64,000 nucleotides of DNA from an uncultured Candidatus Micrarchaeota archaeon (GCA_963791815.1 CAWBTT010000004.1:66215-130214), one strand, 5' to 3'. Shown: positions 1-64,000, counted from the first letter of the stretch. Notes: generated from the sequence alone by a model not told the origin. Translations and numbers: made by a program.

Positions 1-312
1 CCGGTCACATGGAAACAGAGCACTGACAAAGCGGCAAAGCTTGGAGAGAATGAGACAAAGGAATTCAAATTGGAACTCAAATTCAACGAGCTTGCATCTG
101 CCAAGGAATACGGGGTTCCGATAAGTATCAGATGTGTCTACAATGAGGAGCCGGTAATCCAGGAAGATGAAATCGCGGTGCTCAGCACAGGAAGAGAAGA
201 CAATATCCTCCCGGTGATTCTGGCTGCCGGATTCGTACTGGTACTGGCCATATTGGTTGGAAGGCACTTCTTCAGGCCAAAGAGGGAGGCCCCCAAAGAT
301 GGAAGTAATTGA
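1..312 (+). CDS. C-terminal fragment of a membrane-anchored surface protein (5' end outside window)
   Basis: Frame 1 is open from nt 1 to the stop at 310-312. It ends with a hydrophobic helix ILPVILAAGFVLVLAILVG followed by a basic tail RHFFRPKR. Confidence 0.4.
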   Translation, partial: PVTWKQSTDKAAKLGENETKEFKLELKFNELASAKEYGVPISIRCVYNEEPVIQEDEIAVLSTGREDNILPVILAAGFVLVLAILVGRHFFRPKREAPKDGSN

Positions 313-2470
313 TTCTGTAGGAAGGGCATATCACAACGCTGTGCCGCAGTATGCGGATTTTCTTGAGCGTGAGAGGTGGGGTGTCCTTGCTCTTTTCCTT
401 ATTTTCATAGCGTTCATGGCAACGCACGCAGTCCAGCTTGAGGTGGATTCATCCCAGGACTCGTTCTTCTATGAGGATGATCCTGTAAGGCTTCGAAATG
501 AACTTGTTGAGGCCAACTTCAACTCTGCAGATGCTCTGACAATATTCCTTCGTCTCGATAAAACATCAACTGACTTTGACAGGGTCCAGGATATTCAGGA
601 CCCCCAGGTGCTGGAATATCTCAATACCATCAAGAAGAAACTGATAGAAAAAGGATTTGTCGATTTTGTACTAACTCCAGCGGACAATCCCATCCTCTTC
701 AATTCTGAGGGTGGAAGTGCCCTCATCCTCACATACATGGACATGGGCTCAGATGATGCGCAGCTAAAGGACAGGAAAGGACAGATTGAGGAGATAATCG
801 ATAACACCAAAACCCCCACTGGGATTTACTTGAGTGTTGGGGGAGCCCCGGTCATTTTCTCTGAAGTCTCAAAACTTCTTTTCAATGACCTGATTGTAAC
901 AGGACTTCTTAGTCTTCTCATCATAGCATTCTCAATTAGGATATTCTATGGCAGCAACCAGATGACTATAGTCAACATATTCATCCTGGTTTGTGCAATG
1001 ATATGCATCTTCGGAAGCATGAAACTGATGGATGTTCCGCTCAACATTGCAACTGCCCTGATTGCAGTCCTGACAATAGGAATCGGGGTTGACTACACCC
1101 TCCACCTCCAGAATAGTTTTGTCAGGGGAGAAGGGAGAAGGAAATATGTCTTATCAGAGACTCTGAGGAAGGTAGGGCCGCCATTGACAATGGCCTTCAT
1201 AACAACGCTTATTGGTTTCTTCTCGCTTTTCTTCGCAGGCTCAAGAATCATGGAGACCCTTGCGATTTCGACTTCTTTGGGAATTTTTTACGTTTTCATA
1301 TTCAACATGACATTGACCCCGGTAATATTCCTGATTTTCGGCTCAGGCAAATCCGGATGGGGCAATTTCAGGAATCTGAAAAAGGTACTTTATTCGAAAA
1401 TGCCCGACTTTGCAAACATCATAGGAAATTACACTTTTGTTTTCGCGCTCTTGGTCACGGTGTTCGCATTCACAGTGATGTATGGAATCACGATGGTCAA
1501 TACTGAGACTGATTACTCTGGATTCATACCTGCAGATAATCCAATAATCATAGACATGAGCGAACAGGCAGATGCATTTCCTGGAACGACAAGCGCCATG
1601 AACATAATCATAGAGGCAGACGATGTTCTTGAGTATGAGGTTCTCAAGGAGATGGATGATTTTTCCAAAAGACTGGCTGGAATCGAATTTGTGGAGTTTG
1701 TAAGAACTCCTGCTGATGATATCAAGGCAATGAACAGTGGTCAGATTCCAGAGACAAGAACAAGAATTTCCCATCCAGACGTTGGTAATGACTACAAAAT
1801 GATAAGGATGACAGTTGGCTTCAGCAACCAGATTGCCAATGACAATGAGGTTTTCTACGGAACGTTCATACCAAAGATTAGTGAGAAATTCCCCACAAAA
1901 TATGAAACATATTACGCAGGCTCAGTTGCGTACAATACGAGGGAAAATGAGATTACTGAGTCTGGCTCGCAGAGCGTGACCATAGTCTCTTTTGCCCTGA
2001 TTTTCATCATCCTTGTGGTTTATTTCAGATCTATCGTCCTTGGAGTTCTGATGCTGCTCCCAATCTTCCTTGCCATTATGTCAACAATGGGAATTAACGG
2101 GTGGACCGGAATCCCATTCTCACAAATTACATCATCGATATTCGGTATCATCATAGGACTTGGGATGGATTTCTCCATACACTCAGGCAATGAGATGCGG
2201 GAAGAGCTTGCGCGGGGGGCCTCTTATGCCGGCGCTGTTGAGGCAACGCATGTACACCTTGCCAAGCTGCTTTTCCTGACTTCAATTACTACTGTTCTTG
2301 GATTCCTTGCCCTGCAGTTTGCCCAGCTCAGCTTCCTCCAGGACCTTGGATTGACCCTGGCTTTCGGAATCCTGTTCGCATTCTTTTATTCAGTATTCCT
2401 GCTCCCGGCTCTGATAATCGTCTATTACAAGGCAAAGAGGAACATTTCGAAAATCCTGAAAAGGAACTGA
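299..2470 (+). CDS. RND/MMPL-superfamily exporter
   Basis: Two-fold architecture: TM, large loop, then a 5-TM bundle, repeated. Duplicated motifs GIGVDYTLH and GLGMDFSIH are typical of MMPL/RND TM4. ATG 299 is preferred over TTG 257, which overlaps the upstream gene. Confidence 0.6.
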   Translation: MEVIDSVGRAYHNAVPQYADFLERERWGVLALFLIFIAFMATHAVQLEVDSSQDSFFYEDDPVRLRNELVEANFNSADALTIFLRLDKTSTDFDRVQDIQDPQVLEYLNTIKKKLIEKGFVDFVLTPADNPILFNSEGGSALILTYMDMGSDDAQLKDRKGQIEEIIDNTKTPTGIYLSVGGAPVIFSEVSKLLFNDLIVTGLLSLLIIAFSIRIFYGSNQMTIVNIFILVCAMICIFGSMKLMDVPLNIATALIAVLTIGIGVDYTLHLQNSFVRGEGRRKYVLSETLRKVGPPLTMAFITTLIGFFSLFFAGSRIMETLAISTSLGIFYVFIFNMTLTPVIFLIFGSGKSGWGNFRNLKKVLYSKMPDFANIIGNYTFVFALLVTVFAFTVMYGITMVNTETDYSGFIPADNPIIIDMSEQADAFPGTTSAMNIIIEADDVLEYEVLKEMDDFSKRLAGIEFVEFVRTPADDIKAMNSGQIPETRTRISHPDVGNDYKMIRMTVGFSNQIANDNEVFYGTFIPKISEKFPTKYETYYAGSVAYNTRENEITESGSQSVTIVSFALIFIILVVYFRSIVLGVLMLLPIFLAIMSTMGINGWTGIPFSQITSSIFGIIIGLGMDFSIHSGNEMREELARGASYAGAVEATHVHLAKLLFLTSITTVLGFLALQFAQLSFLQDLGLTLAFGILFAFFYSVFLLPALIIVYYKAKRNISKILKRN

Positions 2471-2548
2471 TTTCAGCGAAAATCAAATAAAGCACAATGA
2501 CGCAAAAATAATCAAAACGGTTTTTGCTCTGGAATCAGATGATGGCTC

Positions 2549-3166
2549 ATGCAGATAATAATAGATGGACTTCTACTCGGTTTTTCCATAGCGGCGCCCA
2601 TTGGTCCAACCAGTATTGAGATTATAAGAAGAGGTTCCAAATACGGATGGAAATCCTCTCTGATTTTCTTTGTTGGGGCGCTGATTGCCCTTAGCATATA
2701 TCTGATTATCGCTGTCTTTGGAGCATCTTTCCTGTTGCAGCCAGGCATGAACACCATGATGCTTTTCGCAGGAACAATAGTATTGTTCTACCTCGCATAT
2801 GACGCGTTCATGGATTTTAGGGGCAAGAGCATTGTCTTTACCGCCGATACCCAAAATGGGCAGAATTTCGCTCCGGGTTTTGTTTTGACAATATCAAACC
2901 CCGCAGTACTGGCAATATGGGCTGGTATCATAGGGGCAGAACTGGCATCCTCAGGCTCAATTGAAGGTGGCACGGCACTGGCAGTTGGGATTCTGGTTGG
3001 TGTATGCGCATTTTTCATTTCCCTGATAGTTCTTGTCCACAAATGCAAAGACTGCACAAACAATAAGAATTTCAAGTACATCTCGTTGGTAGCTGGGTTT
3101 CTGCTACTCTATTTCTCATTGAAGTTTTTGCACCAATTGGCTATAGAAGGCGGATTCTTCGCATAA
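2549..3166 (+). CDS. LysE/RhtB-family amino-acid efflux protein
   Basis: About 200 aa with 6 hydrophobic segments. N-terminal GLLLGFSIAAPIGPTSIEIIRRG matches the LysE signature. Confidence 0.6.
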   Translation: MQIIIDGLLLGFSIAAPIGPTSIEIIRRGSKYGWKSSLIFFVGALIALSIYLIIAVFGASFLLQPGMNTMMLFAGTIVLFYLAYDAFMDFRGKSIVFTADTQNGQNFAPGFVLTISNPAVLAIWAGIIGAELASSGSIEGGTALAVGILVGVCAFFISLIVLVHKCKDCTNNKNFKYISLVAGFLLLYFSLKFLHQLAIEGGFFA

Positions 3167-3226
3167 TTAGGAAAATGGGCTGTTGTGACGTGCCATCACT
3201 TCTTCCGCATTTTCAGAAATGGAAAA

Positions 3227-3360
3227 TGGGCCTGTCGAGATTTGAACTCGAGACTTCCGCGGGATTATTCCCTCTACGGCTAACTCAGACTGTCTAATAT
3301 GAGTTGTATTAGAACGCGTCATATAAGACCGTCGCTCTAACCAGGCTGAGCTACAGGCCC
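3227..3360 (-). tRNA. tRNA with two insertions; best fold gives anticodon UAU (Ile)
   Basis: Minus-strand read: GGGCCTG TA GCTCAGCCTGGTTAGAGC G ACGGT CTTATA [40 nt] A GCCGT [~19 nt extra, GAGGGAATAATCCCGCGGA] AGTC TCGAG TTCAAAT CTCGA CAGGCCC A. Acceptor, D and T arms are canonical. Confidence 0.7.
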
Positions 3361-3420
3361 ATTCAGAGGAGAATTAACCGATAAACGTTTTTAAAACCAT
3401 TAGCAGACAGAACAGGATAT

Positions 3421-4260
3421 ATGTATCAGGTTCTCAAGGGAAAAGAAGCTGCAGCGGCCGTGCTTGTTGAGGCAGAAGCTGCCGTGAAAAAGATGGAGCG
3501 GGCGCCAGGGCTGGCAATAGTGCTTGTAGGCAATGACCCAGCTTCAGAAGTTTATGTGAAAAAGAAACTCCAGAAAGCAGAGAAAATCGGCTTAACTACG
3601 ATATTGAAAAGAATGGACGACTCAGCAACTGAGGAGCAGGTTCTCGAGGTTGTTGATAAACTTAACAAGGATGACAATGTTGACGGATTCATTGTGCAGG
3701 CCCCCCTCCCCAAACATATTGACTTCTCAAAAGTACTTGGTGCAATTTCCCCAGAAAAGGATGTAGATGGCTGGACATCAGCCAGCATGGGAAAAATGGT
3801 AAGCGGCAGTGATACATTCTACCCGGCAACCCCCTTGGGAGTTATGAAAATGCTGGAATTCTACAAGGTTGAAATCAAAGGAAAGAATGCTACTGTGATT
3901 GGAAGGAGCAACGTAGTTGGCAAGCCGCTTGCGCTTATGCTTCTTGCTGAAAACGCGACAGTGACAGTTTGCCACTCAAGAACAAGAGATTTGGCTGAGC
4001 ATACAAAGAATGCAGATATACTAATTGCAGCAGTTGGCAAGCCAGGATTAGTCACGGCAGACATGGTAAAGGAAGGCGCATATGTGATTGATGTCGGCAC
4101 AACAAAAGTCGGAGAAAAAATTGTGGGCGATGTTGATTTTGAGAATGTGATAAAGAAAGCCAATTGCTCGCCAGTTCCAGGAGGAGCTGGACCAATGACA
4201 GTTGCCATGCTTATTTCGAATGTTGTGAAGGCGGCTCTGGCGAAGGATAGACAGCGTTGA
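3421..4260 (+). CDS. folD: Bifunctional methylenetetrahydrofolate dehydrogenase/cyclohydrolase
   Basis: YPATPLGVMKML, VIGRSNVVGKPLALML, TVCHSRT and PVPGGAGPMTVAML are all classic FolD blocks. Confidence 0.9.
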   Translation: MYQVLKGKEAAAAVLVEAEAAVKKMERAPGLAIVLVGNDPASEVYVKKKLQKAEKIGLTTILKRMDDSATEEQVLEVVDKLNKDDNVDGFIVQAPLPKHIDFSKVLGAISPEKDVDGWTSASMGKMVSGSDTFYPATPLGVMKMLEFYKVEIKGKNATVIGRSNVVGKPLALMLLAENATVTVCHSRTRDLAEHTKNADILIAAVGKPGLVTADMVKEGAYVIDVGTTKVGEKIVGDVDFENVIKKANCSPVPGGAGPMTVAMLISNVVKAALAKDRQR

Positions 4261-4998
4261 TTTCATCAACTTTTTTCATGAGCATCTTGTGAACTCCAGA
4301 ACCATACTGCATTGCCTTTTTCCTTCTTTGGAGAATGATATCCGGGACTCCGATTATTTTGCCTGCTTCCCTAAGGATTCCTTTTTTGAGTTCCCGATCA
4401 TCCAAGCGCTCTTCAATAGGAACCGAGAACATGAGTTTTGAGATTTTCTTGTTGTAATATGGGAACCTTGCCTCAATGCCCTGCTTTCTGCAGACTTTTT
4501 TTATCCAGCCAATGTCCCTTTGCGGAAGTGTCTTGAATTCGTCTTTCAGTATTTTTGGTAAGTTTTTTCCTTGTTCCTGATATGCATAATAGCGCTCATA
4601 GCCAACGAACAATTCTTCTGCTGCTGAACCAAAGAGAAGCGCGTTGTGCCCCTTTCGCCTTTGCCTCTTTTGCTATGATGTTCACCGGAACGAGAATTTC
4701 TACTTTGAGGAAATCAAGCGGAAGCTGGCCATAAACTTTGGCATATGCATCCATTGCGGTTTCTTCATCGATAATGATTTTGTTCAATGGAAGGCCAAGC
4801 CTTAGACGCTGCCCGCTCGGCATACTCCAAATCAGGGCTTCCCAGAACGCCTGCTGAGAAAAGTTCAACTTCAGCATGGCGCTTGGCAATTGCTGCTATG
4901 ATTGTTGAATCTATCCCGCCTGAAAAAGCAACAGCTACCCTGTCCTCAAGCGATTCCTGGACTGCGCAGCCTAAAAGATCAGATAACTCAAGAATCAT
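4211..4998 (-). pseudogene. Asparagine-synthase-like PP-loop ATPase, broken by two frameshifts
   Basis: Three consecutive ORF pieces in three frames (4765-4998, 4596-4889, 4211-4612). PP-loop AFSGGIDS is in piece 1. GLPLNKIIIDEE is in piece 2. HNALLFGSAAEELFVGYERYY and KKAMQYGSG are in piece 3. Shifts are at about 4800 (CC) and 4649-4652 (CCCC). Confidence 0.65.
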
Positions 4999-5086
4999 AG
5001 GATTTCAACCTTTGAAAGAACATGAATAAAAATACTGCGGAAATGAGGTGTGTTGATTCTTTTTTATTAATGATAACATTGGACAC

Positions 5087-5755
5087 TTGGATGTGAAGGT
5101 AGATGGATTTGGTTCTGCAGGTTCAATGAAGAATGTAATTGAACTGCTGGGAATTTTGATGGGTGATGGCTGGCTCGGCATATATGGAAGACCCAGAAGG
5201 AGAAAACAAGTCTGTTTCTGTGGCAATTTAAAAGAAGAAAGAGAATACCGAAAATACGTTCAAGCCCTTATAAAAACTACACTAAACGTCAATGGATATT
5301 ATCAAGAAAGGAAAACCAACAATACCTACTACATAATCATCAACAGCGAAACGCTATTTGATTTTTTCCATGAAACTTATGATTTTCCAGTTGGTAAAAA
5401 ATACTATTTTAACACCAAAAAGTTGCCCAAAACCTGGAACCTACAAAAAGTTTTGATACGGGGGATTTTCGACACAGATGGCTCATTCTTCTTGGACCGG
5501 GACATCAGATATAAAGTCCCATACCCTATCCTCGATATAACACTAAAAAATCAAGAAGTTCTAGAATGGATAGTAAATACATTGAAAAGACGGGGATTTA
5601 GAACAATAAAATACGGGAGGCACATACGATTAAAAGGACATACAAACATCCAAAAATGGTTTACGGAAATTTCTCCGAAGAACACAGTACATACAAAAAA
5701 GTATTCTCAATGGAAAGAAGAATACCATATTGGGCCCGTAGCTCAGCTTGGATAG
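5087..5755 (+). CDS. Free-standing double-motif LAGLIDADG homing endonuclease
   Basis: Two LAGLIDADG-type motifs, LLGILMGDGWL and LIRGIFDTDGSF, about 100 aa apart. The body is AT-rich. The last 8 codons are read from the 5' end of the next tRNA. Confidence 0.75.
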   Translation: MDVKVDGFGSAGSMKNVIELLGILMGDGWLGIYGRPRRRKQVCFCGNLKEEREYRKYVQALIKTTLNVNGYYQERKTNNTYYIIINSETLFDFFHETYDFPVGKKYYFNTKKLPKTWNLQKVLIRGIFDTDGSFFLDRDIRYKVPYPILDITLKNQEVLEWIVNTLKRRGFRTIKYGRHIRLKGHTNIQKWFTEISPKNTVHTKKYSQWKEEYHIGPVAQLG

Positions 5756-5878
5756 ATTGGGCTGGTGTTTTTATCAACTGCCCCAAGTCTAAAGCGACGC
5801 TCTCCTATGCGTCCGGAAGAATTGCCTTCCGAACTCCGAGACAGGCGAAGGTCAGGGGTTCAAATCCCCTCGGGCCCG
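5732..5878 (+). tRNA. tRNA-Arg(CCU) with two introns (D-arm and 37/38)
   Basis: GGGCCCG TA GCTCAGCTTGGATAGA [37 nt, 5757-5793] GC G ACGCT CTCCTA [35 nt, 5808-5842] A GGCGA AGGTC AGGGG TTCAAAT CCCCT CGGGCCC G. The spliced length is 75 nt. Pair 27:43 is an A:A mismatch. Confidence 0.7.
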
Positions 5879-5881
5879 CTT

Positions 5882-8149
5882 TTTTATTTCTCTAGGCTTT
5901 TTATTCTTTTTCACATAAACTATGTTAACCAAGACATAATAGTAACCACCTATCAGTCTGCAGTCTCGTTGGTCAAAAGAGGCAAATTCCCAAAAAACAT
6001 CGATATTGTACTCTATGATGAGGCTCACAACTCCATTTCGCCCGAAAGAGGAAAACTGCATGGGCAGATTGCTCCTGTGGAAATCGGACTTACGGCAACG
6101 CCTGCTTATGATGAAGAGAGGCATATCTGGAATGTTTTTGATGATGTGATATATGAGATGGATATCCAAGAAGCCATCGAAATGGGAGTGCTGAGTTCCC
6201 TCAGGGGATATGTCATTGAAACAGATGTTGATGTGACAGGTGTTAGGCTCAAATGTGGAAACGGATATTTGAATGAAAAGGATGCTGAAAGGCACCTAAA
6301 TGTCATTGCAAGAAACCAGGCAGCAAGAGATTTCTATCTGGATGGCTTCAAAGGAGTTCCAACAGTCGCATACTGCTTATCAAGAAGGCACGCAGAAGAA
6401 TTTGCTGCATTCCTCAGAGCATCATATGTCACGGCAACATTCGTTCATGGCAACCTAACACAGAGAGAAAGGAACTATCGCCTCCAGGGTTTTGAGAATG
6501 GCTCTTATGATGTCATAACCAGCAGAGATGTGCTAATCCAGGGATGGGATTCTGAAAGGCTCTCCATGTCCTTGAATCTGAGGCCCACATACTCAAGAGT
6601 AGTAAAAACACACATGGTTGGCAGAGTGATAAGAGCAAGGCCAGATAAGGAGTCTGGAGTTGTTGTGGAATTCCAGGATAATTATTCAAAGGGGCAGCAG
6701 CCAGTTCTTGTGCATCATCTTTTCAATCAGCTGCAGTATCGGCAGGGTGGATTGGTAGCTGCGCCTGAAAAGAAAAAAAGAGATGAAGAAGAGAGAGTAA
6801 GAAGGGGCGGAAAAGTCATAATATTGGGTGATTTGAAAGTTACATCCAAGGTCGTAAAGACGGTCGAACATTTTGTGAAGCGTGTGGCTCCTTTGGTTGA
6901 TTCCGATATTGACTTCAGAGATGCGAAATTGCTTAGGGAGATATTGGAATCGTGCAGTGATTTTGATTACAGGACAGCCACATGCGATGACTTCTATAAC
7001 ATGCATTTTTCACATCCGAGCTTCGGCGGGACCGGTAGAACATTACTGCGCAAACATCTGAGAATTGATTCCAAAACAGCGCTCAAGATGAATAAAGAGG
7101 ACTATGAAAATTTCATCAACTTTGTATTCGAGAATGAGGTTTGTGGAGACATCCTAGTTGATGAAACTATATTGACAGAACTGGATCCCGATTTGGCCTC
7201 TTATTCGCCTTTTGACTTACTAGACAGCAAAAGAAAGCAAGAAGCTGTAGTGAGAGCACTTTCGGCATGCCAACGAAGTGACGCAGAGGCAATTAGGTTA
7301 AATTTTGGTGTAGATGGTAAAGGAGACCATACCTTGAAAGAAACTGCTTCAATTTGTAGAGTCTCAACCACCACAATCCAAAACAGGGTAAATAGAGGGA
7401 TAGAAAGACTTCAGGAGCCACATGTTCTTAGAAGATTCAATTTATCTGACACGGTGGCTGAGGGAAAACTTGCAAAGAATATGATAAAGAGGGCTATGGA
7501 TAGGTCAATACCACCACATATACGAAGTTTAATGGTGGAAGAGCTAATTGAGAGGTTCCCGATAGGATTGCCTTGGATATATGTTGGATTCATGATGGAC
7601 TTAAGTTTGTACCCGAAAGCCAGGATTAAAGCCGGCGAAATGGCCATCAAGAATTTCTCAAATGACCTGGGTTATTCGGCTGGATGTTTGGATTCGAGGT
7701 TATTGATATTGGGACAATTCATCAGGACGCCGGGTTTACCGATAAAAGTCCGATTGGCTGCTGAGAAGGTATTGCTTGAAGTAACTACTGAAGGCCTGGG
7801 CAGAGAGGCCACTCTCAAATATTTACCATATGTTCCGATCTTAGTTAGCCGGAAGGGAAAAGAAATGCTAAGAAAGGCACTGGGAGATTCAGCTGCTCGA
7901 ACAAGCTCCGAACATCTTTGGGACGTGTGTCTAGGCAATGAAAAAGAGGAACTTGTCAGGGAGATAGCCGGTTTGGAATACCTGAAAAGAACCAGAGAAT
8001 ACAAATTTACCTACCTGGTGGAAAGAAAACTTAGGTCTTTGGCATTCGGACAGGACATCCCCGAAGAAGTAAGGAGAGCAGCAAGGGAACACTTAGGGAA
8101 AGCAGAGGATGAAAAGAGAAAATTGAGAAAAGAAAGGCAACACCACTAA
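5882..8149 (+). CDS. SF2 helicase-like protein lacking motif I, fused to a sigma-70 region-4-like HTH and HEAT-like repeats
   Basis: The frame is open from 5765, but 5765-5878 is tRNA. VTTYQS, LYDEAHN (DEAH), TATP and HMVGRVIR are present, with no Walker A. The first in-frame start after the tRNA is TTG 5969. RSDAEAIRLNFGVDGKGDHTLKETASICRVSTTTIQNRVNRGIERL resembles sigma-70 region 4. The C-terminus has P..VR..A repeats. Confidence 0.55.
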   Translation, partial: FYFSRLFILFHINYVNQDIIVTTYQSAVSLVKRGKFPKNIDIVLYDEAHNSISPERGKLHGQIAPVEIGLTATPAYDEERHIWNVFDDVIYEMDIQEAIEMGVLSSLRGYVIETDVDVTGVRLKCGNGYLNEKDAERHLNVIARNQAARDFYLDGFKGVPTVAYCLSRRHAEEFAAFLRASYVTATFVHGNLTQRERNYRLQGFENGSYDVITSRDVLIQGWDSERLSMSLNLRPTYSRVVKTHMVGRVIRARPDKESGVVVEFQDNYSKGQQPVLVHHLFNQLQYRQGGLVAAPEKKKRDEEERVRRGGKVIILGDLKVTSKVVKTVEHFVKRVAPLVDSDIDFRDAKLLREILESCSDFDYRTATCDDFYNMHFSHPSFGGTGRTLLRKHLRIDSKTALKMNKEDYENFINFVFENEVCGDILVDETILTELDPDLASYSPFDLLDSKRKQEAVVRALSACQRSDAEAIRLNFGVDGKGDHTLKETASICRVSTTTIQNRVNRGIERLQEPHVLRRFNLSDTVAEGKLAKNMIKRAMDRSIPPHIRSLMVEELIERFPIGLPWIYVGFMMDLSLYPKARIKAGEMAIKNFSNDLGYSAGCLDSRLLILGQFIRTPGLPIKVRLAAEKVLLEVTTEGLGREATLKYLPYVPILVSRKGKEMLRKALGDSAARTSSEHLWDVCLGNEKEELVREIAGLEYLKRTREYKFTYLVERKLRSLAFGQDIPEEVRRAAREHLGKAEDEKRKLRKERQHH
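5902..5929. repeat. Direct repeat copy A (tattctttttcacataaactatgttaac)
   Basis: Matches 8192-8220 at 26 of 28 aligned positions plus one 1-nt indel. This copy contains an ATG followed by only 5 codons. Confidence 0.7.
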
Positions 8150-8191
8150 CCGTCCTCTAAGAAAGCAAATGGACCCTAACTAGAGCGTTTA

Positions 8192-8220
8192 TATTATTTT
8201 TCACATAAATTATGATTAAC
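8192..8220. repeat. Direct repeat copy B (tattatttttcacataaattatgattaac)
   Basis: Partner of 5902-5929. The ATG in this copy is the start codon of the 8212 gene. Confidence 0.7.
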
Positions 8221-8484
8221 GATACTATTCCTCTAGGTGATATTATGGATATGAAAGAAGTTAGCGAGATGCTCGGGGGTCTCGTAAACGATTCTACAAT
8301 ACCGAAAAACATCAGAAAAGCACTCTCAGAGGCCAAAGGCCGTCTTGATGGAGATGATGAGATAAAATTGAAGGTCAGTGCGGCCATCTATCTTATCGAG
8401 TCCATTACTGAGGACATCAACATGCCTGCCCATGCAAGGACGCAAATATGGGCTATAATGAGCGCGCTGGAGTCGCAGAAATAA
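8212..8484 (+). CDS. Small conserved archaeal protein (UPF0147-like)
   Basis: 90 aa. DSTIPKNIRKAL...AAIYLIESITEDINMPAHARTQIWAIMSALE resembles the UPF0147 family pattern as I recall it. Its stop abuts the PolD gene start. Confidence 0.5.
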   Translation: MINDTIPLGDIMDMKEVSEMLGGLVNDSTIPKNIRKALSEAKGRLDGDDEIKLKVSAAIYLIESITEDINMPAHARTQIWAIMSALESQK

Positions 8485-9903
8485 ATGCTATCTGCTCTCT
8501 CCTCCAAAGGGATAAGACTTACCATGGAGGCAGAGGAGCTTGTTAAGACAAACCAGTCAGACGAACTTCTGCGGAAGATAATCTCCCTCGAGAAGAACCT
8601 GATCTCCAAGGAGGACTTGGAACCTCTAATTCAGATGAAGGTAGAAGTAAGAAGGCCTTCTGGATTCGCCCCGATTGCAAAGGAACACTCATCAACCCTT
8701 AAAGTCAATCACAAATACGACGTCACGGGAAAATCCAGGACCAAGGGCGGCGTGGAGAATTTTGTCAGCAACTTCAGGAACCGCTACGAAAGGCTCTCCA
8801 GGATGCTAAGAAGAGTCGGCAGCGGCGGAAACGTTGACCTTGGAGATATTGGAAGGCATGTCAATGAGAAAGTGCGCGTCATAGTCCTTGTTTCCGACAT
8901 CAGAGAAACAAAAAAAGGGAATCTGCTTTTCGAGATTGAGGATTTGACTGGCACTTTCAAGATTGTTGTTTCTAAGTCAAAATACAATGAGAAGATGATT
9001 GAGAAGGCAAGATGCATCCTCAAAGATGATATTGTAGCATTCACAGGGAAAGTGCTTGAGCCTTACATGATAGGGGAGGATGTGGAATGGCCGGATTTGC
9101 CGGTTATTCGTGAAAAAAGAAGGGCTGAAGTTGACCTCGCAAGCGCATACATCTCAGACATTCATTTTGGAAGCAAGTATTTCCTTGACAGGTATCTGAA
9201 AACATTCGTCGACTGGCTCCATGGCAAAGGGGAGGCAAAACAACTGGCAGGGAAAGTGAAATACCTTCACATCGCCGGAGATGTCGTCGACGGAATCGGC
9301 ATTTACCCAAATCAGGAGAAAGAACTCCTGGTAAAGGACATTTTCAAGCAGTATGAGATGCTTGATGATTTCATAGAAAGCCTCCCAGATTACATAGAGG
9401 TCATAATAGGCCCTGGAAACCATGACGCTGTGAGGAGAGGAGACCCTCAGCCAGCTCTGGGAAAAGACCTTGTCAAATCAGATGTTACCCTCGTTGGAAG
9501 CCCGTCCTGTTTCGAGGTTGAAGGGGTTCGGCATCTCATGTACCATGGCAACTCAATAGACTCCATGATTGCCAATATACCAGGAATGTCATACATGCAC
9601 CCTGAGAAGGTCATGGCAGAATACCTGAAAAGAAGGCACTTGTCCCCAATCTACGGCGGAAACCTGATAATCCCGGAGAATGTGGACTACATGGTTATCG
9701 ACGACCCACCCGACATTTTCCATGCCGGCCATGTGCACAAGAACGGCTATATGCAGTACCGTGGAACGTTGATAATCAACTCTGGAACGTGGCAGGATAG
9801 GACAGATTTCCAGGTGAAACAGGGCCATGTCCCCACCCCGGCACTTGTGCCTATTTATGAATTAAAGTACGGCCGGCTGCATACGCTGGACTTCAAATCT
9901 TGA
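8485..9903 (+). CDS. polB: DNA polymerase II (PolD) small subunit DP1
   Basis: Calcineurin-type phosphoesterase motifs are present: HIAGDVVDG, GPGNHDA, HGNSIDS and FHAGHVH. An OB-fold region lies upstream. The size is typical. Confidence 0.9.
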   Translation: MLSALSSKGIRLTMEAEELVKTNQSDELLRKIISLEKNLISKEDLEPLIQMKVEVRRPSGFAPIAKEHSSTLKVNHKYDVTGKSRTKGGVENFVSNFRNRYERLSRMLRRVGSGGNVDLGDIGRHVNEKVRVIVLVSDIRETKKGNLLFEIEDLTGTFKIVVSKSKYNEKMIEKARCILKDDIVAFTGKVLEPYMIGEDVEWPDLPVIREKRRAEVDLASAYISDIHFGSKYFLDRYLKTFVDWLHGKGEAKQLAGKVKYLHIAGDVVDGIGIYPNQEKELLVKDIFKQYEMLDDFIESLPDYIEVIIGPGNHDAVRRGDPQPALGKDLVKSDVTLVGSPSCFEVEGVRHLMYHGNSIDSMIANIPGMSYMHPEKVMAEYLKRRHLSPIYGGNLIIPENVDYMVIDDPPDIFHAGHVHKNGYMQYRGTLIINSGTWQDRTDFQVKQGHVPTPALVPIYELKYGRLHTLDFKS

Positions 9904-9973
9904 CTTCGACGAAGATACGTTTATAAATTTAGACTGCAAATCCTCATTTGACAACATTTATCGTGGTGGTTTA

Positions 9974-10231
9974 ATGTCCAAATATTTAATCGCAAGACAA
10001 CTCTCCGGAAAAAAATTAGTGACTAATGAGGGCGAGGACTTCGGCAGGCTAGTTGACATAGCAGTCAACGAGGTTAGCGGAAGGCTAGAAAACCTCGTTG
10101 TAGAGCCCAACCCTGACAGCGACTTCGCGTCAAAGCTCAGGAAGGACGATGGCATGGTACACATAGCCTATGAAAGTGTTCTTGCAGTCGGCGACTTCAT
10201 TATCGTCGAGAAAAGGAACATGAGTTACTAA
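9974..10231 (+). CDS. PRC-barrel domain protein
   Basis: 85 aa. LSGKKLVTNEGEDFGRLVDIAVNEVSGRLENLVVEP is typical of archaeal stand-alone PRC barrels. Confidence 0.6.
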   Translation: MSKYLIARQLSGKKLVTNEGEDFGRLVDIAVNEVSGRLENLVVEPNPDSDFASKLRKDDGMVHIAYESVLAVGDFIIVEKRNMSY

Positions 10232-10239
10232 CTTTTTAC

Positions 10240-11570
10240 ATTATTACCCCTTAGGTGGGCTAAAGCCCCCAATCTCTATTTATTCTCAAAAAAACTGCTG
10301 TGAACTACCAATGGCCGAAGCCATTGGCTTCCTGTTTCACTGAAGATGCTTGCATGCAGAGGCTTCTTCTCAGCCAGGCTTGACTTTCCCCAATTCCTGA
10401 GGTAGCTCTATTGAGTATATTTATCGCTGCGTTGAGATCTCTATGCATGCTTGCCCCACATGGGCAATCATGCCACCTCTCTGCAAGTCCTTTCTTTTGT
10501 ATTAGTCCACAGCCACTGCACTCCTGTGTGGTATGGGCAGGATCCACCAGTACAACCTCACAACCAGCTCCTTCCGCCTTGTAGTGAAGCATGCTGAGGA
10601 ACTCTGCCCAACTGCAGTCCAGTACATGTTTTGCAAGGAAACCTCTTGCCATTCCAGCAACATTGAGGTTTTCCAATGCAATGAAAGAATATTTCTCAGC
10701 AAGCTTTCTGCTGATTTTATGAAGGAAATCCCTTCTTTTGTTGGCAAGATTCTCATAGGCTACTGCTACCTTGAGCCTTGCTTTTCTTCTGTTTTTGCTG
10801 CCTTTCTCTTTCTTCGATAACTGCCATTGCCTATCTCTCAACCCCTGTTCTGCTTGCTTCAGATGTCTTGGATTTTCAATAACTGCCCCAGTACTAAGAT
10901 AAGCAAAATATCCTATGCCAAGGTCGATACCTATAGCTGCTCCTTGTTTCTTCTTAGGTGGTTTGCTCTCCATCTCAGAAGTAAAGATAGCAAACCATTT
11001 TCCAGAGGGGGATTTCTTTATCGTCAATGTCTTGGTTGTGCCCAGGATGTTCCTGTGCTTTTTGATTGCAATTTTTCCAATTCCAGAAAGAAGCAGTTTA
11101 TCTCCTAGCTTGAAGCCAAACTGGGGATAGGTGAAAGATTTCACCCTTTCGATTGATTTGAACCTGGGGAAACCTACCTTTTTCCCTGCCTTCTTTCTTG
11201 CAATTACTCCCTTCGAGGATTTTGTAAGCCTGTCAGCGACATTCTGTGCAACCTGGGAGAAGAGAACGGTTTCCTTTGTCATGAGATATAACTCTCTTCT
11301 TGTTGGGAACTTTTCAGTTTTTTTATGATATGTTTTTGTATACTCAAGAAGAGAGTTCCAGAGATACTTGCATTCATGAAGATAACTGTGCAACTCCTTC
11401 TCTTGGATTTTTGAAGGGTACAGACGGTATTGCCATGCTCTATTTGTCCCCATAAGAAGAATAGCAAAAGCAGATTTATATGGAAGAACCAACACACCCC
11501 ATGTCCGCGGAAATGATGTTTGAAGGCACTCTCACCCCACCTCTAAACAAGTGGAATTTTCCGTGCCTAA
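10240..11570 (-). mobile_element. Solo TnpB element (IS200/IS605 family, IS1341-like; no tnpA); ends approximate
   Basis: tnpB is flanked by hairpin-forming sequences. GGGC-TAAA-GCCC lies at 10257-10268, downstream of the stop. AGGCAC...CCAC-N10-GTGG...GTGCCT lies at 11524-11568, upstream of the start. Confidence 0.5.
10305..11453 (-). CDS. tnpB: TnpB / IS605 OrfB-type RNA-guided endonuclease
   Basis: The N-terminus RAWQYRLYPS is typical. The RuvC triad blocks are GIDLGI, ALENLNV and HRDLNAAINIL. A Zn finger CSGCG...CPCG is present. ATG 11453 is preferred to the longer ORF start. Confidence 0.85.
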   Translation of the reverse strand: MGTNRAWQYRLYPSKIQEKELHSYLHECKYLWNSLLEYTKTYHKKTEKFPTRRELYLMTKETVLFSQVAQNVADRLTKSSKGVIARKKAGKKVGFPRFKSIERVKSFTYPQFGFKLGDKLLLSGIGKIAIKKHRNILGTTKTLTIKKSPSGKWFAIFTSEMESKPPKKKQGAAIGIDLGIGYFAYLSTGAVIENPRHLKQAEQGLRDRQWQLSKKEKGSKNRRKARLKVAVAYENLANKRRDFLHKISRKLAEKYSFIALENLNVAGMARGFLAKHVLDCSWAEFLSMLHYKAEGAGCEVVLVDPAHTTQECSGCGLIQKKGLAERWHDCPCGASMHRDLNAAINILNRATSGIGESQAWLRRSLCMQASSVKQEANGFGHW

Positions 11571-11605
11571 GAACTTAAATTAGGATTTGTCCTATTATTT
11601 ACCAT

Positions 11606-12247
11606 ATGCAGACGTACATCGCAGGGATAGACGAAGCTGGCAGGGGGCCCGTTCTTGGACCTTTGGTTGTTTGCTGCGCATTCTGCAGAAGGGCAGATGA
11701 GAAACGCCTCAAGAAACTGGAGGTGCGTGACTCGAAAAGACTCAGCCCTGGCCAGAGAGAGGCGATGTACGCTGAATTGAAGAAATTCTGCACCTTCAAA
11801 TGGATTGAAATCAGCGCAGCTGACCTGAATAAGCTAATGGCTGAGCTCTCTTTGAACGATATTGAGGCTAACGCGATGGCAGACCTGGTGAAACAGGTTG
11901 ATGATGCTGATGTTATGATTGACATGCCTGACCGCTATTCCTGGACCTTCCGAGGCAGGATGCAACGATTTGGCGTGAGCCGCTTTGAGGCTGAGCACAA
12001 GGCAGATGACAAGTACCCGATAGTTTCAGCAGCATCAATCTGCGCAAAAGTCATAAGAGACGGAAAGATAGATGAGATAAAGAAGGCCACATGCGATTTT
12101 GGAAGCGGCTACCCTGGAGACAAAAAAACAATGGAAGCGCTCCGGGATAAGGAGAAACTAAAGATGCTTGGGCCATTCATCCGCAAAAGATGGAAGACCA
12201 TAGAAAATTTGAGCCAAACAAAACTATTTGAGGGAGACAATGATTAA
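11606..12247 (+). CDS. rnhB: Ribonuclease HII
   Basis: IAGIDEAGRGPVLGPLVV, VRDSKRLSP and SAASICAKV are present. Confidence 0.9.
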   Translation: MQTYIAGIDEAGRGPVLGPLVVCCAFCRRADEKRLKKLEVRDSKRLSPGQREAMYAELKKFCTFKWIEISAADLNKLMAELSLNDIEANAMADLVKQVDDADVMIDMPDRYSWTFRGRMQRFGVSRFEAEHKADDKYPIVSAASICAKVIRDGKIDEIKKATCDFGSGYPGDKKTMEALRDKEKLKMLGPFIRKRWKTIENLSQTKLFEGDND

Positions 12248-12527
12248 GGTCAAAATAATCAATGACAGCATCACATTTGAGGTTCCAAAATCATCAAGAA
12301 TAGCTGATTATTTGCCTGAAGACTGCGGCATTATGTTCGGCTGCAGAAGGGGAACCTGCGGCACATGCTTGTGCACAATCAGAACAGGCGAAGAGAACCT
12401 TGTGGCAGTCAGCCAGCAGGAAGAGGAGACTGTCCGCAAAGCAGGCGGGATACCGACTCAAAGGCTGGCCTGCAGGCTCTGGACAAAAGAAATAGAAAAA
12501 GAAGGGGAAATAGAGATAGAATACTAG
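12240..12527 (+). CDS. 2Fe-2S ferredoxin-like protein
   Basis: CRRGTCGTC gives the C-x4-C-x2-C pattern, with a distal Cys in RLACRL. The protein is about 95 aa. Confidence 0.6.
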   Translation: MIKVKIINDSITFEVPKSSRIADYLPEDCGIMFGCRRGTCGTCLCTIRTGEENLVAVSQQEEETVRKAGGIPTQRLACRLWTKEIEKEGEIEIEY

Positions 12528-13252
12528 TTCTCAATCGCGTTGACAGTTATCTTTCCTGTCATTGCCTTGTGTGTGGTTGCGTAGTATTCGCAGTCGATTG
12601 CCTGGTTCATTGTGAGAGTTACGCTCTTTCCTGATGCAAGTATGTCAGTATCAAATATTTCCTTGCCGTCGATGAAACAGGTTGCTGAGCGCGGGAATGA
12701 ACCCTCGTTCACAAAAGTTACCTTGTCTGAGACAGTAACGGTCAGTTCAGCAGGCTCATAGGCGAAATCCTGAATCTTGACAGTGTACTCCTTTGGAACA
12801 TATACCTCAGGTTCTTCCTCCTCAACAGAGAATGAGACGCTCTTCGTTATCCTTGGAGAATATGAAGTTCCGTCATTATGTAGGAGCTCAACCTCTGCGG
12901 TGTGTGAGCCTTCTTCCATCCCTGAGATTACGTAAATCTTGCTTGAGGATGTGTCTGTTGCACCATTGTCAACCGTAATCTTGAAGTGGCCCTCACCAAT
13001 TTTCTTTGAGCCGCCCTTCGACCTTAGGATGAGGTTGGATGTACTCATCACAAGATTGACATCTCCAGGGGCAGTGTCCACCATCAGAACCTCACCGCTA
13101 AGTGGGCTCGTTATTGAAAACGAAGGCGTTGGAGGCGGTGGTGGTGGAGGTGGCGGAGTCACATTCTCAGTCACGTTCACTTCTTCTTCGAATATTACAC
13201 ACCCGGTAAGGGTGATTGAAGCCAGTAATAAAACAAGCACGAGTGATTTCAT
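12524..13252 (-). CDS. Lipoprotein with a cupredoxin-like C-terminal domain (copper ligands degenerate)
   Basis: Signal peptide with lipobox LTGC, then a P10 linker. The C-terminal block F.YEPAELTVTVSDKVTFVN....YYATTHKAMTGKITV follows the plastocyanin/amicyanin pattern. The first His ligand and the Cys ligand position are not conserved. Confidence 0.45.
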   Translation of the reverse strand: MKSLVLVLLLASITLTGCVIFEEEVNVTENVTPPPPPPPPPTPSFSITSPLSGEVLMVDTAPGDVNLVMSTSNLILRSKGGSKKIGEGHFKITVDNGATDTSSSKIYVISGMEEGSHTAEVELLHNDGTSYSPRITKSVSFSVEEEEPEVYVPKEYTVKIQDFAYEPAELTVTVSDKVTFVNEGSFPRSATCFIDGKEIFDTDILASGKSVTLTMNQAIDCEYYATTHKAMTGKITVNAIEN

Positions 13253-13273
13253 GGTGAGATGTACTAAGCTTCA

Positions 13274-13281
13274 TTATAAAA
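13274..13281 (+). promoter_or_regulatory. Candidate TATA box (TTATAAAA)
   Basis: Centred about 25 nt upstream of ATG 13303, which fits a leaderless archaeal mRNA. Confidence 0.35.
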
Positions 13282-13302
13282 ACATTACCCAGCCGTCTAT
13301 GA

Positions 13303-13946
13303 ATGATGATAAAGGCAGTTCTGTTTGACTTTGACGGAGTCATTGTAAAATCTGAGGATGTTCACAGAAAAACTTTCATGGACCTTATGACAATGGAGAT
13401 TCCAGAGGAGAGATGGTTCAGGGAATTCGCTGGCACCGGTTCGAGAAAGATTTTCAAGAAGCTCCTTGATGAGAAAGGGGAAGAAAAGGACCTCAATAAT
13501 TTGGTTGATGAAAGACGGGACATGTTCAACGGGTATGTTGAGGGCGGGAGAATCCCGGAGATGCCTGGCCTGACTTCATTCCTTGACAGCCTGGATGCCT
13601 CAGGGATAAAGAGCGCGATTGTTTCCGGTGGGCACAGGGGCTACATAGAAAGGCTGATTGAGATGCTTGGAATTGCAAAAAGATTCCAGTACATTGTCAG
13701 CGCTGATGACATTCCTTATCGGAAACCTGACCCTGAGCCGTTCCTGCTAGCTGCCAAAGAACTTGGAGTCCGGCCTGATGAATGCCTGGTTATTGAGGAT
13801 TCTTATTCAGGGTGCCAGGCGGCAAGAAGCGCGGGATGAAACTGGTGTGGATGAGGCCATACCCAGAAATGAACGCTCCTGAATGTGATTTGGCGATTGA
13901 TGATTTCACAAGCCCGAAACTGGCCGAATTCATGAAACCCCAATAG
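13303..13946 (+). pseudogene. HAD-superfamily hydrolase (beta-phosphoglucomutase-like) with a 3' frameshift
   Basis: DxDG motif in AVLFDFDGVIV. The ORF stops after ...QAARSAG (13837-13839). The expected continuation MKLVWM...APECDLAIDDF is in the next frame (13836-13946). This implies a 1-nt loss at GCGGGATG. Confidence 0.7.
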
Positions 13947-14004
13947 TTATTAACTCTGAGGAGCATAATATTTCTGGTCGGAAATTCCGTCTCAAGGGAT
14001 TTAT

Positions 14005-15174
14005 ATGATTAGACTTGAGCTGGACCGAAAAGCCATTGTTGTGAAGGAACCATCTGCGGTTACTTCTTTGCAAAACGGTTTTTACGGTCAGATGAAAAAA
14101 GGAATAATTACACTCGCGCCAGAGGAAGCGCTGTACATCATGGATATCAGGAATGGCAGATGCTATGACAAGGCAGGGAACATCTACTCTTTCAATGAGG
14201 TTGCCGCATTTTTCCTGAAAAACAAGAAATTGCTTGCCAAATATCTTACATATAAGGACTGGAGAGACAAGGGACTTATTCTCAGGCCCCCTCAGGAAGC
14301 TGAGGGCAATTATGGAAGGACAGTCCTCTCAAAGTATGAAAGTTCGAAATTCAGGATAGATTCATTCTCATTTAACGGCCTGTTTTTCCCCCAGGACCTG
14401 ATAACCCTGATTGATGAGGAGAGGGTGGGCAAAGAGCTTTACCAAAGGTATTGGATTGGCCAATTCGGAACTTACAAGGCAGCCCACAGGGGAAGGATTA
14501 GCAAGCTCGACATTTTCGAGACAATATTCCTCCTTCGCCACGGGAAATTGAGGCTGAAAAACACCTCGCTCAAGGAAGTTGAGGCTGCTGCCAAGAAGAG
14601 AATAGAGTTCTTCAATGACCTCTACCTTGTTTACGAGGACTGGAGAGGGCGAGGGTATGTCCTCAAGACAGGCTTCAAGTTCGGGACCCATTTCAGGATT
14701 TATTTCCCAGGAGCATCCCCTGTAAAAACAGAGGAGAAATGGATGCACTCAAGACATGTCATCCATGTGTTCCCAAGGAAGCATAAGCAGATTATTTCAG
14801 AGTGGGCAAGGGCAATCAGGGTGGCGCACAGCGTGAAGAAGACCTTCATACTCGCAATCCCTGGAAAGAAAACGCCGATAAAGGTGAATCCAAAGAAACC
14901 AAGGCTGGATTTCCTCCTCTATCACAGGAAAAAAGGCGGAATTGAAACTCCTAGGGACGGCACCCCCAAGTACCTGATGTATTCTCTTACTGAGGATGAA
15001 TATATCGGAGGGGAAGAGCTTGCAAAGGCTTTGGCTGAATGTGAGCACTATGGCCTTGAGATGATGATGGCCATAAGCGACCGGGAGAGCAGCGTCACAT
15101 ATTACCTGATTAGGAAAATAGACCTTCCTGGAAGCGAATACGAGTACTTTGAAATCGAATGGATTCAACCATAA
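14005..15174 (+). CDS. endA: tRNA-splicing endonuclease, long multi-unit form
   Basis: The catalytic unit is YLVYEDWRGRGYVLKTGFKFGTHFRIYFPG ... HSRHVIHV ... AHSVKKTF (Y/H/K). A degenerate N-terminal copy (LTYKDWRDKGLILRP) is present, plus about 100 extra C-terminal residues. Total length is 389 aa. Confidence 0.8.
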   Translation: MIRLELDRKAIVVKEPSAVTSLQNGFYGQMKKGIITLAPEEALYIMDIRNGRCYDKAGNIYSFNEVAAFFLKNKKLLAKYLTYKDWRDKGLILRPPQEAEGNYGRTVLSKYESSKFRIDSFSFNGLFFPQDLITLIDEERVGKELYQRYWIGQFGTYKAAHRGRISKLDIFETIFLLRHGKLRLKNTSLKEVEAAAKKRIEFFNDLYLVYEDWRGRGYVLKTGFKFGTHFRIYFPGASPVKTEEKWMHSRHVIHVFPRKHKQIISEWARAIRVAHSVKKTFILAIPGKKTPIKVNPKKPRLDFLLYHRKKGGIETPRDGTPKYLMYSLTEDEYIGGEELAKALAECEHYGLEMMMAISDRESSVTYYLIRKIDLPGSEYEYFEIEWIQP

Positions 15175-15209
15175 ATGTTACTGAACAAAAACAATAACAG
15201 GTGAGAATA

Positions 15210-15486
15210 ATGGAAGTAAGAGCAAGCCACATTCTTGTGGAAGATGAATCAAAGGCAAACGAACTGAAAAAAGAGATTGACGGCGGATATGATTTCGCTA
15301 AAGTTGCAAAGAAGAACTCAAAATGCCCAAGCGGCCAGTCTGGCGGTGATTTGGGATTCTTTGGCAAAGGAATCGATGGTGAAGGAGTTTGAGGAAACGG
15401 CATTTTCACTTGAGGTCGGCCAGGTCTCAGAGCCGATAAAGACCCAGTTCGGGTACCACCTTATCCTCGTCACAGAGAAGAAATAG
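15210..15486 (+). pseudogene. Parvulin-type peptidyl-prolyl isomerase (PpiC) with a frameshift
   Basis: ASHILV...[15 protein letters not shown] is in one frame. (K)[34 protein letters not shown] is in the next. The junction is at the AAA run 15366-15368. Confidence 0.75.
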
Positions 15487-15521
15487 TTATTTAAAGTAAT
15501 TGTTTCATAATTTGTAATGGT

Positions 15522-16166
15522 GTGTATATGAATAAGGTAGCCTTATTGTCCGTGTTGCTTCTCGTAACGCCAGGCTTTGCTGCCATAATTGAGTCAGGAG
15601 ACAATGGCGTGCAGTTCGCAATCGATACTGCAGATGCCCAATGCAATGAGGAGAATGTTCAGGCGGTTTACCACTGCCTTGGCAACATTGTCCGCGTAGT
15701 TTCATCTATCGAAGGCGAGGGCAGCACATTCTACAAGCCAGACGGCAGGGTTATCCACTGTCCGATTGCTCCGCCATCAGAGATGGGAGCAGAGTGTCTC
15801 CAGATGATGACCCCTAATTACTGTCCTACCGAGGCAGAGTGCGGAAACGCCACTGTGCCACAGGTATTCCCAGGGCAGAATGACACACCAGAGCAGACAG
15901 GGGACGATGACTACTACATAATTGAGGGCGAAGAGGTTGTTCCACAGGAGGAAGAGCCTGTACCCGAAGTTGTGCCAGAGCCTGACCCCCAGCCGGTTAA
16001 GACTGAAAAACCGCCTAAACTGGAAAACAAAGAGGAAGAGATTCCAGCAGCCACTGAAAATAAAGTGGACAACCTGCTAAGCGACCTTACATGGGTCATT
16101 CTCATCCTTGGCGTAGTTTCAGTTGCAGTGCTGTTCATGCTTTTCAAGAAGAGCATTAACGAGTGA
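15522..16166 (+). CDS. Secreted Cys-containing protein with a Pro/Glu linker and C-terminal TM anchor
   Basis: N-terminal signal-like helix, then an acidic PE-rich stretch, then the C-terminal helix VILILGVVSVAVLFMLF. Confidence 0.4.
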   Translation: MYMNKVALLSVLLLVTPGFAAIIESGDNGVQFAIDTADAQCNEENVQAVYHCLGNIVRVVSSIEGEGSTFYKPDGRVIHCPIAPPSEMGAECLQMMTPNYCPTEAECGNATVPQVFPGQNDTPEQTGDDDYYIIEGEEVVPQEEEPVPEVVPEPDPQPVKTEKPPKLENKEEEIPAATENKVDNLLSDLTWVILILGVVSVAVLFMLFKKSINE

Positions 16167-16172
16167 TGAAAC

Positions 16173-16565
16173 ATGATTCAGAAGAGAAAAATCGAGCAGC
16201 CCAGAACGAAACAGGAAGGAAAGTCAGAATTTATGAGAAGAGGCCCATTCCCAAATCAGAAGGAGTTTGATTTGCATCTGCTTTCAGCGTGCCTGAGTGG
16301 GAGAACGACACTTGCAAAGGATGCCCTCGATAAGGGAGCTAACCCGAACGCCAAAGACCCTGATGGAAAAACAATGCTCATGATAGTGGCAATGGAAAAT
16401 TTCTATGAGATCGGAAAGCTCCTGATTGCAGCGAAGCGGACGCCGCGGCAAAAGACAAGAATGGATTCAGTGCGTTCTCTTATGTCGAACATGTTCGGTA
16501 GCAAGGACATGAGAAGGCTGCTTGAGCGAAGTGGCTTAGCTCTTTGGAACTTTGACTTTTCTTAA
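16173..16565 (+). pseudogene. Ankyrin-repeat protein with two frameshifts
   Basis: GANPNAKDPDGKTMLMIVA...LLIAA is in frame 1. ADAAAKDKNGFSAFSYVEHV is in another frame. GSKDMRRLLERSGL is back in frame 1. Shifts are near 16433-16436 and 16490-16497. Confidence 0.55.
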
Positions 16566-16579
16566 CCAGCCGTTTTCTT

Positions 16580-17859
16580 TCAACAGAAACTAAGTTCAGA
16601 CCATTCTTTGTCAGTGAATTGGTAGTCCAGGACACTTTCAGCTTTGGATTTGTCGATTCGCATGAATGTGGTTCCTTTCTTCTCGCAATACTTGACAAGC
16701 TTGCCAGCCCTCTCATGCGCCTCGCGGAAAGGAACATTGTTCATTGCAAGGTAGTCTGCGATTTCAGTTGCCTGGGCAAAGCCTGAATCCAAATCAGCCA
16801 CTATTTTTTCACTATCGAATTTCATGCTGGAAATCACAGTACCCATTATCGCAAGTGAAGAGTTTGCGGTTTCGATTCCCTGCATTAGGGCATACTTGGT
16901 CTCCTGCATGTCGGAATGGTAGCCTGAAATCAAGCCCTTCTTGACTGTGAGGACATGAATCAGGTTTCCGTAGACCCTGCCAGCTCTTGCACGTACGAGC
17001 TCCAGGATATCAGGATTCTTTTTGTTTGGCATGATGCTGCTCCCAGTGCATAAATCATCAGGCAATTGGATTAGCCCTTTTTCAGAGAGCCAGATTATTT
17101 CTTCTGCCAATCCTGAGAGGCGTGCCATCATTATGCTGAGGTTGGAGAGCAGTTCCGCTTCCATCTCCCCCCGAGATGTGATTGTGTCAAGCTCGTTTTC
17201 CTGGACGCTCTCAAAACCAAGAAGCTTGGTTGTGTATTCCCGGTCAATATTCCAGTTTGTCCCTGCAATTGCGCATGCTCCAAGAGGATTCTTGTTCACT
17301 CTCGAATAGCAGGATTTCAGCCTCTCATAATCCCTCTGCAATCCATGGACAAGCGCATCTGCCCAAAAGCTTACTGTGATTGGCTGGGCGATTCTTGTGT
17401 GGGTATAGCCTGCCATTGGCCCATCATCGAGTTTCGAAAGGGCATTCTGGAGGGATTTGATTCCTTCCATTGACTCAGTGATGCCATCGCGCATATACAT
17501 GCGCATATCAACAAGCACCTGATCATTCCTTGACCTTCCAGTGTGCATCTTTTTTCCATGAGGGGTCTTGGCTGTTACTGCGGCTTCGACATTCATGTGC
17601 ACATCCTCTAAGGGACGGGTCAAGGACAAGCTCTCCATTTTCCCAATCAGCAAGGATTTCTTTGAGGGCAGCAAGGATTTTGTCTGCTTCCTCTGGTTTT
17701 AGGATTTTCTGCCTTCTTGAGCATTTTCACATGGGCTATGCTGCCGAGAATGTCGTATTTGACAAGCTTGGAGTCTAACCCGATGTTCTCAACACTGTTG
17801 AACTCAAGAACTTCCTTCTTCGGACCTTTGGAAAACCGTCCGCCCCAGAGCTTCTTCAT
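16580..17859 (-). pseudogene. argH: Argininosuccinate lyase with two frameshifts near the 5' end
   Basis: WGGRFS..., TGRSRNDQV and GSSIMPNKKNP are present. The reading path needs frame changes at the T-run 17705-17708 and at GGG 17612-17614. The restored text is ...KKAEILKPEEADKILAALKEILADWENGELVLDPSLEDVHMNVE. Confidence 0.85.
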
Positions 17860-19095
17860 TTCTTTAGCCTCGCATGATGAGTGATGGCGTTGTGAGCCAT
17901 CAAACGTATCGCGTTTATCTTTATGAAGCCTTCTGAATCCTTCTGGTTGAATCCTCCCTCAATGTCCATGCTGGACAAATCCTTCTCGTAAAGAGAGCTT
18001 GGGGATTCTCGCCCTTCGATTGTAATATTGCCTTTGTAGAGTGAGAGATGCACGACTCCGTCGATGATTTCCTGGCTCTTGTTTATTGCGGCCATCAGGA
18101 ATTCCATCTCAGGAGAATACCAGAAACCATAGTAGACGATTTCCGCGAATTTTGGCGCGAGCATATCACGAAGACGCATGACCTCACGGTCCATTGCTAT
18201 TGATTCAATGTCCATGTGGGCTGCGCGCAGGATTGTTGCTCCAGGAGTCTCATATACCCCTCTTGATTTGATTCCGACAAATCTGTTCTCAACAATGTCT
18301 ATTCTTCCGATTGCGTTTTCTGCGCCAAGTTCATTGAGATATTGGTAAAGTTCAAGAGGATCCGTCTTTACGGTGCCATCGTCCTTGTTCACAACCTTGA
18401 CAGGTTCTCCGTCCTTGAAATGAATCTCAAGCTTTGGTTTCCTTATCCGGCGCGTCCTTTGGAGATTTGGTCCATTTGAATATGTCGGCACTGGGAGCAG
18501 TCATTGGATCCTCAAGGACTCCGGACTCATAGCTGATGTGCATGATATTTTCGTCCATGCTGTATGGTTTTGCATGTGTCGCAGTGACTGGGATTCCCTT
18601 TTCTTTGGCGTAGTTCAGAAGGTCTGTCCTTCCCTTGAATTTTGAGAGGAATTCCTCATCCTTCCATGGAGCGATTACCTTGATTTTTGGGTTGAGGGCG
18701 TAATAGGTGAGCTCGAATCTGACCTGGTCATTGCCTTTGCCGGTTGCTCCGTGAGAAACGTACTGTGCTCCTTCCTTTTCTGCTATTTCAATCTGTTTCT
18801 TTGCGATTACTGGCCTTGCCAAACCAGTTCCAAGAAGGTATCTCCCCTCATAGATTGCGTTTGCCTTGATTGCCGGAAATATGAAATCAGTGACGAATTC
18901 CTTCTGCAGATTCTCAACATAGACCTTTGATGCTCCGATTTCCAATGCCTTTTTCTTTGCTGCTTCGAAATCCTCATCCTGGCCAACATCCGCCATGTAG
19001 GCGATTACATCGTAGCCTTTTTCGACTAGCCATTTGAGTATGCACGAAGTGTCAAGTCCTCCCGAATATGCTAATATAACTTTTTCCATTATCAA
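17856..19095 (-). pseudogene. argG: Argininosuccinate synthase with one frameshift
   Basis: AYSGGLDTS and [14 protein letters not shown] are in the 5' ORF. The 3' ORF continues ...[12 protein letters not shown]. The junction is at the TTT run 18433-18435. The stop overlaps the argH start (ATGA). Confidence 0.9.
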
Positions 19096-19172
19096 AACCT
19101 CAATCTAGGCGTTTAGTTCTGAATAGTGTTAGCCCGAATCAGGCTTATAAGTATTCCGTAAAACTTGTTACA

Positions 19173-19180
19173 TTTATATA
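19173..19180 (+). promoter_or_regulatory. Candidate TATA box (TTTATATA)
   Basis: Centred about 27 nt upstream of ATG 19204. Confidence 0.4.
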
Positions 19181-19203
19181 GAGTTTTGTTACAAATAGAA
19201 CAT

Positions 19204-19797
19204 ATGGAAAACATCTCCAACCTGGTCTGGCTATATGTGAAGAGAAGGCCATACCTGAAAGAAGTCATCCGCGAGGGAGTGGTCAATTATTCAGCCCTGG
19301 CAAGAAAAATTTCAATTGAGGCTTTTGGAGATGTCAAAAAGGAAAACGCTATCAAGATGGCGCTGATTCGGCTCACAAAAAGAATGGAGGATTTGGAATC
19401 TGATATTGAAGAAAGAATACTCCGACTCCTGAAAAACAGCTCAATGCTCATCAAAAGCAAGGTGGCCGTGGTCATCTCCACAAGGCAACTGGAAGGGGTC
19501 AAACCCCTCTCATTTGCCAAATCTGGAAGGAACATCACATACATAATCGAGCAGAGGGAGCTTGATGGGCTTGAGAAGAGGCCATCCCGGGTAGAGGAGA
19601 ACCTGAACCTGATTACAATAGAGAGCCCTGAAGAACTAGAGGAAGTTCCAGGAGTGATATCCTACATCCTTGGGGCTCTTGCTTCTGAGGGAATCAACGT
19701 CGTTGAGTTCATCTCATGTTACACTGACACTCTTCTAGTCATTCGACAGGCTGATACCGAAGCGGCATTCAGGATATTATCAAAGATAATGGAGTAA
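19204..19797 (+). CDS. ACT-domain regulator-like protein (COG2150-type)
   Basis: The C-terminal block VPGVISYILGALASEGINVVEFISCYTDTLLVIRQADTEAAF is ACT-like. The gene is divergent from argG. Confidence 0.5.
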   Translation: MENISNLVWLYVKRRPYLKEVIREGVVNYSALARKISIEAFGDVKKENAIKMALIRLTKRMEDLESDIEERILRLLKNSSMLIKSKVAVVISTRQLEGVKPLSFAKSGRNITYIIEQRELDGLEKRPSRVEENLNLITIESPEELEEVPGVISYILGALASEGINVVEFISCYTDTLLVIRQADTEAAFRILSKIME

Positions 19798-19925
19798 CAT
19801 AATTTTCAGATTCTCTCAAGGATTTTCAAAAAAAAACATTTATAAAAGTTGTCTGGTTGGGCTCTCTAGAAATGACTTCACAAGGCGATACTAGTACGCA
19901 TTTGTGAGGAGAACGGATTGATAGA

Positions 19926-21242
19926 ATGAATAGAAGAAACTCTAGAGTACGGAATAATAGTGGAATGTCCAGGGGACGGTTCCTCAGGACTGCAGGATTG
20001 GGCGCAGCAGGCGTCGGAGCCACCATGGTAGGAATGAGCGGCGTCGCAAGCGCTGCAGCATATAATGAAGGCCCTAAAACAATAAATGTCGGGGGAGTCT
20101 TGGCCGATGTTAAAACACGTCCTGTAAGTACTCCTGGCTGGGGTCCAGGTTATTTAAAGGTAGCTAGCCATCCGGATTTCTATGGTTTTTGGCAGAATTC
20201 GGCTCCAGCTGATGAGAACGGAAATTTGATAGCAGACCACCCGATTAATGCGACTATGCATCCCCTAACAAACCAACCATGGCCAATGCCTTGGGGCATT
20301 GAAGCGGATTTTGCCAGGGCAATTGCTGCGGCTATATTTGGATGGCAAAATGCGTTCAAAATTCAGTGGGTACCAACTGACTCAACAGACAGATTCGTAA
20401 AACTATACGACAAATTTGTCGATGTGAGCATCAGGACATGCACCAATACAACAGACCGAGACACCGCAATAGCCTTTACATCTGCAGTTGAAGGGTCTGT
20501 TGAGGCAGGTTTCGAATTTATGCCCACGTACTTCTACGATGGCGCCAATGTGTTATTATCTGAAGGCGCACCAGCAACTGCGAATATCGCGGTTGCAGCT
20601 CCGACAACTTCTTCTGAGGTTCTTGAGGCGGCAATACAAAGATTCGGTTTGAGCTGGAATGTCGTTTCTGTGGGTGCATCGACTGTGGATGCTAAGAACG
20701 CTTGGGCTACAGGCACTTACAATGGAACACCAATACATGGATTCTGCACAGACACTAGCGGTCTTATCGCTGCTGCTCTGGAATTCCCAGATGTTCCTGC
20801 CAGCCTCTACTTCGCTAACCCCCTCTCTAAAGAGCCGCTCGCTGCATTTACGAGGGAAGATGATCCGCACTGGTCTGACCTTGTAAGGTGGGTTTTCTAT
20901 GTGCTGCTTGAAGCTGAAGAACGTGGCATCACCCAGGCAAATGTAAATGATGCTGCAAATGCAGACTTCGGAAAATTCACCATCCAGAACAATTCGGGCA
21001 AATACACCTACCAGGTTCTTGGTTTGGGTCCTGAGTGGGCAAAGGACATCATCAGGGCTGTCGGAAACTACGGCGAGATATATGAGAGAAACCTCTGGGA
21101 GGATGCCTGGTATATTTTCAAGCAAGTGCCGCCAGTGAATGCATCTCCTAATGCAAGACCGCGCTGGACAACCCAAAAAACCAGAGGAGCAAACGACATT
21201 TGGACAAATGGTGGACTGCTTTACTCGCCTGCCTTCAGGTAA
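19926..21242 (+). CDS. AapJ/BztA-type general amino-acid ABC transporter substrate-binding protein (orphan)
   Basis: Blocks match AapJ as I remember it: ADFARAIAAAIFG, LSKEPLAAFTREDDPHWSDLVRWV, GITQANVND, VGNYGEIYERN and GGLLYSPAFR. The N-terminal signal SRGRFLRTAGLGAAGVGA is Tat-like. Confidence 0.75.
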   Translation: MNRRNSRVRNNSGMSRGRFLRTAGLGAAGVGATMVGMSGVASAAAYNEGPKTINVGGVLADVKTRPVSTPGWGPGYLKVASHPDFYGFWQNSAPADENGNLIADHPINATMHPLTNQPWPMPWGIEADFARAIAAAIFGWQNAFKIQWVPTDSTDRFVKLYDKFVDVSIRTCTNTTDRDTAIAFTSAVEGSVEAGFEFMPTYFYDGANVLLSEGAPATANIAVAAPTTSSEVLEAAIQRFGLSWNVVSVGASTVDAKNAWATGTYNGTPIHGFCTDTSGLIAAALEFPDVPASLYFANPLSKEPLAAFTREDDPHWSDLVRWVFYVLLEAEERGITQANVNDAANADFGKFTIQNNSGKYTYQVLGLGPEWAKDIIRAVGNYGEIYERNLWEDAWYIFKQVPPVNASPNARPRWTTQKTRGANDIWTNGGLLYSPAFR

Positions 21243-21243
21243 C

Positions 21244-21273
21244 CTTTTTTTCTTTTTCATCTTTTTTATTTTC
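21244..21273 (+). terminator. Oligo-T tract cluster
   Basis: Several T5-T7 runs lie immediately after the stop at 21242. Archaeal intrinsic terminators are oligo-T. Confidence 0.4.
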
Positions 21274-21339
21274 TACAAAAAAACGATTTCTTGAGCTTTC
21301 ATTCCGCCTATTGGGAGCGAATAAAAACCTCACTAGTGA

Positions 21340-21732
21340 ATGGAATCCATGAACCCGATTAAAGCTATTGGAATGGCCATTGGCGGGGTCGTCATTGGTA
21401 TAATGGTAGTCGTGGTTGGAATCATCGGAATATTCCTTTTCGCGATTCTTGGGGCGCTGATTGGCGCTATTACTGGATTCATACTTTCTTACACTCCAAT
21501 TCTCGGAGATTTGGTAAGAGAGGGATTCACAGCAGTGCTTGAGGTGCAGAACCCAGACCTTGTCTCAATAGGCGCAATGCTTGGTTTCATTGCAGGATTC
21601 TTCAAGAACTGGAGCGGTGGGACCCACCATGAATCTCATGAAGATAAGAAAGAGTCGCCCTGCGATGACTGGTCTTCAGAAGACATCCCGGAAGTCCACA
21701 TCGACGTAAAACCAAGAAAGAAGAAAAAGTAA
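21340..21732 (+). CDS. Small membrane protein with an acidic/Lys-rich tail
   Basis: Gly/Ile-rich helices GGVVIGIMVVVVGIIGIFLFAILGALIGAITGFIL, then a C-terminal KPRKKKK. Confidence 0.35.
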   Translation: MESMNPIKAIGMAIGGVVIGIMVVVVGIIGIFLFAILGALIGAITGFILSYTPILGDLVREGFTAVLEVQNPDLVSIGAMLGFIAGFFKNWSGGTHHESHEDKKESPCDDWSSEDIPEVHIDVKPRKKKK

Positions 21733-21737
21733 TAGAA

Positions 21738-23381
21738 TCAGTTTCTATTTTTTCTTTTCGTTACTTTCTCGAGCGTTGCCATAGCAACCGCAGTATAGGT
21801 TGTTCGAAGAGATTCTGATGCCACCCTCCTCGCAAATTCTGGCACCTTCTCATCAGCTATTATCGACGCAACTCCAGCAAAATCAAGTTCCTGGCTAAGA
21901 AGTGCTGTGGCTCTTAATCCGCAGGTGATGGAGATTTCCCTGGGAATATCCTCCCTTCTTGAAGTTTCCAGCAGCTCTTCGACCTGGTCGCTGTAGAGAA
22001 GGTCTTGCAGCAGTGAAATGGCCCTGTCTTTGGCCAGTGTTCTGACGTCATCATCCAATGTTTCCAATCCATTAATCATGCTCAGACCGGCATAATCCCC
22101 AGTTTCTTCAAACAGCTCAATGGTCCGGTTTGCTAAATGTTCCCTTACAGAAGGAGGCAGAGATTCGTCTGATAATATCTCCAGATATCCTTCTTGAGTG
22201 GAGCTAATTTCAATTTTTTTTATGGCTGCCTTCTGGATGTTTCCCTCAGCGAGAACTCGGAATTCCCCACCTACAAAAGAATCTTTGGCCAGTGCAATTA
22301 GTTCGGGATAAGCACCAGAAAGTGTTAGTTGTCGTATTTCTTGTTCTATTTTAAACTTGACTTCAACGTAGGCCCTTCTAAGGCCCCTATCATGACCTTG
22401 GTCGCGCAGTTGTTCAAGATACGAACTAGCAGCCTCACGAACCGCATGCGGATAACGAAGACCGTTTGCAAGCATGAAGGCATTCTGTGCCCTTGATTTA
22501 ACGAATCTCTGGACTTTCATGATTTCCAGGGCATCCCATGCGAATTGTTCTCTCAAATCAGAAGGGAATTGTTCGCATACTGAAAGTTCCAATAGTCTTT
22601 TGATGCGGCCTTTTTCCTTGCTAATCCCCATAATAAAATCATCTGCCGCAATTACCAGCAAATCATAAAGCGATTGCTCATGCTCTAAATCAAAATCTTG
22701 AAGCAGCCGCTCAACATTGAAGAACTTATTAGGATTGCTCTTCAAGAACTTTTCAACACCGCCGATTAGAGAGGTTTTGGCATATTCTCGAACTTCCTCG
22801 GGTATTTCAGGGTCTTTGGCTAAGCCAGATAAAATTTTGATATGGTTTGGATACTCTGCCAGTTGAGAATGATAGTCAACCAGCAGCTTCCCGACCTTCA
22901 AACGCAGGCCATATGAAAGTGATTCTCTCCTAAGAGCAGATGAAAAGAGTTTTTTTGAAGTGGCTCCTAGATAAGGTATAACGCATAAATCTGTAGCCTT
23001 GTCCAAAGCGGCCTCACGAACAGATTTTGGTAAACGGAAACTCCGATACATTTTTTGAAGATACTCTGAAGCGACATCCTCATCAGATTCAAAATAATCT
23101 AGGTGTTTGATTCTCTTTCGAAAAAAGTGATACAGTCGAGGGCTGTCAACACCTTCAGCAATAAAACGAACTGCCGCTAGTCCGGCCCGCTCTCTTGTCT
23201 CAGCGGAAAGGTCCTGGCTTTTTGCACATCTTTCCAATCCACCTACATCCCTGGACTCCAATAATGCATTAATCATTTTTTCTGAGCCAATTCTGGACTC
23301 GTGTAAAGGCTCGGCATTTGTACCCTTTTCTTTAGGTGCTTTGCTGGCCTTGCAGTTTAGCTTTCTACCCTTCATACCCAT
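21738..23381 (-). CDS. HEAT/PBS-lyase-like alpha-solenoid repeat protein
   Basis: Recurrent P..VRE.A...L units are present, such as PKSVREAALD, PEEVREYAKT, PHAVREAASS and PPSVREHLAN. Confidence 0.4.
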   Translation of the reverse strand: MGMKGRKLNCKASKAPKEKGTNAEPLHESRIGSEKMINALLESRDVGGLERCAKSQDLSAETRERAGLAAVRFIAEGVDSPRLYHFFRKRIKHLDYFESDEDVASEYLQKMYRSFRLPKSVREAALDKATDLCVIPYLGATSKKLFSSALRRESLSYGLRLKVGKLLVDYHSQLAEYPNHIKILSGLAKDPEIPEEVREYAKTSLIGGVEKFLKSNPNKFFNVERLLQDFDLEHEQSLYDLLVIAADDFIMGISKEKGRIKRLLELSVCEQFPSDLREQFAWDALEIMKVQRFVKSRAQNAFMLANGLRYPHAVREAASSYLEQLRDQGHDRGLRRAYVEVKFKIEQEIRQLTLSGAYPELIALAKDSFVGGEFRVLAEGNIQKAAIKKIEISSTQEGYLEILSDESLPPSVREHLANRTIELFEETGDYAGLSMINGLETLDDDVRTLAKDRAISLLQDLLYSDQVEELLETSRREDIPREISITCGLRATALLSQELDFAGVASIIADEKVPEFARRVASESLRTTYTAVAMATLEKVTKRKNRN

Positions 23382-23437
23382 GACCAGACATTAATATACA
23401 CAATAGGGATTATAAATGGGTGGAATAATCAGAATAT

Positions 23438-23584
23438 CGGGCCCGGGGGGATTTGAACCCCCGGCCTACAGCTTTCTCCAGCCCATTAAAGGCATAGAAG
23501 GCTGCCGCTCTATCCAAGTTGCTCAAGCTTTCTGAGAGTTTTTGGTTAAGGTTTTTCCCAAAAAGCTTACTGAGCTACGAGCCC
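23438..23584 (-). tRNA. tRNA-Arg(UCU) with two introns (D-loop and 37/38)
   Basis: Minus-strand read: GGGCTCG TA GCTCAG [51 nt] CTTGGATAGAGC G GCAGC CTTCTA [21 nt] A GCTGT AGGCC GGGGG TTCAAAT CCCCC CGGGCCC G. The spliced length is 75 nt. Confidence 0.8.
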
Positions 23585-23609
23585 ATCAAATAAGATAAGA
23601 AAAGAAAAA

Positions 23610-23684
23610 CTAATACTCGTCGTCGTCTTCCTCTTCCCACGAATCCTCGAAGTCATCATCTTCGAATTCTTCCTCTTCGTCCAT
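23610..23684 (-). CDS. Acidic micro-ORF B (24 aa: MDEEEEFEDDDFEDSWEEEDDDEY)
   Basis: ATG is preceded by GGTGTCACT (SD-like GGTG). It is a paralogue of micro-ORF A, 18 nt upstream. Confidence 0.35.
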   Translation of the reverse strand: MDEEEEFEDDDFEDSWEEEDDDEY

Positions 23685-23701
23685 AAGTGACACCTGGGGC
23701 A

Positions 23702-23773
23702 TTACTCCTCGTCCTCTTCTCCCCATTCTTCCTCTTCGAAATCATCATCTTCCCATTCTTCGTCTTCGTCCAT
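23702..23773 (-). CDS. Acidic micro-ORF A (23 aa: MDEDEEWEDDDFEEEEWGEEDEE)
   Basis: It has the same GGTGTCACT-N1-ATGGACGAAGA start context as ORF B. Confidence 0.35.
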   Translation of the reverse strand: MDEDEEWEDDDFEEEEWGEEDEE

Positions 23774-23851
23774 TAGTGACACCAGCGAACCTATAATGTA
23801 GAACGTATTTAAAAGATTTCCAGTGCGTTTATCGACGAAGAGGCCAAAATC

Positions 23852-24313
23852 ATGGATTTACTAAGGATAAACTGGCAAACTGCCATTCAAAATTGCGAGG
23901 AACTTTCAGGCAAAATTGACTTCAAACCAGATATAATTGTAGGAATATCAAGGGGAGGGCTGGTCCCTGCAAGGATTATGAGTGACATCCTTGGTATTAG
24001 GGAAGTTGCCATACTCGGGATAAGATTCTACAAGGAAATTGGCAAAGCCGAAGAAAAACCAGTGATTACCCAGGATATCTCAATAGACATTAGGGAAAAG
24101 AGAATACTGATTGTTGATGATGTTGCTGACAGCGGCAAGAGTTTGATTTTCGCAAAGGAATACCTGAAAGAGGCAAAGGAAGTGAAAACAGCCACACTGC
24201 ACTACAAGCCAGTCTCAGAATACAAGCCAGACTATTTCGTCGCAAGTACGACTGCCTGGATAGTATACCCATGGGAAATACACGAGATTGAGCGCGAGCT
24301 TACTTCAGCCTAA
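23852..24313 (+). CDS. Purine phosphoribosyltransferase (Hpt/Gpt-like)
   Basis: PRPP-binding motif ILIVDDVADSGKSL. 153 aa. Confidence 0.75.
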   Translation: MDLLRINWQTAIQNCEELSGKIDFKPDIIVGISRGGLVPARIMSDILGIREVAILGIRFYKEIGKAEEKPVITQDISIDIREKRILIVDDVADSGKSLIFAKEYLKEAKEVKTATLHYKPVSEYKPDYFVASTTAWIVYPWEIHEIERELTSA

Positions 24314-26213
24314 GAGCCTCTAAGTCCGCTATTGCCCTTGTCTCTTTCCTCATCATGCTTCCGATTGAGCGTGAGAACTCCTCGGTCTTGTTCCAGTCAC
24401 CGTGCATTGTAAAGACACGCTCAGGGCTGGGCCGAAGGTTCTTCAGGTAAGCCATGAGCTGCGCGCGGTCACTGTGTCCTGAGAATCCTTCTGCAGTCTC
24501 GATTCTCATGTTGATTTTCAGGGACTTCATTTTCCCATCATCACCAAGCATCGGAACTTCCTTCATCCCCCTCTGGATTTTGCTTCCAAGAGAAAGTGCG
24601 CTCTGATAGCCGCAGAAGACAAGAGTGTTCTTCTCATCATCTGCCAAAAGCTTGAGGTATTCGTACGAAGGACCGCCGGTAAGCATACCAGATGGTGCCA
24701 GAATGACTGCAGGCTCATCAGGTTCAACTATGCTTTCCTTGCTCGTTCCCTTTGCCACCTTTAGTATTGGCGACTCGAATGGGCTCCTGTCTGAAAGGAT
24801 TCTCCTCTGGAGCTGTTCTCTCAGATATTCAGGATAAGCAGTGTGGATTGCAGATGCCTCAAGCACCATACCATCGATGTAGACTGGCATATTGAAATCC
24901 GGGTCCCTTCTTGCGAATTCCTCTATAACGAGCATGATTTCCTGAGACCTTCCTACAGCGAATACAGGTATCAGGACCTTTCCGCGCTTCTCCGCTGTTT
25001 CACGGATTATGCGCATAAGCCTCTTCTCGCTTTCAAAGCGGTTCACTGAAATGTCGTTCCGTCCACCATAAGTACTCTCAATGAAGAGAGTTTCCAATCT
25101 GGGGAACCTTGTATTGGCTGGCTCAAAGAGCCTTGTGAAGCCGAATTTGAGGTCTGCTGAGTAAACGAGGTTGTGTGCTCCTTCACCTATATGAAGATGT
25201 ACGCTTGAACTTCCAAGGATGTGCCCTGCATTGTAGAGGGTCATCTTGATTTCAGGGGTGATGTCAACAACTTCCTCATAGTCAACAGTAATCACGTTTC
25301 GAAGTTCTCTCTGGATGTCCTTCTTCTTGTATGGAGCATCAACATTGAAGACCTTGTTGCAAAGGTTCAGGTAGTCCTGCTGAAGGAGTGCCATGAAGTC
25401 CCTCGTTGGGGGAGTACAATAGACCGGCCCTTCATACCCATATGCAAAAAGGTATGGAAGGAATCCCATGTGGTCCATGTGGCCGTGGCTGATAACTACC
25501 GCATCAACGTCTTTCATTGAGAATCCTGCCATGTTCAGGTATGGATACGCTTTGGTTGGATCTGAAGTTGCAGGGTTAACACCGCAGTCGATAATCACTT
25601 TGCTGTGCGGTGTCTGGACCAGCAGACATGAACGTCCGATTTCCCGGAAACCTCCGAGTGCCATTACACGAATCCAGTCTCCTGGAGGGGATGACTGGCA
25701 GATTTTCTTTCCAATAGTGACAAGGAACTTCTTCCGGTCAGCTGCTTCCATAACGGCGCTCTTGCGAACTCCGTCCAGAGTTGCTGATGGCATTGTTGGG
25801 GCCCTCAACGTAACTGGTGACCATTTTGTCCTTAGCATGACTTCCTTCAGGATTGAGCCCCCCTTACCAATTACAAGGCCTGGCTTGATTGCCTCAATCC
25901 TAACTTCGCACATCTCAGGAACAAAGGTGATGCCCTTGATTTCAGCCTCTTGCGGAACTAACTCTCTGATTAGTCTCTCTGCTTTGTCTGTCTGCAGAAG
26001 TTCCTTTGGGTCAACACGAATCGTGACCTTTTTCTTTAATGCGCTGGCAAGCTCTTTGATGAGCCGGTCATTCCTGTAAAATGCCTCAATGTTCTTGATG
26101 TAGATAACTGTGGAAAGTCCCTCAGGCTCGACCTTTGTGACTTCACAGTCTCGTGGCATTATCTCTTCAATCTTTTTTACAATATCCTTATAGTGCAATT
26201 TAGTACACCTCAC
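24300..26213 (-). CDS. aCPSF1 beta-CASP/metallo-beta-lactamase ribonuclease with N-terminal KH domains
   Basis: About 635 aa. KH region GKGGSILKEV, MBL motif VISHGHMDHMG and a beta-CASP region are present. The exact start is uncertain: GTG 26213, or TTG 26198 preceded by GAGGTG. Confidence 0.9.
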   Translation of the reverse strand: MRCTKLHYKDIVKKIEEIMPRDCEVTKVEPEGLSTVIYIKNIEAFYRNDRLIKELASALKKKVTIRVDPKELLQTDKAERLIRELVPQEAEIKGITFVPEMCEVRIEAIKPGLVIGKGGSILKEVMLRTKWSPVTLRAPTMPSATLDGVRKSAVMEAADRKKFLVTIGKKICQSSPPGDWIRVMALGGFREIGRSCLLVQTPHSKVIIDCGVNPATSDPTKAYPYLNMAGFSMKDVDAVVISHGHMDHMGFLPYLFAYGYEGPVYCTPPTRDFMALLQQDYLNLCNKVFNVDAPYKKKDIQRELRNVITVDYEEVVDITPEIKMTLYNAGHILGSSSVHLHIGEGAHNLVYSADLKFGFTRLFEPANTRFPRLETLFIESTYGGRNDISVNRFESEKRLMRIIRETAEKRGKVLIPVFAVGRSQEIMLVIEEFARRDPDFNMPVYIDGMVLEASAIHTAYPEYLREQLQRRILSDRSPFESPILKVAKGTSKESIVEPDEPAVILAPSGMLTGGPSYEYLKLLADDEKNTLVFCGYQSALSLGSKIQRGMKEVPMLGDDGKMKSLKINMRIETAEGFSGHSDRAQLMAYLKNLRPSPERVFTMHGDWNKTEEFSRSIGSMMRKETRAIADLEALRLK

Positions 26214-26251
26214 AAATGAATATGAAACTTAGTTAAAATGAAAAAAGAAAA

Positions 26252-26884
26252 TTAATCTCTCAAAAGTTTGCGCACTTCATCCTTTTTCATGCGCTTGAAG
26301 CCAAACTTTGTTACTACGCAGACATCGACACGCTCACCGCTTGCAGCATCTCTTTTCATTGCAGCTGAAACGGCCTTTGCCGCGACCGGCAGGTTTGTGG
26401 AAATGGGCTGATCCTCTACATACATTTCCTCAAGAACACCGTATGCTATTGGAGAGCCGCTTCCGGTTGCAGTCATATTCTCCTCAGTCATGCCACCAAG
26501 CATGTCAACTGAAAACAGCCTTGGCCGCTCGTCATGACCACCAATAAGGAGCTGCACAAAGAACGGGAAGAACTTGTTCTGTGAAAGTATGTTGCCAAGC
26601 AAAGTGGCAGCTGCCTCAACAGAAATCTGTCTTTCATGCTTGAGCTCATATAGCCTTATTTCAGCAGTCATCCACCGAACAAGTGTCTGAGCATCGCCAA
26701 CGCTTCCGGCTATTGTCATCGCAACGCGGTCATCGACTGCATAAATCTTGTCAATGTCCTTGCTTGCAATGAGGTAGCCCATCGTGGCCCTTCGGTCAGA
26801 AGCCAGAACTACTCCATCCTTGCAAACCATCCCTACAGTCGTGGTGCCCGTTTGAACACCCTGTACCTGTTTTGCGCTATCCAT
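26252..26884 (-). CDS. psmB: Proteasome beta subunit
   Basis: A short propeptide is followed by TTTVGMVCKDGVVLASDRRAT (Thr1 nucleophile). Confidence 0.9.
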   Translation of the reverse strand: MDSAKQVQGVQTGTTTVGMVCKDGVVLASDRRATMGYLIASKDIDKIYAVDDRVAMTIAGSVGDAQTLVRWMTAEIRLYELKHERQISVEAAATLLGNILSQNKFFPFFVQLLIGGHDERPRLFSVDMLGGMTEENMTATGSGSPIAYGVLEEMYVEDQPISTNLPVAAKAVSAAMKRDAASGERVDVCVVTKFGFKRMKKDEVRKLLRD

Positions 26885-26901
26885 GATAATCAACTTGGGA
26901 G

Positions 26902-26922
26902 AATTATGAATTATTCATAATT
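26902..26922. promoter_or_regulatory. Perfect 10-1-10 palindrome aattatgaat-t-attcataatt between the TATA-like box and psmB
   Basis: Inverted repeat verified by hand. TTTATAAA at 26930-26937 lies just upstream in the minus-strand sense. Confidence 0.4.
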
Positions 26923-27011
26923 AACAAAATTTATAAATCCCGCTGAAATAGAAGAATATGTTATTATTAGTGGTCAAAAATATTTATAAAACTGCCTGTT
27001 TTGGCTGGTGG

Positions 27012-29702
27012 TTAGTCCTCAGGCTTGACAAAAAACTTTTCAGCCTTCATCGCGCTCATTACTATTCCTGAAAGGAGCAGGCCGGCAAGGCCAATCATGA
27101 GCCAGTCGTGAAGATTGAGCGGCACAACCTGGAACCAGCTGTTGCCTTCAGCAGTATACAGAACGGCAAGCTGAAGGAGCAGGCTAAGAGCTATTGTTAT
27201 GTGGAGCCATTTGTTGGAGAAGAATGGAGAATTGTACCTCCAACGGACAAGGTAGACGCTAACCGCCTCAAGCACAACAAACCCGGTAAAGAATATGGTG
27301 TAGGCCTTCAGGATTTCATCTGCAAAGAAGTAATAAGCATAAAGGCCGAGTATCACGATGGTCTCGATAATGCCCATCCAGGCAATGAAATAAAGAGTAT
27401 TTTTGTTAATCAGGCGTTCGGATTTTGGCCTGGGCTTTCTTTCCATAATCCCATCAGCGGGAGGGTCCGCGCCCAGGGCAAGGGCGGGCAGGCCATCAGT
27501 AAGAAGATTAATCCAAAGCAGCTGAACAGCGATTTTCGGAGCTAGTGCCAGCGGGGAGATGGTAACTATGAATATTGCCAGGACTTCCGAAGTGTTTGCC
27601 CCTATCAGCAGAGTGACAAACTTCCGGATATTGTCAAAAGTCCCCCTCCCTTCAGATATCGCATTTCGGATGGAGATAAAATTATCATCAAGTATTACTA
27701 TGTCGCTGGCCTGCTTCGTGACCTCTGTTCCGCGGATACCCATCGCAATTCCAACGTCTGAGTTCTTGATTGCGGCCGCGTCGTTGACACCATCACCAGT
27801 CATGCAGACAATGTGCTTGTTCTTTTGCAATGCCTGGAGGAGCATGACCTTGTGCTTTGGGCTTGTCCTTGCGTAGATGTCGACTTTTTCCACAGTTTCA
27901 TGGAATGAGGGTTCGTCCAATTCGTCAATGTCATTTCCTGTGAGAACTTCCCCTTTGAAGCCAAGTTCAGTCCCTATTGCCTGTGCGGTGAAGTGGTTGT
28001 CACCAGTAATCATGATTACTCTTATTCCGGCTTTTCTGCAGTCTTCAATGGCTTTCCTGACTCCCTCTCTTGGCGGGTCAATCATGCCCATAAGACCAAG
28101 GAAAACAAGGCCGGACTCCATCTCTTTTTCTGAGTCTGATTTTGGATTTTCCTTGTAGGCAAAAGCAAGGACCCTGAGCGCCCCTTTTGCCATATCCTTA
28201 TTTTTCTCAAGGATTTCTTTGACGTCTTTGTTTTTTAGTTTTGAGAGGCCTTTCGGGGTCTGATATTGGGTGCATTTGGAAAGCAGGACCTCGGGCGCTC
28301 CTTTTACGAATGAGTATTTCTTTCCCTTGAAGCTGTTCAATGTTGACATGACTTTTCGCTCTGATGAGAATGGGACTTCGCTGATTCTTTTGTGTTCCTC
28401 CCGCACCTTGGTCACGTTCATTCCTGCCTTGAAAGCTGGAATCATGATGGCGACTTCTGTCGGGTCGCCCTTGAAATGCCCGTGAAGCTCCTTTGCATCG
28501 TTGCAGAGGGTTGCGCACTTGAAAAGCATGTCAAGGTCATCCACCTTCCCATTCCTGGAGATGAATTTGCCCTCTTTTACGAGCCCTTTTCCAGTGACGT
28601 CAAAGTACTTGCCAGGAAGGCGCACGGCCCCTGGAAGGAAAATCCTTGTCACAGTCATGACATTCTCTGTCAGGGTTCCGGTCTTGTCTGTGCAGATTAC
28701 ATCAACGGCCCCAAGGTCCTGCACAGTTGAGAGTTTCCTCATGAGGGCGTTCTGCTTGAGCATCCTGTTAGTCGCGATTGAAAGGGCCAGGGTGACCACG
28801 GCTGGAAGCCCTTCGGGGATTGCCGCGACACCAAGTGCTACTGCAGTTGTGAAAATGAATAGCAAGTCTCCAGTTCCAAGTATGATATTGGTTCCTGCTA
28901 TGATAACCAGCATTCCTAAAACAAGGAAGGAAACTTTCCGGCCAATGTCTGCCAGCTCTATCTGGAACTGGGTTACTTTGGGAGGCGCCTCAGATATCTG
29001 CTTTGCGATTTTGCCGACTTCGCTGTTAAGCCCGGTGTCAGTTACAATTGCAAGCCCCCTCCCCCTCGTAATGACAGAGTTCATGAAAAGCAGGTTGCTG
29101 CGCTCAGCAAGTGAGGTCTTCTCTTTGACTCCCCCAATCCTTTTTTCTGAAGGCACGCTTTCCCCAGTCAAAGCAGATTCGTCTGATGATACTGAGAATG
29201 CCTGGAGAAGATAGCAGTCTGCTGCGACCTTGTCTCCTTGACGGATGAGCAGTATGTCCCCTGGAACGACATTCTCCGAATCGATGTCAAGCTCTTTCCC
29301 ATTGCGCACTACAGTGGCTCTTGGAGCAGACATCTTGGTAAGGGCCTCGATTGTCTTTTCCGCCTTATACTCCTGGAAAAAGCCGAAGATTGCATTGCCA
29401 AGAACGATTATTGCTATCAGGATTGCGTCTATGTAGTCGCCTTCGCCTGGCTCAAGATAAGCTATCAAAAATGACACAAGGGCCGCGGCCAGAAGAAGAA
29501 GGACCAGCATATTCTTGAACTGCTCAATGAATATTTTCAGGGGGGAGATTCCCTTTTTGATGCTTATGGTGTTGCTGCCATATTTCTCAAGGCGCACAGC
29601 AGCCTCTTTATCAGTAAGGCCATTCTCCCGAGATTTTAGTTCCGAAAGAACTTCCCTGATTTCAAGGCTGTGCCATTTCATTGGAACCATTCTTCCTGCC
29701 AA
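27012..29702 (-). CDS. P-type cation-transporting ATPase (type II, Ca2+/cation pump-like)
   Basis: TGES, CTDKTGTLT, MITGDN and TGDGVNDAAAIK are present, with about 10 TM segments. Confidence 0.9.
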   Translation of the reverse strand: MAGRMVPMKWHSLEIREVLSELKSRENGLTDKEAAVRLEKYGSNTISIKKGISPLKIFIEQFKNMLVLLLLAAALVSFLIAYLEPGEGDYIDAILIAIIVLGNAIFGFFQEYKAEKTIEALTKMSAPRATVVRNGKELDIDSENVVPGDILLIRQGDKVAADCYLLQAFSVSSDESALTGESVPSEKRIGGVKEKTSLAERSNLLFMNSVITRGRGLAIVTDTGLNSEVGKIAKQISEAPPKVTQFQIELADIGRKVSFLVLGMLVIIAGTNIILGTGDLLFIFTTAVALGVAAIPEGLPAVVTLALSIATNRMLKQNALMRKLSTVQDLGAVDVICTDKTGTLTENVMTVTRIFLPGAVRLPGKYFDVTGKGLVKEGKFISRNGKVDDLDMLFKCATLCNDAKELHGHFKGDPTEVAIMIPAFKAGMNVTKVREEHKRISEVPFSSERKVMSTLNSFKGKKYSFVKGAPEVLLSKCTQYQTPKGLSKLKNKDVKEILEKNKDMAKGALRVLAFAYKENPKSDSEKEMESGLVFLGLMGMIDPPREGVRKAIEDCRKAGIRVIMITGDNHFTAQAIGTELGFKGEVLTGNDIDELDEPSFHETVEKVDIYARTSPKHKVMLLQALQKNKHIVCMTGDGVNDAAAIKNSDVGIAMGIRGTEVTKQASDIVILDDNFISIRNAISEGRGTFDNIRKFVTLLIGANTSEVLAIFIVTISPLALAPKIAVQLLWINLLTDGLPALALGADPPADGIMERKPRPKSERLINKNTLYFIAWMGIIETIVILGLYAYYFFADEILKAYTIFFTGFVVLEAVSVYLVRWRYNSPFFSNKWLHITIALSLLLQLAVLYTAEGNSWFQVVPLNLHDWLMIGLAGLLLSGIVMSAMKAEKFFVKPED

Positions 29703-29710
29703 GGAATAAA

Positions 29711-30586
29711 TTAGTTCTGGAACGGCACTACCTTGAGCACGGTCAATTCAAACCTGAGAGTCTCGTTTGCAAGATTGTGGTTTGCATCGAGCGTGATGTT
29801 CTGGTCTGTGACATTTGTCACAAGGAACCTCGTCGGCATCCCAGTAGCTGGGTGGGGGAGGGTATACGAACTGCCCTCGTAGAGAAGATACTCGATTGTG
29901 ACATTGTAAGTGTCGGTGGTGTTTACAACTTTTTGAGGAATCCCGCCAAGCCTGAATGAATGGTTAAGCGGCATGATGTAGAAAAGGGTTACATTCTCCT
30001 CATTTGTGTTGTTGATGAATACAGTACCGACTTCAGTCTCATATGCCGTGCCGACAGTGATATCCAACCCCTGAGATTCAAGATATTCCTTTGGAACTGT
30101 CTCGAAAACGCTCCTGTCGTAGTATCTGCCCACGGTGATAACTTTTGACGGGTCATATGGACCATAGCCCCTCGCAGGGTCTACTGTAAAGGTAACGGTC
30201 TCGTTCACCCTCAGGCCAATGGTGTTGATAACGAATCCGTCGATTACGCCTTGATTGAATTGCACTGTGTATGTGAATGGCTCGTATTTTCTAAGTGGGT
30301 TGTAAATTCCTGACTCGTTTGCAAGACTTGCGTTGTTAGTGTCATATACTGAACCATTGACCCAAAGGGTGTAATTGACCCAGACCGTGTCTCCAAGGCT
30401 AACGGTATAGTTAGGAGGGAGCACAGTTGGAATTACTGTGGTATTGTTCGCCGGTGGAACAACAACGGAAGTATTGTTCGAAGGAACGTCAGTAACGTTC
30501 ACAGTAGTATTATTACCCACAACCTCTGGTTCGATGCAACCGAACAGAAGGACCAACGCAAGAAGCAAGACATATTGACGCATCAT
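29711..30586 (-). CDS. Secreted lipoprotein with an FKBP-type PPIase-like domain, rich in N-x-S/T sequons
   Basis: Lipobox LLFGC. GDTVWVNYTLWVNGSVYDTN...FTVQFNQGVIDGF...VDPARGYG is FKBP-like. The longer ORF start would overlap the tRNA, so ATG 30586 is used. Confidence 0.55.
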   Translation of the reverse strand: MMRQYVLLLALVLLFGCIEPEVVGNNTTVNVTDVPSNNTSVVVPPANNTTVIPTVLPPNYTVSLGDTVWVNYTLWVNGSVYDTNNASLANESGIYNPLRKYEPFTYTVQFNQGVIDGFVINTIGLRVNETVTFTVDPARGYGPYDPSKVITVGRYYDRSVFETVPKEYLESQGLDITVGTAYETEVGTVFINNTNEENVTLFYIMPLNHSFRLGGIPQKVVNTTDTYNVTIEYLLYEGSSYTLPHPATGMPTRFLVTNVTDQNITLDANHNLANETLRFELTVLKVVPFQN

Positions 30587-30604
30587 ACACACCTTTTGAA
30601 TATT

Positions 30605-30712
30605 TGGGGTCACGGAGATTCGAACTCCGATATGCAGGTTTCTACGGCCACAAATGTCCTGTAAAGGACGGGATCTGGAGCCTGCCGTACTACCTGGTTA
30701 TACTATGACCCC
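30605..30712 (-). tRNA. tRNA-Trp(CCA) with a 35-nt intron at 37/38
   Basis: Minus-strand read: GGGGTCA TA GTATAACCAGGTAGTAC G GCAGG CTCCAG [35 nt] A CCTGC ATAT CGGAG TTCGAAT CTCCG TGACCCC A. Confidence 0.85.
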
Positions 30713-30940
30713 GTTAGTGAACTAACAGGTCAGCCTTGAACAAGCCGTTCAAGCTATGACCCCTCATAGTTTGCAAAACCACCAGAACATGACATTCATC
30801 AGTTCATTAGAATTGTCTGTATACGACAATTCCTCTGGCTCTGCGTTTGTATTCTATCAATGATAGCACATTTAAAATATCATCATTTGCTTCGGGATTT
30901 GCCTTTCCTTTTTTGATTTTTTTTCACCAGTAAAAAAGAC

Positions 30941-31807
30941 CTAAGATTCGAATGAAGTAATAGTGGCGCTTATTCTCTCTTTTACTTCTTCAGGAGAAGG
31001 ATTTAGTTCCTCCGTAGTAAAACTGCCTTTGGTCAAATCTATTTTTTCAAAAATTTGAAGGTAAAGGTTGTAGATTATTTCAAGACTAAGAGCATACTTA
31101 GGCTCTAAATCAAGATTATCCAGTGTTGATCTGGCTTCGCTCCTATATTTTTCTGCGATAGAGTGGTATTCTCTCATCAAATTTCTGAATTCAATTGGAA
31201 TTTCACCGCCAGCAGCAACAGATTTCAATGTTGATTTGGTTAGTCCGTTTTTCTCAATCAAATCATCAGCAAAATAGTTTAGATTGTCGTTTTGATCCTT
31301 TTGGAAATCCCTAACTATGTGTACCAAATAACAGAAAATGGCCAATGGACGGGCGGCTTCCCGAACATCGAAATTTGGATTATTGTATTGCCCATTCTCC
31401 TTTACAGTTCCGCATAGATGCATGAAAATTGATGCTGGAGCAATTGCAGCCCCTTCACAATAATCAAGAAATGAATTGAATGTTTTGAAACCGTTATGAT
31501 GCACATCATAAATCATGGCTTTGGATAATCTCTCCCAAGGCCAGATAGGAACATGGAATTTTAATCTCGTCTCTGCCAATTGCAATTGAAGTTTATCTTG
31601 TAGAACATAAAACTCGGAGAGAATTTGCTGCTTTTTTGCTTCTGGTAAATCCCTATTTGTGTCTACAAGATCATCAAGAACTCTCATTGACTTGTAGCAT
31701 ACCTTGAAGGCATCATAGCGCTCATCATCCCAAAAATGGGCAGCGATATCTAATATTGGATTTTTCAGGATTTGTTGAAAATCAATATCTCTGGCAGTAT
31801 TTGGCAT
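30941..31807 (-). CDS. Squalene/phytoene synthase-family (head-to-head prenyl) enzyme
   Basis: Asp-rich motif RVLDDLVDT, then YCEGAAIAPASIF, then a second motif VHIVRDFQKDQNDNLNYF. The gene is AT-rich. Confidence 0.55.
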   Translation of the reverse strand: MPNTARDIDFQQILKNPILDIAAHFWDDERYDAFKVCYKSMRVLDDLVDTNRDLPEAKKQQILSEFYVLQDKLQLQLAETRLKFHVPIWPWERLSKAMIYDVHHNGFKTFNSFLDYCEGAAIAPASIFMHLCGTVKENGQYNNPNFDVREAARPLAIFCYLVHIVRDFQKDQNDNLNYFADDLIEKNGLTKSTLKSVAAGGEIPIEFRNLMREYHSIAEKYRSEARSTLDNLDLEPKYALSLEIIYNLYLQIFEKIDLTKGSFTTEELNPSPEEVKERISATITSFES

Positions 31808-31932
31808 TGGGGGTTATAGAGGAGGCATAATTTTTTAAGTTACTTGGGCTCCTGTTTCAGACTGTCTTAGGGCAATATATCTGAAAGAATCTGCTGAAAA
31901 AGAATATAACAGTTGAGGGAGATTGTTCATCC

Positions 31933-32739
31933 ATGGACACCAGAGAGCGGTTAGTCGAAATAGCTAAGGACAACAAAACAATTCTTTGTTTCGGAATTGA
32001 CCCTGACATGACCAGGATTGGAGATAAGGCAAAGGGAGAAACTCCGGAAGAGAGCCTGGGTCCATATTTCCACGGGATACTTGAGAAACTTGTCGAGGAG
32101 AAGGAGATATCTGCAATCAAACCAAATTACGCTTTCTTTGCCCAGTATGGGTTTGGGGGCCTCTATGTCCTTGAGGAACTAATCCAGCACTATGGCAAAC
32201 ATGTCCCAGTGATTCTTGATGCCAAACGTGGAGACATTGGAAAAACAGGAATTGCTTATGCAAAAGAGCTCTATGATTTCTGGGGAGCTGACGCTGTTAC
32301 TATTAGCCCTTATATGGGAGAAGACTCGGTTAAGCCGTTTGTCCGTGAGGGGAAGCTAGCATATGTCCTTTGCAGAACATCAAACAAGGGAGCATCTGAC
32401 TTCCAGGAGTTGAAAGTTGGGCAACAAATGCTCTATGAGAAGGTCCTTGAAAAGGCAATAGAATGGAACTGCGGCATTGTCGTTGGGGCAACAAGCGATG
32501 CGATTAGGGGGATTGTGAAAAAGACTGAGAACAAGGTTCCAATGCTCATACCTGGAATAGGAGCTCAGGGAGGCGACCTTGGAATGGTCATGGAAGCGAT
32601 TGCGGGAAATGCCGAGATTCACAGGATAAACGCATCTTCATCAATTGCATACGCGTTTGAGAAGCATGATGGAAACCCAGCTGAGGCCGCATTGAAGGAA
32701 GCGTCAAAACTAAACGAGACCATCAGAAGGCACCTTTGA
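31933..32739 (+). CDS. pyrF: Orotidine 5'-phosphate decarboxylase (type 2)
   Basis: ILCFGIDPD, AIKPNYAFF, VILDAKRGDIG and LIPGIGAQGG are present. Confidence 0.8.
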   Translation: MDTRERLVEIAKDNKTILCFGIDPDMTRIGDKAKGETPEESLGPYFHGILEKLVEEKEISAIKPNYAFFAQYGFGGLYVLEELIQHYGKHVPVILDAKRGDIGKTGIAYAKELYDFWGADAVTISPYMGEDSVKPFVREGKLAYVLCRTSNKGASDFQELKVGQQMLYEKVLEKAIEWNCGIVVGATSDAIRGIVKKTENKVPMLIPGIGAQGGDLGMVMEAIAGNAEIHRINASSSIAYAFEKHDGNPAEAALKEASKLNETIRRHL

Positions 32740-32782
32740 ATATATTTAAATACACTATCAGCCATTTATTATAATGGATTAA

Positions 32783-33724
32783 ATGACGGGTGGAATCACA
32801 AGAAGAGAGCTTATTTTTCGAAAATTGCCCACGGCAGTAGCTGCAGTGGCAGGCAGTTGCACCTTTCTTGGAGCTGCCAATGTGCTAGCTGAACCTATTC
32901 AGAGGCATAAAATGAGTTTGAAAGAGTATACCAACCACCTCCTGCTCCAGCATTGGGACAGGTTTCTAAAATTGAGGGAAAAAGAATTTTCAGAATTCTG
33001 CGGGGGGCATTTTCTGGACAAAACAGATGGCGAGGTTGCACACGGGTATGTTGCCTCATCGTTTTTCCATGAACTCATCAGAAGGAACGGGATTCTGGGA
33101 AACAGGTATATGCTGATAGGTGAGAGGCCCGAGAGAATACTGAAGGTTGATGGCGAAATCCTCGCACTATTAACAGAGAAAGAACTGGAGCTTAGGGGGC
33201 CAGGAAGAATGCTTAGTGACATGTTCTCCGGAAAGCCGAAGTATGCGCTCGAAGATGGTAGCAGGATTCATTGTTTTGGAGACTGTGATGAATACGAGAT
33301 GGCATACGCAACTATCGTAAAAGCAGTCGGCATCAATGCCAAGGTAGTTATGACTGAGGCCAGCCATGTGAACACCCAGATTGGGATTGGGGAAAAGAAG
33401 ATTCTAGTGGACAATACCAGAAACATGTTCGGACAAGGCGTTGATTGTAAAGGAAGGTGCAAGGACTACAAAACTGGTGAACTCGGATTCATAGAACCGC
33501 AGAAAGCAAGTATGTATATCAATAGAATCAACCGAATGGCAAGGGCAGGCACCAATGTTAGGATTTATCCGAAAGGAGAAAAAAGAGTGGATGAAAAAAT
33601 AGACAGTGCCCTGAGGCGCTGGGAGAAGGCTACTGAAGTTTCAGCATATCAAGAAGAGACTGGACTATTGCCCAGTTCACAAAGAGCACATACAGAAGAA
33701 GAAGGAACAACAGGGTCCAGATGA
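32783..33724 (+). CDS. Tat-signal protein with a possible transglutaminase-like Cys-His-Asp core
   Basis: N-terminal TRRELIFRKL plus a hydrophobic stretch. GDCDEYEMAYATIVKAVGINAKVV..ASHVNTQI....LVDNT resembles the TGase core order. The 3' 95 nt overlap the convergent gene. Confidence 0.35.
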   Translation: MTGGITRRELIFRKLPTAVAAVAGSCTFLGAANVLAEPIQRHKMSLKEYTNHLLLQHWDRFLKLREKEFSEFCGGHFLDKTDGEVAHGYVASSFFHELIRRNGILGNRYMLIGERPERILKVDGEILALLTEKELELRGPGRMLSDMFSGKPKYALEDGSRIHCFGDCDEYEMAYATIVKAVGINAKVVMTEASHVNTQIGIGEKKILVDNTRNMFGQGVDCKGRCKDYKTGELGFIEPQKASMYINRINRMARAGTNVRIYPKGEKRVDEKIDSALRRWEKATEVSAYQEETGLLPSSQRAHTEEEGTTGSR

Positions 33725-35138
33725 TGCGCATCTTCTTTTTCATAACCCATTTGTAGTATTTCTTTACCGGCTTGAAAAGCAGGAATGAGAATATCTTTCC
33801 GACTGCCTTGAGTATGAAATCAAGGAATTTGAGCAGGAACTTGAAAATCCCGTCCCAGATTGGAGGCCTTTTTTTCTTAGGTTTTTCTATAGGTTTTTTC
33901 TCTTGTTTAGGTTTTTCCTGATGGATTGGAGGTTCCTTTGCCTCTTGTTTCCTTACTACTTTTTTGGCAGGCTTTTCCCTTGCAGCTTTAGCATACTTCC
34001 TTGCCATTGCAGGGTCAGAAGCTTCAATCAGTGTTTCGTCAGGAACTACTCCCATAGTCGTTGCAGGGGCAAACATTTTCACCTCAACTGGTTCTGTCTG
34101 GCTCCCACCGTCTGCAAGTGTTGATACTATGGCGACTCCTGGAGGCATTCTTTTCAGCCTCTCCAAAACATCGATTTCAGATTCAGGAAATGATTGTGCA
34201 AGTGCCTTCAGCCTCCGGTTTCCTTTCTGTGTGAAGACCTTCTGTGAGAATATGATTTTCGTTGAGAGCTGGCTCAGTATGTCATCCGGAAGGTCGGTAA
34301 CATCCTGAGTGACAAAGAAAACCGAGACCCCTTTTGAGCGAATTTGTTTCAGTATGGTCACCATCAAATCCTGAAGGGATTTGTTTGAGTCTTTGAATAG
34401 ATAATGAGCCTCATCAAAGAATATCACATACTCCGGCCTCTCCACATCCCCCTTCTCAGGGAGGTTGTCAAAGAGCATCTGCAGGAGGAAAGCAGGGGCA
34501 ATAGAGACGCTCATGTCTTTTCTTGAATCTGAGAGGTTGAGGACATTCATACCCTTCAGGTCGTTAAGTTTGATACTGGGCCTGCCGAACATGTTTCCGG
34601 CTCCGGATTCCTGGAGTGCAAGAACTTTTCTTTCAATCACACTGACACTTGAGTTGCTGATTCCCCTTGCCTTGTTGTCTATAAGTTCATCAAGGACATC
34701 CAGAAGCTGCTCCAAATCATGAACAGGAATCCCATTCTTCTTTGCATAGGAGAATGCGAGGGCAAGGTGGCTCTCCTGAGTAGGATTCAATGAAAGGAGT
34801 TTTGATAGAAGCACTGTGCCAATCGAACTCACTGAGAAACGAAGTGGGATGTATCTTTCAGATATGCTCCAGTAATTTGTTTCAACCCCGTGAGGTTCAT
34901 ATGGAGCGAGCTTGTTTCTTTCGTGCGGATTGCCAGGAACACAGAATCCTGACGCGTCTCCCTTAATGTCTGATACGAAAACATCGACTCCCGAATCTGC
35001 CAGCTGCTCGGCTAAGACCTGCATGGTCCTGCTTTTTCCGGTTCCAGTGCTGCCTGCTATCAGGCCATGCCTTGTAAGGTATCTTGCCGGGATTCCTACT
35101 ACATCGCTTCCGTCAACACCAAGCTTGGGGTCACTCAT
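33630..35138 (-). CDS. DUF853/YjgR-like HerA-FtsK-superfamily NTPase with a Lys/Pro-rich linker and C-terminal membrane anchor
   Basis: Walker A AGSTGTGKSRT, Walker B VIFFDEAHYLF and FFVTQDVTDLP are present. The C-terminus is KPKQEKKPIEKPKKKR followed by hydrophobic helices. Confidence 0.65.
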   Translation of the reverse strand: MSDPKLGVDGSDVVGIPARYLTRHGLIAGSTGTGKSRTMQVLAEQLADSGVDVFVSDIKGDASGFCVPGNPHERNKLAPYEPHGVETNYWSISERYIPLRFSVSSIGTVLLSKLLSLNPTQESHLALAFSYAKKNGIPVHDLEQLLDVLDELIDNKARGISNSSVSVIERKVLALQESGAGNMFGRPSIKLNDLKGMNVLNLSDSRKDMSVSIAPAFLLQMLFDNLPEKGDVERPEYVIFFDEAHYLFKDSNKSLQDLMVTILKQIRSKGVSVFFVTQDVTDLPDDILSQLSTKIIFSQKVFTQKGNRRLKALAQSFPESEIDVLERLKRMPPGVAIVSTLADGGSQTEPVEVKMFAPATTMGVVPDETLIEASDPAMARKYAKAAREKPAKKVVRKQEAKEPPIHQEKPKQEKKPIEKPKKKRPPIWDGIFKFLLKFLDFILKAVGKIFSFLLFKPVKKYYKWVMKKKMRIIWTLLFLLLLYVLFVNWAIVQSLLDMLKLQ

Positions 35139-35191
35139 CGAAGAAGAAATGGGATTGTGATTTTATAATACTTGATGAAGATGAGATAATT

Positions 35192-35899
35192 ATGTACGTC
35201 CCTCCGAAGGATTCCCATAAGGGAGAAAACGGAAGACTTCTCATAATCGCAGGAAGCAGGCAGTTCCATGGAGCTGCCATGCTCCCAATACTTGGAGCAA
35301 GAAGGTTTTGCGACCTTGTTTTCCATTATCCTGCTGAGAAAGACCCAGGTTTGATTTTCGCTGTGAAGACTATTCCTGACGTCATAGTCCTAAGAGATTT
35401 GAAAATGCTCAGCAAAATGGACTGCGTCCTTTTTGGCAATGGAATTGGCAATGCCAAATTCGACGTAAAAAAACTGAAAGGAAACCTTATTGTTGATGCC
35501 GATGGCCTGAAGAAAATCAAGGGAAAGATTCCGAAGGGAGCACTGCTCACCCCTCATGAGGGAGAGTTTGCAATGCTTTTCGGAGTTGCTGGCACTGAGA
35601 AAAATGTCAAGGCGATGGCAAAAAAACACAAGTGCACCATCCTGAGAAAAGGGCTTGTTGACATCATTAGCGATGGGGAGAAAACAGTGAGAGTAATCGG
35701 CGGGAATCCAGGTCTCACAAAAGGCGGGACCGGAGACGTCCTTGCAGGCCTTGTGGCTGCACTTGGGTGCAAGAATCCGCTGTTCTATTCTGCGGTCGAA
35801 GGATCCAGAATGGTCAAGAAGGCTGGAAGCAGGCTTATGAAGAAATACGGCTACAATTACTGTGCATCAGATTTAGCAGAGGAGATTGCAAAGAAGTGA
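35192..35899 (+). CDS. nnrD: ADP/ATP-dependent NAD(P)H-hydrate dehydratase (YjeF C-terminal type)
   Basis: SHKGENGRLLIIAGSRQFHGAA and GGTGDVLAGLVAAL are present. Confidence 0.75.
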   Translation: MYVPPKDSHKGENGRLLIIAGSRQFHGAAMLPILGARRFCDLVFHYPAEKDPGLIFAVKTIPDVIVLRDLKMLSKMDCVLFGNGIGNAKFDVKKLKGNLIVDADGLKKIKGKIPKGALLTPHEGEFAMLFGVAGTEKNVKAMAKKHKCTILRKGLVDIISDGEKTVRVIGGNPGLTKGGTGDVLAGLVAALGCKNPLFYSAVEGSRMVKKAGSRLMKKYGYNYCASDLAEEIAKK

Positions 35900-36788
35900 A
35901 ATTATGAAAGTCACTGACATGAAAGGCCTGAGCAAGGAGGCATTGCTCCATTGCGGATTCCAGGCAACCAACCTAGGAAAGGCAATAGGAATAATTGAGA
36001 AAATGAAGAAGGAGAATGCTACGGTTTTCCTCACATTCACATCCAATATGGTGGCTTCCGGATTGAGGGGCATTATCAGCGAAATGTGCAGGAAGAAATT
36101 CATTGATGTGATAATCACGGCCGGCGGAAGCCTTGACCATGACTTGATAAGAAGCTCAAAGAGCTACGCAATTGGCGATTTTACTATGGATGATGCCCAG
36201 CTCCACAAGGAGGGGCTCAACAGAATAGGCAATATCATTGTGCCAAATGAATGCTATGAATACCTTGAAGGTTTCATGAAGAATGTTTTCACAGAGCTTT
36301 ACTCGCAAGAGAAGAGCGTTTCTCCTTCTGAGATTGCAGCCGCGATTGGAAAGAAAACAAAGAATGATTCATTCCTCTACTGGTGCAACAAGAACAAGAT
36401 TCCAGTGTTCTGCCCTGGGATAACAGATTCTGCAATCGGGCTGCAGGCACATTTCTTCAAGCAGCAGCACAAGGATTTCGCAATAGATGTTACCAAGGAC
36501 ATGGGAGCGCTCTCCCAAATATCTCTAAATGCCGAAAAAACTGGCGGGATAATTCTTGGAGGGGGAATCTCAAAGCATCACGCGATTGGAACCAATCTCC
36601 TAAGAGGAGGTTTCGACTATGCCGTTTATGTGACGACATCATCTCCATCAGATGGTTCTCTGAGCGGAGCAAGGACAAATGAGGGAATCTCATGGGGGAA
36701 AATCAGGGAGCAGGCAAAGCATGTTACTGTGGATTGTGACGCAACCATCGCGCTTCCTTTGATAGTCTCAGGATTCCCAGGTGAATGA
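35886..36788 (+). CDS. dys: Deoxyhypusine synthase
   Basis: TAGGSLDHDLIR and the catalytic-Lys block GISWGKI are present. 300 aa. Confidence 0.85.
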   Translation: MQRSEIMKVTDMKGLSKEALLHCGFQATNLGKAIGIIEKMKKENATVFLTFTSNMVASGLRGIISEMCRKKFIDVIITAGGSLDHDLIRSSKSYAIGDFTMDDAQLHKEGLNRIGNIIVPNECYEYLEGFMKNVFTELYSQEKSVSPSEIAAAIGKKTKNDSFLYWCNKNKIPVFCPGITDSAIGLQAHFFKQQHKDFAIDVTKDMGALSQISLNAEKTGGIILGGGISKHHAIGTNLLRGGFDYAVYVTTSSPSDGSLSGARTNEGISWGKIREQAKHVTVDCDATIALPLIVSGFPGE

Positions 36789-37287
36789 TTTGTTGTTTTA
36801 CGCTATTGCACTGATTTCAGGGGTTCTTGTTAAGGTCGTTGACTGGTTTGACGATGATTTGAAGAGCAAAAACCTGACCAAATACGGCTTTGCTCTGGCC
36901 TATGGTGTCCTAATCGGATACTTGATAGGGAATGCGAGCTTTTCTCTGATTTTCCTTGCGGCTGTAATGGCCCAGATATTCGCCCGCAAGATTGACACCC
37001 TTGCTCACAGGATAGGTTTTGTGAGCATAATCATAGTGGCAGTGTTCTACGCTGTGCCAAGCCTGGACATTTATCTTCTTGGATATTTCCTCATCCTGGC
37101 ATTCTTTGACGAGATTGATTATGTTGGAAAACTAAGGAAACTCAATAAGTATCGCCCTTTCCTGAAGCTCGGCGCTATCCCTCTTGCCCTTCTTGGGAGG
37201 CCGGACTACTTAATAGCCATTCTGGCCTTCGACGTAGGCTATGAGGGGTTCAACCTAATCCAATATAAAATAAAACAAAGAAAGTAA
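36781..37287 (+). CDS. Polytopic membrane protein, unknown function
   Basis: Five or so hydrophobic helices. It overlaps dys by 8 nt. Confidence 0.35.
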   Translation: MNDLLFYAIALISGVLVKVVDWFDDDLKSKNLTKYGFALAYGVLIGYLIGNASFSLIFLAAVMAQIFARKIDTLAHRIGFVSIIIVAVFYAVPSLDIYLLGYFLILAFFDEIDYVGKLRKLNKYRPFLKLGAIPLALLGRPDYLIAILAFDVGYEGFNLIQYKIKQRK

Positions 37288-37291
37288 CTCC

Positions 37292-38215
37292 ATGGATGAG
37301 CTTGAGTTCGCCCTCAAATTTCCTTTCACAAAAGAGGCAAGGGACCTTATTGCAGATATGCAGCTAAGTGATAGGATTATTGAGATGGGCGCCGAACGGG
37401 TGAAAAAGGCACTTCGCGGCGAGGGCGCAGGCAGAATGGTTATCAACGAATCCGAGATAAAGGAGGAGATAGCCTCTTTCGCTGCGGCCAGAATGGTTTG
37501 CGGCAGCCTTCGAAATCAGTTCATCACGAATCGTTTTGCAGTCAATGAGTCCAAGATGGTCAGAAACCATATTGATAAGGCAGATGATGCGACAATAGAA
37601 AAAGTTTCATCAAGGTTTGAGATTTCTGTAAAAGACGGGATGCTCGACATACCGACATATCTGAAATATAGCCCAAGGGACAAACATTACCGCCTGATTA
37701 ACAAGAAGATAATTGGCGGGAGGGTAGCAGTAAAACGTGCAGAAGAGATGAGGCTGATTGAAGAGGCTGTGAAGAAGCACATTGAAAAAATCCCCATTGT
37801 AAGCGATATTCCAGAGTCCATGAAAAAGGCCGGGACCAAGGTTCTTGATGAACTTCCAAAAACACAGACAAAGATAACTGTGAAGGAAGGAGACCATCCG
37901 CCATGCATCATGAGCCTTCTTGAAAATATCAAGAGACATGAGAACCTGCCCCATACTGCAAGATGGTACCTCGCAACTTATCTGCTTGCGATAAACATGA
38001 ATGACGATCAGATTACAGGGATATTTTCGGGGGTGCCTGACTTCAGCGAAAAGACCACCAGATACCAGGTCGCCCATGCAAGGAAAAAAGGGTACAGCGT
38101 ACCCTCATGCTCAACTGTGATGAGCTATGGGCTTTGCACAGCAGTTTGCAGGCTAGGAAGCCCGCTCAGATGGCACAGCATGAGCGAGATGAGGAAAAAG
38201 GAGGTGCGCAAATGA
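37292..38215 (+). CDS. priL: DNA primase large subunit PriL
   Basis: HPPCIMSLLENIKRHENLPHTARWYLATYLL, plus later Cys residues that fit an Fe-S domain. Confidence 0.8.
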   Translation: MDELEFALKFPFTKEARDLIADMQLSDRIIEMGAERVKKALRGEGAGRMVINESEIKEEIASFAAARMVCGSLRNQFITNRFAVNESKMVRNHIDKADDATIEKVSSRFEISVKDGMLDIPTYLKYSPRDKHYRLINKKIIGGRVAVKRAEEMRLIEEAVKKHIEKIPIVSDIPESMKKAGTKVLDELPKTQTKITVKEGDHPPCIMSLLENIKRHENLPHTARWYLATYLLAINMNDDQITGIFSGVPDFSEKTTRYQVAHARKKGYSVPSCSTVMSYGLCTAVCRLGSPLRWHSMSEMRKKEVRK

Positions 38216-39303
38216 GCGATGTCCAATCCATAAAGAAGATTTTCGCAGAATATTACCGCACCGCAGAGATTGTCATTCCTTCAATAGAAAAAAGAGAGTT
38301 TGGTTTTGGCAACCGGAAGAAAATAGACGCAAGACACCTGAATTTTGCCAACCTCTCAGAGTTCAGGAATTACCTTACAAGAAATACTCCATTGTTTGTT
38401 TCGCATTCAACTGCATATTACAAATACCCTGGAGCAACCCCGATACAGAAAAAGATTTGGAGCGGCGCTGACCTAGTGTTTGACCTTGATATCCATGCTG
38501 AAGGGAAGTTTGGGGCATACGCTCTTCTTGAAGATATGAAGCAGGACTTGACACGGCTGGTTGATGATTTCATTGTCAATGATTTCGGTGTTTCAAGGGA
38601 ACATATAGCAATTGTGTTCTCAGGGAACCGCGGTTACCATGTCCATGTCCGGGATCCCAAGTACATTCCTCTTGGCGGGGATGAGCGGAGAGAACTTGTT
38701 GATTACATAATGGGGCAGGGCCTTGATTATACTGATTTCTTTTACTCTGATGACCGGAAGAAACTCCATGGGCCTACCCCTGATGAAGGGGGGTATCGTG
38801 GAAGGTTTGCGCGCGGCGTAGTAAGGCTCCTTCATGAAAAACCTTCCGAGATATCAAGGAACTTTTCAAATGAAGAAAAACGAGATTTCTTCATCAGTGG
38901 GATTAACGAAGGCAACTGGAGCAAGACCTCCCTTGGACAGAAGGACTTTTTGAAAAGGTTTGAATCTGTTGCCAAGAAACTTCCGGTCGCCTCTGTGAAT
39001 ACAGATGTTGGAGTGACCCAGGATTTGAGCAAGCTTATCCGAGTTCCTAACAGCATCCACGGCGAAACCGGGCTTGTGGCCATGATTGTTGATGAGCTTG
39101 AAAAGTTTGACCCGTTCAGGGATGCTGCTCTCAAGGGCAATCCTTTGAAGGTAAAATTCATCGAGGATGTTCCGGAGCTTCCAGCAGTTGGAACTGGAGC
39201 GTTCAAAAAAGATGAAGAAAAAGAACTGCCGTTGAACCTGGCAGTTTTCTTTGTCCAGAAAGGAAGCGCTAGACTACAACAGCTTCCCCAGGGACCCTCC
39301 TGA
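38212..39303 (+). CDS. priS: DNA primase catalytic subunit PriS
   Basis: DLVFDLDIH (DxD) and FSGNRGYHVHV are present. The start overlaps the priL stop (ATGA). Confidence 0.85.
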   Translation: MSDVQSIKKIFAEYYRTAEIVIPSIEKREFGFGNRKKIDARHLNFANLSEFRNYLTRNTPLFVSHSTAYYKYPGATPIQKKIWSGADLVFDLDIHAEGKFGAYALLEDMKQDLTRLVDDFIVNDFGVSREHIAIVFSGNRGYHVHVRDPKYIPLGGDERRELVDYIMGQGLDYTDFFYSDDRKKLHGPTPDEGGYRGRFARGVVRLLHEKPSEISRNFSNEEKRDFFISGINEGNWSKTSLGQKDFLKRFESVAKKLPVASVNTDVGVTQDLSKLIRVPNSIHGETGLVAMIVDELEKFDPFRDAALKGNPLKVKFIEDVPELPAVGTGAFKKDEEKELPLNLAVFFVQKGSARLQQLPQGPS

Positions 39304-40180
39304 ATAGCTGGACATCGCCAACATGCTTTGCCCCTGAGAGGAACCTTACCAGACGTTCTACGCCGAATCCCCCACCCGCTGATGGAACAAGGCCTGTTTT
39401 GGCAAGTTTCAGGTATGGCTCGTATCTTGAGGTTCCGATGCCATCCCTTTCTATCCTCTTCAAAATGGAATCATATTCATACTCGCGCTCAGCGCCTGAC
39501 AAACCTTCGCAGTACCCTTCTGGATAGACCAAATCATAGTTAAGGTATGTCCCGGGTGCTGATGGGTCCTCACGGTCATAGAATTCCCTCTTGTGCGAGA
39601 GCGCCCAAAATGGCTGGTCGCTTTTGCTTGAGAGTTCGGATTCCCAGTCAGGACCATATTCCTCTGCCAGTTCCATTGTAGTGTGCCTTGGGAAGGGCCC
39701 CTTGACAAGCGGAAGTTTTCGCCCCAATGATTTTAGCAGCGGCGAGTGCCTATCCTTCATATGCAGGATAAGGCCGGAAAGATAATCCTCCATAAGTGAG
39801 AAGACATCCCCCATCTTGCCATGGGCGATTTCGAAATCAACCTGAGAGAACTCGAAGAGATGCTTTCCGCTTTCAGCCCTCTGGGGGTGCTCGAGCCGGA
39901 CGTTTGGAGATACTATGAATATCTTCTCAAGCCCTTTTTTCAGGGCAATCTGCTTGTGAAGTATCATGGACTGGGTCAGTGAGAGTTTCTGGTCCAGATA
40001 CTCGATTTCACCAGTTTTGATTACCGTGCTTCCAGGGTCAGGCCCAAGAGGGTCAGTCACTGGTGAGAGCATAACCGGCATAAGCTGGGTGTAGCCCCTT
40101 GCATGGAAAAACTCAGTGGTGTAACGTAGCACGCCTGATGTCAATTCAATATATTCCAATTTATCGCACATACAAATCAC
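39269..40180 (-). CDS. AsnRS/AspRS-like class II catalytic core without an anticodon-binding domain (archaeal AsnA-type asparagine synthetase candidate)
   Basis: Motif-2-like VRLEHPQRAESGKHLFEFSQVDFEIA and motif-3-like GGGFGVERLV are present. At 303 aa there is no OB-fold N-domain. Confidence 0.6.
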   Translation of the reverse strand: MICMCDKLEYIELTSGVLRYTTEFFHARGYTQLMPVMLSPVTDPLGPDPGSTVIKTGEIEYLDQKLSLTQSMILHKQIALKKGLEKIFIVSPNVRLEHPQRAESGKHLFEFSQVDFEIAHGKMGDVFSLMEDYLSGLILHMKDRHSPLLKSLGRKLPLVKGPFPRHTTMELAEEYGPDWESELSSKSDQPFWALSHKREFYDREDPSAPGTYLNYDLVYPEGYCEGLSGAEREYEYDSILKRIERDGIGTSRYEPYLKLAKTGLVPSAGGGFGVERLVRFLSGAKHVGDVQLFRRVPGEAVVV

Positions 40181-40286
40181 TTATATCCAAGGGGCGCTTT
40201 TGAGTATATATATTTTTTCCATAATTTATTGAATAATTTGCAAAAAACCATAACAAATAAAAACAATTCTTGGAAAATATCCAATT

Positions 40287-40739
40287 ATGACAAAGATGCT
40301 CGACGATATAGATTTGGAGATTCTCAGGATACTTGAAGGAAATGCAAAGGCGAGGATGCATACGATAGCCAAAAAACTGAATGTCCCGCAGTCTACTGTC
40401 CACCACAGGATAAAGAGGATGGAAAAGGAAGGAATCATCTCAAAATGGACCATTCTGAAGGACTATGAAAAGATGGGCCTCGGAGTCAAGGCGTATATAC
40501 TGATTTTTGTGAACGTGACCACGCTCAAGCAGATGAAAAAGAGCCAGAAGGATGTAGCTAAACGGATAAGGAAATTCGAGAATATTGAGGCGGTTGACAT
40601 AATGGCTGGGGAAGCTGACCTCCTTGTCACTGCGAGATGTTCTGATTTGAAGAGCCTCCAGGATGTGCTTCTGGACCAGATACAGTCGGTAGAAGGCATA
40701 ACCAAGACTAAGACGATGATAGTAATTTCAGAAAATTAA
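40287..40739 (+). CDS. Lrp/AsnC-family transcriptional regulator
   Basis: The HTH is DDIDLEILRILEGNAKARMHTIAKKLNVPQSTVHHRIKRMEKEGII. The C-terminal half is an RAM/ACT-like domain. Confidence 0.8.
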   Translation: MTKMLDDIDLEILRILEGNAKARMHTIAKKLNVPQSTVHHRIKRMEKEGIISKWTILKDYEKMGLGVKAYILIFVNVTTLKQMKKSQKDVAKRIRKFENIEAVDIMAGEADLLVTARCSDLKSLQDVLLDQIQSVEGITKTKTMIVISEN

Positions 40740-40766
40740 GAGAGAAAGAAAATTAAGAAAAGAAAA

Positions 40767-41159
40767 TTAAGAGCTTTCGCCCTTGGAAAGCTGAATCTTC
40801 GGCGGAATAAGAGGTGCTGTCAATCCGAGGACACGAGCAAGAAGAGTTCCGTTTGCGCTTCCACTGTAGTTTACTGCGCTGAGAACAACGGTTGCGTAAT
40901 CGTCTGGAATCTTCTTCTCTTTCTTCCACTTATCAACGATTTCCTTTGCGAGTTTGTCTTCTTCTTTTGCAATCAGAAGACCCTTAATCTTAATCTGACC
41001 GACTGCTTCTTTGTAGTCGGCAATATAAGTGTAAGCTATCTCGATGTTATCCTTTGCCTTTTCAACGCCGTCAAGCTGTATGTTGATGTTAAGACCTTTG
41101 ATGGCCTCTTTGGGCACCCTGTTTCCACTGACTTCCAAAATTCTTTCTCCTACAATCAT
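40767..41159 (-). CDS. Hypothetical protein
   Basis: Intact 130-aa ORF with coding-like composition. I recognise no motif. Confidence 0.3.
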   Translation of the reverse strand: MIVGERILEVSGNRVPKEAIKGLNINIQLDGVEKAKDNIEIAYTYIADYKEAVGQIKIKGLLIAKEEDKLAKEIVDKWKKEKKIPDDYATVVLSAVNYSGSANGTLLARVLGLTAPLIPPKIQLSKGESS

Positions 41160-41226
41160 CAGATTACCTCCTTAAAGTAGTGACTTTTACTCTGTAACGG
41201 AATATATTAAAAGCTAACCAAGTCCC

Positions 41227-42450
41227 ATGTTGGTTAAAAAGATTTCTCAGCAAGTTATCGGTATGGCTTCTTTTGATCAAATCCTTTCACAGAAATCCAT
41301 CTTCCGCAATACTTCTGTTTTATCACCCCATTACGTGCCAAAAGTACTCCCGTTCCGGGAAAGCCATTTGAATGAAGTAATGACAGTCATTTCGCCTGCA
41401 TTAAAGAGGCAAAAACCAAGGAACCTGATTATCTATGGAAAGACTGGTACGGGCAAGACCTGCACTGTGAAAAGAGTGATGGAGGATTTCATTGAGGCGG
41501 GCAAGGATAAGAAGGCCAGCATGCACTATGTCAACTGCAGGATATACAACTCAAGATACCGGATTTTCCAGAAGATACTGAAGGGATATATTCCTGAACT
41601 GGAAAAGGCAGGGTTTGGACTGCCCTTCCTCTATGAGAAACTTGTGGAATCTGCATCCACTGGAGAGCAGATTCTGATAGTATTGGATGAAATCGACATG
41701 GTCAAAGACCTTGATGAACTGGTTTACACATTGACACGCTCAAATGATGAAGTCACAGATGGCGGAGTGACCATCATAGGCATTTCGAACAAATTATCAT
41801 TCAAAGATTCCCTTGACCCAAGGAGCAGAAGCAGCCTCTATGAGACTGAGATGATTTTCCAGCCATACTCTGCCGAGCAGCTCCAGAAGATTCTTGACCA
41901 GAGGGTAAAGGAGGGTTTTGAAAATAATGTAGTCTCATCATCCGCAGTGAATCTGGCCGCTGCAATCACATCCCAGGAAAGCGGGGATGCGAGATACGCT
42001 CTCAAACTGCTTAACAAGGCAGGGGAACTTGCCCAGCAGGCCAAACGCGATAAAGTGACTGATGATGATGTTGAGGATGCGAGGAAGAGAGTCGAGGTTG
42101 ATTTGACAATTGAGACGATTAATACTTTACCTCAAATGCACCAGATTGTGCTTTATGCTATTGGCTCATTGTCCCTCTCAGGAAGCAGATATTCAAGGCT
42201 GGAAGGTGTTGACAACAACTTCCTATTCTCAGGGGAAGTGTATGAAGAGTATGAGCGTGTTTGCAAGAAACTTAGGAAAAGGCCGAGGAGTTCGCGCTGG
42301 TACAAGGAATATTTGAACGACCTTGAAGTCCTTGGAATGATTACGACAACGCCGAGCGGGAAGGGAGTTCGTGGCCAGACAACTTTGATTAGGCTGGGCC
42401 CGACCCCTCAGACGATTCTGCCAATACTCAAGCCAGCCCTTTTTGACTAA
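41227..42450 (+). CDS. cdc6: Orc1/Cdc6 replication initiator
   Basis: Walker A IIYGKTGTGKT, Walker B ILIVLDEID and a C-terminal winged helix are present. The true start may be ATG 41263. Confidence 0.85.
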   Translation: MLVKKISQQVIGMASFDQILSQKSIFRNTSVLSPHYVPKVLPFRESHLNEVMTVISPALKRQKPRNLIIYGKTGTGKTCTVKRVMEDFIEAGKDKKASMHYVNCRIYNSRYRIFQKILKGYIPELEKAGFGLPFLYEKLVESASTGEQILIVLDEIDMVKDLDELVYTLTRSNDEVTDGGVTIIGISNKLSFKDSLDPRSRSSLYETEMIFQPYSAEQLQKILDQRVKEGFENNVVSSSAVNLAAAITSQESGDARYALKLLNKAGELAQQAKRDKVTDDDVEDARKRVEVDLTIETINTLPQMHQIVLYAIGSLSLSGSRYSRLEGVDNNFLFSGEVYEEYERVCKKLRKRPRSSRWYKEYLNDLEVLGMITTTPSGKGVRGQTTLIRLGPTPQTILPILKPALFD

Positions 42451-42704
42451 ATCTCTTTTTTCAGAAGTTGAATCTTTTTCTTTGTCCCAAATGCGAAACC
42501 GCCGGCAGTGCCATCACTCCGGATTATCCTGTGGCAGGGCGTTTTGCCACCGTTGTATTCTGGGGATGGGTTCCTGTTGAGCGCGTTGCCAACTGCCCGG
42601 ACAGCATTTGGATTGCCTATTGCCCAGGCTAATTCGTAATAGGTAACAACACTGCCCTTTGGAACCGAGCGGCATGCGAAATAAACATCATCAGTAAATC
42701 CCAT
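42447..42704 (-). CDS. ogt: Methylated-DNA-protein-cysteine methyltransferase, C-terminal domain only
   Basis: Active-site PCHRIIRSDG. At 85 aa there is no N-terminal domain. Confidence 0.7.
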   Translation of the reverse strand: MGFTDDVYFACRSVPKGSVVTYYELAWAIGNPNAVRAVGNALNRNPSPEYNGGKTPCHRIIRSDGTAGGFAFGTKKKIQLLKKEI

Positions 42705-42732
42705 TAGTAAGAAATTAGCCGGGAAAAAGATT

Positions 42733-43041
42733 TTAGGCGCTCCTGATTCTTAGGAATCCATAGAATGCTGAGAACATGAAGAATCCGACGAATGAAGCTA
42801 GGGTAAGAGATTTCATCTCAACTGAACCGACTGATATTATGAACAGGAAAAAGCTGATTATTGCAAGCTTTGAGAAAATCGATTGCAAACTCATCTCGTT
42901 TTCAAAGATATCATGAGGGCTCGAATCCTCGCGCTTCATCCTCTTGTAAAGCTCAGCAGAAATGTTTGTCTTTGGCTTCTGGCTGAAGCTGAAACCTGGA
43001 GTTATAGTAGTTTCAGAGGATTCTTGGTCTTGTGGATACAT
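42733..43041 (-). CDS. Small membrane protein
   Basis: Two C-terminal hydrophobic helices. Confidence 0.3.
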   Translation of the reverse strand: MYPQDQESSETTITPGFSFSQKPKTNISAELYKRMKREDSSPHDIFENEMSLQSIFSKLAIISFFLFIISVGSVEMKSLTLASFVGFFMFSAFYGFLRIRSA

Positions 43042-43126
43042 GTAGAACTAATTGTGAATAATAATGTTTAAAAATGTTTATTAGTGGATGGAAGTGGAAT
43101 GGTTTGGTTTTTCTTAGTAAATAAAT

Positions 43127-43210
43127 CGCTGAGGGGGAGATTTGAACTCCCGCGTGCTTTCGCACACAAGGTTAGCAACCTTGCGCCCTACCTAGCTAGG
43201 CGACCTCAGC
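43127..43210 (-). tRNA. tRNA-Ser(GCU), intron-less
   Basis: Minus-strand read: GCTGAGG..GCCTAGCTAGGTAGGGC GCAAGG TTGCTAA CCTTGT, then the long variable arm GTGCGAAAGCACGC, then GGGAG TTCAAAT CTCCC CCTCAGC G. Confidence 0.9.
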
Positions 43211-43256
43211 AGAGAAGTTGAGCGCCACTTATTCTAGTGTGTAATTTTCAAAAAGG

Positions 43257-43290
43257 TTCCTGAGAGGTCTCAGGAAGTTTGATGAAACTT
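43257..43290 (-). terminator. Two adjacent hairpins downstream of the aIF2-gamma gene
   Basis: ttcctgaga-gg-tctcaggaa is a perfect 9-bp inverted repeat. It is followed by aagttt-gatg-aaactt. Their function is not established. Confidence 0.25.
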
Positions 43291-43320
43291 TATCCTGGTT
43301 TTGCAGAAGGAAAGTTTCAA

Positions 43321-44493
43321 CTATGCAATTTCTCCCCAGGCAGCAAGCTTCCACCTCTGCCCAACCTTCTTGGATAGCGCAACATGCATCTCTGGATAAA
43401 CCACACCAGGCTTCTTGAGCTTGATTGTTGCATTGCCCTTTGCCAGCTTTGTGATTACTCCGACATTGGTTGATGTGTGGACGTTGACCACCACGAGTTC
43501 ATTCTCATTGAGCGGTATCTTCTGCCCACCTGCTCTTTCAAGAAGGTGATACTTTACCTTGATAGTGTCGACTGGTCCTGGAACCTCTCCGGGCTTTCCT
43601 ATGATTGCGCCTACGAGGTAGTCAGACTTTGCCAGGGCAGGATCAATTTCAGTTCCAATCGCGACCAGGCCGCCTGACTTTGCGCTTTTCAGTTCATCCT
43701 CTTCCTCCCGGAGCGAGGTGACTTTGGTCTTGATTGGCTCTGGTTTTGAGCCCTGTTTGCGGGCTATCCCAGGATTTATCTCAATCTCATCGCCGGTTTT
43801 CAGAACTCCCTTGACAATTGAGCCTCCGATAACACCGCCCTTGAGCTTTGCTATTGGAGTGCCTGGTTTGTTGATATCAAACGAACGTGAAACATACATG
43901 CGCATTTTTGACTTCTCATCAAGTTCAGGAGGCTTCATTACCTCGTTGATTGTCTTGAGAAGGACATCAATGTTCAGGTTGTTATTTGCAGCTACTGGAA
44001 CAATTGGAGCATTCTCCGCAACAGTCCCTTTGAGGAATTCCTTGATTTTCTTGTAGTTCTCGATAGCCTCTTCTTTTGTAACCAGGTCAATCTTCGTCTG
44101 GACTACAATGATGTTTTTGATTCCAGTAGAATTGAGAACAAGAAGATGCTCTGCAGTCTGCGGCTGCGGGCATTCCTCATTTGCCGCGATAAGGAACATT
44201 ACACCGTCGAGAATGCTAGTCGCTGAGATGACAGTAGTCATCAATGTCTCGTGCCCAGGAGCATCGACAAGGGAAATCTTCCGAAGGAGCTTTCCTTCTT
44301 TGGGGTTGACTGAGTACCTGTCCTTTGCCTTATCATAATAGATATGGGCATCGGCGTATCCAAGACGGATTGAGATTCCCCTTTTGAGCTCCTCGCTGTG
44401 AGTATCGGTCCACTTGCCTGTTAAGGCCTGGGTCAGCGTGGTCTTGCCGTGGTCGACATGGCCAAGCATCCCGATATTCATATCAGCTTGCAT
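43321..44493 (-). CDS. eif2g: Translation initiation factor aIF2 gamma subunit
   Basis: GHVDHGKTTL, VDAPGHE and QTKIDL are present. The start is chosen to limit overlap with rps6e. Confidence 0.9.
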   Translation of the reverse strand: MQADMNIGMLGHVDHGKTTLTQALTGKWTDTHSEELKRGISIRLGYADAHIYYDKAKDRYSVNPKEGKLLRKISLVDAPGHETLMTTVISATSILDGVMFLIAANEECPQPQTAEHLLVLNSTGIKNIIVVQTKIDLVTKEEAIENYKKIKEFLKGTVAENAPIVPVAANNNLNIDVLLKTINEVMKPPELDEKSKMRMYVSRSFDINKPGTPIAKLKGGVIGGSIVKGVLKTGDEIEINPGIARKQGSKPEPIKTKVTSLREEEDELKSAKSGGLVAIGTEIDPALAKSDYLVGAIIGKPGEVPGPVDTIKVKYHLLERAGGQKIPLNENELVVVNVHTSTNVGVITKLAKGNATIKLKKPGVVYPEMHVALSKKVGQRWKLAAWGEIA

Positions 44494-44881
44494 CCTTCTT
44501 TTCCTCTTCTTTCTTTCCAAAGAGCTCTTCCAATGGGGATGCTCCGGCTTTCAGTACTTTTGCGTTCACCTGTACGATGTCTGCTGAGAAAGTGTTCCCT
44601 CGAACATAGACTCTCTTGCGTTCTCCCTTTTCCTTGGCGTGGAATCCTATTCCATCAGTCGATAGAATCTGTTTCTTGACTGCGCCGTAAACGTCGTTCC
44701 TCATTGGGAATCCGCTGCCGTCACTTCCGCCCGTAAGCGTAAGGGTGTAGCCTGCAGCACCGATTAGGTTGCCATCAAGCTCTTCTCCGATTTTCTTTCC
44801 GACTATCATAGCTTCTTTTTCCTTAGCAATTTCGCTTTGGTAACTCTTTCCGTTAGTTGGGTCTGAGATTACGATTCGCAT
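44483..44881 (-). CDS. rps6e: Ribosomal protein eS6
   Basis: MRIVISDPTNGKSYQ...GGSDGSGFPMR fits S6e. Confidence 0.85.
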   Translation of the reverse strand: MRIVISDPTNGKSYQSEIAKEKEAMIVGKKIGEELDGNLIGAAGYTLTLTGGSDGSGFPMRNDVYGAVKKQILSTDGIGFHAKEKGERKRVYVRGNTFSADIVQVNAKVLKAGASPLEELFGKKEEEKKDAS

Positions 44882-44953
44882 TGGTTCACCTCATAAGTAG
44901 ATGGTAGAAAAAATAAGTATGGGTTTATTTAAAAAAGAATAGGAAAAAGGAAA

Positions 44954-45169
44954 TTAGGAGTTCTTGAGCTTTGCCTTGTAGACATAGCCGTCCTTTCCAA
45001 GGTAATACATCCATCCGGACTCCTTAGAAATTTTCTCTGCGCCTACTTTTTTCTTGCGTCCCCTTTTGTTGTGTTTCATTGGGGCTGCCCAGACATATCC
45101 GTCCTTTCCTACATAGTACAAGTATCCGTCCTCTCTCTGAACTTTTTCAGATCCAACTTTCTTTCCCAT
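44954..45169 (-). CDS. Small basic protein with an internal duplication
   Basis: There are two copies of KKVG.EK...E.G(Y/W).YY.GKDGYV. The protein is 71 aa. Confidence 0.4.
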   Translation of the reverse strand: MGKKVGSEKVQREDGYLYYVGKDGYVWAAPMKHNKRGRKKKVGAEKISKESGWMYYLGKDGYVYKAKLKNS

Positions 45170-45316
45170 TTACGTCACCTTTTAATCCCGTTAGGGGTAT
45201 CTGCCCCGACGATAAATAATCGAGACAACCCCTATATCCAGTCGACATTTTTAAATCTATCTTCGGAAAAACGTCGGTAAATATAAATAAAAACAGGTTC
45301 AGCGGTATAATCTACC

Positions 45317-45583
45317 ATGTTCTCGTTGTTTGGCAGGCCAAAACCGTGCAGGATTATTACGACCCTCAGGGACACTGAAAGCACCTGGCACCTCTCAAAA
45401 ATAGCCAAAACAAGCGATACTACCTATGTATATGTCACTAAGCTGATTTCAAGAATGCAGGAAATGGGCCTTGTGAATATAGAGGTAAAAGGAAAGAAAA
45501 GATTAGTCCGGCTCACAGAAAAGGGGATTGGAATAGCCAATCTTGTTCAGGAGCTTCGGAGCAAGCTAGACAGCCCTGAGTGA
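45317..45583 (+). CDS. Small winged-helix DNA-binding protein
   Basis: WHLSKIAKTSDTTYVYVTKLISRMQEMGLVNIEVKGKKRLVRLTEKG has a wHTH layout. Confidence 0.5.
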   Translation: MFSLFGRPKPCRIITTLRDTESTWHLSKIAKTSDTTYVYVTKLISRMQEMGLVNIEVKGKKRLVRLTEKGIGIANLVQELRSKLDSPE

Positions 45584-46003
45584 AGTATTCTTCTTAGTAT
45601 AGCTCAGAACCTTGTCATATCCTATATAGTGAGAATATATTGTAACGTCGATTGAGTAGTTATCCGCCTTTGTCTGGTTGTTTGCAAATATCCGTACGGG
45701 GATATCAATACTGTCTCCGGCCTTGAGTTCGCCTGCGCGTTTTTCCATTCCCTTGTTGATGCATGCCTCGTCAAATCCAATCATGGTATCCTTCGGGAGA
45801 AGCGCATCGACTGAGACCAAGTGGGTCTCGGGGGAGACATTCTTCACCTTGATTAGAAGGTCCACTGAATTTTTCTTCATGGCCGTAAGCCGAAGTGGGG
45901 TGAATTTCAGTCCCACATTGAAGGGGTTCATTGATTTCTTCGTCGGCTGCGGCGCTTCCGCGTCATTTTCTTCATCTCCAATAATTGAGTCCCAGAATCC
46001 CAT
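45566..46003 (-). CDS. Hypothetical protein
   Basis: Intact 145-aa ORF. I recognise no motif. Confidence 0.3.
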   Translation of the reverse strand: MGFWDSIIGDEENDAEAPQPTKKSMNPFNVGLKFTPLRLTAMKKNSVDLLIKVKNVSPETHLVSVDALLPKDTMIGFDEACINKGMEKRAGELKAGDSIDIPVRIFANNQTKADNYSIDVTIYSHYIGYDKVLSYTKKNTSLRAV

Positions 46004-46110
46004 TGTATAAACACCTGCAGGGATATTACAGTATCAACATTTTAACTTTACGGCGAGAAGCGCATATTTGAAGAAGTTTTATAATCATTTCCGAAACTAA
46101 GTGAAAAAAG

Positions 46111-47343
46111 GTGTCTAAAATGGAAACACAGCAGATGATAGTTCTTTTTGTAGCTTTGATACTCGTGGCTGCGGCAGTCTATTTCATAATGGTCGCAGAG
46201 CCTTCAGAGATTACTGACCCGCAGGAGAATGATACTGCGCAGCTCAAGGTTGTTGAGGGGCTTCTTTTCAAAGGATTGGAATTCGGAAAGGGAAAAATCG
46301 AATATGTTTATTCATTCAGTGAAACCTCTGACGATTACCAGGTGACATATGTCCTGACAAAGAATGGAAATGTCAGCATGCTGGAAGTCCAGAACCCGCT
46401 TTCTGAGAAGGAGGTTTACTTCCTTGAGAACGACACTGTGCTGTGCGTCAATTACACTGGTTACATCTGCTCTTCAGTAAAGAATGTGGCTGAGGTGGAT
46501 AACTACATTGAAGCTCTGAATGTGAAATTCTTTGACGACAATAGAATTGACAAGGACATGTCAAGCATGAGAATGCTCCTTGATAAGAAATATATTACGC
46601 TTGATTCGGAAATAGTCGAGGGAAGCGAATGCAGCACTTTGAAATACCGGCTTGACTTCTCAAGCCTGACACTGCAGGAGGCTGCCCTTTTCGGAATCAG
46701 CTCGGACTCGCCAAAAATATTTGACTTTGAGATGTGCGTGAGCAACAACACAGGATACCTGCACACAAAGAAATTCAACTACAGCTGGCAAGGTGCAGAG
46801 CACGACTCTGAAATCGAATTGATTTCATTCAAAACAGCGGCGCCGGATATTTCACCCCCTGAAAATGTGAGCCCTGGAGCGGTTGCTGAACTTAGAAAGG
46901 AACGGGAGCAGTCAATCAAACTCGCCAAGTGCTTCACTGATAAAGAAGGGGAAGAACGCGAAAAATGCATCAGCCTGCTCGCACTAGGTATGAAGAATGA
47001 TGACCTTTGTTCGCTTGCAGGAGCAAGAAAGGACAGGTGCCTGGTCTCGCTTGTTCCAGTTCTTGAAGATGCAAATATCTGCCCGAAGATAACAGACGCA
47101 GGATACAAGGACGACTGTTACATTGAACTTGCAGGGGCCTTCAAGAACAACAGCTACTGCTCAAACGTGATGAACACTAGCAAGAGCAGTATCTGTGAGA
47201 ACGCCGCCACACCCCCTCCACCGAAGAACGAGAGCGAGGGTGATTCTGAGTTCGATATTAAGAGCTTCATGGACATGGTTGATAACAACGATGACAACGA
47301 AACCAATTCAACTACGAACATGAGCGGGAACGAATCCAGCTAA
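46111..47343 (+). CDS. Membrane-anchored extracellular protein with a Cys-rich C-terminal region
   Basis: N-terminal TM VLFVALILVAAAVYFIMV, several N-x-S/T sites and repeated C....C spacing near the C-terminus. Confidence 0.35.
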   Translation: MSKMETQQMIVLFVALILVAAAVYFIMVAEPSEITDPQENDTAQLKVVEGLLFKGLEFGKGKIEYVYSFSETSDDYQVTYVLTKNGNVSMLEVQNPLSEKEVYFLENDTVLCVNYTGYICSSVKNVAEVDNYIEALNVKFFDDNRIDKDMSSMRMLLDKKYITLDSEIVEGSECSTLKYRLDFSSLTLQEAALFGISSDSPKIFDFEMCVSNNTGYLHTKKFNYSWQGAEHDSEIELISFKTAAPDISPPENVSPGAVAELRKEREQSIKLAKCFTDKEGEEREKCISLLALGMKNDDLCSLAGARKDRCLVSLVPVLEDANICPKITDAGYKDDCYIELAGAFKNNSYCSNVMNTSKSSICENAATPPPPKNESEGDSEFDIKSFMDMVDNNDDNETNSTTNMSGNESS

Positions 47344-47372
47344 TTCTTTAACTTTTTCTTAGAGAGAGTTGC

Positions 47373-48539
47373 ATGAAGGTCGTTCTTTTTACCGACACTT
47401 ACCTCCCTCAGATGAATGGGGTGGTATCATACCTTTCAGATGCAGTCTCAGAACTTTGCAAACGGCACGAGGTTGTGCTTTTTGCACCTGGGGACAAACG
47501 GCTCAAGGTTGAAAGAAAAAAGAACCTGAAAATCTACTGGATACCCTCATCAGCATTCCCGTTTTATGAAGGGTATCGGATTGCATCGATGAATTACAAA
47601 CGTATAAGCAACCTCCTGAAAAAAGAGAATCCTGATGTTGTGCATGCACATGCTCCGGTTGTTCTTGGCGTGCAGGGAATAATATCTGCAAAGAGGAAGA
47701 AGATACCGGTTGTCGTCACACACCACACCCATTTTCCTGATTATGTTCCTCATTTGCTCAACGGAAAGCTGCCAAAGGCGCTGGACAGTTTCAGCGGGCT
47801 TGGCGTAAAGAAACTCATCAAACAGGTGTACAAACGAGCCGATGTTGTAACTGCGCCAACACAGGAGCTGGTTGATGAACTGAGTTCCTACGGCCTGAAA
47901 AACGTGGTCCAGCTGCCAAACGGGATAAAGCTCGCAAAGTTCAGGGCAGGGAAAAAGGCCGCTCTTGATTTTCGAAAAAATCATGAAATCCCAAAAAGCA
48001 GGAAGGTGGTGCTTTATCTGGGCAGGATAAGTTTTGAGAAAAAATTGGACGTGCTTCTCCACGCATTCAGAATGATAGAGAAGAAAAATTTTATGCTTGT
48101 CATAGCAGGCCAGGGCCCATACCTGGAAAATGTGAAAAAACTCGCAGGAACCCTTGGAATCAAAAACATACGATTCACCGGGTTCCTCTCGGATAATGAG
48201 GTTGCTGCTGCGTATGCTGCTGCGGATGTTTTCGCATCCCCCTCAGATACTGAGACATTCGGCCTGACATTCGTCGAAGCGATGGATTCCTGCCTGCCAG
48301 TTGTCGGAGTGTCCATGTTCGGGGCAAAGGAAATCATCAAAAACGGAAAAACAGGCTTCCTTGTCCCTCCTGGCAATACCAGGAAATTCGCCAAAGCACT
48401 TGAAAAGCTCCTCAAAGACGGAAAGCTTCGAAGAAAATTTGGTGAGGCTGGCAAGGAGAGGGCAAAGAGATATTCCTTGGCCAATAGCATAAAAAAAACA
48501 GAATCAATCTATGTTAAGGTGAAAAAATCTATACAATAG
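47373..48539 (+). CDS. GT4-family glycosyltransferase
   Basis: The N-terminus has the GT4 pattern. ETFGLTFVEAMDSCLPVVG is an E-x7-E-type motif. Confidence 0.8.
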   Translation: MKVVLFTDTYLPQMNGVVSYLSDAVSELCKRHEVVLFAPGDKRLKVERKKNLKIYWIPSSAFPFYEGYRIASMNYKRISNLLKKENPDVVHAHAPVVLGVQGIISAKRKKIPVVVTHHTHFPDYVPHLLNGKLPKALDSFSGLGVKKLIKQVYKRADVVTAPTQELVDELSSYGLKNVVQLPNGIKLAKFRAGKKAALDFRKNHEIPKSRKVVLYLGRISFEKKLDVLLHAFRMIEKKNFMLVIAGQGPYLENVKKLAGTLGIKNIRFTGFLSDNEVAAAYAAADVFASPSDTETFGLTFVEAMDSCLPVVGVSMFGAKEIIKNGKTGFLVPPGNTRKFAKALEKLLKDGKLRRKFGEAGKERAKRYSLANSIKKTESIYVKVKKSIQ

Positions 48540-48997
48540 TTGGTGTTGATGCCGGCATAAAGACCGGTTTTGCGGTTCTTGACCTTAATGGAAAACTAAT
48601 TGATACTGGATCTGTAAAGGAAGCCAGCGATGAACATATTGTAAGGGAGATTATCCGCAGTGGAATCCCAGTCCTGATTGCCTCTGATACCTCTCCCCCA
48701 TCCCATTTTGTGCAGAAAATAGCTGCCAGGTTCAATGTCAGGGTGTTTTCGCCAAAGGAAAGCCTCACCAGGGTTGAGAAAAGAATCATAGGCAAGGGAA
48801 TTGATGATGTTCACATCAGAGACTCCTATGCGGCCGCTGTGAAGGCCTACAGAAGGTATCAGAATCGCCTGCGGCAGATTGAGGCAATGGAAGTTCGGGA
48901 AAAGGATGAATTGAAGAAGATGGTCATTATCGGGGAGAAGATTGGCGGGAAACTTGGGAATGGTTATAATTCACATAAAAATGAGGCAAAGGTTTAA
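48518..48997 (+). CDS. DUF460-like (RNase H-fold) protein with no canonical start codon
   Basis: IVGVDAGIKTGFAVLDLNGKLID...PVLIASDTSPPSHFVQKIAARFN is in the frame that opens at 48518. There is no ATG, GTG or TTG before 48710. GTG 48519 is one frame off, across an A6 run. Confidence 0.4.
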   Translation, partial: GEKIYTIVGVDAGIKTGFAVLDLNGKLIDTGSVKEASDEHIVREIIRSGIPVLIASDTSPPSHFVQKIAARFNVRVFSPKESLTRVEKRIIGKGIDDVHIRDSYAAAVKAYRRYQNRLRQIEAMEVREKDELKKMVIIGEKIGGKLGNGYNSHKNEAKV

Positions 48998-49026
48998 ATA
49001 GGAAAATCGTTCCATTTCTACACCTG

Positions 49027-49815
49027 GTGATTATCTTGGTAAGAAAAAAAACTCCTAATACGAAAAAAACTATTAAAACAAAGAAAAAGGCGGTTCCAAA
49101 ATTGAAAAAGGTCCGCAAAACTGCTCCTAAAAGCAAGAAAACTATGAAGAAAGTCAAAGTTAAGAAATCCGCAGTAAAGAAAGTAGTGAAGAAGGCAGTG
49201 AAGAAAAAACCAATCAAAAAGAAACCAATACCAGAAAAGCCAACGTTCGAGAGTAGGAAATCCAGAATAATGAGAAGGAGAGACCTCAAGCCAGAAGTAA
49301 TCATAAAGAAGCCTACGGCTGAGCAGATTAAGGAAATGAAGAGGATTACACGCGTTTTGGGTGATGCTTATATCAGACAAAGCCTCATTGACGTTGGCGG
49401 GGAGAACGCTCTTGCCATAGTAAGAAACTTCTATGGAAACCATAGCGATGAGGAATTGGCAAAGAAATTGAAGATTAAAATCAGCGATGTTCGGGCCACT
49501 TTGAACAAACTCCACAACGAGGGATTAGTTAACTACGCACGGGCCAAGGACAGCGAAACAGGATGGTACTCATACAGCTGGACACTCAACAAAAACAGGA
49601 TGGAGAAGTGGGCAAGCTCCCAGGTAAGCAAGCTCCCAGGCGAAGGGGCTGGCGATGGAGAAAAATACTACTGCCCCTCATGCGGTGCCTCAACAATTAC
49701 CGGTTTTGAGGATGCAATGTCAGGTGATTTCAGATGCACCCACTGCAACAGGATGCTCGAATTTTTGGATGGTGCCAAAATGGCAGAGATTTTTGAGCGA
49801 AGAAGATTCCAATGA
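49027..49815 (+). CDS. tfe: Transcription factor E (TFE alpha) with a ~95-aa Lys-rich N-terminal extension
   Basis: The winged helix is DEELAKKLKIKISDVRATLNKLHNEGLVNYARAKDSETGWYSYSW. The Zn ribbon is YYCPSCG...FRCTHCN. GGTGA lies just before in-frame TTG 49036. Confidence 0.75.
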   Translation: MIILVRKKTPNTKKTIKTKKKAVPKLKKVRKTAPKSKKTMKKVKVKKSAVKKVVKKAVKKKPIKKKPIPEKPTFESRKSRIMRRRDLKPEVIIKKPTAEQIKEMKRITRVLGDAYIRQSLIDVGGENALAIVRNFYGNHSDEELAKKLKIKISDVRATLNKLHNEGLVNYARAKDSETGWYSYSWTLNKNRMEKWASSQVSKLPGEGAGDGEKYYCPSCGASTITGFEDAMSGDFRCTHCNRMLEFLDGAKMAEIFERRRFQ

Positions 49816-50192
49816 AAGTCCAGGAACTTAATTCTTACCTCGTTCTTTTCAACAAGGACAGGCTGCTTATTGTAAAACGGGATAACGACCTCTGGGAATT
49901 CCCAGGAGGCGGGGTTGAGTGGGGGGAAGACCCTCAGAAGGCCGCAATCCGGGAAACCAAGGAAGAGACTGGCCTGGACGCTACAAATGTCAGGATGCTC
50001 ACGGTCACATCTGCGACATACGAAAAGGGAGAGGATGAGAAACACTCCGTCTATGTTGTTTACAAGGGAGAAACTGATTCTGAAGATGTAAAATTATCAG
50101 GTGAGCACAAGGAATACCGCTGGCTCACCCTGACAGAAGCAAGGTTCATGAAGCTTGCCCTCAATGCAGAGGGCGTGCTTGAGCTTCTATAA
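49812..50192 (+). CDS. NUDIX hydrolase
   Basis: Nudix box GGGVEWGEDPQKAAIRETKEETGL. Confidence 0.8.
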   Translation: MKVQELNSYLVLFNKDRLLIVKRDNDLWEFPGGGVEWGEDPQKAAIRETKEETGLDATNVRMLTVTSATYEKGEDEKHSVYVVYKGETDSEDVKLSGEHKEYRWLTLTEARFMKLALNAEGVLELL

Positions 50193-50318
50193 CATTAGAA
50201 GGAAGATGGAATTTTTCTTGAGAGAAAATCTCATGATATAACCCATTACTGGCAAATGTGGGACATTTTTAAATTATATGGCACAAATTATCCCATATAA
50301 CAACACTTCGGTGATGTA

Positions 50319-50942
50319 ATGGGTAGACAAAAGGGTAGAGAATCTAGTGCAAACACAGCAAATGGAAGATGCTTCCCTAAAAATATCAAAGGGGGCGGAC
50401 CGGACACCATAGTCCGTTCATATAATACAAGGCTAGCACCTAAAGAAACTGGAAAAGGAATAGATGAGGACTTTAGACTCTCCCGTGAGCTTCAAGAGGC
50501 TGTAAAGGGAAATGATGTTGAAAAAGTAAAAACACTTATTTCTGAAGGAGCTGATGTTAATTTCAGAACACAAGTCAGCAAGACAACCCCTCTCATGATT
50601 GCATGTTGTCGTGAATTCAAAGAAATCACAGAGATATTGATTGAGAATGGGGCCGATGTGAATGATATCAAGGACCCACATGCAACTGAAGAATGGCCAG
50701 TATCATTAAATCCTGGGATAACTGCACTGATTCTCGCAGCATCAAACGGAGATGCAGAGATTGTGGAACTCCTTTTATTAGCGGGTGCGGATAAGGGTTA
50801 TGTTGGGTCAGGTGGTTTTACTGCTGAGGGTTTCGCACGTATTCTTTATCAATTTCATCAGGATCAACATCTTAGAGAAATTGTAAATGTTGTTGATATC
50901 CAAAGGATTATTGATATCCTTAGTCGCTCAGAGCAGGATTAG
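50319..50942 (+). CDS. Ankyrin-repeat protein
   Basis: Repeats include VKTLISEGADVNF, TPLMIAC...ILIENGADVN and TALILAASNGDAEIVELLLLAGAD. Confidence 0.7.
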   Translation: MGRQKGRESSANTANGRCFPKNIKGGGPDTIVRSYNTRLAPKETGKGIDEDFRLSRELQEAVKGNDVEKVKTLISEGADVNFRTQVSKTTPLMIACCREFKEITEILIENGADVNDIKDPHATEEWPVSLNPGITALILAASNGDAEIVELLLLAGADKGYVGSGGFTAEGFARILYQFHQDQHLREIVNVVDIQRIIDILSRSEQD

Positions 50943-53500
50943 ACGCTCTTGAACTCTTTTATCATATCCTCAAGCTCTTCAGTAGTCTGGAAAATGAGAG
51001 ACTTGCTGTCTGATTCCATTTTGAGTATGAGCGGGGCTACTGAGGGCGATGAGTTGAGAAGCGATGTGAATTGCTGCTTCTCATGCTCACTCTGGAACAT
51101 GATTATCGTGATTCCCTTGTTTATGGAATGGAGGACCTGCTTGAACATCGATTCCACATCACCATGCTTGTCAAAGAAGTGGAGATACATCTGCTGTCCC
51201 ACGACTGTGATGACGCTGTCTGCTTCCTTTGATTCGCCCATTCCGGTGAATGGGACCGCGTTGTTCACGCAGATATCCCTCAGCCTTCGAAGGAGCACGA
51301 GGTAGTCCATGCTGCGCTTGGATTTTGCTTCCCAGCTGGCAAGACCATAGTACCCAAGAGACCCTTTCACTTTGTTCTTTTTCTCAAGCTCATCGAGCAG
51401 ATACTCGACATTGTAATCAGTAATGAGAATGGGCCTTCCTTGGTAGAATATCGTCTTGAAACCATTCTTTATCTCTGGCGGCGTGAGCGGGGTGTTTTCC
51501 CAGCGGTAATTCTCATTAATCTTCTGGAAGAGGCTCAAGACCACATCAGGCGAAAGCGGCACCCTCGACCTTGTAACAGGCGGGAAGTGCGGGATGTCTA
51601 TTGAGTAGTAAATTTCTTCCTGCCGGGCGAAAATTGCACCAATACCAACTACACCCCCAGTAAGTATAACGACCACCCAGAAGAGAGGGTCATCGAATAT
51701 TGTCCGCTGTTTTGTATGGACAACTGGAACGTCGAGTGTCAGGGCGCCTGAAGTGAATTCAAATGAATGGTTTCCTAGGGGGAGGAACTGCCCGTCGGTT
51801 CTGCCCCCGACATCAATAATCATGGTATCCACATTGCTGAATGTGTATGTGCCGTAAGAGCCTTCATCAACAATCACGCTGACAGAGCCAAGAGTAACCG
51901 CTGCTCCGTCCATAGTCACCTCGAACTTGTACATGGACGGCTTTGCGCCATAACCAGTATGGTCTATGTCGATTGAAACGACCTTCATGTATGACTGCGT
52001 GTAGACTTTGCTCTCATCATCCATGAGGGAGACTATGTATTCTCCTTTCTCAACATAGACTGCAATGTCGAATGAACGGTCAGCCTGGACATTTACAAGG
52101 CCCTGCGGGAATGTTGCCACTTCCTGGCCCTCAGTATCAGTGATTATGAGGAACATCTCTGGTTGCGCTGCCTGTGGCTCCTTTAGAATGGCATTGAACC
52201 TGGCACGCTCCTGAGTAATGTTTGTGGAGACCACCTTCACCCCTTTTTCTATGAAGAGCTCGTTGGCGTGGTCCTTCTCAAGAGAGATGTAACGTATTTC
52301 CTTGATTGGGAAGTTTGATGCTGGAGAAAATCCTGTGAACTCCACCCTTATTGTGGCGTTTGGATCATCGAATGTATTTGTGAAGAAGTAACTCGAACCA
52401 TTGAGTTCGTCAGTTTCATCGAAAACGTATTTTTTGGTATCTGCGCTGGGTTTTGCCCATGGGGTTTCGATTACTATGCGTGCAATATCATTTGCAGCAG
52501 CTTCATAGCTTCCCCTCCATCCACCATCCAGAGTCTGTGGAAGGAAGACGAATGCGCCGTCGCCTTTTTTGACTGCGCTGACTGAGCCGTAAACGAGTTC
52601 GCTTTCCCATTGCCCTTTCCCAATTGCACGGTAGAGAGGCTGGAATAGAGTGAAATTGTCTTTGGATGAAATCTGGGTCGCCTGGTCAAATGTGATTGAG
52701 AATTGTGACAAATCCAAAGTAGGAGTTGACATGACAAGGGTTCCGTTGAGAATCTTTGTGAAAGGCTGCCCCACATATATTACTACGATTCCGCGTTCAG
52801 CCAGTTTGTTTGGTGTGATGAGACTGTCGTATCCAAGAATTTCTTTTGGAATGACACCGCTTGGAATTATCACAATTGCCCCCTGGGGCAGTGTTTCAAG
52901 TTCCTTGATTGTTATCTCATTGAGAACGATTTGGCGTGTTGAAAGGTTTGCTCTGAGCACCCTGATGAAGTCAGGGTATGTAGTTGCCTCTATCTTCTCA
53001 CTGTTGAGTATGAAGACGTCCGAGGGAATTCTGTCGTCGTATGGAGTAAGTTCAATGGTGTAATTTGCCAGGTTCTCGGTTTCGTAATCAATAAAAACCC
53101 CAGCAGTATATTCAGGGCTTCCACGTTTTCCAGAACTAAGCACTTCACCACTTACAAGAGTGTTCTGGATGGTTGGTTTGTCAAGCTGCGGTTCGAACTC
53201 TCCTGCACCTGCAAGAACCTGGGTGGTGAGGAAAAGCCAGCCGAGAGCGAGTATAATCACAGCGACTAGAACCGCTGCCCCAAAGACCATGAAGTTGAAT
53301 CCTCCGGGCGGAGGCGCTTCTGTGAGATCGGGTTTTTTCTCTTCCTTTTTAGGAGGATTTATTATTGCTTTTATCGCGTCCTTGATTTTCTCAATTGGCG
53401 GGCGTTCCACTATCTTGTAGTGATTCTCGTACTCGAACTTGTGCTTAAGCTCGAATTTGTATGTCTTTCTCGTGATTTTCGCCTTTTTTACGTCCGCCAT
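50939..53500 (-). CDS. Operon gene 5: 853-aa bitopic membrane protein with a large extracellular domain and ~215-aa cytoplasmic C-domain
   Basis: TM1 is FMVFGAAVLVAVIILALGWLFL (about aa 70-91). TM2 is LFWVVVILTGGVVGIGAIF (about aa 615-635). I recognise no family motif. Confidence 0.45.
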   Translation of the reverse strand: MADVKKAKITRKTYKFELKHKFEYENHYKIVERPPIEKIKDAIKAIINPPKKEEKKPDLTEAPPPGGFNFMVFGAAVLVAVIILALGWLFLTTQVLAGAGEFEPQLDKPTIQNTLVSGEVLSSGKRGSPEYTAGVFIDYETENLANYTIELTPYDDRIPSDVFILNSEKIEATTYPDFIRVLRANLSTRQIVLNEITIKELETLPQGAIVIIPSGVIPKEILGYDSLITPNKLAERGIVVIYVGQPFTKILNGTLVMSTPTLDLSQFSITFDQATQISSKDNFTLFQPLYRAIGKGQWESELVYGSVSAVKKGDGAFVFLPQTLDGGWRGSYEAAANDIARIVIETPWAKPSADTKKYVFDETDELNGSSYFFTNTFDDPNATIRVEFTGFSPASNFPIKEIRYISLEKDHANELFIEKGVKVVSTNITQERARFNAILKEPQAAQPEMFLIITDTEGQEVATFPQGLVNVQADRSFDIAVYVEKGEYIVSLMDDESKVYTQSYMKVVSIDIDHTGYGAKPSMYKFEVTMDGAAVTLGSVSVIVDEGSYGTYTFSNVDTMIIDVGGRTDGQFLPLGNHSFEFTSGALTLDVPVVHTKQRTIFDDPLFWVVVILTGGVVGIGAIFARQEEIYYSIDIPHFPPVTRSRVPLSPDVVLSLFQKINENYRWENTPLTPPEIKNGFKTIFYQGRPILITDYNVEYLLDELEKKNKVKGSLGYYGLASWEAKSKRSMDYLVLLRRLRDICVNNAVPFTGMGESKEADSVITVVGQQMYLHFFDKHGDVESMFKQVLHSINKGITIIMFQSEHEKQQFTSLLNSSPSVAPLILKMESDSKSLIFQTTEELEDMIKEFKSV

Positions 53501-53502
53501 GA

Positions 53503-54300
53503 CTATCTGACCACTTCAAGATATCCTTCGCTCACCAGGCGGTTAAGAGCCTCCTCAACTTTTGCCTCTGCAACTTTATGCAGTCTGGAGAACTCTGCAA
53601 TGTTTATTGAGCCGCTGTGCTCCATAATCCATTCCTGGAGTTTTGCCTTGAGCGCATTCTCAGAAAGCGCCGAGAGTTCGTGCACCTGAAGTTTCAGGGC
53701 ATCGTTCTCTGATTTCAGTTCATAATTGCTGGTTGTAAGAGCCTGGCCCTGTTCAGTTAGCCGGTCAACCTTGCGCTTGTAATCATTTACTTCCTTTTTG
53801 AGGGAATCGTAGTTTGTGAACAGCTTGGTGTAGTCCATTGTAACTGAACTGGAAAGCTGCTGAATCGAGTTCTCGATAAGCTGGTAAAGTGTTTTTTGGT
53901 CCACTTGATAGTCAGATTCGATGAGCGAGAGGATGTTGAGCAGGTAACGTATCACATCAACCTTTCTTTTCCTTGGGCTGATTTCCGGGGGGATTGTATA
54001 CATTACCTCGACTTCTTTTTCGCGGAGTTTCACAATTGAGAAGAGGTACGGATTCTTGTCAATATCCCTGCTCTCCACATAAATGACATTGAGCGCTTCT
54101 TTTTCAGGCGCGATTTCAAGGAATGAGATTGAGCGCAGTGTTGATGCGAGGTCTTTCAATTTTCCTTTTTTGAGTTTCCCAGTTAGCTTGAATCCATCAA
54201 CCTGCGGAGGATGTGTTGATTCTACCGGCTGCGGGCCGCTGCTTGCAGGTACTTCTCCTTTACTTGGCTCTTTTTTCTTTTTCGGAAGCGGGAGTGCCAT
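53503..54300 (-). CDS. Operon gene 4: coiled-coil protein with a C-terminal winged-helix-like domain
   Basis: There is a heptad-rich stretch, KKEVNDYKRKVDRLTEQGQALTTSNYELKSENDALKLQVHEL. The C-terminus is INIAEFSRLHKVAEAKVEEALNRLVSEGYLEVV. Confidence 0.4.
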   Translation of the reverse strand: MALPLPKKKKEPSKGEVPASSGPQPVESTHPPQVDGFKLTGKLKKGKLKDLASTLRSISFLEIAPEKEALNVIYVESRDIDKNPYLFSIVKLREKEVEVMYTIPPEISPRKRKVDVIRYLLNILSLIESDYQVDQKTLYQLIENSIQQLSSSVTMDYTKLFTNYDSLKKEVNDYKRKVDRLTEQGQALTTSNYELKSENDALKLQVHELSALSENALKAKLQEWIMEHSGSINIAEFSRLHKVAEAKVEEALNRLVSEGYLEVVR

Positions 54301-54304
54301 TCAT

Positions 54305-54805
54305 TCACCTTTTCTTTTTTGGTTTCTTTGCCGGTTTCTTCTTGACGGTTTTCTTTGCAGACTTCTTCGGGGCTTTCTGTACCACTGCAGTCTGCATTGG
54401 CTGTGCTTCCTGCACAGGCGGAGGCGCGACGTTTCCGACGACTATCGGATCCCTTGCCTCGATTGCAGGGGAATACTTGAACAAAGGCAGTGCAAGAACA
54501 AATCCTGAGATTATGAACGCAGATGCGATTGCCCAAAGGTCAAAGCGACCGCTTAATACCAGTGAGAATATTACAACTACAATAATAAGGCCGGCGAAAA
54601 CACTTGCAAAGAGCAGGCTTTTCTCAAAGCCGCGCCTTCTTTTTTTGTGTTCCTCAAGATGAGGCACTGACACGTAAAGCTGATTCATCTGGGCAATCCC
54701 AAAGAATTTTTTGACTGCCCGAATGGTTTTTATGACCCTATCATCCTGGACCGGAATAGCAAGCTGGCCATCCACGCTCTTCTGGGTATATATGCAGATT
54801 CTCAT
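54305..54805 (-). CDS. Operon gene 3: small 2-TM protein with a Lys-rich C-terminal tail
   Basis: Helices LLFASVFAGLIIVVVIFSLVL and WAIASAFIISGFVLALPLF. The tail is KAPKKSAKKTVKKKPAKKPKKKR. Confidence 0.4.
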   Translation of the reverse strand: MRICIYTQKSVDGQLAIPVQDDRVIKTIRAVKKFFGIAQMNQLYVSVPHLEEHKKRRRGFEKSLLFASVFAGLIIVVVIFSLVLSGRFDLWAIASAFIISGFVLALPLFKYSPAIEARDPIVVGNVAPPPVQEAQPMQTAVVQKAPKKSAKKTVKKKPAKKPKKKR

Positions 54806-54811
54806 CTTAAA

Positions 54812-56401
54812 CTACTCCTCAAGTACAACCTGGCTGATATCACGGCCAACACCGCCGCTCTTCTTGAGGTCAACTTTGCCGAATATGTTGATGATTGTGA
54901 TGTCATCAATTCCTGAATCCTTGAGGAAGTCACTGATGTTTCTTCTGGCAACGCCGTCACGTTCAAGATTGATTACGAACGAAACAACATCCATACGCCG
55001 ATTTGCCTTTTCAAAGGACTTGGACATCTGTTCGAGCTTGTCGTCGCTTAATCCAAACTGCCTGAGTTTCCTTCTGAAATCTTCTTTCAGGAATGATACG
55101 CTTCTTGACACCGAAATATCCCTCCGTTGTTTATCTGTAAGTACCCCGCTCATGTCAAGGAAGAACTCCTTGCTTGGCTCCTCACCCTCAATCTTCTGAA
55201 TAAGGAATGTTGACGGATACGGGGTCTGGGTTGTGAAGGACATGTTGACAGCACACTGCCCGACACCGAGCCTGCTAATTTCTTCCCTCATGTAGTTGCT
55301 GAAATTCAAAGAGCTCTGGAGATAATCCAGGAAACGCTCGAACTTCACTTTAAGGATGAAAGTTGTTCCGACGTTCGAGAAAATAGCCTCGCTGATATCC
55401 GTCGGGTTCTGCGATGCTATAATCATGCCGAAGTTGTACTTACGACCTTCACGCACAATCATGACCGCATCTGAGTTATCGTCCTTTCCGATTTTCCACG
55501 CTTCGTCGAGGACGATGAGCAATCTTAATCCGCTCTTGCGCGCACCTTCAATTGCTCCTGAGATTCTCATCCTCTCCTTGATGAACTGCAGGATTGTAAG
55601 TGCTGCCAGGGCACGCATTGTTTCATCAGGCAGTCCGACCAAATCAAGGTCAACAAGTCCGGATGTTACCAAAGCGTCAAGTTTGACAGTACTCTGCTGG
55701 GCAAAGAAATCCTCGCCAGGCTTTGTGAACTGCCTTAATCTGTAAATAGCATTCTCAAGTTCAGCAGGGAACTCGTAGCTTCCCATCTGGGCTTGCTCTG
55801 AAAGCACCCTGACGACATCTTTCAGGGTCGGGGCGGTGAGCGGCTTTCCAAGCTCGTCTTTCTGTTCGCGAGAATCCATCCTGAACTTGTTTTCTAAATA
55901 TGCCTTCTCGATTGCCTGCTCAGTGAGCCTTCTCTGCTCTGGATACTGGCTAATATCTGTAAGAAGTTCAAGGGTACGCATGATCTGCTTGATACGGTCA
56001 TATGGTTTCATTCCACCGAGGTCAAGAAGGTTCAGGTATGAACCTCTTCCCAGGCCAACGATTTTGCCGCCAGTCTGTTTTACCCAGTCCCGGTACTCTC
56101 CTGCCCAGTCAATGATGAGCGCATTCGAGTTCCAGATGAATGATGCACGAAGAAGGAAGGTCTTGATGAAATAAGACTTACCAGAACCTGAGATTCCACA
56201 GACCGCGATGTGCGGATTCGCGACATTCTCATGCGTCCAGTAGAACGGAACGCTGAATATCTTGGTCCTGCCGATATAGATTGAATTGGTCGGGTCAGGG
56301 AAAATAAGTTCCATAGGAGGCTCAGGAGGGTGTACCAGAAGGCTTCTTCTGGATATTGCGCTGTTCGGCACCCTAACGAGCTTGAGTCTTCCTCCAATCA
56401 T
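54812..56401 (-). CDS. Operon gene 2: VirB4/TrbE/HerA-like (AAA_10/DUF87-type) ATPase domain protein
   Basis: Walker A VCGISGSGKSYF, ALIIDWAGEY, Walker B RLLIVLDEAWKI and IIASQNPTD are present. Confidence 0.7.
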   Translation of the reverse strand: MIGGRLKLVRVPNSAISRRSLLVHPPEPPMELIFPDPTNSIYIGRTKIFSVPFYWTHENVANPHIAVCGISGSGKSYFIKTFLLRASFIWNSNALIIDWAGEYRDWVKQTGGKIVGLGRGSYLNLLDLGGMKPYDRIKQIMRTLELLTDISQYPEQRRLTEQAIEKAYLENKFRMDSREQKDELGKPLTAPTLKDVVRVLSEQAQMGSYEFPAELENAIYRLRQFTKPGEDFFAQQSTVKLDALVTSGLVDLDLVGLPDETMRALAALTILQFIKERMRISGAIEGARKSGLRLLIVLDEAWKIGKDDNSDAVMIVREGRKYNFGMIIASQNPTDISEAIFSNVGTTFILKVKFERFLDYLQSSLNFSNYMREEISRLGVGQCAVNMSFTTQTPYPSTFLIQKIEGEEPSKEFFLDMSGVLTDKQRRDISVSRSVSFLKEDFRRKLRQFGLSDDKLEQMSKSFEKANRRMDVVSFVINLERDGVARRNISDFLKDSGIDDITIINIFGKVDLKKSGGVGRDISQVVLEE

Positions 56402-56403
56402 AG

Positions 56404-57219
56404 TTATACCACACTCTCCTCAAGGTCCTGTGCAGTTGTCGGGAAGAATTTTTCCCATTCAAAGCATTTGAGCATCTCATCTCCTGCCAGGTTAACGACT
56501 TCGACATTGAGCGCGTTGGCAAGAACTGTCCTAAGTTCATTGGCCTGGCTCCTTGCAAGCGCGACAGCAGCATCCTTGCTGATTCCTACTGCTGTTGTCT
56601 GCGCATAAGCAACAATGGCCATTGGCTTGACACCCTTGATGAGCCTAGTTAGCTGCGCATCGAAAAGCGATGCCTCTCTTTCATACTTGTCAATCCTAAG
56701 AACATCCGGCTGCGGCTTGTCCCTTTCTCTTGCAAGACGAAGCTGGGCCTCTGCCCTCTTTGTCTCAATCATCTTTCTCTTCTCTCCGACATCTTCGACA
56801 AAAAGAAGGTATGCGATTTTTGTAACGTATTTGATGTTTGAAATCGCCCTCTCGAAAAACTGATTGTATGCGATGTTCTCATCCGCAGATTTTTCAGTGG
56901 CTGATTCGAATATTTTCAAACCGAGGAACGCTGAGGCGTAGTAGACTCCGCCGGTGTTTTTGATAATGACATCCTGGCTTGGAGGCACTTCGTACCCCTC
57001 ATCAGACATCATAACTATCTTCGTTCTTTCAGTGATAAGAGGAACCATGATGTATCCATATTTCCAGAAAAGAACGCCCATCAGTGAGCCAAGGCCTGCG
57101 AGAAGTCCGCCGATAACGGCAGCGAATCCTCCGCCGCCGATGAATGCGAATAGGGCCCCAACGACTCCAACTGCTATAGAAGCATAAAGAAATTTCCGTG
57201 CACCAAGATTTGCCGCCAT
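56404..57219 (-). CDS. Operon gene 1: membrane-anchored protein resembling the N-terminal half of VirB4-type ATPases
   Basis: An N-terminal TM hairpin (Gly-rich) is followed by a ~200-aa soluble domain. The stop is 2 nt before the ATPase start. The 271 + 529 aa total is about VirB4 size. The similarity call is by pattern only. Confidence 0.4.
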   Translation of the reverse strand: MAANLGARKFLYASIAVGVVGALFAFIGGGGFAAVIGGLLAGLGSLMGVLFWKYGYIMVPLITERTKIVMMSDEGYEVPPSQDVIIKNTGGVYYASAFLGLKIFESATEKSADENIAYNQFFERAISNIKYVTKIAYLLFVEDVGEKRKMIETKRAEAQLRLARERDKPQPDVLRIDKYEREASLFDAQLTRLIKGVKPMAIVAYAQTTAVGISKDAAVALARSQANELRTVLANALNVEVVNLAGDEMLKCFEWEKFFPTTAQDLEESVV

Positions 57220-57287
57220 ACGTTATCCCTCACTATTTTACGACAGTATGGTATTAAAATTCACCTGCCTGGTGCTTAACTGTCACA

Positions 57288-57301
57288 GAATATATAAAAA
57301 A
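57288..57301 (-). promoter_or_regulatory. Candidate TATA region (minus-strand TTTTTTATATATTC) for the five-gene operon
   Basis: It is the only strongly A/T box in the 95-nt gap after purB. GTGAGGGA (SD-like) lies 8 nt before ATG 57219. Confidence 0.3.
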
Positions 57302-57314
57302 GACTAGGATTGGC

Positions 57315-58622
57315 TTAATCCTTAACAGCGTTCTCGACGATTTCTACTGCGTTTCCTATATAGGTCGAGTAGTCAAATATCTTCTCTGCTTCTGCAGAAT
57401 CAAGAATATTCTTCTCGATGACCAGCTCCTTAAGATGTCTTCCTTCCTTGAAAGCGACCTGAGCGTTTGTGCGCACAAGTTCATGCGCCTCCTGCCTGCC
57501 CATCCCCTTTTCAGTAAGGGCAATCATCAGGCGCTCTGCCATGATGAGGCCATGAGTCAATTCAAGATTCCTTTTGATATGCTCCTCTGAGAATTCAAGC
57601 TTGTTTAGTATTTTGTTGAGTTCAAGGCACATGTAGTGGGTTCCTACGAAACTGCTTCCGAAAATGACACGCTCATTTGCACTGTTTGTGAGGTCCCTCT
57701 CGTGTTCAAGCGCGATATTCTCAAGGGCAACGGCAACATTTGCACGGATGACCCTCGCAACTGAGCAGATTCGTTCGCTCTTGTGTGGGTTCCTCTTGTG
57801 CGGCATTGTTGATGAGCCGACCTGCTTCTTGCCAAAGCCTTCTGAAATCTCAAGTATTTCGGTTCTCTGGAGATTTCTGATTTCCTTTGCTACTTTTTCT
57901 ATTGCAGCTGCAACCAATGCCAAATCGCAGAGAACCTCGGCGTGCCGGTCCCGCTGGACAACCTGGTTGGTGACCTTGGCCGCCTCTAGCCCAAGCTCTT
58001 CCATGACCATTTTCTGTATTTGCGGCCCCTGCCCCCTGAATGTGGCCATTGTGCCTACAGCCCCTGACATCTTGCCGACTGAGATTCTCTTCTTTGCCTC
58101 TTCGAGGCGTGCCATGTCCCTCTTCAATTCCTGAAAGTAAAGGGCGAATTTCATCCCGTAGGTTGTTGGAACGGCGTGCTGGCCATGAGTCCTGCCGATG
58201 CAGACCCTCTCTTTGTTCTCAAGAGCCAGTTTCTTCAGAGTTTCTGAAAGACCCCCTAAATCCTTCATAAGAAGGTCGATTGCATCGATGAAAATCAGTG
58301 CTGTGGCAGTATCCTCTATGTCATAGCTGGTTGCTCCCAGGTGGACGTATTTGCCGGCATCTCCTGCCTGCTCAGAGAGCGCCTTTACCATGGCCATTAG
58401 GTCATGGTGGATTTCGTCCTCGATTTCTTTTACCCTCTCAAGTTTCACCTTGGCCGCTGCTGCATCTATCTCTGCTGGCGCGCCCTCAGGGACATTGCCG
58501 AGCCTTGCGTGCGCCTTGGCCAGTGCTACTTCCACAGCCATCCACTTGCGGATTTTTGTGTCTTCCTCGAATATTGCATTCATCTCTGTGCCGTATCTTT
58601 CTTCAAATGGAGAAATGGACAT
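57315..58622 (-). CDS. purB: Adenylosuccinate lyase
   Basis: SPFEERYGTEM, GATSYDIEDTA and the signature GSSTMPHKRNP are present. Confidence 0.9.
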   Translation of the reverse strand: MSISPFEERYGTEMNAIFEEDTKIRKWMAVEVALAKAHARLGNVPEGAPAEIDAAAAKVKLERVKEIEDEIHHDLMAMVKALSEQAGDAGKYVHLGATSYDIEDTATALIFIDAIDLLMKDLGGLSETLKKLALENKERVCIGRTHGQHAVPTTYGMKFALYFQELKRDMARLEEAKKRISVGKMSGAVGTMATFRGQGPQIQKMVMEELGLEAAKVTNQVVQRDRHAEVLCDLALVAAAIEKVAKEIRNLQRTEILEISEGFGKKQVGSSTMPHKRNPHKSERICSVARVIRANVAVALENIALEHERDLTNSANERVIFGSSFVGTHYMCLELNKILNKLEFSEEHIKRNLELTHGLIMAERLMIALTEKGMGRQEAHELVRTNAQVAFKEGRHLKELVIEKNILDSAEAEKIFDYSTYIGNAVEIVENAVKD

Positions 58623-58779
58623 ATTTGCTCACGATAAAGGTATCGTATTGAAGGGTTAAAAAAACCGCTGAAAAACGATATGTTTATATACTCGAAAAGT
58701 CATAATAAGTAACAGGCAATTAACTTTCGACCAGTAGAAAATAGGCCCTAAAAACGGGCCTCGTGCACTTCAAGAGGAA

Positions 58780-60006
58780 ATGAATATGAAACGGGAAACT
58801 TTAGAGGGGGTCAGAGCAGGCGATATCGTCAGTGTCAGGAAGGCAATGCAGTCCCTATCAGGTATGCCCGGAGAAGAACTCAAAGCGCTCTGGGGCGCAA
58901 CTATAGAGGGCATGGTAAACCAGGAACAGACCGCTGAGGGCGTTGAAAACAAATGTATGCTCATGGCACTCTCATTCTCAATTTCTCCAGTTTATACTAA
59001 AGAGAAGGAGCTTGTAGGCTATGCAAAGAAGCTTAACGACGAAGGCTTGAAAGGGAACCTGGATATGATAGATGCCCTTGCAGACAGTTCATACGACGAT
59101 GCCTCTCAGACGGCATGTGTTTATGAGGATTTGACAGCCCTTGGAATGATTTGTTCAGAAAAATCACTTGAGAATGTCGATAAAGGGAAGGTAAAGGCAC
59201 TGGTTGCAAATGGAGAGCAGGCATACAAGCACGCAATATCAATTGGCGCGGCCGTGGCAACTGGGATTCTGAAGGGAGAGGGGCGCCAGATTGCCAAGAG
59301 ATGTCTCTTAAATGCTGCACTTTATGGGGATGAATACTCACGAAAGTACGCTGTTGAGGCTCTTGCACACTTCATTGATGATTATCAATTGAAGAAAACC
59401 CTTGTTGCCCTTGAAGAGGGCGGGGCAGATGAAATTACAGTAGCAGCATCATACAGCCTCAGGACAATCAGGGAAAAGGACGAGGTTGAGACTGCGAAGG
59501 CAGACCTTGGAACACTCTCAGAGATTGAATACCCTGATGTGACAAGCCCGCAGAGATGGTATATTGACATCGTATTCGATGCTGTTGAGACTGTACTCAC
59601 CAGGATTAACGATTCTAAGAAAAAACAGGAAGTTCTTGTTGCGCTCAAACAGCTTGCAGCTTACGGCGCAGCTCCTGGCCCGATGGAAGAACTTATTGAT
59701 TCCCACAGCCTTGGAATGGTAAAAAAGAATGTGGAGAATGCTCTTATTCACGCGCTCGTTCACGGAGATGATAGGATGGTTGAGGATGCCAAAGAAGGCA
59801 TCAGGAAAAGCTCAAGCGACCGTGTCATTGGGATACTCAACAAAGTAGCAGATCGTGAAAGGAACGGAAACGGAAACCTTTCTGACAAAGGCAGCATGAT
59901 AAGGAATTTGGTAGCCGAGATGCAGAAAAAGAAGTTCGGCCACAGCCTGCCCCCGCCGCTTCCAAGAAGGACTCCAAAACCACCCCGGCAGAAGATGCTC
60001 CACTAG
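58780..60006 (+). CDS. Alpha-helical repeat (HEAT-like) protein with a Pro-rich basic tail
   Basis: The composition is predicted all-helical. One unit is DEYSRKYAVEALAHF. The C-terminus is PPPLPRRTPKPPRQK. Confidence 0.3.
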   Translation: MNMKRETLEGVRAGDIVSVRKAMQSLSGMPGEELKALWGATIEGMVNQEQTAEGVENKCMLMALSFSISPVYTKEKELVGYAKKLNDEGLKGNLDMIDALADSSYDDASQTACVYEDLTALGMICSEKSLENVDKGKVKALVANGEQAYKHAISIGAAVATGILKGEGRQIAKRCLLNAALYGDEYSRKYAVEALAHFIDDYQLKKTLVALEEGGADEITVAASYSLRTIREKDEVETAKADLGTLSEIEYPDVTSPQRWYIDIVFDAVETVLTRINDSKKKQEVLVALKQLAAYGAAPGPMEELIDSHSLGMVKKNVENALIHALVHGDDRMVEDAKEGIRKSSSDRVIGILNKVADRERNGNGNLSDKGSMIRNLVAEMQKKKFGHSLPPPLPRRTPKPPRQKMLH

Positions 60007-60039
60007 CATTAAAAGAATCGGCTGCTAATTATCCAGTAT

Positions 60040-60762
60040 ATGGGAAAGAGCCGAATTCTAAAAAAGCAGAGCAAAGCTTATCTGGAGCTTCCAAAAGAGA
60101 TGCTTGAGATTGATGAGGTAGATGTTGTCAGGCTTAATGAAGGCCAATATCTTATTCAGGCAGTGGCAGTGAACAAGGCAACTGAGATTGAGAAAATCGT
60201 TCTTCGGAAGCTCCTTTCCATCAGGTTCGACCGGCGAACCCCGGCCAATGTTGAAAAAGAACTCACAGAGGCAGAGAGGTTTATTCTGAAAGACCTTGAG
60301 AAAAAAGGGATGGTGAATGTTTTCAAGGGAAGGAAATACCCGGACGGCGTCTACAACATCAAAGACAATATTTATCCGATTCTGCGGGGCAAGGAACCCC
60401 CAAAACCTGAGGCAACAGAGCCGCAGGCACAGCCAGATTCCCCAACCCTCAAGAACAGGGGATTCCTCACGCTGAAAGACAAGGGCGAGGCGATGAGGCT
60501 GTCGCAAAAACTCAGTTCTGAGATGAAAAAGGGCGATGTGCTTGGCATAAAGGGTTTTGACGGCAGATTCTATGTCGTTACAAGAGAATATCTGGAAAAA
60601 TCAGAGAAGGCAGTCAACTCGGTTCTGAAGGGGGGGATGGATGTCCAGTCCATTGCGCAGGCAGCGAAGATGGATGAGGAAGGATGTTCAGCAGTCATGA
60701 AACTGATGGCTGAGAAGGGAGATGTACTAGAGAAGAAAAAGGGAATTTTCTCACCAATCTGA
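60040..60762 (+). CDS. Hypothetical protein, possibly tandem winged-helix modules
   Basis: Intact 240-aa ORF. Its stop overlaps the next start (ATGA-type junction at 60762). Confidence 0.3.
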   Translation: MGKSRILKKQSKAYLELPKEMLEIDEVDVVRLNEGQYLIQAVAVNKATEIEKIVLRKLLSIRFDRRTPANVEKELTEAERFILKDLEKKGMVNVFKGRKYPDGVYNIKDNIYPILRGKEPPKPEATEPQAQPDSPTLKNRGFLTLKDKGEAMRLSQKLSSEMKKGDVLGIKGFDGRFYVVTREYLEKSEKAVNSVLKGGMDVQSIAQAAKMDEEGCSAVMKLMAEKGDVLEKKKGIFSPI

Positions 60763-61865
60763 TGGTCTTTATGATAATAAAGGATGAAGTTCACGGCACT
60801 CTCGAGTTTGACTATCTTGAGGAGAGGATAATTGATTGCGCGGAATTTCAGAGGCTGCGCAGGATAAGGCAGATGTCGGTTACTAATCTTGTTTACCCAG
60901 GGGCAAATCACACACGGTTTGAGCACTCTCTTGGCACAGCACACCTTTCAGGCGTGATTGCAAAGAGGATAGGCCTGGATGAGGATGAAGTTCGGAAAGT
61001 CAAGATATACGGCCTGCTCCATGACATAGGCCACACCCCATTTTCACATGAAGGAGAAGACATACTGAAGAAGCATGTCGGCGACCATGAAACGCTTGGG
61101 GAGAAGAAAATCCAGAGCGGCGAAATCTCTGATATTGTTTCTGAAAATTTCAGGCCAAAAGAAATACTTGAACTTGAGAAAGCTAACATCATAACTTCAG
61201 ACCTTGGCTCTGACCGAATGGATTATCTGAAAAGAGATGCCCAGAACACCGGGGTTGCCTATGGCATAATAGATATTGACAGAATCGTGCACACCCTTGG
61301 AATGGAAGATGGGCAGCTCTGCATAGAAAAGGGCGGGCTGGAAGCGGCAGAGTATCTCCTGGTTGCAAGGTTCGTCATGTTCTCAACAGTTTACCTCCAC
61401 AGGGTAGTGCGCATCGCAACTGCGATGCTTTATCGGGCAATAGAAGAAACAATCGATGACGGCTATTCTCCGCAAGAATTCGCATCGCTTGATGATGAGG
61501 ATGCTATGAACGTAATGCTCAACCACAAGGGAAGCAAATACGCAAAGGCCCTTCGCACAAGGAAACTTTACAAGGAAGCTCATTCTCTTCCAAGGGGAAG
61601 TTATGAAGAGGCGAAAAAACTCGAGAAACTGCTCGCAGATAAATTCAAATGCGATGTCATTATCGATTACCCGCACGCTTTCTTCAAACCAGCAGATTTC
61701 CTGGTAAAAACAGAAGACGGGACAGTACCCATTTCAAAATTGTCAAAGCTTGTCCAGTCCCTGAAAAAAGCTGAAGAAGACAGAATGAGGGTTCTTGTTC
61801 TTGCCGAAGAAAATGATGCTGAAAAAATCAGGCTGGGAATACCAAACCGGCAATCTGAACTATAA
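60762..61865 (+). CDS. HD-domain phosphohydrolase (COG1078, SAMHD1/dNTPase-like)
   Basis: IKDEVHGTLEF, FQRLRRIRQMS, RFEHSLGTAHL, LLHDIGHTPFSH and DRMDYLKRD are present. Confidence 0.8.
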   Translation: MVFMIIKDEVHGTLEFDYLEERIIDCAEFQRLRRIRQMSVTNLVYPGANHTRFEHSLGTAHLSGVIAKRIGLDEDEVRKVKIYGLLHDIGHTPFSHEGEDILKKHVGDHETLGEKKIQSGEISDIVSENFRPKEILELEKANIITSDLGSDRMDYLKRDAQNTGVAYGIIDIDRIVHTLGMEDGQLCIEKGGLEAAEYLLVARFVMFSTVYLHRVVRIATAMLYRAIEETIDDGYSPQEFASLDDEDAMNVMLNHKGSKYAKALRTRKLYKEAHSLPRGSYEEAKKLEKLLADKFKCDVIIDYPHAFFKPADFLVKTEDGTVPISKLSKLVQSLKKAEEDRMRVLVLAEENDAEKIRLGIPNRQSEL

Positions 61866-62045
61866 CCACAAGGAGAATAATTGCCGCGATGACTATTTTC
61901 GGGTCCATCTCCTTGCCCTCGATTTTCATATCAGAGGACATGCCGACAATTCCTGCGGAACTCATCGGCATTGCTACCTTATTAGAAGACATAAAACGAT
62001 TGTGTGCCGAATGGTATTAAATCCTTGTCATTCCATTATCAATTT

Positions 62046-62777
62046 ATGGGCGACGTCGAAATTCACACCCGAGCTAACCTTAAGAAAATGAAGAACCCCA
62101 CTATCATTATCGGCCTTCCAGGCACTGGCCTTGTTGGAAGCGTCGCAGCATCGCAGATTGTTGACTCCTTGAAGATGAAATTCGGAGGCTACGTATCAAG
62201 CTCAAGTTTTGCGCCCTTGGCAGCAATACATGACTATATGCCAATGCCTGCTGCAAGAATCCACTATTCAGAGAAGGAGAATGTAATCGTAATAATTTCA
62301 GAAATGACCATTCCGGTCTCATCATCAACAGAGCTTGCAGAGAAGATTTTCGATTTCTCAAAGGAAGTGCATGCAAAGTCAATCATTTCTCTTGGCGGCA
62401 TCTCGCTCAACGAGGAGAAGGGAGAGGTATACATTGTCTCGAGCGATGTGAATTTCGTTAAACGAAGCAAGAAATTCGCAAAGCCGATAAAGGAAGGTGC
62501 AACTACCGGAGTAACCGGCATCCTGCTCACAATGGGAACTCTTGAGAAATTCCCAATAAGCACGATACTCGCTGAATCTTCAGAGGAATACCTTGACCCA
62601 AAAGCAGCCTCGAGGGTAATCAAAGTGCTTTCAAGAATAACCGGGCTCCATATAAACACTGCCAAGTTAGACCGGGAAGCTATTGCCCTTTCCAAGGACA
62701 TGAAGGAATCTGTGAAAAAGGCAAGGATTTCAAAGAAGGGGCCGTCCGCTGATGAAGGCGGGACCATGTACGGTTAA
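62046..62777 (+). CDS. PAC2-family proteasome assembly chaperone (PbaA/B-like)
   Basis: PTIIIGLPGTGLVGSVAASQIV is the family N-terminal signature. Confidence 0.7.
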   Translation: MGDVEIHTRANLKKMKNPTIIIGLPGTGLVGSVAASQIVDSLKMKFGGYVSSSSFAPLAAIHDYMPMPAARIHYSEKENVIVIISEMTIPVSSSTELAEKIFDFSKEVHAKSIISLGGISLNEEKGEVYIVSSDVNFVKRSKKFAKPIKEGATTGVTGILLTMGTLEKFPISTILAESSEEYLDPKAASRVIKVLSRITGLHINTAKLDREAIALSKDMKESVKKARISKKGPSADEGGTMYG

Positions 62778-62857
62778 ATTATCTTCCAATTCTTTTTATT
62801 TCCACTTTCGCAGGGATTTTTTGAACTCAGTTCAAAGCTCCCCGTTCACAGAAGTTC

Positions 62858-63056
62858 GCAGGGATAGCAAAGTCTGGTCAAATGCGCAGGACTTAAGAGA
62901 AACTTTCCTCATGTTTTTCCGAGGGTATAGTTCCATCAAACATCCTGAGGGAATCTCATGAAGTTTGGTGAAGCTTTATCATGTTCCTCTTGGAGGAAAG
63001 CTTCAAAGAAATCCTGTGGCTTAGTGCCTTCGCAGGTTCAAATCCTGCCCCCTGCA
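62858..63056 (+). tRNA. tRNA-Leu(UAA) with a 113-nt intron at 37/38
   Basis: GCAGGGA TA GCAAAGTCTGGTCAAATGC G CAGGA CTTAAG [62898-63010] A TCCTG TGGCTTAGTGCCTTC GCAGG TTCAAAT CCTGC CCCCTGC A. Pair 7:66 is an A:C mismatch. Confidence 0.8.
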
Positions 63057-63058
63057 AT

Positions 63059-64000
63059 TTAGAGGATACGGACTCTTTTTCCGTCGAAGTGGACTGTCTC
63101 CTCAAACCTCATCCCATAGCGCTTGTAGAACGCCGGTTCTATTGCCAAAACTGAGCCTGCTATGCTCTCCTTTGATTTAGGAGATAGCCTTGGAAGTTCA
63201 TGCACTTCTAATCCGACCCCATGGCCAATGGAATGAATCATTTCAGGATAGCCTGCTTTTTTCATTAGCCTAGCAGACATCCTCGCAACCTGGGCGCCAG
63301 TCCTTTGCTCAGGGATTTTGTCGATTATCGAATGGAAAGTATTCTGCAGTTCCTCATACTCCCGCTTCTTTTTCCGGTCCCCGTCAAGTATGAAGCATCT
63401 TGTCAAATCAGAGCAGTAATGTTTGTAGCGGACCCCATAGTCAATTAGCACAAGTGAGCCGAGCTTTTTGTTTCTGGCATAATAATGGGGAAATGCAGTG
63501 GATGAATCAGTGGCTACTATGGGGGGGAAAGCAGGCTCTAAACCCATCTGCGCAGTCAGCACCTTGATTTGCTTCTCCAAATCAAGCTCTGTTTTTGCTT
63601 TCTTGAAATCAAGGGATTCGAATATTTCCCTGGTGAACGTGGCTGCTTTCCCGATTGCTGAAACCTCCTCGGGTTTTTTCTTGATTCGCATCTCTGCAAG
63701 CTCTTTGGAATAATTCTTGATTCTTGAAATTCCGCTCAGGCGCTCTGCCATTGCGGCATTGATTGAAACGAAATCACAGTGCATGTTTCGGCGCGGTTTG
63801 GTGTATTTTGAGATTTCACAGAATGGGTCACGGTATGCGATTACAGTTCCCTTGAAATGTTTTTTCGCATAGGCCTCGTTCAATTTGGGGACAAAAAGAT
63901 AGCGTTTTTCCGACTTCAGAAAAAAGGCGTGGTCAATGTCAAGACCGGAATGGTAGTAGAAGTTCGGGTCAAAAGACTCGCCCCGGTAGAGCAGAAGCTT
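63059..64000 (-). CDS. M24-family Xaa-Pro aminopeptidase/prolidase (5' end outside window)
   Basis: HSIGHGVGLEVHE and the DxG/metal-ligand layout are present. The frame stays open to nt 64000 upstream of the listed TTG start. Confidence 0.8.
   Translation of the reverse strand, partial: KLLLYRGESFDPNFYYHSGLDIDHAFFLKSEKRYLFVPKLNEAYAKKHFKGTVIAYRDPFCEISKYTKPRRNMHCDFVSINAAMAERLSGISRIKNYSKELAEMRIKKKPEEVSAIGKAATFTREIFESLDFKKAKTELDLEKQIKVLTAQMGLEPAFPPIVATDSSTAFPHYYARNKKLGSLVLIDYGVRYKHYCSDLTRCFILDGDRKKKREYEELQNTFHSIIDKIPEQRTGAQVARMSARLMKKAGYPEMIHSIGHGVGLEVHELPRLSPKSKESIAGSVLAIEPAFYKRYGMRFEETVHFDGKRVRIL

Follow-up and report, generated by a model that had tools for sequence, protein, structure and literature searches.

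Five adjacent minus-strand genes (g1 to g5) in a 64-kb window, the whole stretch of Micrarchaeota DNA analysed here, are interpreted as encoding the motor and envelope components of a domesticated T4SS-derived machine of the Ced/Ted kind, a reading to which we assign a probability of roughly 0.72. The identification of the block as a T4SS-derived chromosomal core system with a split VirB4/CedB motor is strongly favoured, and the block is probably a core trait of the Micrarchaeota phylum. A role in nucleic-acid import is predicted only tentatively, by analogy. No published description of the five-gene block was found in the literature.

An ORF call re-listed exactly the five minus-strand ORFs of the first-pass annotation, which are 2, 6, 4 and 2 nt apart and plausibly lie on one predicted transcript. 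The leader between purB and g1 was read directly and contains TATA-like elements that may represent a promoter. The layout is as follows.

57220-57314 (-): intergenic leader between purB and g1
57291-57300: T-rich/TATA-like element TTTTTATATA in the leader of g1
57252-57260: TATA-like element ATTTTAATA in the leader of g1
57227-57231: SD-like GAGGG, 8 nt 5′ of the g1 ATG
56404-57219 (-): g1, 271 aa, separate VirB4/CedB-type N-terminal domain, membrane-anchored
54812-56401 (-): g2, 529 aa, VirB4/CedB-clade P-loop ATPase
54305-54805 (-): g3, 166 aa, small membrane protein
53503-54300 (-): g4, 265 aa, cytoplasmic partner with coiled coil and winged helix
50939-53500 (-): g5, 853 aa, two-TM envelope protein

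More than 100 homologue clusters of matching length were obtained for each of the five genes, and a gene-neighbourhood check detected the five-gene order in ∼50 independent Micrarchaeota genomes, indicating that the block is real, far beyond chance.

The motifs reported previously for g2, GISGSGKS (residues 69-76), LLIVLDEAW (residues 294-302) and ASQNPTD (residues 329-335), were all present, and a family alignment demonstrated that the motif columns and catalytic residues are invariant among orthologues.

56174-56197 (-): g2 Walker A
55496-55522 (-): g2 Walker B
55436-55453 (-): g2 REGRKY
55397-55417 (-): g2 ASQNPTD
aa ∼41-395: g2 ATPase core
54815-55174 (-), aa ∼410-529: g2 separable C-terminal helical module

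In Pfam, g2 matched DUF87 (49.7 bits; cut-off, 23.2), AAA_10 (47.7 bits; cut-off, 27.5) and P-loop_TraG (33.3 bits; cut-off, 25.8). The Walker A and B motifs and the matches to DUF87/AAA_10-type models place g2 in the FtsK/HerA superfamily of P-loop ATPases, in line with its earlier assignment. Among NCBIfam models, E values were 5e-19 for VirB4-like CD1110, 1e-17 for CedB, 3e-17 for CedD and 6e-13 for HerA, with the first three models and VirB4_plasma all outscoring HerA. Profile matches in PDB were to HerA, DptH and VirB4, and similarity to FtsK_SpoIIIE was also seen. All equivalog comparisons fell far under their cut-offs (CedB, 63.9 versus 700 bits; CedD, 62.6 versus 600 bits; CD1110, 67.9 versus 325 bits; VirB4_CagE, 34.2 versus 643 bits), indicating that g2 belongs to a distinct subfamily and is not an orthologue of CedB, CedD, VirB4 or TraC. 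A synteny survey found the last ∼120 aa of g2 as a separate ORF of ∼100 aa in many lineages.

The first-pass annotation had proposed that g1 corresponds to the N-terminal portion of a VirB4-type protein, encoded separately, and this was borne out through fused CedB-like relatives. These proteins of ∼890 aa are the closest relatives of g1 plus g2 outside Micrarchaeota and consist of a TM hairpin, an N-domain, an ATPase, a winged helix and a nuclease-like module.

57031-57210 (-), aa ∼4-63: g1 TM hairpin
56407-57024 (-), aa 66-271: g1 soluble domain

A g1 profile built from 96 sequences could be aligned over its entire length with the first 285 aa of the fused relatives (hhalign; 98.5%, E = 2.3e-15), and the soluble part alone gave an E value of 7.8e-14 and a score of 91, compared to 10 to 17 for reversed and shuffled controls. 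The g1 HMM also matched fused ORFs directly, with E values down to 2e-12. The fused relatives in turn matched NCBIfam CedB across N-domain and ATPase (6.9e-42), and their N-domain alone matched the N-regions of CedB (5.9e-6) and VirB4_plasma (5e-5 to 2e-3). The CedB and VirB4 N-domains are structurally homologous (PMC11868833). We conclude that g1 supplies a VirB4/CedB-type N-domain in trans, and that g1 and g2 together form a split VirB4/CedB-like motor whose split point falls exactly at the N-domain–ATPase linker. This link is transitive and sequence-based, since the AF2 model of g1 was poor (pLDDT, 57), and the Pfam CagE_TrbE_VirB N-domain model did not match g1. The TM hairpin was assigned from helices 4-27 and 32-63 of the same model and from the family alignment; a hydropathy scan flagged residues 10-28 only. 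The fused relatives are flanked by CedA1-like and CedA-like genes. Tyrosine recombinase and restriction-modification genes were also observed near them on metagenomic contigs.

Pore and pilin genes were sought in the window and in related loci. No pilin, CedA-like or VirB6-like gene was detected in the 64 kb with CedA-like and Micrarchaeota pore HMMs (E ≤ 10), so that the window contains neither a VirB6/CedA/TedA-like pore nor a VirB2/CedA1/TedC-like pilin, and no such genes adjoin the operon in its closest relatives. In sister lineages, tandem arrays of VirB2-like pilin and CedA/VirB6-like membrane genes precede the orthologous operon: 1 to 6 pilin- or pore-like genes lie directly upstream of g1 in 23 of the 42 type-1 loci with enough upstream DNA. 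The small upstream genes matched TrbC/VirB2 (Pfam; 1.1e-5) and TrwL (3.7e-5), and their HMM matched a bona fide PF18895 T4SS pilin. The large ones aligned over their full length with CedA-like proteins (82%, E = 1.1e-5), with a score of 44.5 compared to 17 to 26 for controls; the CedA and CedA1 HMMs themselves gave no direct match in Micrarchaeota loci. The same MAGs contain a paralogous pilin–pore–g1′–g2′–g4′ locus (type-2), which also encodes a pore gene, and g1, g2 and g4 form the invariant trio of both systems. The earlier statement that the layout differs from Ced needs qualification, since sister operons have VirB2-like and CedA/VirB6-like genes upstream.

Pfam, NCBIfam and PDB searches placed none of g1, g3, g4 and g5 in a curated family.

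aa 1-60: g3 N-terminal zinc-ribbon domain, degenerate here
aa 65-83 and 97-115: g3 TM helices, from hydropathy
aa 127-166: g3 variable basic tail
aa ∼55-145: g4 conserved mid domain
aa ∼150-215: g4 coiled coil
53506-53655 (-), aa ∼216-265: g4 C-terminal winged helix
N-terminal to TM1: g5 Lys-rich cytoplasmic tail
aa 70-96: g5 TM1
aa ∼106-600: g5 ectodomain, with a beta-sandwich, a conserved alpha/beta domain and tandem Ig-like sandwiches
aa 601-624: g5 TM2
50942-51568 (-), aa ∼645-853: g5 orphan cytoplasmic winged-helix and alpha/beta domain

The g3 family conserves an N-terminal CxxC...CxxC zinc ribbon, of which a single Cys is left in the window copy. The two TM helices noted earlier for g3 were recovered. 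The argument for nucleic-acid binding drawn from its Lys tail is weak, as many orthologues do not have this tail. This gene was restricted to the type-1 system by synteny and, in profile comparisons, was unrelated to the pilin or pore families of sister loci. For g4, Pfam returned only coiled-coil noise and weak GntR/MCM winged-helix matches, and the C terminus of its profile matched the CdvB winged helix 2xvc (E = 6e-4), in agreement with the coiled coil and C-terminal winged-helix-like module first described. This gene always follows the ATPase gene, in type-1 and type-2 loci alike. The g5 protein had been described as bitopic, and this was incorrect: two TM helices (∼70-96 and 601-624) were detected by AF2 (pLDDT, 82) and hydropathy, indicating that the Lys-rich N-tail and the ∼210-aa C-domain are both cytoplasmic. 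Foldseek matched g5 only to macroglobulin/Ig-like, RbmA, GH42 and phage tail/Big domains, and its C-domain had no family in Pfam, NCBIfam or PDB. Homologues of g5 were 31 to 100% identical and all ∼855 aa in length.

The closest known systems are Ced of Sulfolobales (CedA, CedA1, CedA2, CedB and CedD/CedE) and Ted of Thermoproteales (TedA/B/C), which share with this block the nature of a chromosomal relaxase-less T4SS derivative built around a membrane-anchored VirB4-like ATPase. The likeness to Ced extends to CedB being among the best-scoring g2 models, to the CedB-like fused relatives with CedA/CedA1 neighbours, to the VirB2-like and CedA-like genes of orthologous Micrarchaeota operons and to the occurrence of paralogous ATPase/pore sets in one genome, as for CedB/CedD and CedA/CedE (PMC11868833). 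In contrast to Ced and Ted, N-domain and ATPase are two genes throughout Micrarchaeota, g3, g4 and g5 have no counterpart, the window has no pore or pilin gene and g2 scores under the CedB/CedD equivalog cut-offs. Conjugative VirB4 proteins (MPF-FATA class, including VirB3-VirB4 fusions) resemble the motor in the AAA_10, P-loop_TraG and CD1110 similarity of g2 and, transitively, in the g1 N-domain, and the TM hairpin ahead of this domain may correspond to a VirB3-like anchor. The Micrarchaeota system differs from these in having a motor split into two proteins, in not being on a mobile element and in that no VirD4, relaxase, VirB8 or VirB1 gene was found.

In the machine that we propose, g1 would tether a g2 hexamer to the membrane and, in loci with a duplicated g1, a mixed N-domain ring would be probable, recalling the complementary N-domains of CedB and CedD. 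A coiled-coil dimer of g4 with winged helices would bind the motor and possibly the substrate, while g3 and g5 would contribute further TM helices. The ∼500-aa Ig-like stalk of g5 would span the cell envelope, with its cytoplasmic domain sitting at the motor. Using pore and pilin proteins from genes located elsewhere in the genome, the machine would move a macromolecule across the membrane. The analogy with Ced/Ted and the lack of a relaxase and coupling protein make import of DNA or another nucleic acid from neighbouring cells the most likely function, if still a doubtful one. Anstonellales/Bilamarchaeaceae, the clade of the window, are reported to synthesise their own nucleotides (PMC8561730), which weakens a scavenging rationale and renders unsafe the earlier premise of strict host dependence.

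Rather than moving nucleic acid, the machine could assemble or anchor a filament or adhesive structure at the cell surface, or secrete proteins to a partner cell, with its VirB4-like motor dislocating pilins or pumping effectors, a role proposed for the SPEARE-associated VirB4-like ATPases of Nanohaloarchaeota. VirB4 is needed for pilus biogenesis (PMC12102498), sister lineages have several pilin-like paralogues ahead of the orthologous operon and the g5 ectodomain is Ig-like and of adhesin type. In Nanohaloarchaeota, moreover, giant Ig-like surface proteins are associated with VirB4/TraG-like ATPases: SPEARE combines an Ig-like surface domain, TM segment, cytoplasmic VirB4-like ATPase and coiled coil (PMC10266531), a part list comparable by domain make-up in another DPANN lineage, although as one giant fusion with ∼75 Ig domains rather than five separate modest-sized genes. 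We consider filament assembly or secretion unlikely, as Ced and Ted, the closest characterised relatives, import DNA (PMC9905601, PMC11868833), g4 and g5 carry winged-helix modules and no effector-like gene is conserved with the operon, the adjoining ankyrin gene being missing from syntenic relatives.

Conservation of the block is very high. Of the best 80 genome matches, 77 had Micrarchaeota or other archaeal MAG titles, and g2 was 80 to 88% identical where the adjacent purB was 71 to 75% identical in the same genomes. Inteins, which favour essential, highly conserved genes, were found inside g2 orthologues. The phylum-wide presence, the inteins, the conservation above purB and the similarity of g2 to HerA/DUF87 and FtsK_SpoIIIE would all suit a membrane-anchored FtsK/HerA-style housekeeping DNA pump for chromosome segregation, division or repair. 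Such a pump is nevertheless very improbable, since VirB4 and Ced models outscore HerA, the N-domain partner g1 is of CedB/VirB4 type, sister lineages link T4SS pilin- and pore-like genes to the operon, and the operon invariably includes a large extracellular protein. A HerA-NurA helicase was rejected, as HerA models matched the g2 ATPase core only; g2 starts ∼40 aa ahead of Walker A and has no HAS-barrel N-domain, and no NurA, Mre11 or Rad50 gene was present in the operon neighbourhood.

The housekeeping flanks, purB and TFE/NUDIX/GT4, were syntenic among relatives, upholding the earlier view of a block fixed in the chromosome. An integrated conjugative plasmid, ICE or provirus, to which the ATPase family typical of conjugative elements and the recombinase and restriction-modification genes near fused relatives might point, is effectively refuted by a position and order constant across the phylum rather than patchy, by even GC content across the whole window, by the absence of relaxase, coupling protein and integrase genes from the five genes and the ∼10-kb annotated flanks, and by the finding of no phage or viral-contig relatives and of plasmid relatives with only 22 to 27% identity.

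A comparable domesticated system is the near-universal T4SS of Patescibacteria (CPR), which is relaxase-less, VirB4-centred and chromosomal in an ultrasmall, often episymbiotic lineage (PMC12102498). The Micrarchaeota block is likewise centred on a VirB4-type ATPase, devoid of a relaxase and chromosomally fixed in an ultrasmall lineage, in another domain of life and with another partner set, and the patescibacterial VirB4 is, in contrast, one polypeptide. Among the genome matches, patescibacterial VirB4s (L078 and L080) were next-best after Micrarchaeota, with 27 to 28% identity.

The ORF listing confirmed five tightly packed genes on the minus strand, numbered g1 to g5 in order of transcription and separated by gaps of 2, 6, 4 and 2 nt.

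56404-57219, minus strand, g1, ORF of 271 aa
54812-56401, minus strand, g2, ORF of 529 aa
54305-54805, minus strand, g3, ORF of 166 aa
53503-54300, minus strand, g4, ORF of 265 aa
50939-53500, minus strand, g5, ORF of 853 aa

The purB gene (57315-58622) is located upstream of g1 on the same strand, the two being separated by 95 nt within which putative TATA-like and SD-like elements were read directly. On the downstream side, a convergent ankyrin-repeat gene is followed by genes for NUDIX, TFE-alpha, DUF460 and GT4 glycosyltransferase proteins and for ribosomal protein S6e. The GC content of the window was even (0.41 to 0.48), with no step at the five-gene block. The ankyrin-repeat gene (50319-50942, plus strand) overlaps the stop codon of g5 by 4 nt; its absence from otherwise syntenic relatives indicated a lineage-specific insertion, and any tie between this gene and the translocase is speculative.

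The motifs quoted for g2 in the first-pass annotation were present (GISGSGKS at residues 69 to 76, LLIVLDEAW at 294 to 302 and ASQNPTD at 329 to 335), and the motif columns were invariant across orthologues as low as 35% identity. The profile HMM search proposed there yielded, for g2, matches above the Pfam gathering scores for DUF87 and AAA_10, and also for P-loop_TraG. The best NCBIfam models were a VirB4-like CD1110 model (E 5e-19, 67.9 bits), CedB (E 1e-17, 63.9 bits), CedD (E 3e-17, 62.6 bits), the Mycoplasma ICE VirB4 (E 1e-16, 59.6 bits) and HerA (E 6e-13, 48.1 bits); all of these scores were far below the equivalog cut-offs and every match was restricted to the ATPase core. Sequence matches in the PDB were to HerA, DptH and the VirB4 C-terminal domain (4ag5). 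As g2 starts ~40 residues before Walker A, it carries neither the HAS barrel of HerA nor a VirB4 N-domain of its own. Many shorter ATPases of ~365 to 380 aa (e.g., P0423 and P0437) matched g2 in two stretches, reaching ~residue 507 in the C-terminal region and lacking the helical insert at residues 125 to 245.

No family was matched by g1 in Pfam, NCBIfam, PHROGs or PADLOC. The g1 profile detected only coiled-coil noise among PDB sequences, the single sequence matched nothing there, no signal was obtained against the N-terminus of an Iainarchaeum VirB4 (L079), and an AF2 model from a 33-sequence alignment had an unusably low pLDDT of 57. The origin of this gene was revealed by fused relatives. 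When g2 was run exhaustively against 1.8 billion representatives with HMMER, two groups emerged besides the orthologues of ~500 aa, namely, proteins of 813 to 913 aa in which the g2 match begins near residue 285 and orthologues containing inteins. The former consist of a TM hairpin, a domain of ~220 aa, the ATPase, a winged helix and a PD-(D/E)xK-like module, and matched NCBIfam CedB in a single stretch spanning the N-domain and ATPase (6.9e-42, profile positions 75 to 587 of 590). Their N-terminal 285 aa alone matched the N-region of CedB (5.9e-6) and, at consistent positions, that of a VirB4 model (4.9e-5, 1.2e-3 and 1.8e-3); published work describes the CedB N-domain as structurally homologous to a part of its VirB4 counterpart (PMC11868833). 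A shallow first alignment of g1 with the fused-form N-terminus gave no more than a hint of homology (E 1.3e-3). When 96 g1 sequences from the loci described below were used instead, the alignment extended over 242 collinear columns (98.5% probability, E 2.3e-15) and persisted after removal of the TM hairpin (E 7.8e-14, score 91), as compared to scores of 15 for a reversed template and 10 to 17 for 20 column-shuffled templates. The g1 HMM also matched long fused ORFs directly in metagenomic contigs (E down to 2e-12), and the N-terminus of g2 (PPEPP-ELI...IYIGRT) aligned with PKVPPIEKLI...VYLGRT of the fused forms. Given the homology of g1 to the fused-form N-terminus and the CedB/VirB4 matches of these fused forms, g1 and g2 are, as judged from sequence, a single CedB/VirB4-type protein divided at the linker. 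The earlier suggestion that g1 is the VirB4 N-terminal part was, therefore, upheld through a transitive link. This split was common to all of the Micrarchaeota sampled.

In their contigs, the fused forms were always preceded by CedA1-like (1.8e-12) and CedA-like (1.4e-16) genes. Those in metagenomic contigs L081 to L105 were found near XerA-type recombinases, restriction-modification genes and an M48 peptidase, and these loci resemble Ced-like systems carried by integrated elements in uncultured archaea. CedA and CedA1 HMMs from the fused-form loci had no match in the window or in any of the Micrarchaeota loci, and hhalign detected no relationship of g3, g4, the g2 C-module or the g5 C-domain to the winged-helix and nuclease-like C-terminus of the fused forms.

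Homologues of g2 formed >120 clusters (90% identity) with 69 to 96% identity and a length of ~527 aa in all cases, the named clusters all being Micrarchaeota or Bilamarchaeaceae. Those of g1 were 67 to 99% identical and always free-standing (~270 aa), and those of g5 were 31 to 100% identical and always ~855 aa. When one genome was scanned for each GTDB species, 519 relatives were detected; all of the best 80 except L078 to L080 (two Patescibacteria and one Iainarchaeum) were titled Micrarchaeota or had an archaeal MAG name that was generic or probably due to mis-binning. ORFs, with starts assigned as naive first-start calls, were called in the best 80 loci and searched with iteratively built HMMs. 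Conservation of the gene neighbourhood was evident, with the order g1-g2-g3-g4-g5 on one strand (type 1) occurring in ~50 of these 80 loci. In the nearest relatives (L001 to L007) the operon flanks were also syntenic, and a comparison with purB indicated that the motor evolves more slowly than this adjoining housekeeping gene.

Identity to the window proteins in loci L001 to L007
g2, 80-88%
g1, 72-79%
purB, 71-75%
NUDIX, 65-74%
g4, 58-73%
TFE, 48-72%
GT4, 56-69%
g5, 50-59%
g3, 40-65%

No relatives of g2 were present in phage records, none were found in viral contigs searched with the fused-form alignment, and plasmid matches were only 22 to 27% identical. The five-gene block is a chromosomal core feature and not a mobile element, in agreement with the proposal of a fixed operon with housekeeping flanks, and no coupling protein, relaxase or integrase was found among its genes or in its ~10-kb flanks, as had also been noted. 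LAGLIDADG inteins (Pfam Intein_splicing and LAGLIDADG_3) were present in g2 orthologues (P0359 and P0360; L025:6168-9308) at two sites, immediately after Walker A and immediately before Walker B, which fits a highly conserved and probably important gene.

The remaining genes were less readily classified. No Pfam, NCBIfam, PHROG or PADLOC family was detected for g3 or g5, and g4 produced coiled-coil noise and weak winged-helix matches. In most orthologues, g3 has a CxxC...CxxC zinc ribbon at the N-terminus, of which one Cys is left in the window copy, followed by two TM helices and a basic tail. This tail is variable and often absent, which undermines its earlier use as a clue to nucleic acid binding. 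The g3 gene was restricted to type 1 and was unrelated to the pilin, CedA1 and pore families. For g4, the predicted coiled coil and C-terminal winged helix were confirmed, the profile matching the CdvB winged helix (2xvc, E 6e-4); the protein has a conserved mid domain and no TM helix. An AF2 model of g5 (pLDDT 82) predicts a Lys-rich cytoplasmic N-tail, TM1, an ectodomain, TM2 and a cytoplasmic winged-helix plus alpha/beta domain, the ectodomain being modelled as a beta-sandwich, a well-conserved alpha/beta domain and tandem Ig-like sandwiches. Foldseek searches of PDB and BFVD with this model retrieved only generic Ig, macroglobulin and tail-fibre sandwiches. The profile of the cytoplasmic domain matched no family in PDB or Pfam, and hhalign found this domain unrelated to the fused-form winged-helix-nuclease tail.

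In a second, paralogous system (type 2), the ATPase shares ~40% identity with g2, and only g1'-g2'-g4' of the five-gene set are represented. Both types occurred in the same MAGs (L001/L056, L007/L059, L042/L060 and L015/L063), and g4 comes after the ATPase in either type and is missing from the fused-form loci. Tandem duplication of g1 (g1a and g1b) was seen in Micrarchaeaceae, Fermentimicrarchaeum and others, and in these lineages the last ~100 aa of g2 form a separate ORF. Directly 5' of g1', type-2 loci encode an 81-aa protein with two TM helices and a polytopic protein of 310 to 360 aa, and HMMs from these proteins were used to search the type-1 loci. Many type-1 loci contained arrays of four to six paralogues (310 to 400 aa) immediately 5' of g1a, as seen in Micrarchaeaceae and Fermentimicrarchaeum (L020 to L047 and others; e.g., L032:140-6255), and others had tandem genes of 114 to 140 aa upstream. 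The small proteins approached the Pfam TrbC/VirB2 cut-off (1.1e-5, 26.0 bits versus 27.9), matched TrwL (3.7e-5) and, as an HMM, matched a bona fide PF18895 T4SS pilin of Iainarchaeum (2.7e-13); they look like VirB2-type pilins. The large proteins could be aligned from end to end with CedA-like proteins (82%, E 1.1e-5, score 44.5, versus 16.7 for reversed and 18 to 26 for block-shuffled controls) and resemble CedA/VirB6-type pores. A pilin-like region within the first gene of each array mirrors the relation of CedA to CedA1 (PMC9905601).

The first-pass annotation had considered the layout to be unlike that of Ced. No pilin- or pore-like gene was detected in the 64-kb window at E<=10, but the layout is not unrelated to Ced, since such genes were upstream in 23 of the 42 type-1 loci having at least 3 kb of upstream DNA. 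None adjoined the operon in the closest relatives, in which purB occupies that place, and a type-2 locus with a pore gene exists in genomes of these relatives. Both systems co-directionally adjoin purine biosynthesis genes: purB immediately precedes type 1 in the window and in 10 loci, and g4' is immediately followed by purD in 11 type-2 loci (e.g., L056:10406-11704). Just 3' of purD, type-2 loci also keep a gene for a secreted protein resembling transglutaminases (Pfam Transglut_core, 1.5e-24; e.g., L061:11540-12781 and L055:11468-12796).

These analyses demonstrated that the operon encodes a chromosomally fixed, split VirB4/CedB-type motor and that it is linked across the phylum to VirB2-like and VirB6/CedA-like genes. 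In the assembled machine, g1 would anchor a g2 hexamer at the membrane, g4 would bridge the motor and perhaps the substrate, g3 and g5 would supply TM helices, with g5 spanning the envelope, and the pore and pilin proteins would be encoded at other genomic loci. If the Ced and Ted systems (PMC9905601, PMC11868833) are a guide, the machine would most likely take up DNA, or another nucleic acid, from its neighbours. De novo nucleotide synthesis has been reported for the window's clade (PMC8561730), and a rationale based on scavenging is, therefore, not secure. An unlikely alternative for this motor operon is that it assembles a filament or secretes proteins, a role suggested for the nanohaloarchaeal SPEARE systems (PMC10266531). 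Equally doubtful is a more elaborate scheme in which type 1 (g1 to g5) and type 2 (pilin-pore-g1'-g2'-g4') are two co-operating conjugation-derived translocons, forming a conduit for nucleic acid uptake from partner cells and an archaeal counterpart of the Patescibacteria T4SS; the split and duplicated N-domain (g1a/g1b) with g3, g4 and g5 would then constitute an envelope-spanning architecture unseen in described T4SS, and the purB and purD linkage would reflect coupling to the nucleotide economy. A role in defence was rejected, as PADLOC and PHROGs returned only generic HerA, DndH and terminase matches confined to the ATPase core and no partner gene was found.

DPANN archaea are thought to depend on contact with other cells, and the machines at this interface are largely unknown. 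The operon is a concrete, testable candidate for such a machine, being phylum-wide, slow-evolving and clearly conjugation-derived, with a motor that has been split and three new parts in its rebuilt form; as cultured Micrarchaeota-host pairs exist, the hypothesis is directly testable. Literature searches retrieved no account of such a system from Micrarchaeota or any other DPANN lineage, the genome papers on Mia14 and Anstonellales mentioning type IV pili only. Its ancestry is like that of Ced and Ted, its motor is split phylum-wide and three of its components are unrecognised. The account of domesticated archaeal T4SS is thereby widened from Thermoproteota to DPANN. The split also offers a natural experiment on how a VirB4 N-domain and its ATPase function when they are separate polypeptides. 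Outside archaea, the nearest parallel in print is the chromosomal T4SS that is near-universal in Patescibacteria (PMC12102498), which hints that the two ultrasmall radiations have convergently put conjugation-derived machines to use.

A second ATPase of the FtsK/HerA superfamily (33630-35138, minus strand, 502 aa) is located among housekeeping genes ~20 kb from the operon. It belongs to the HerA_C/PF05872 family (E 2.9e-90), has CedD as its top NCBIfam model (1e-16) and carries a Lys-rich linker and a C-terminal TM anchor. The only tRNA called by ARAGORN in the window was a tRNA-Ser (43126-43211); four further Rfam tRNA matches of 108 to 199 nt that it missed (3227-3360, 5732-5878, 30605-30712 and 62858-63056) are presumably intron-containing archaeal tRNAs.
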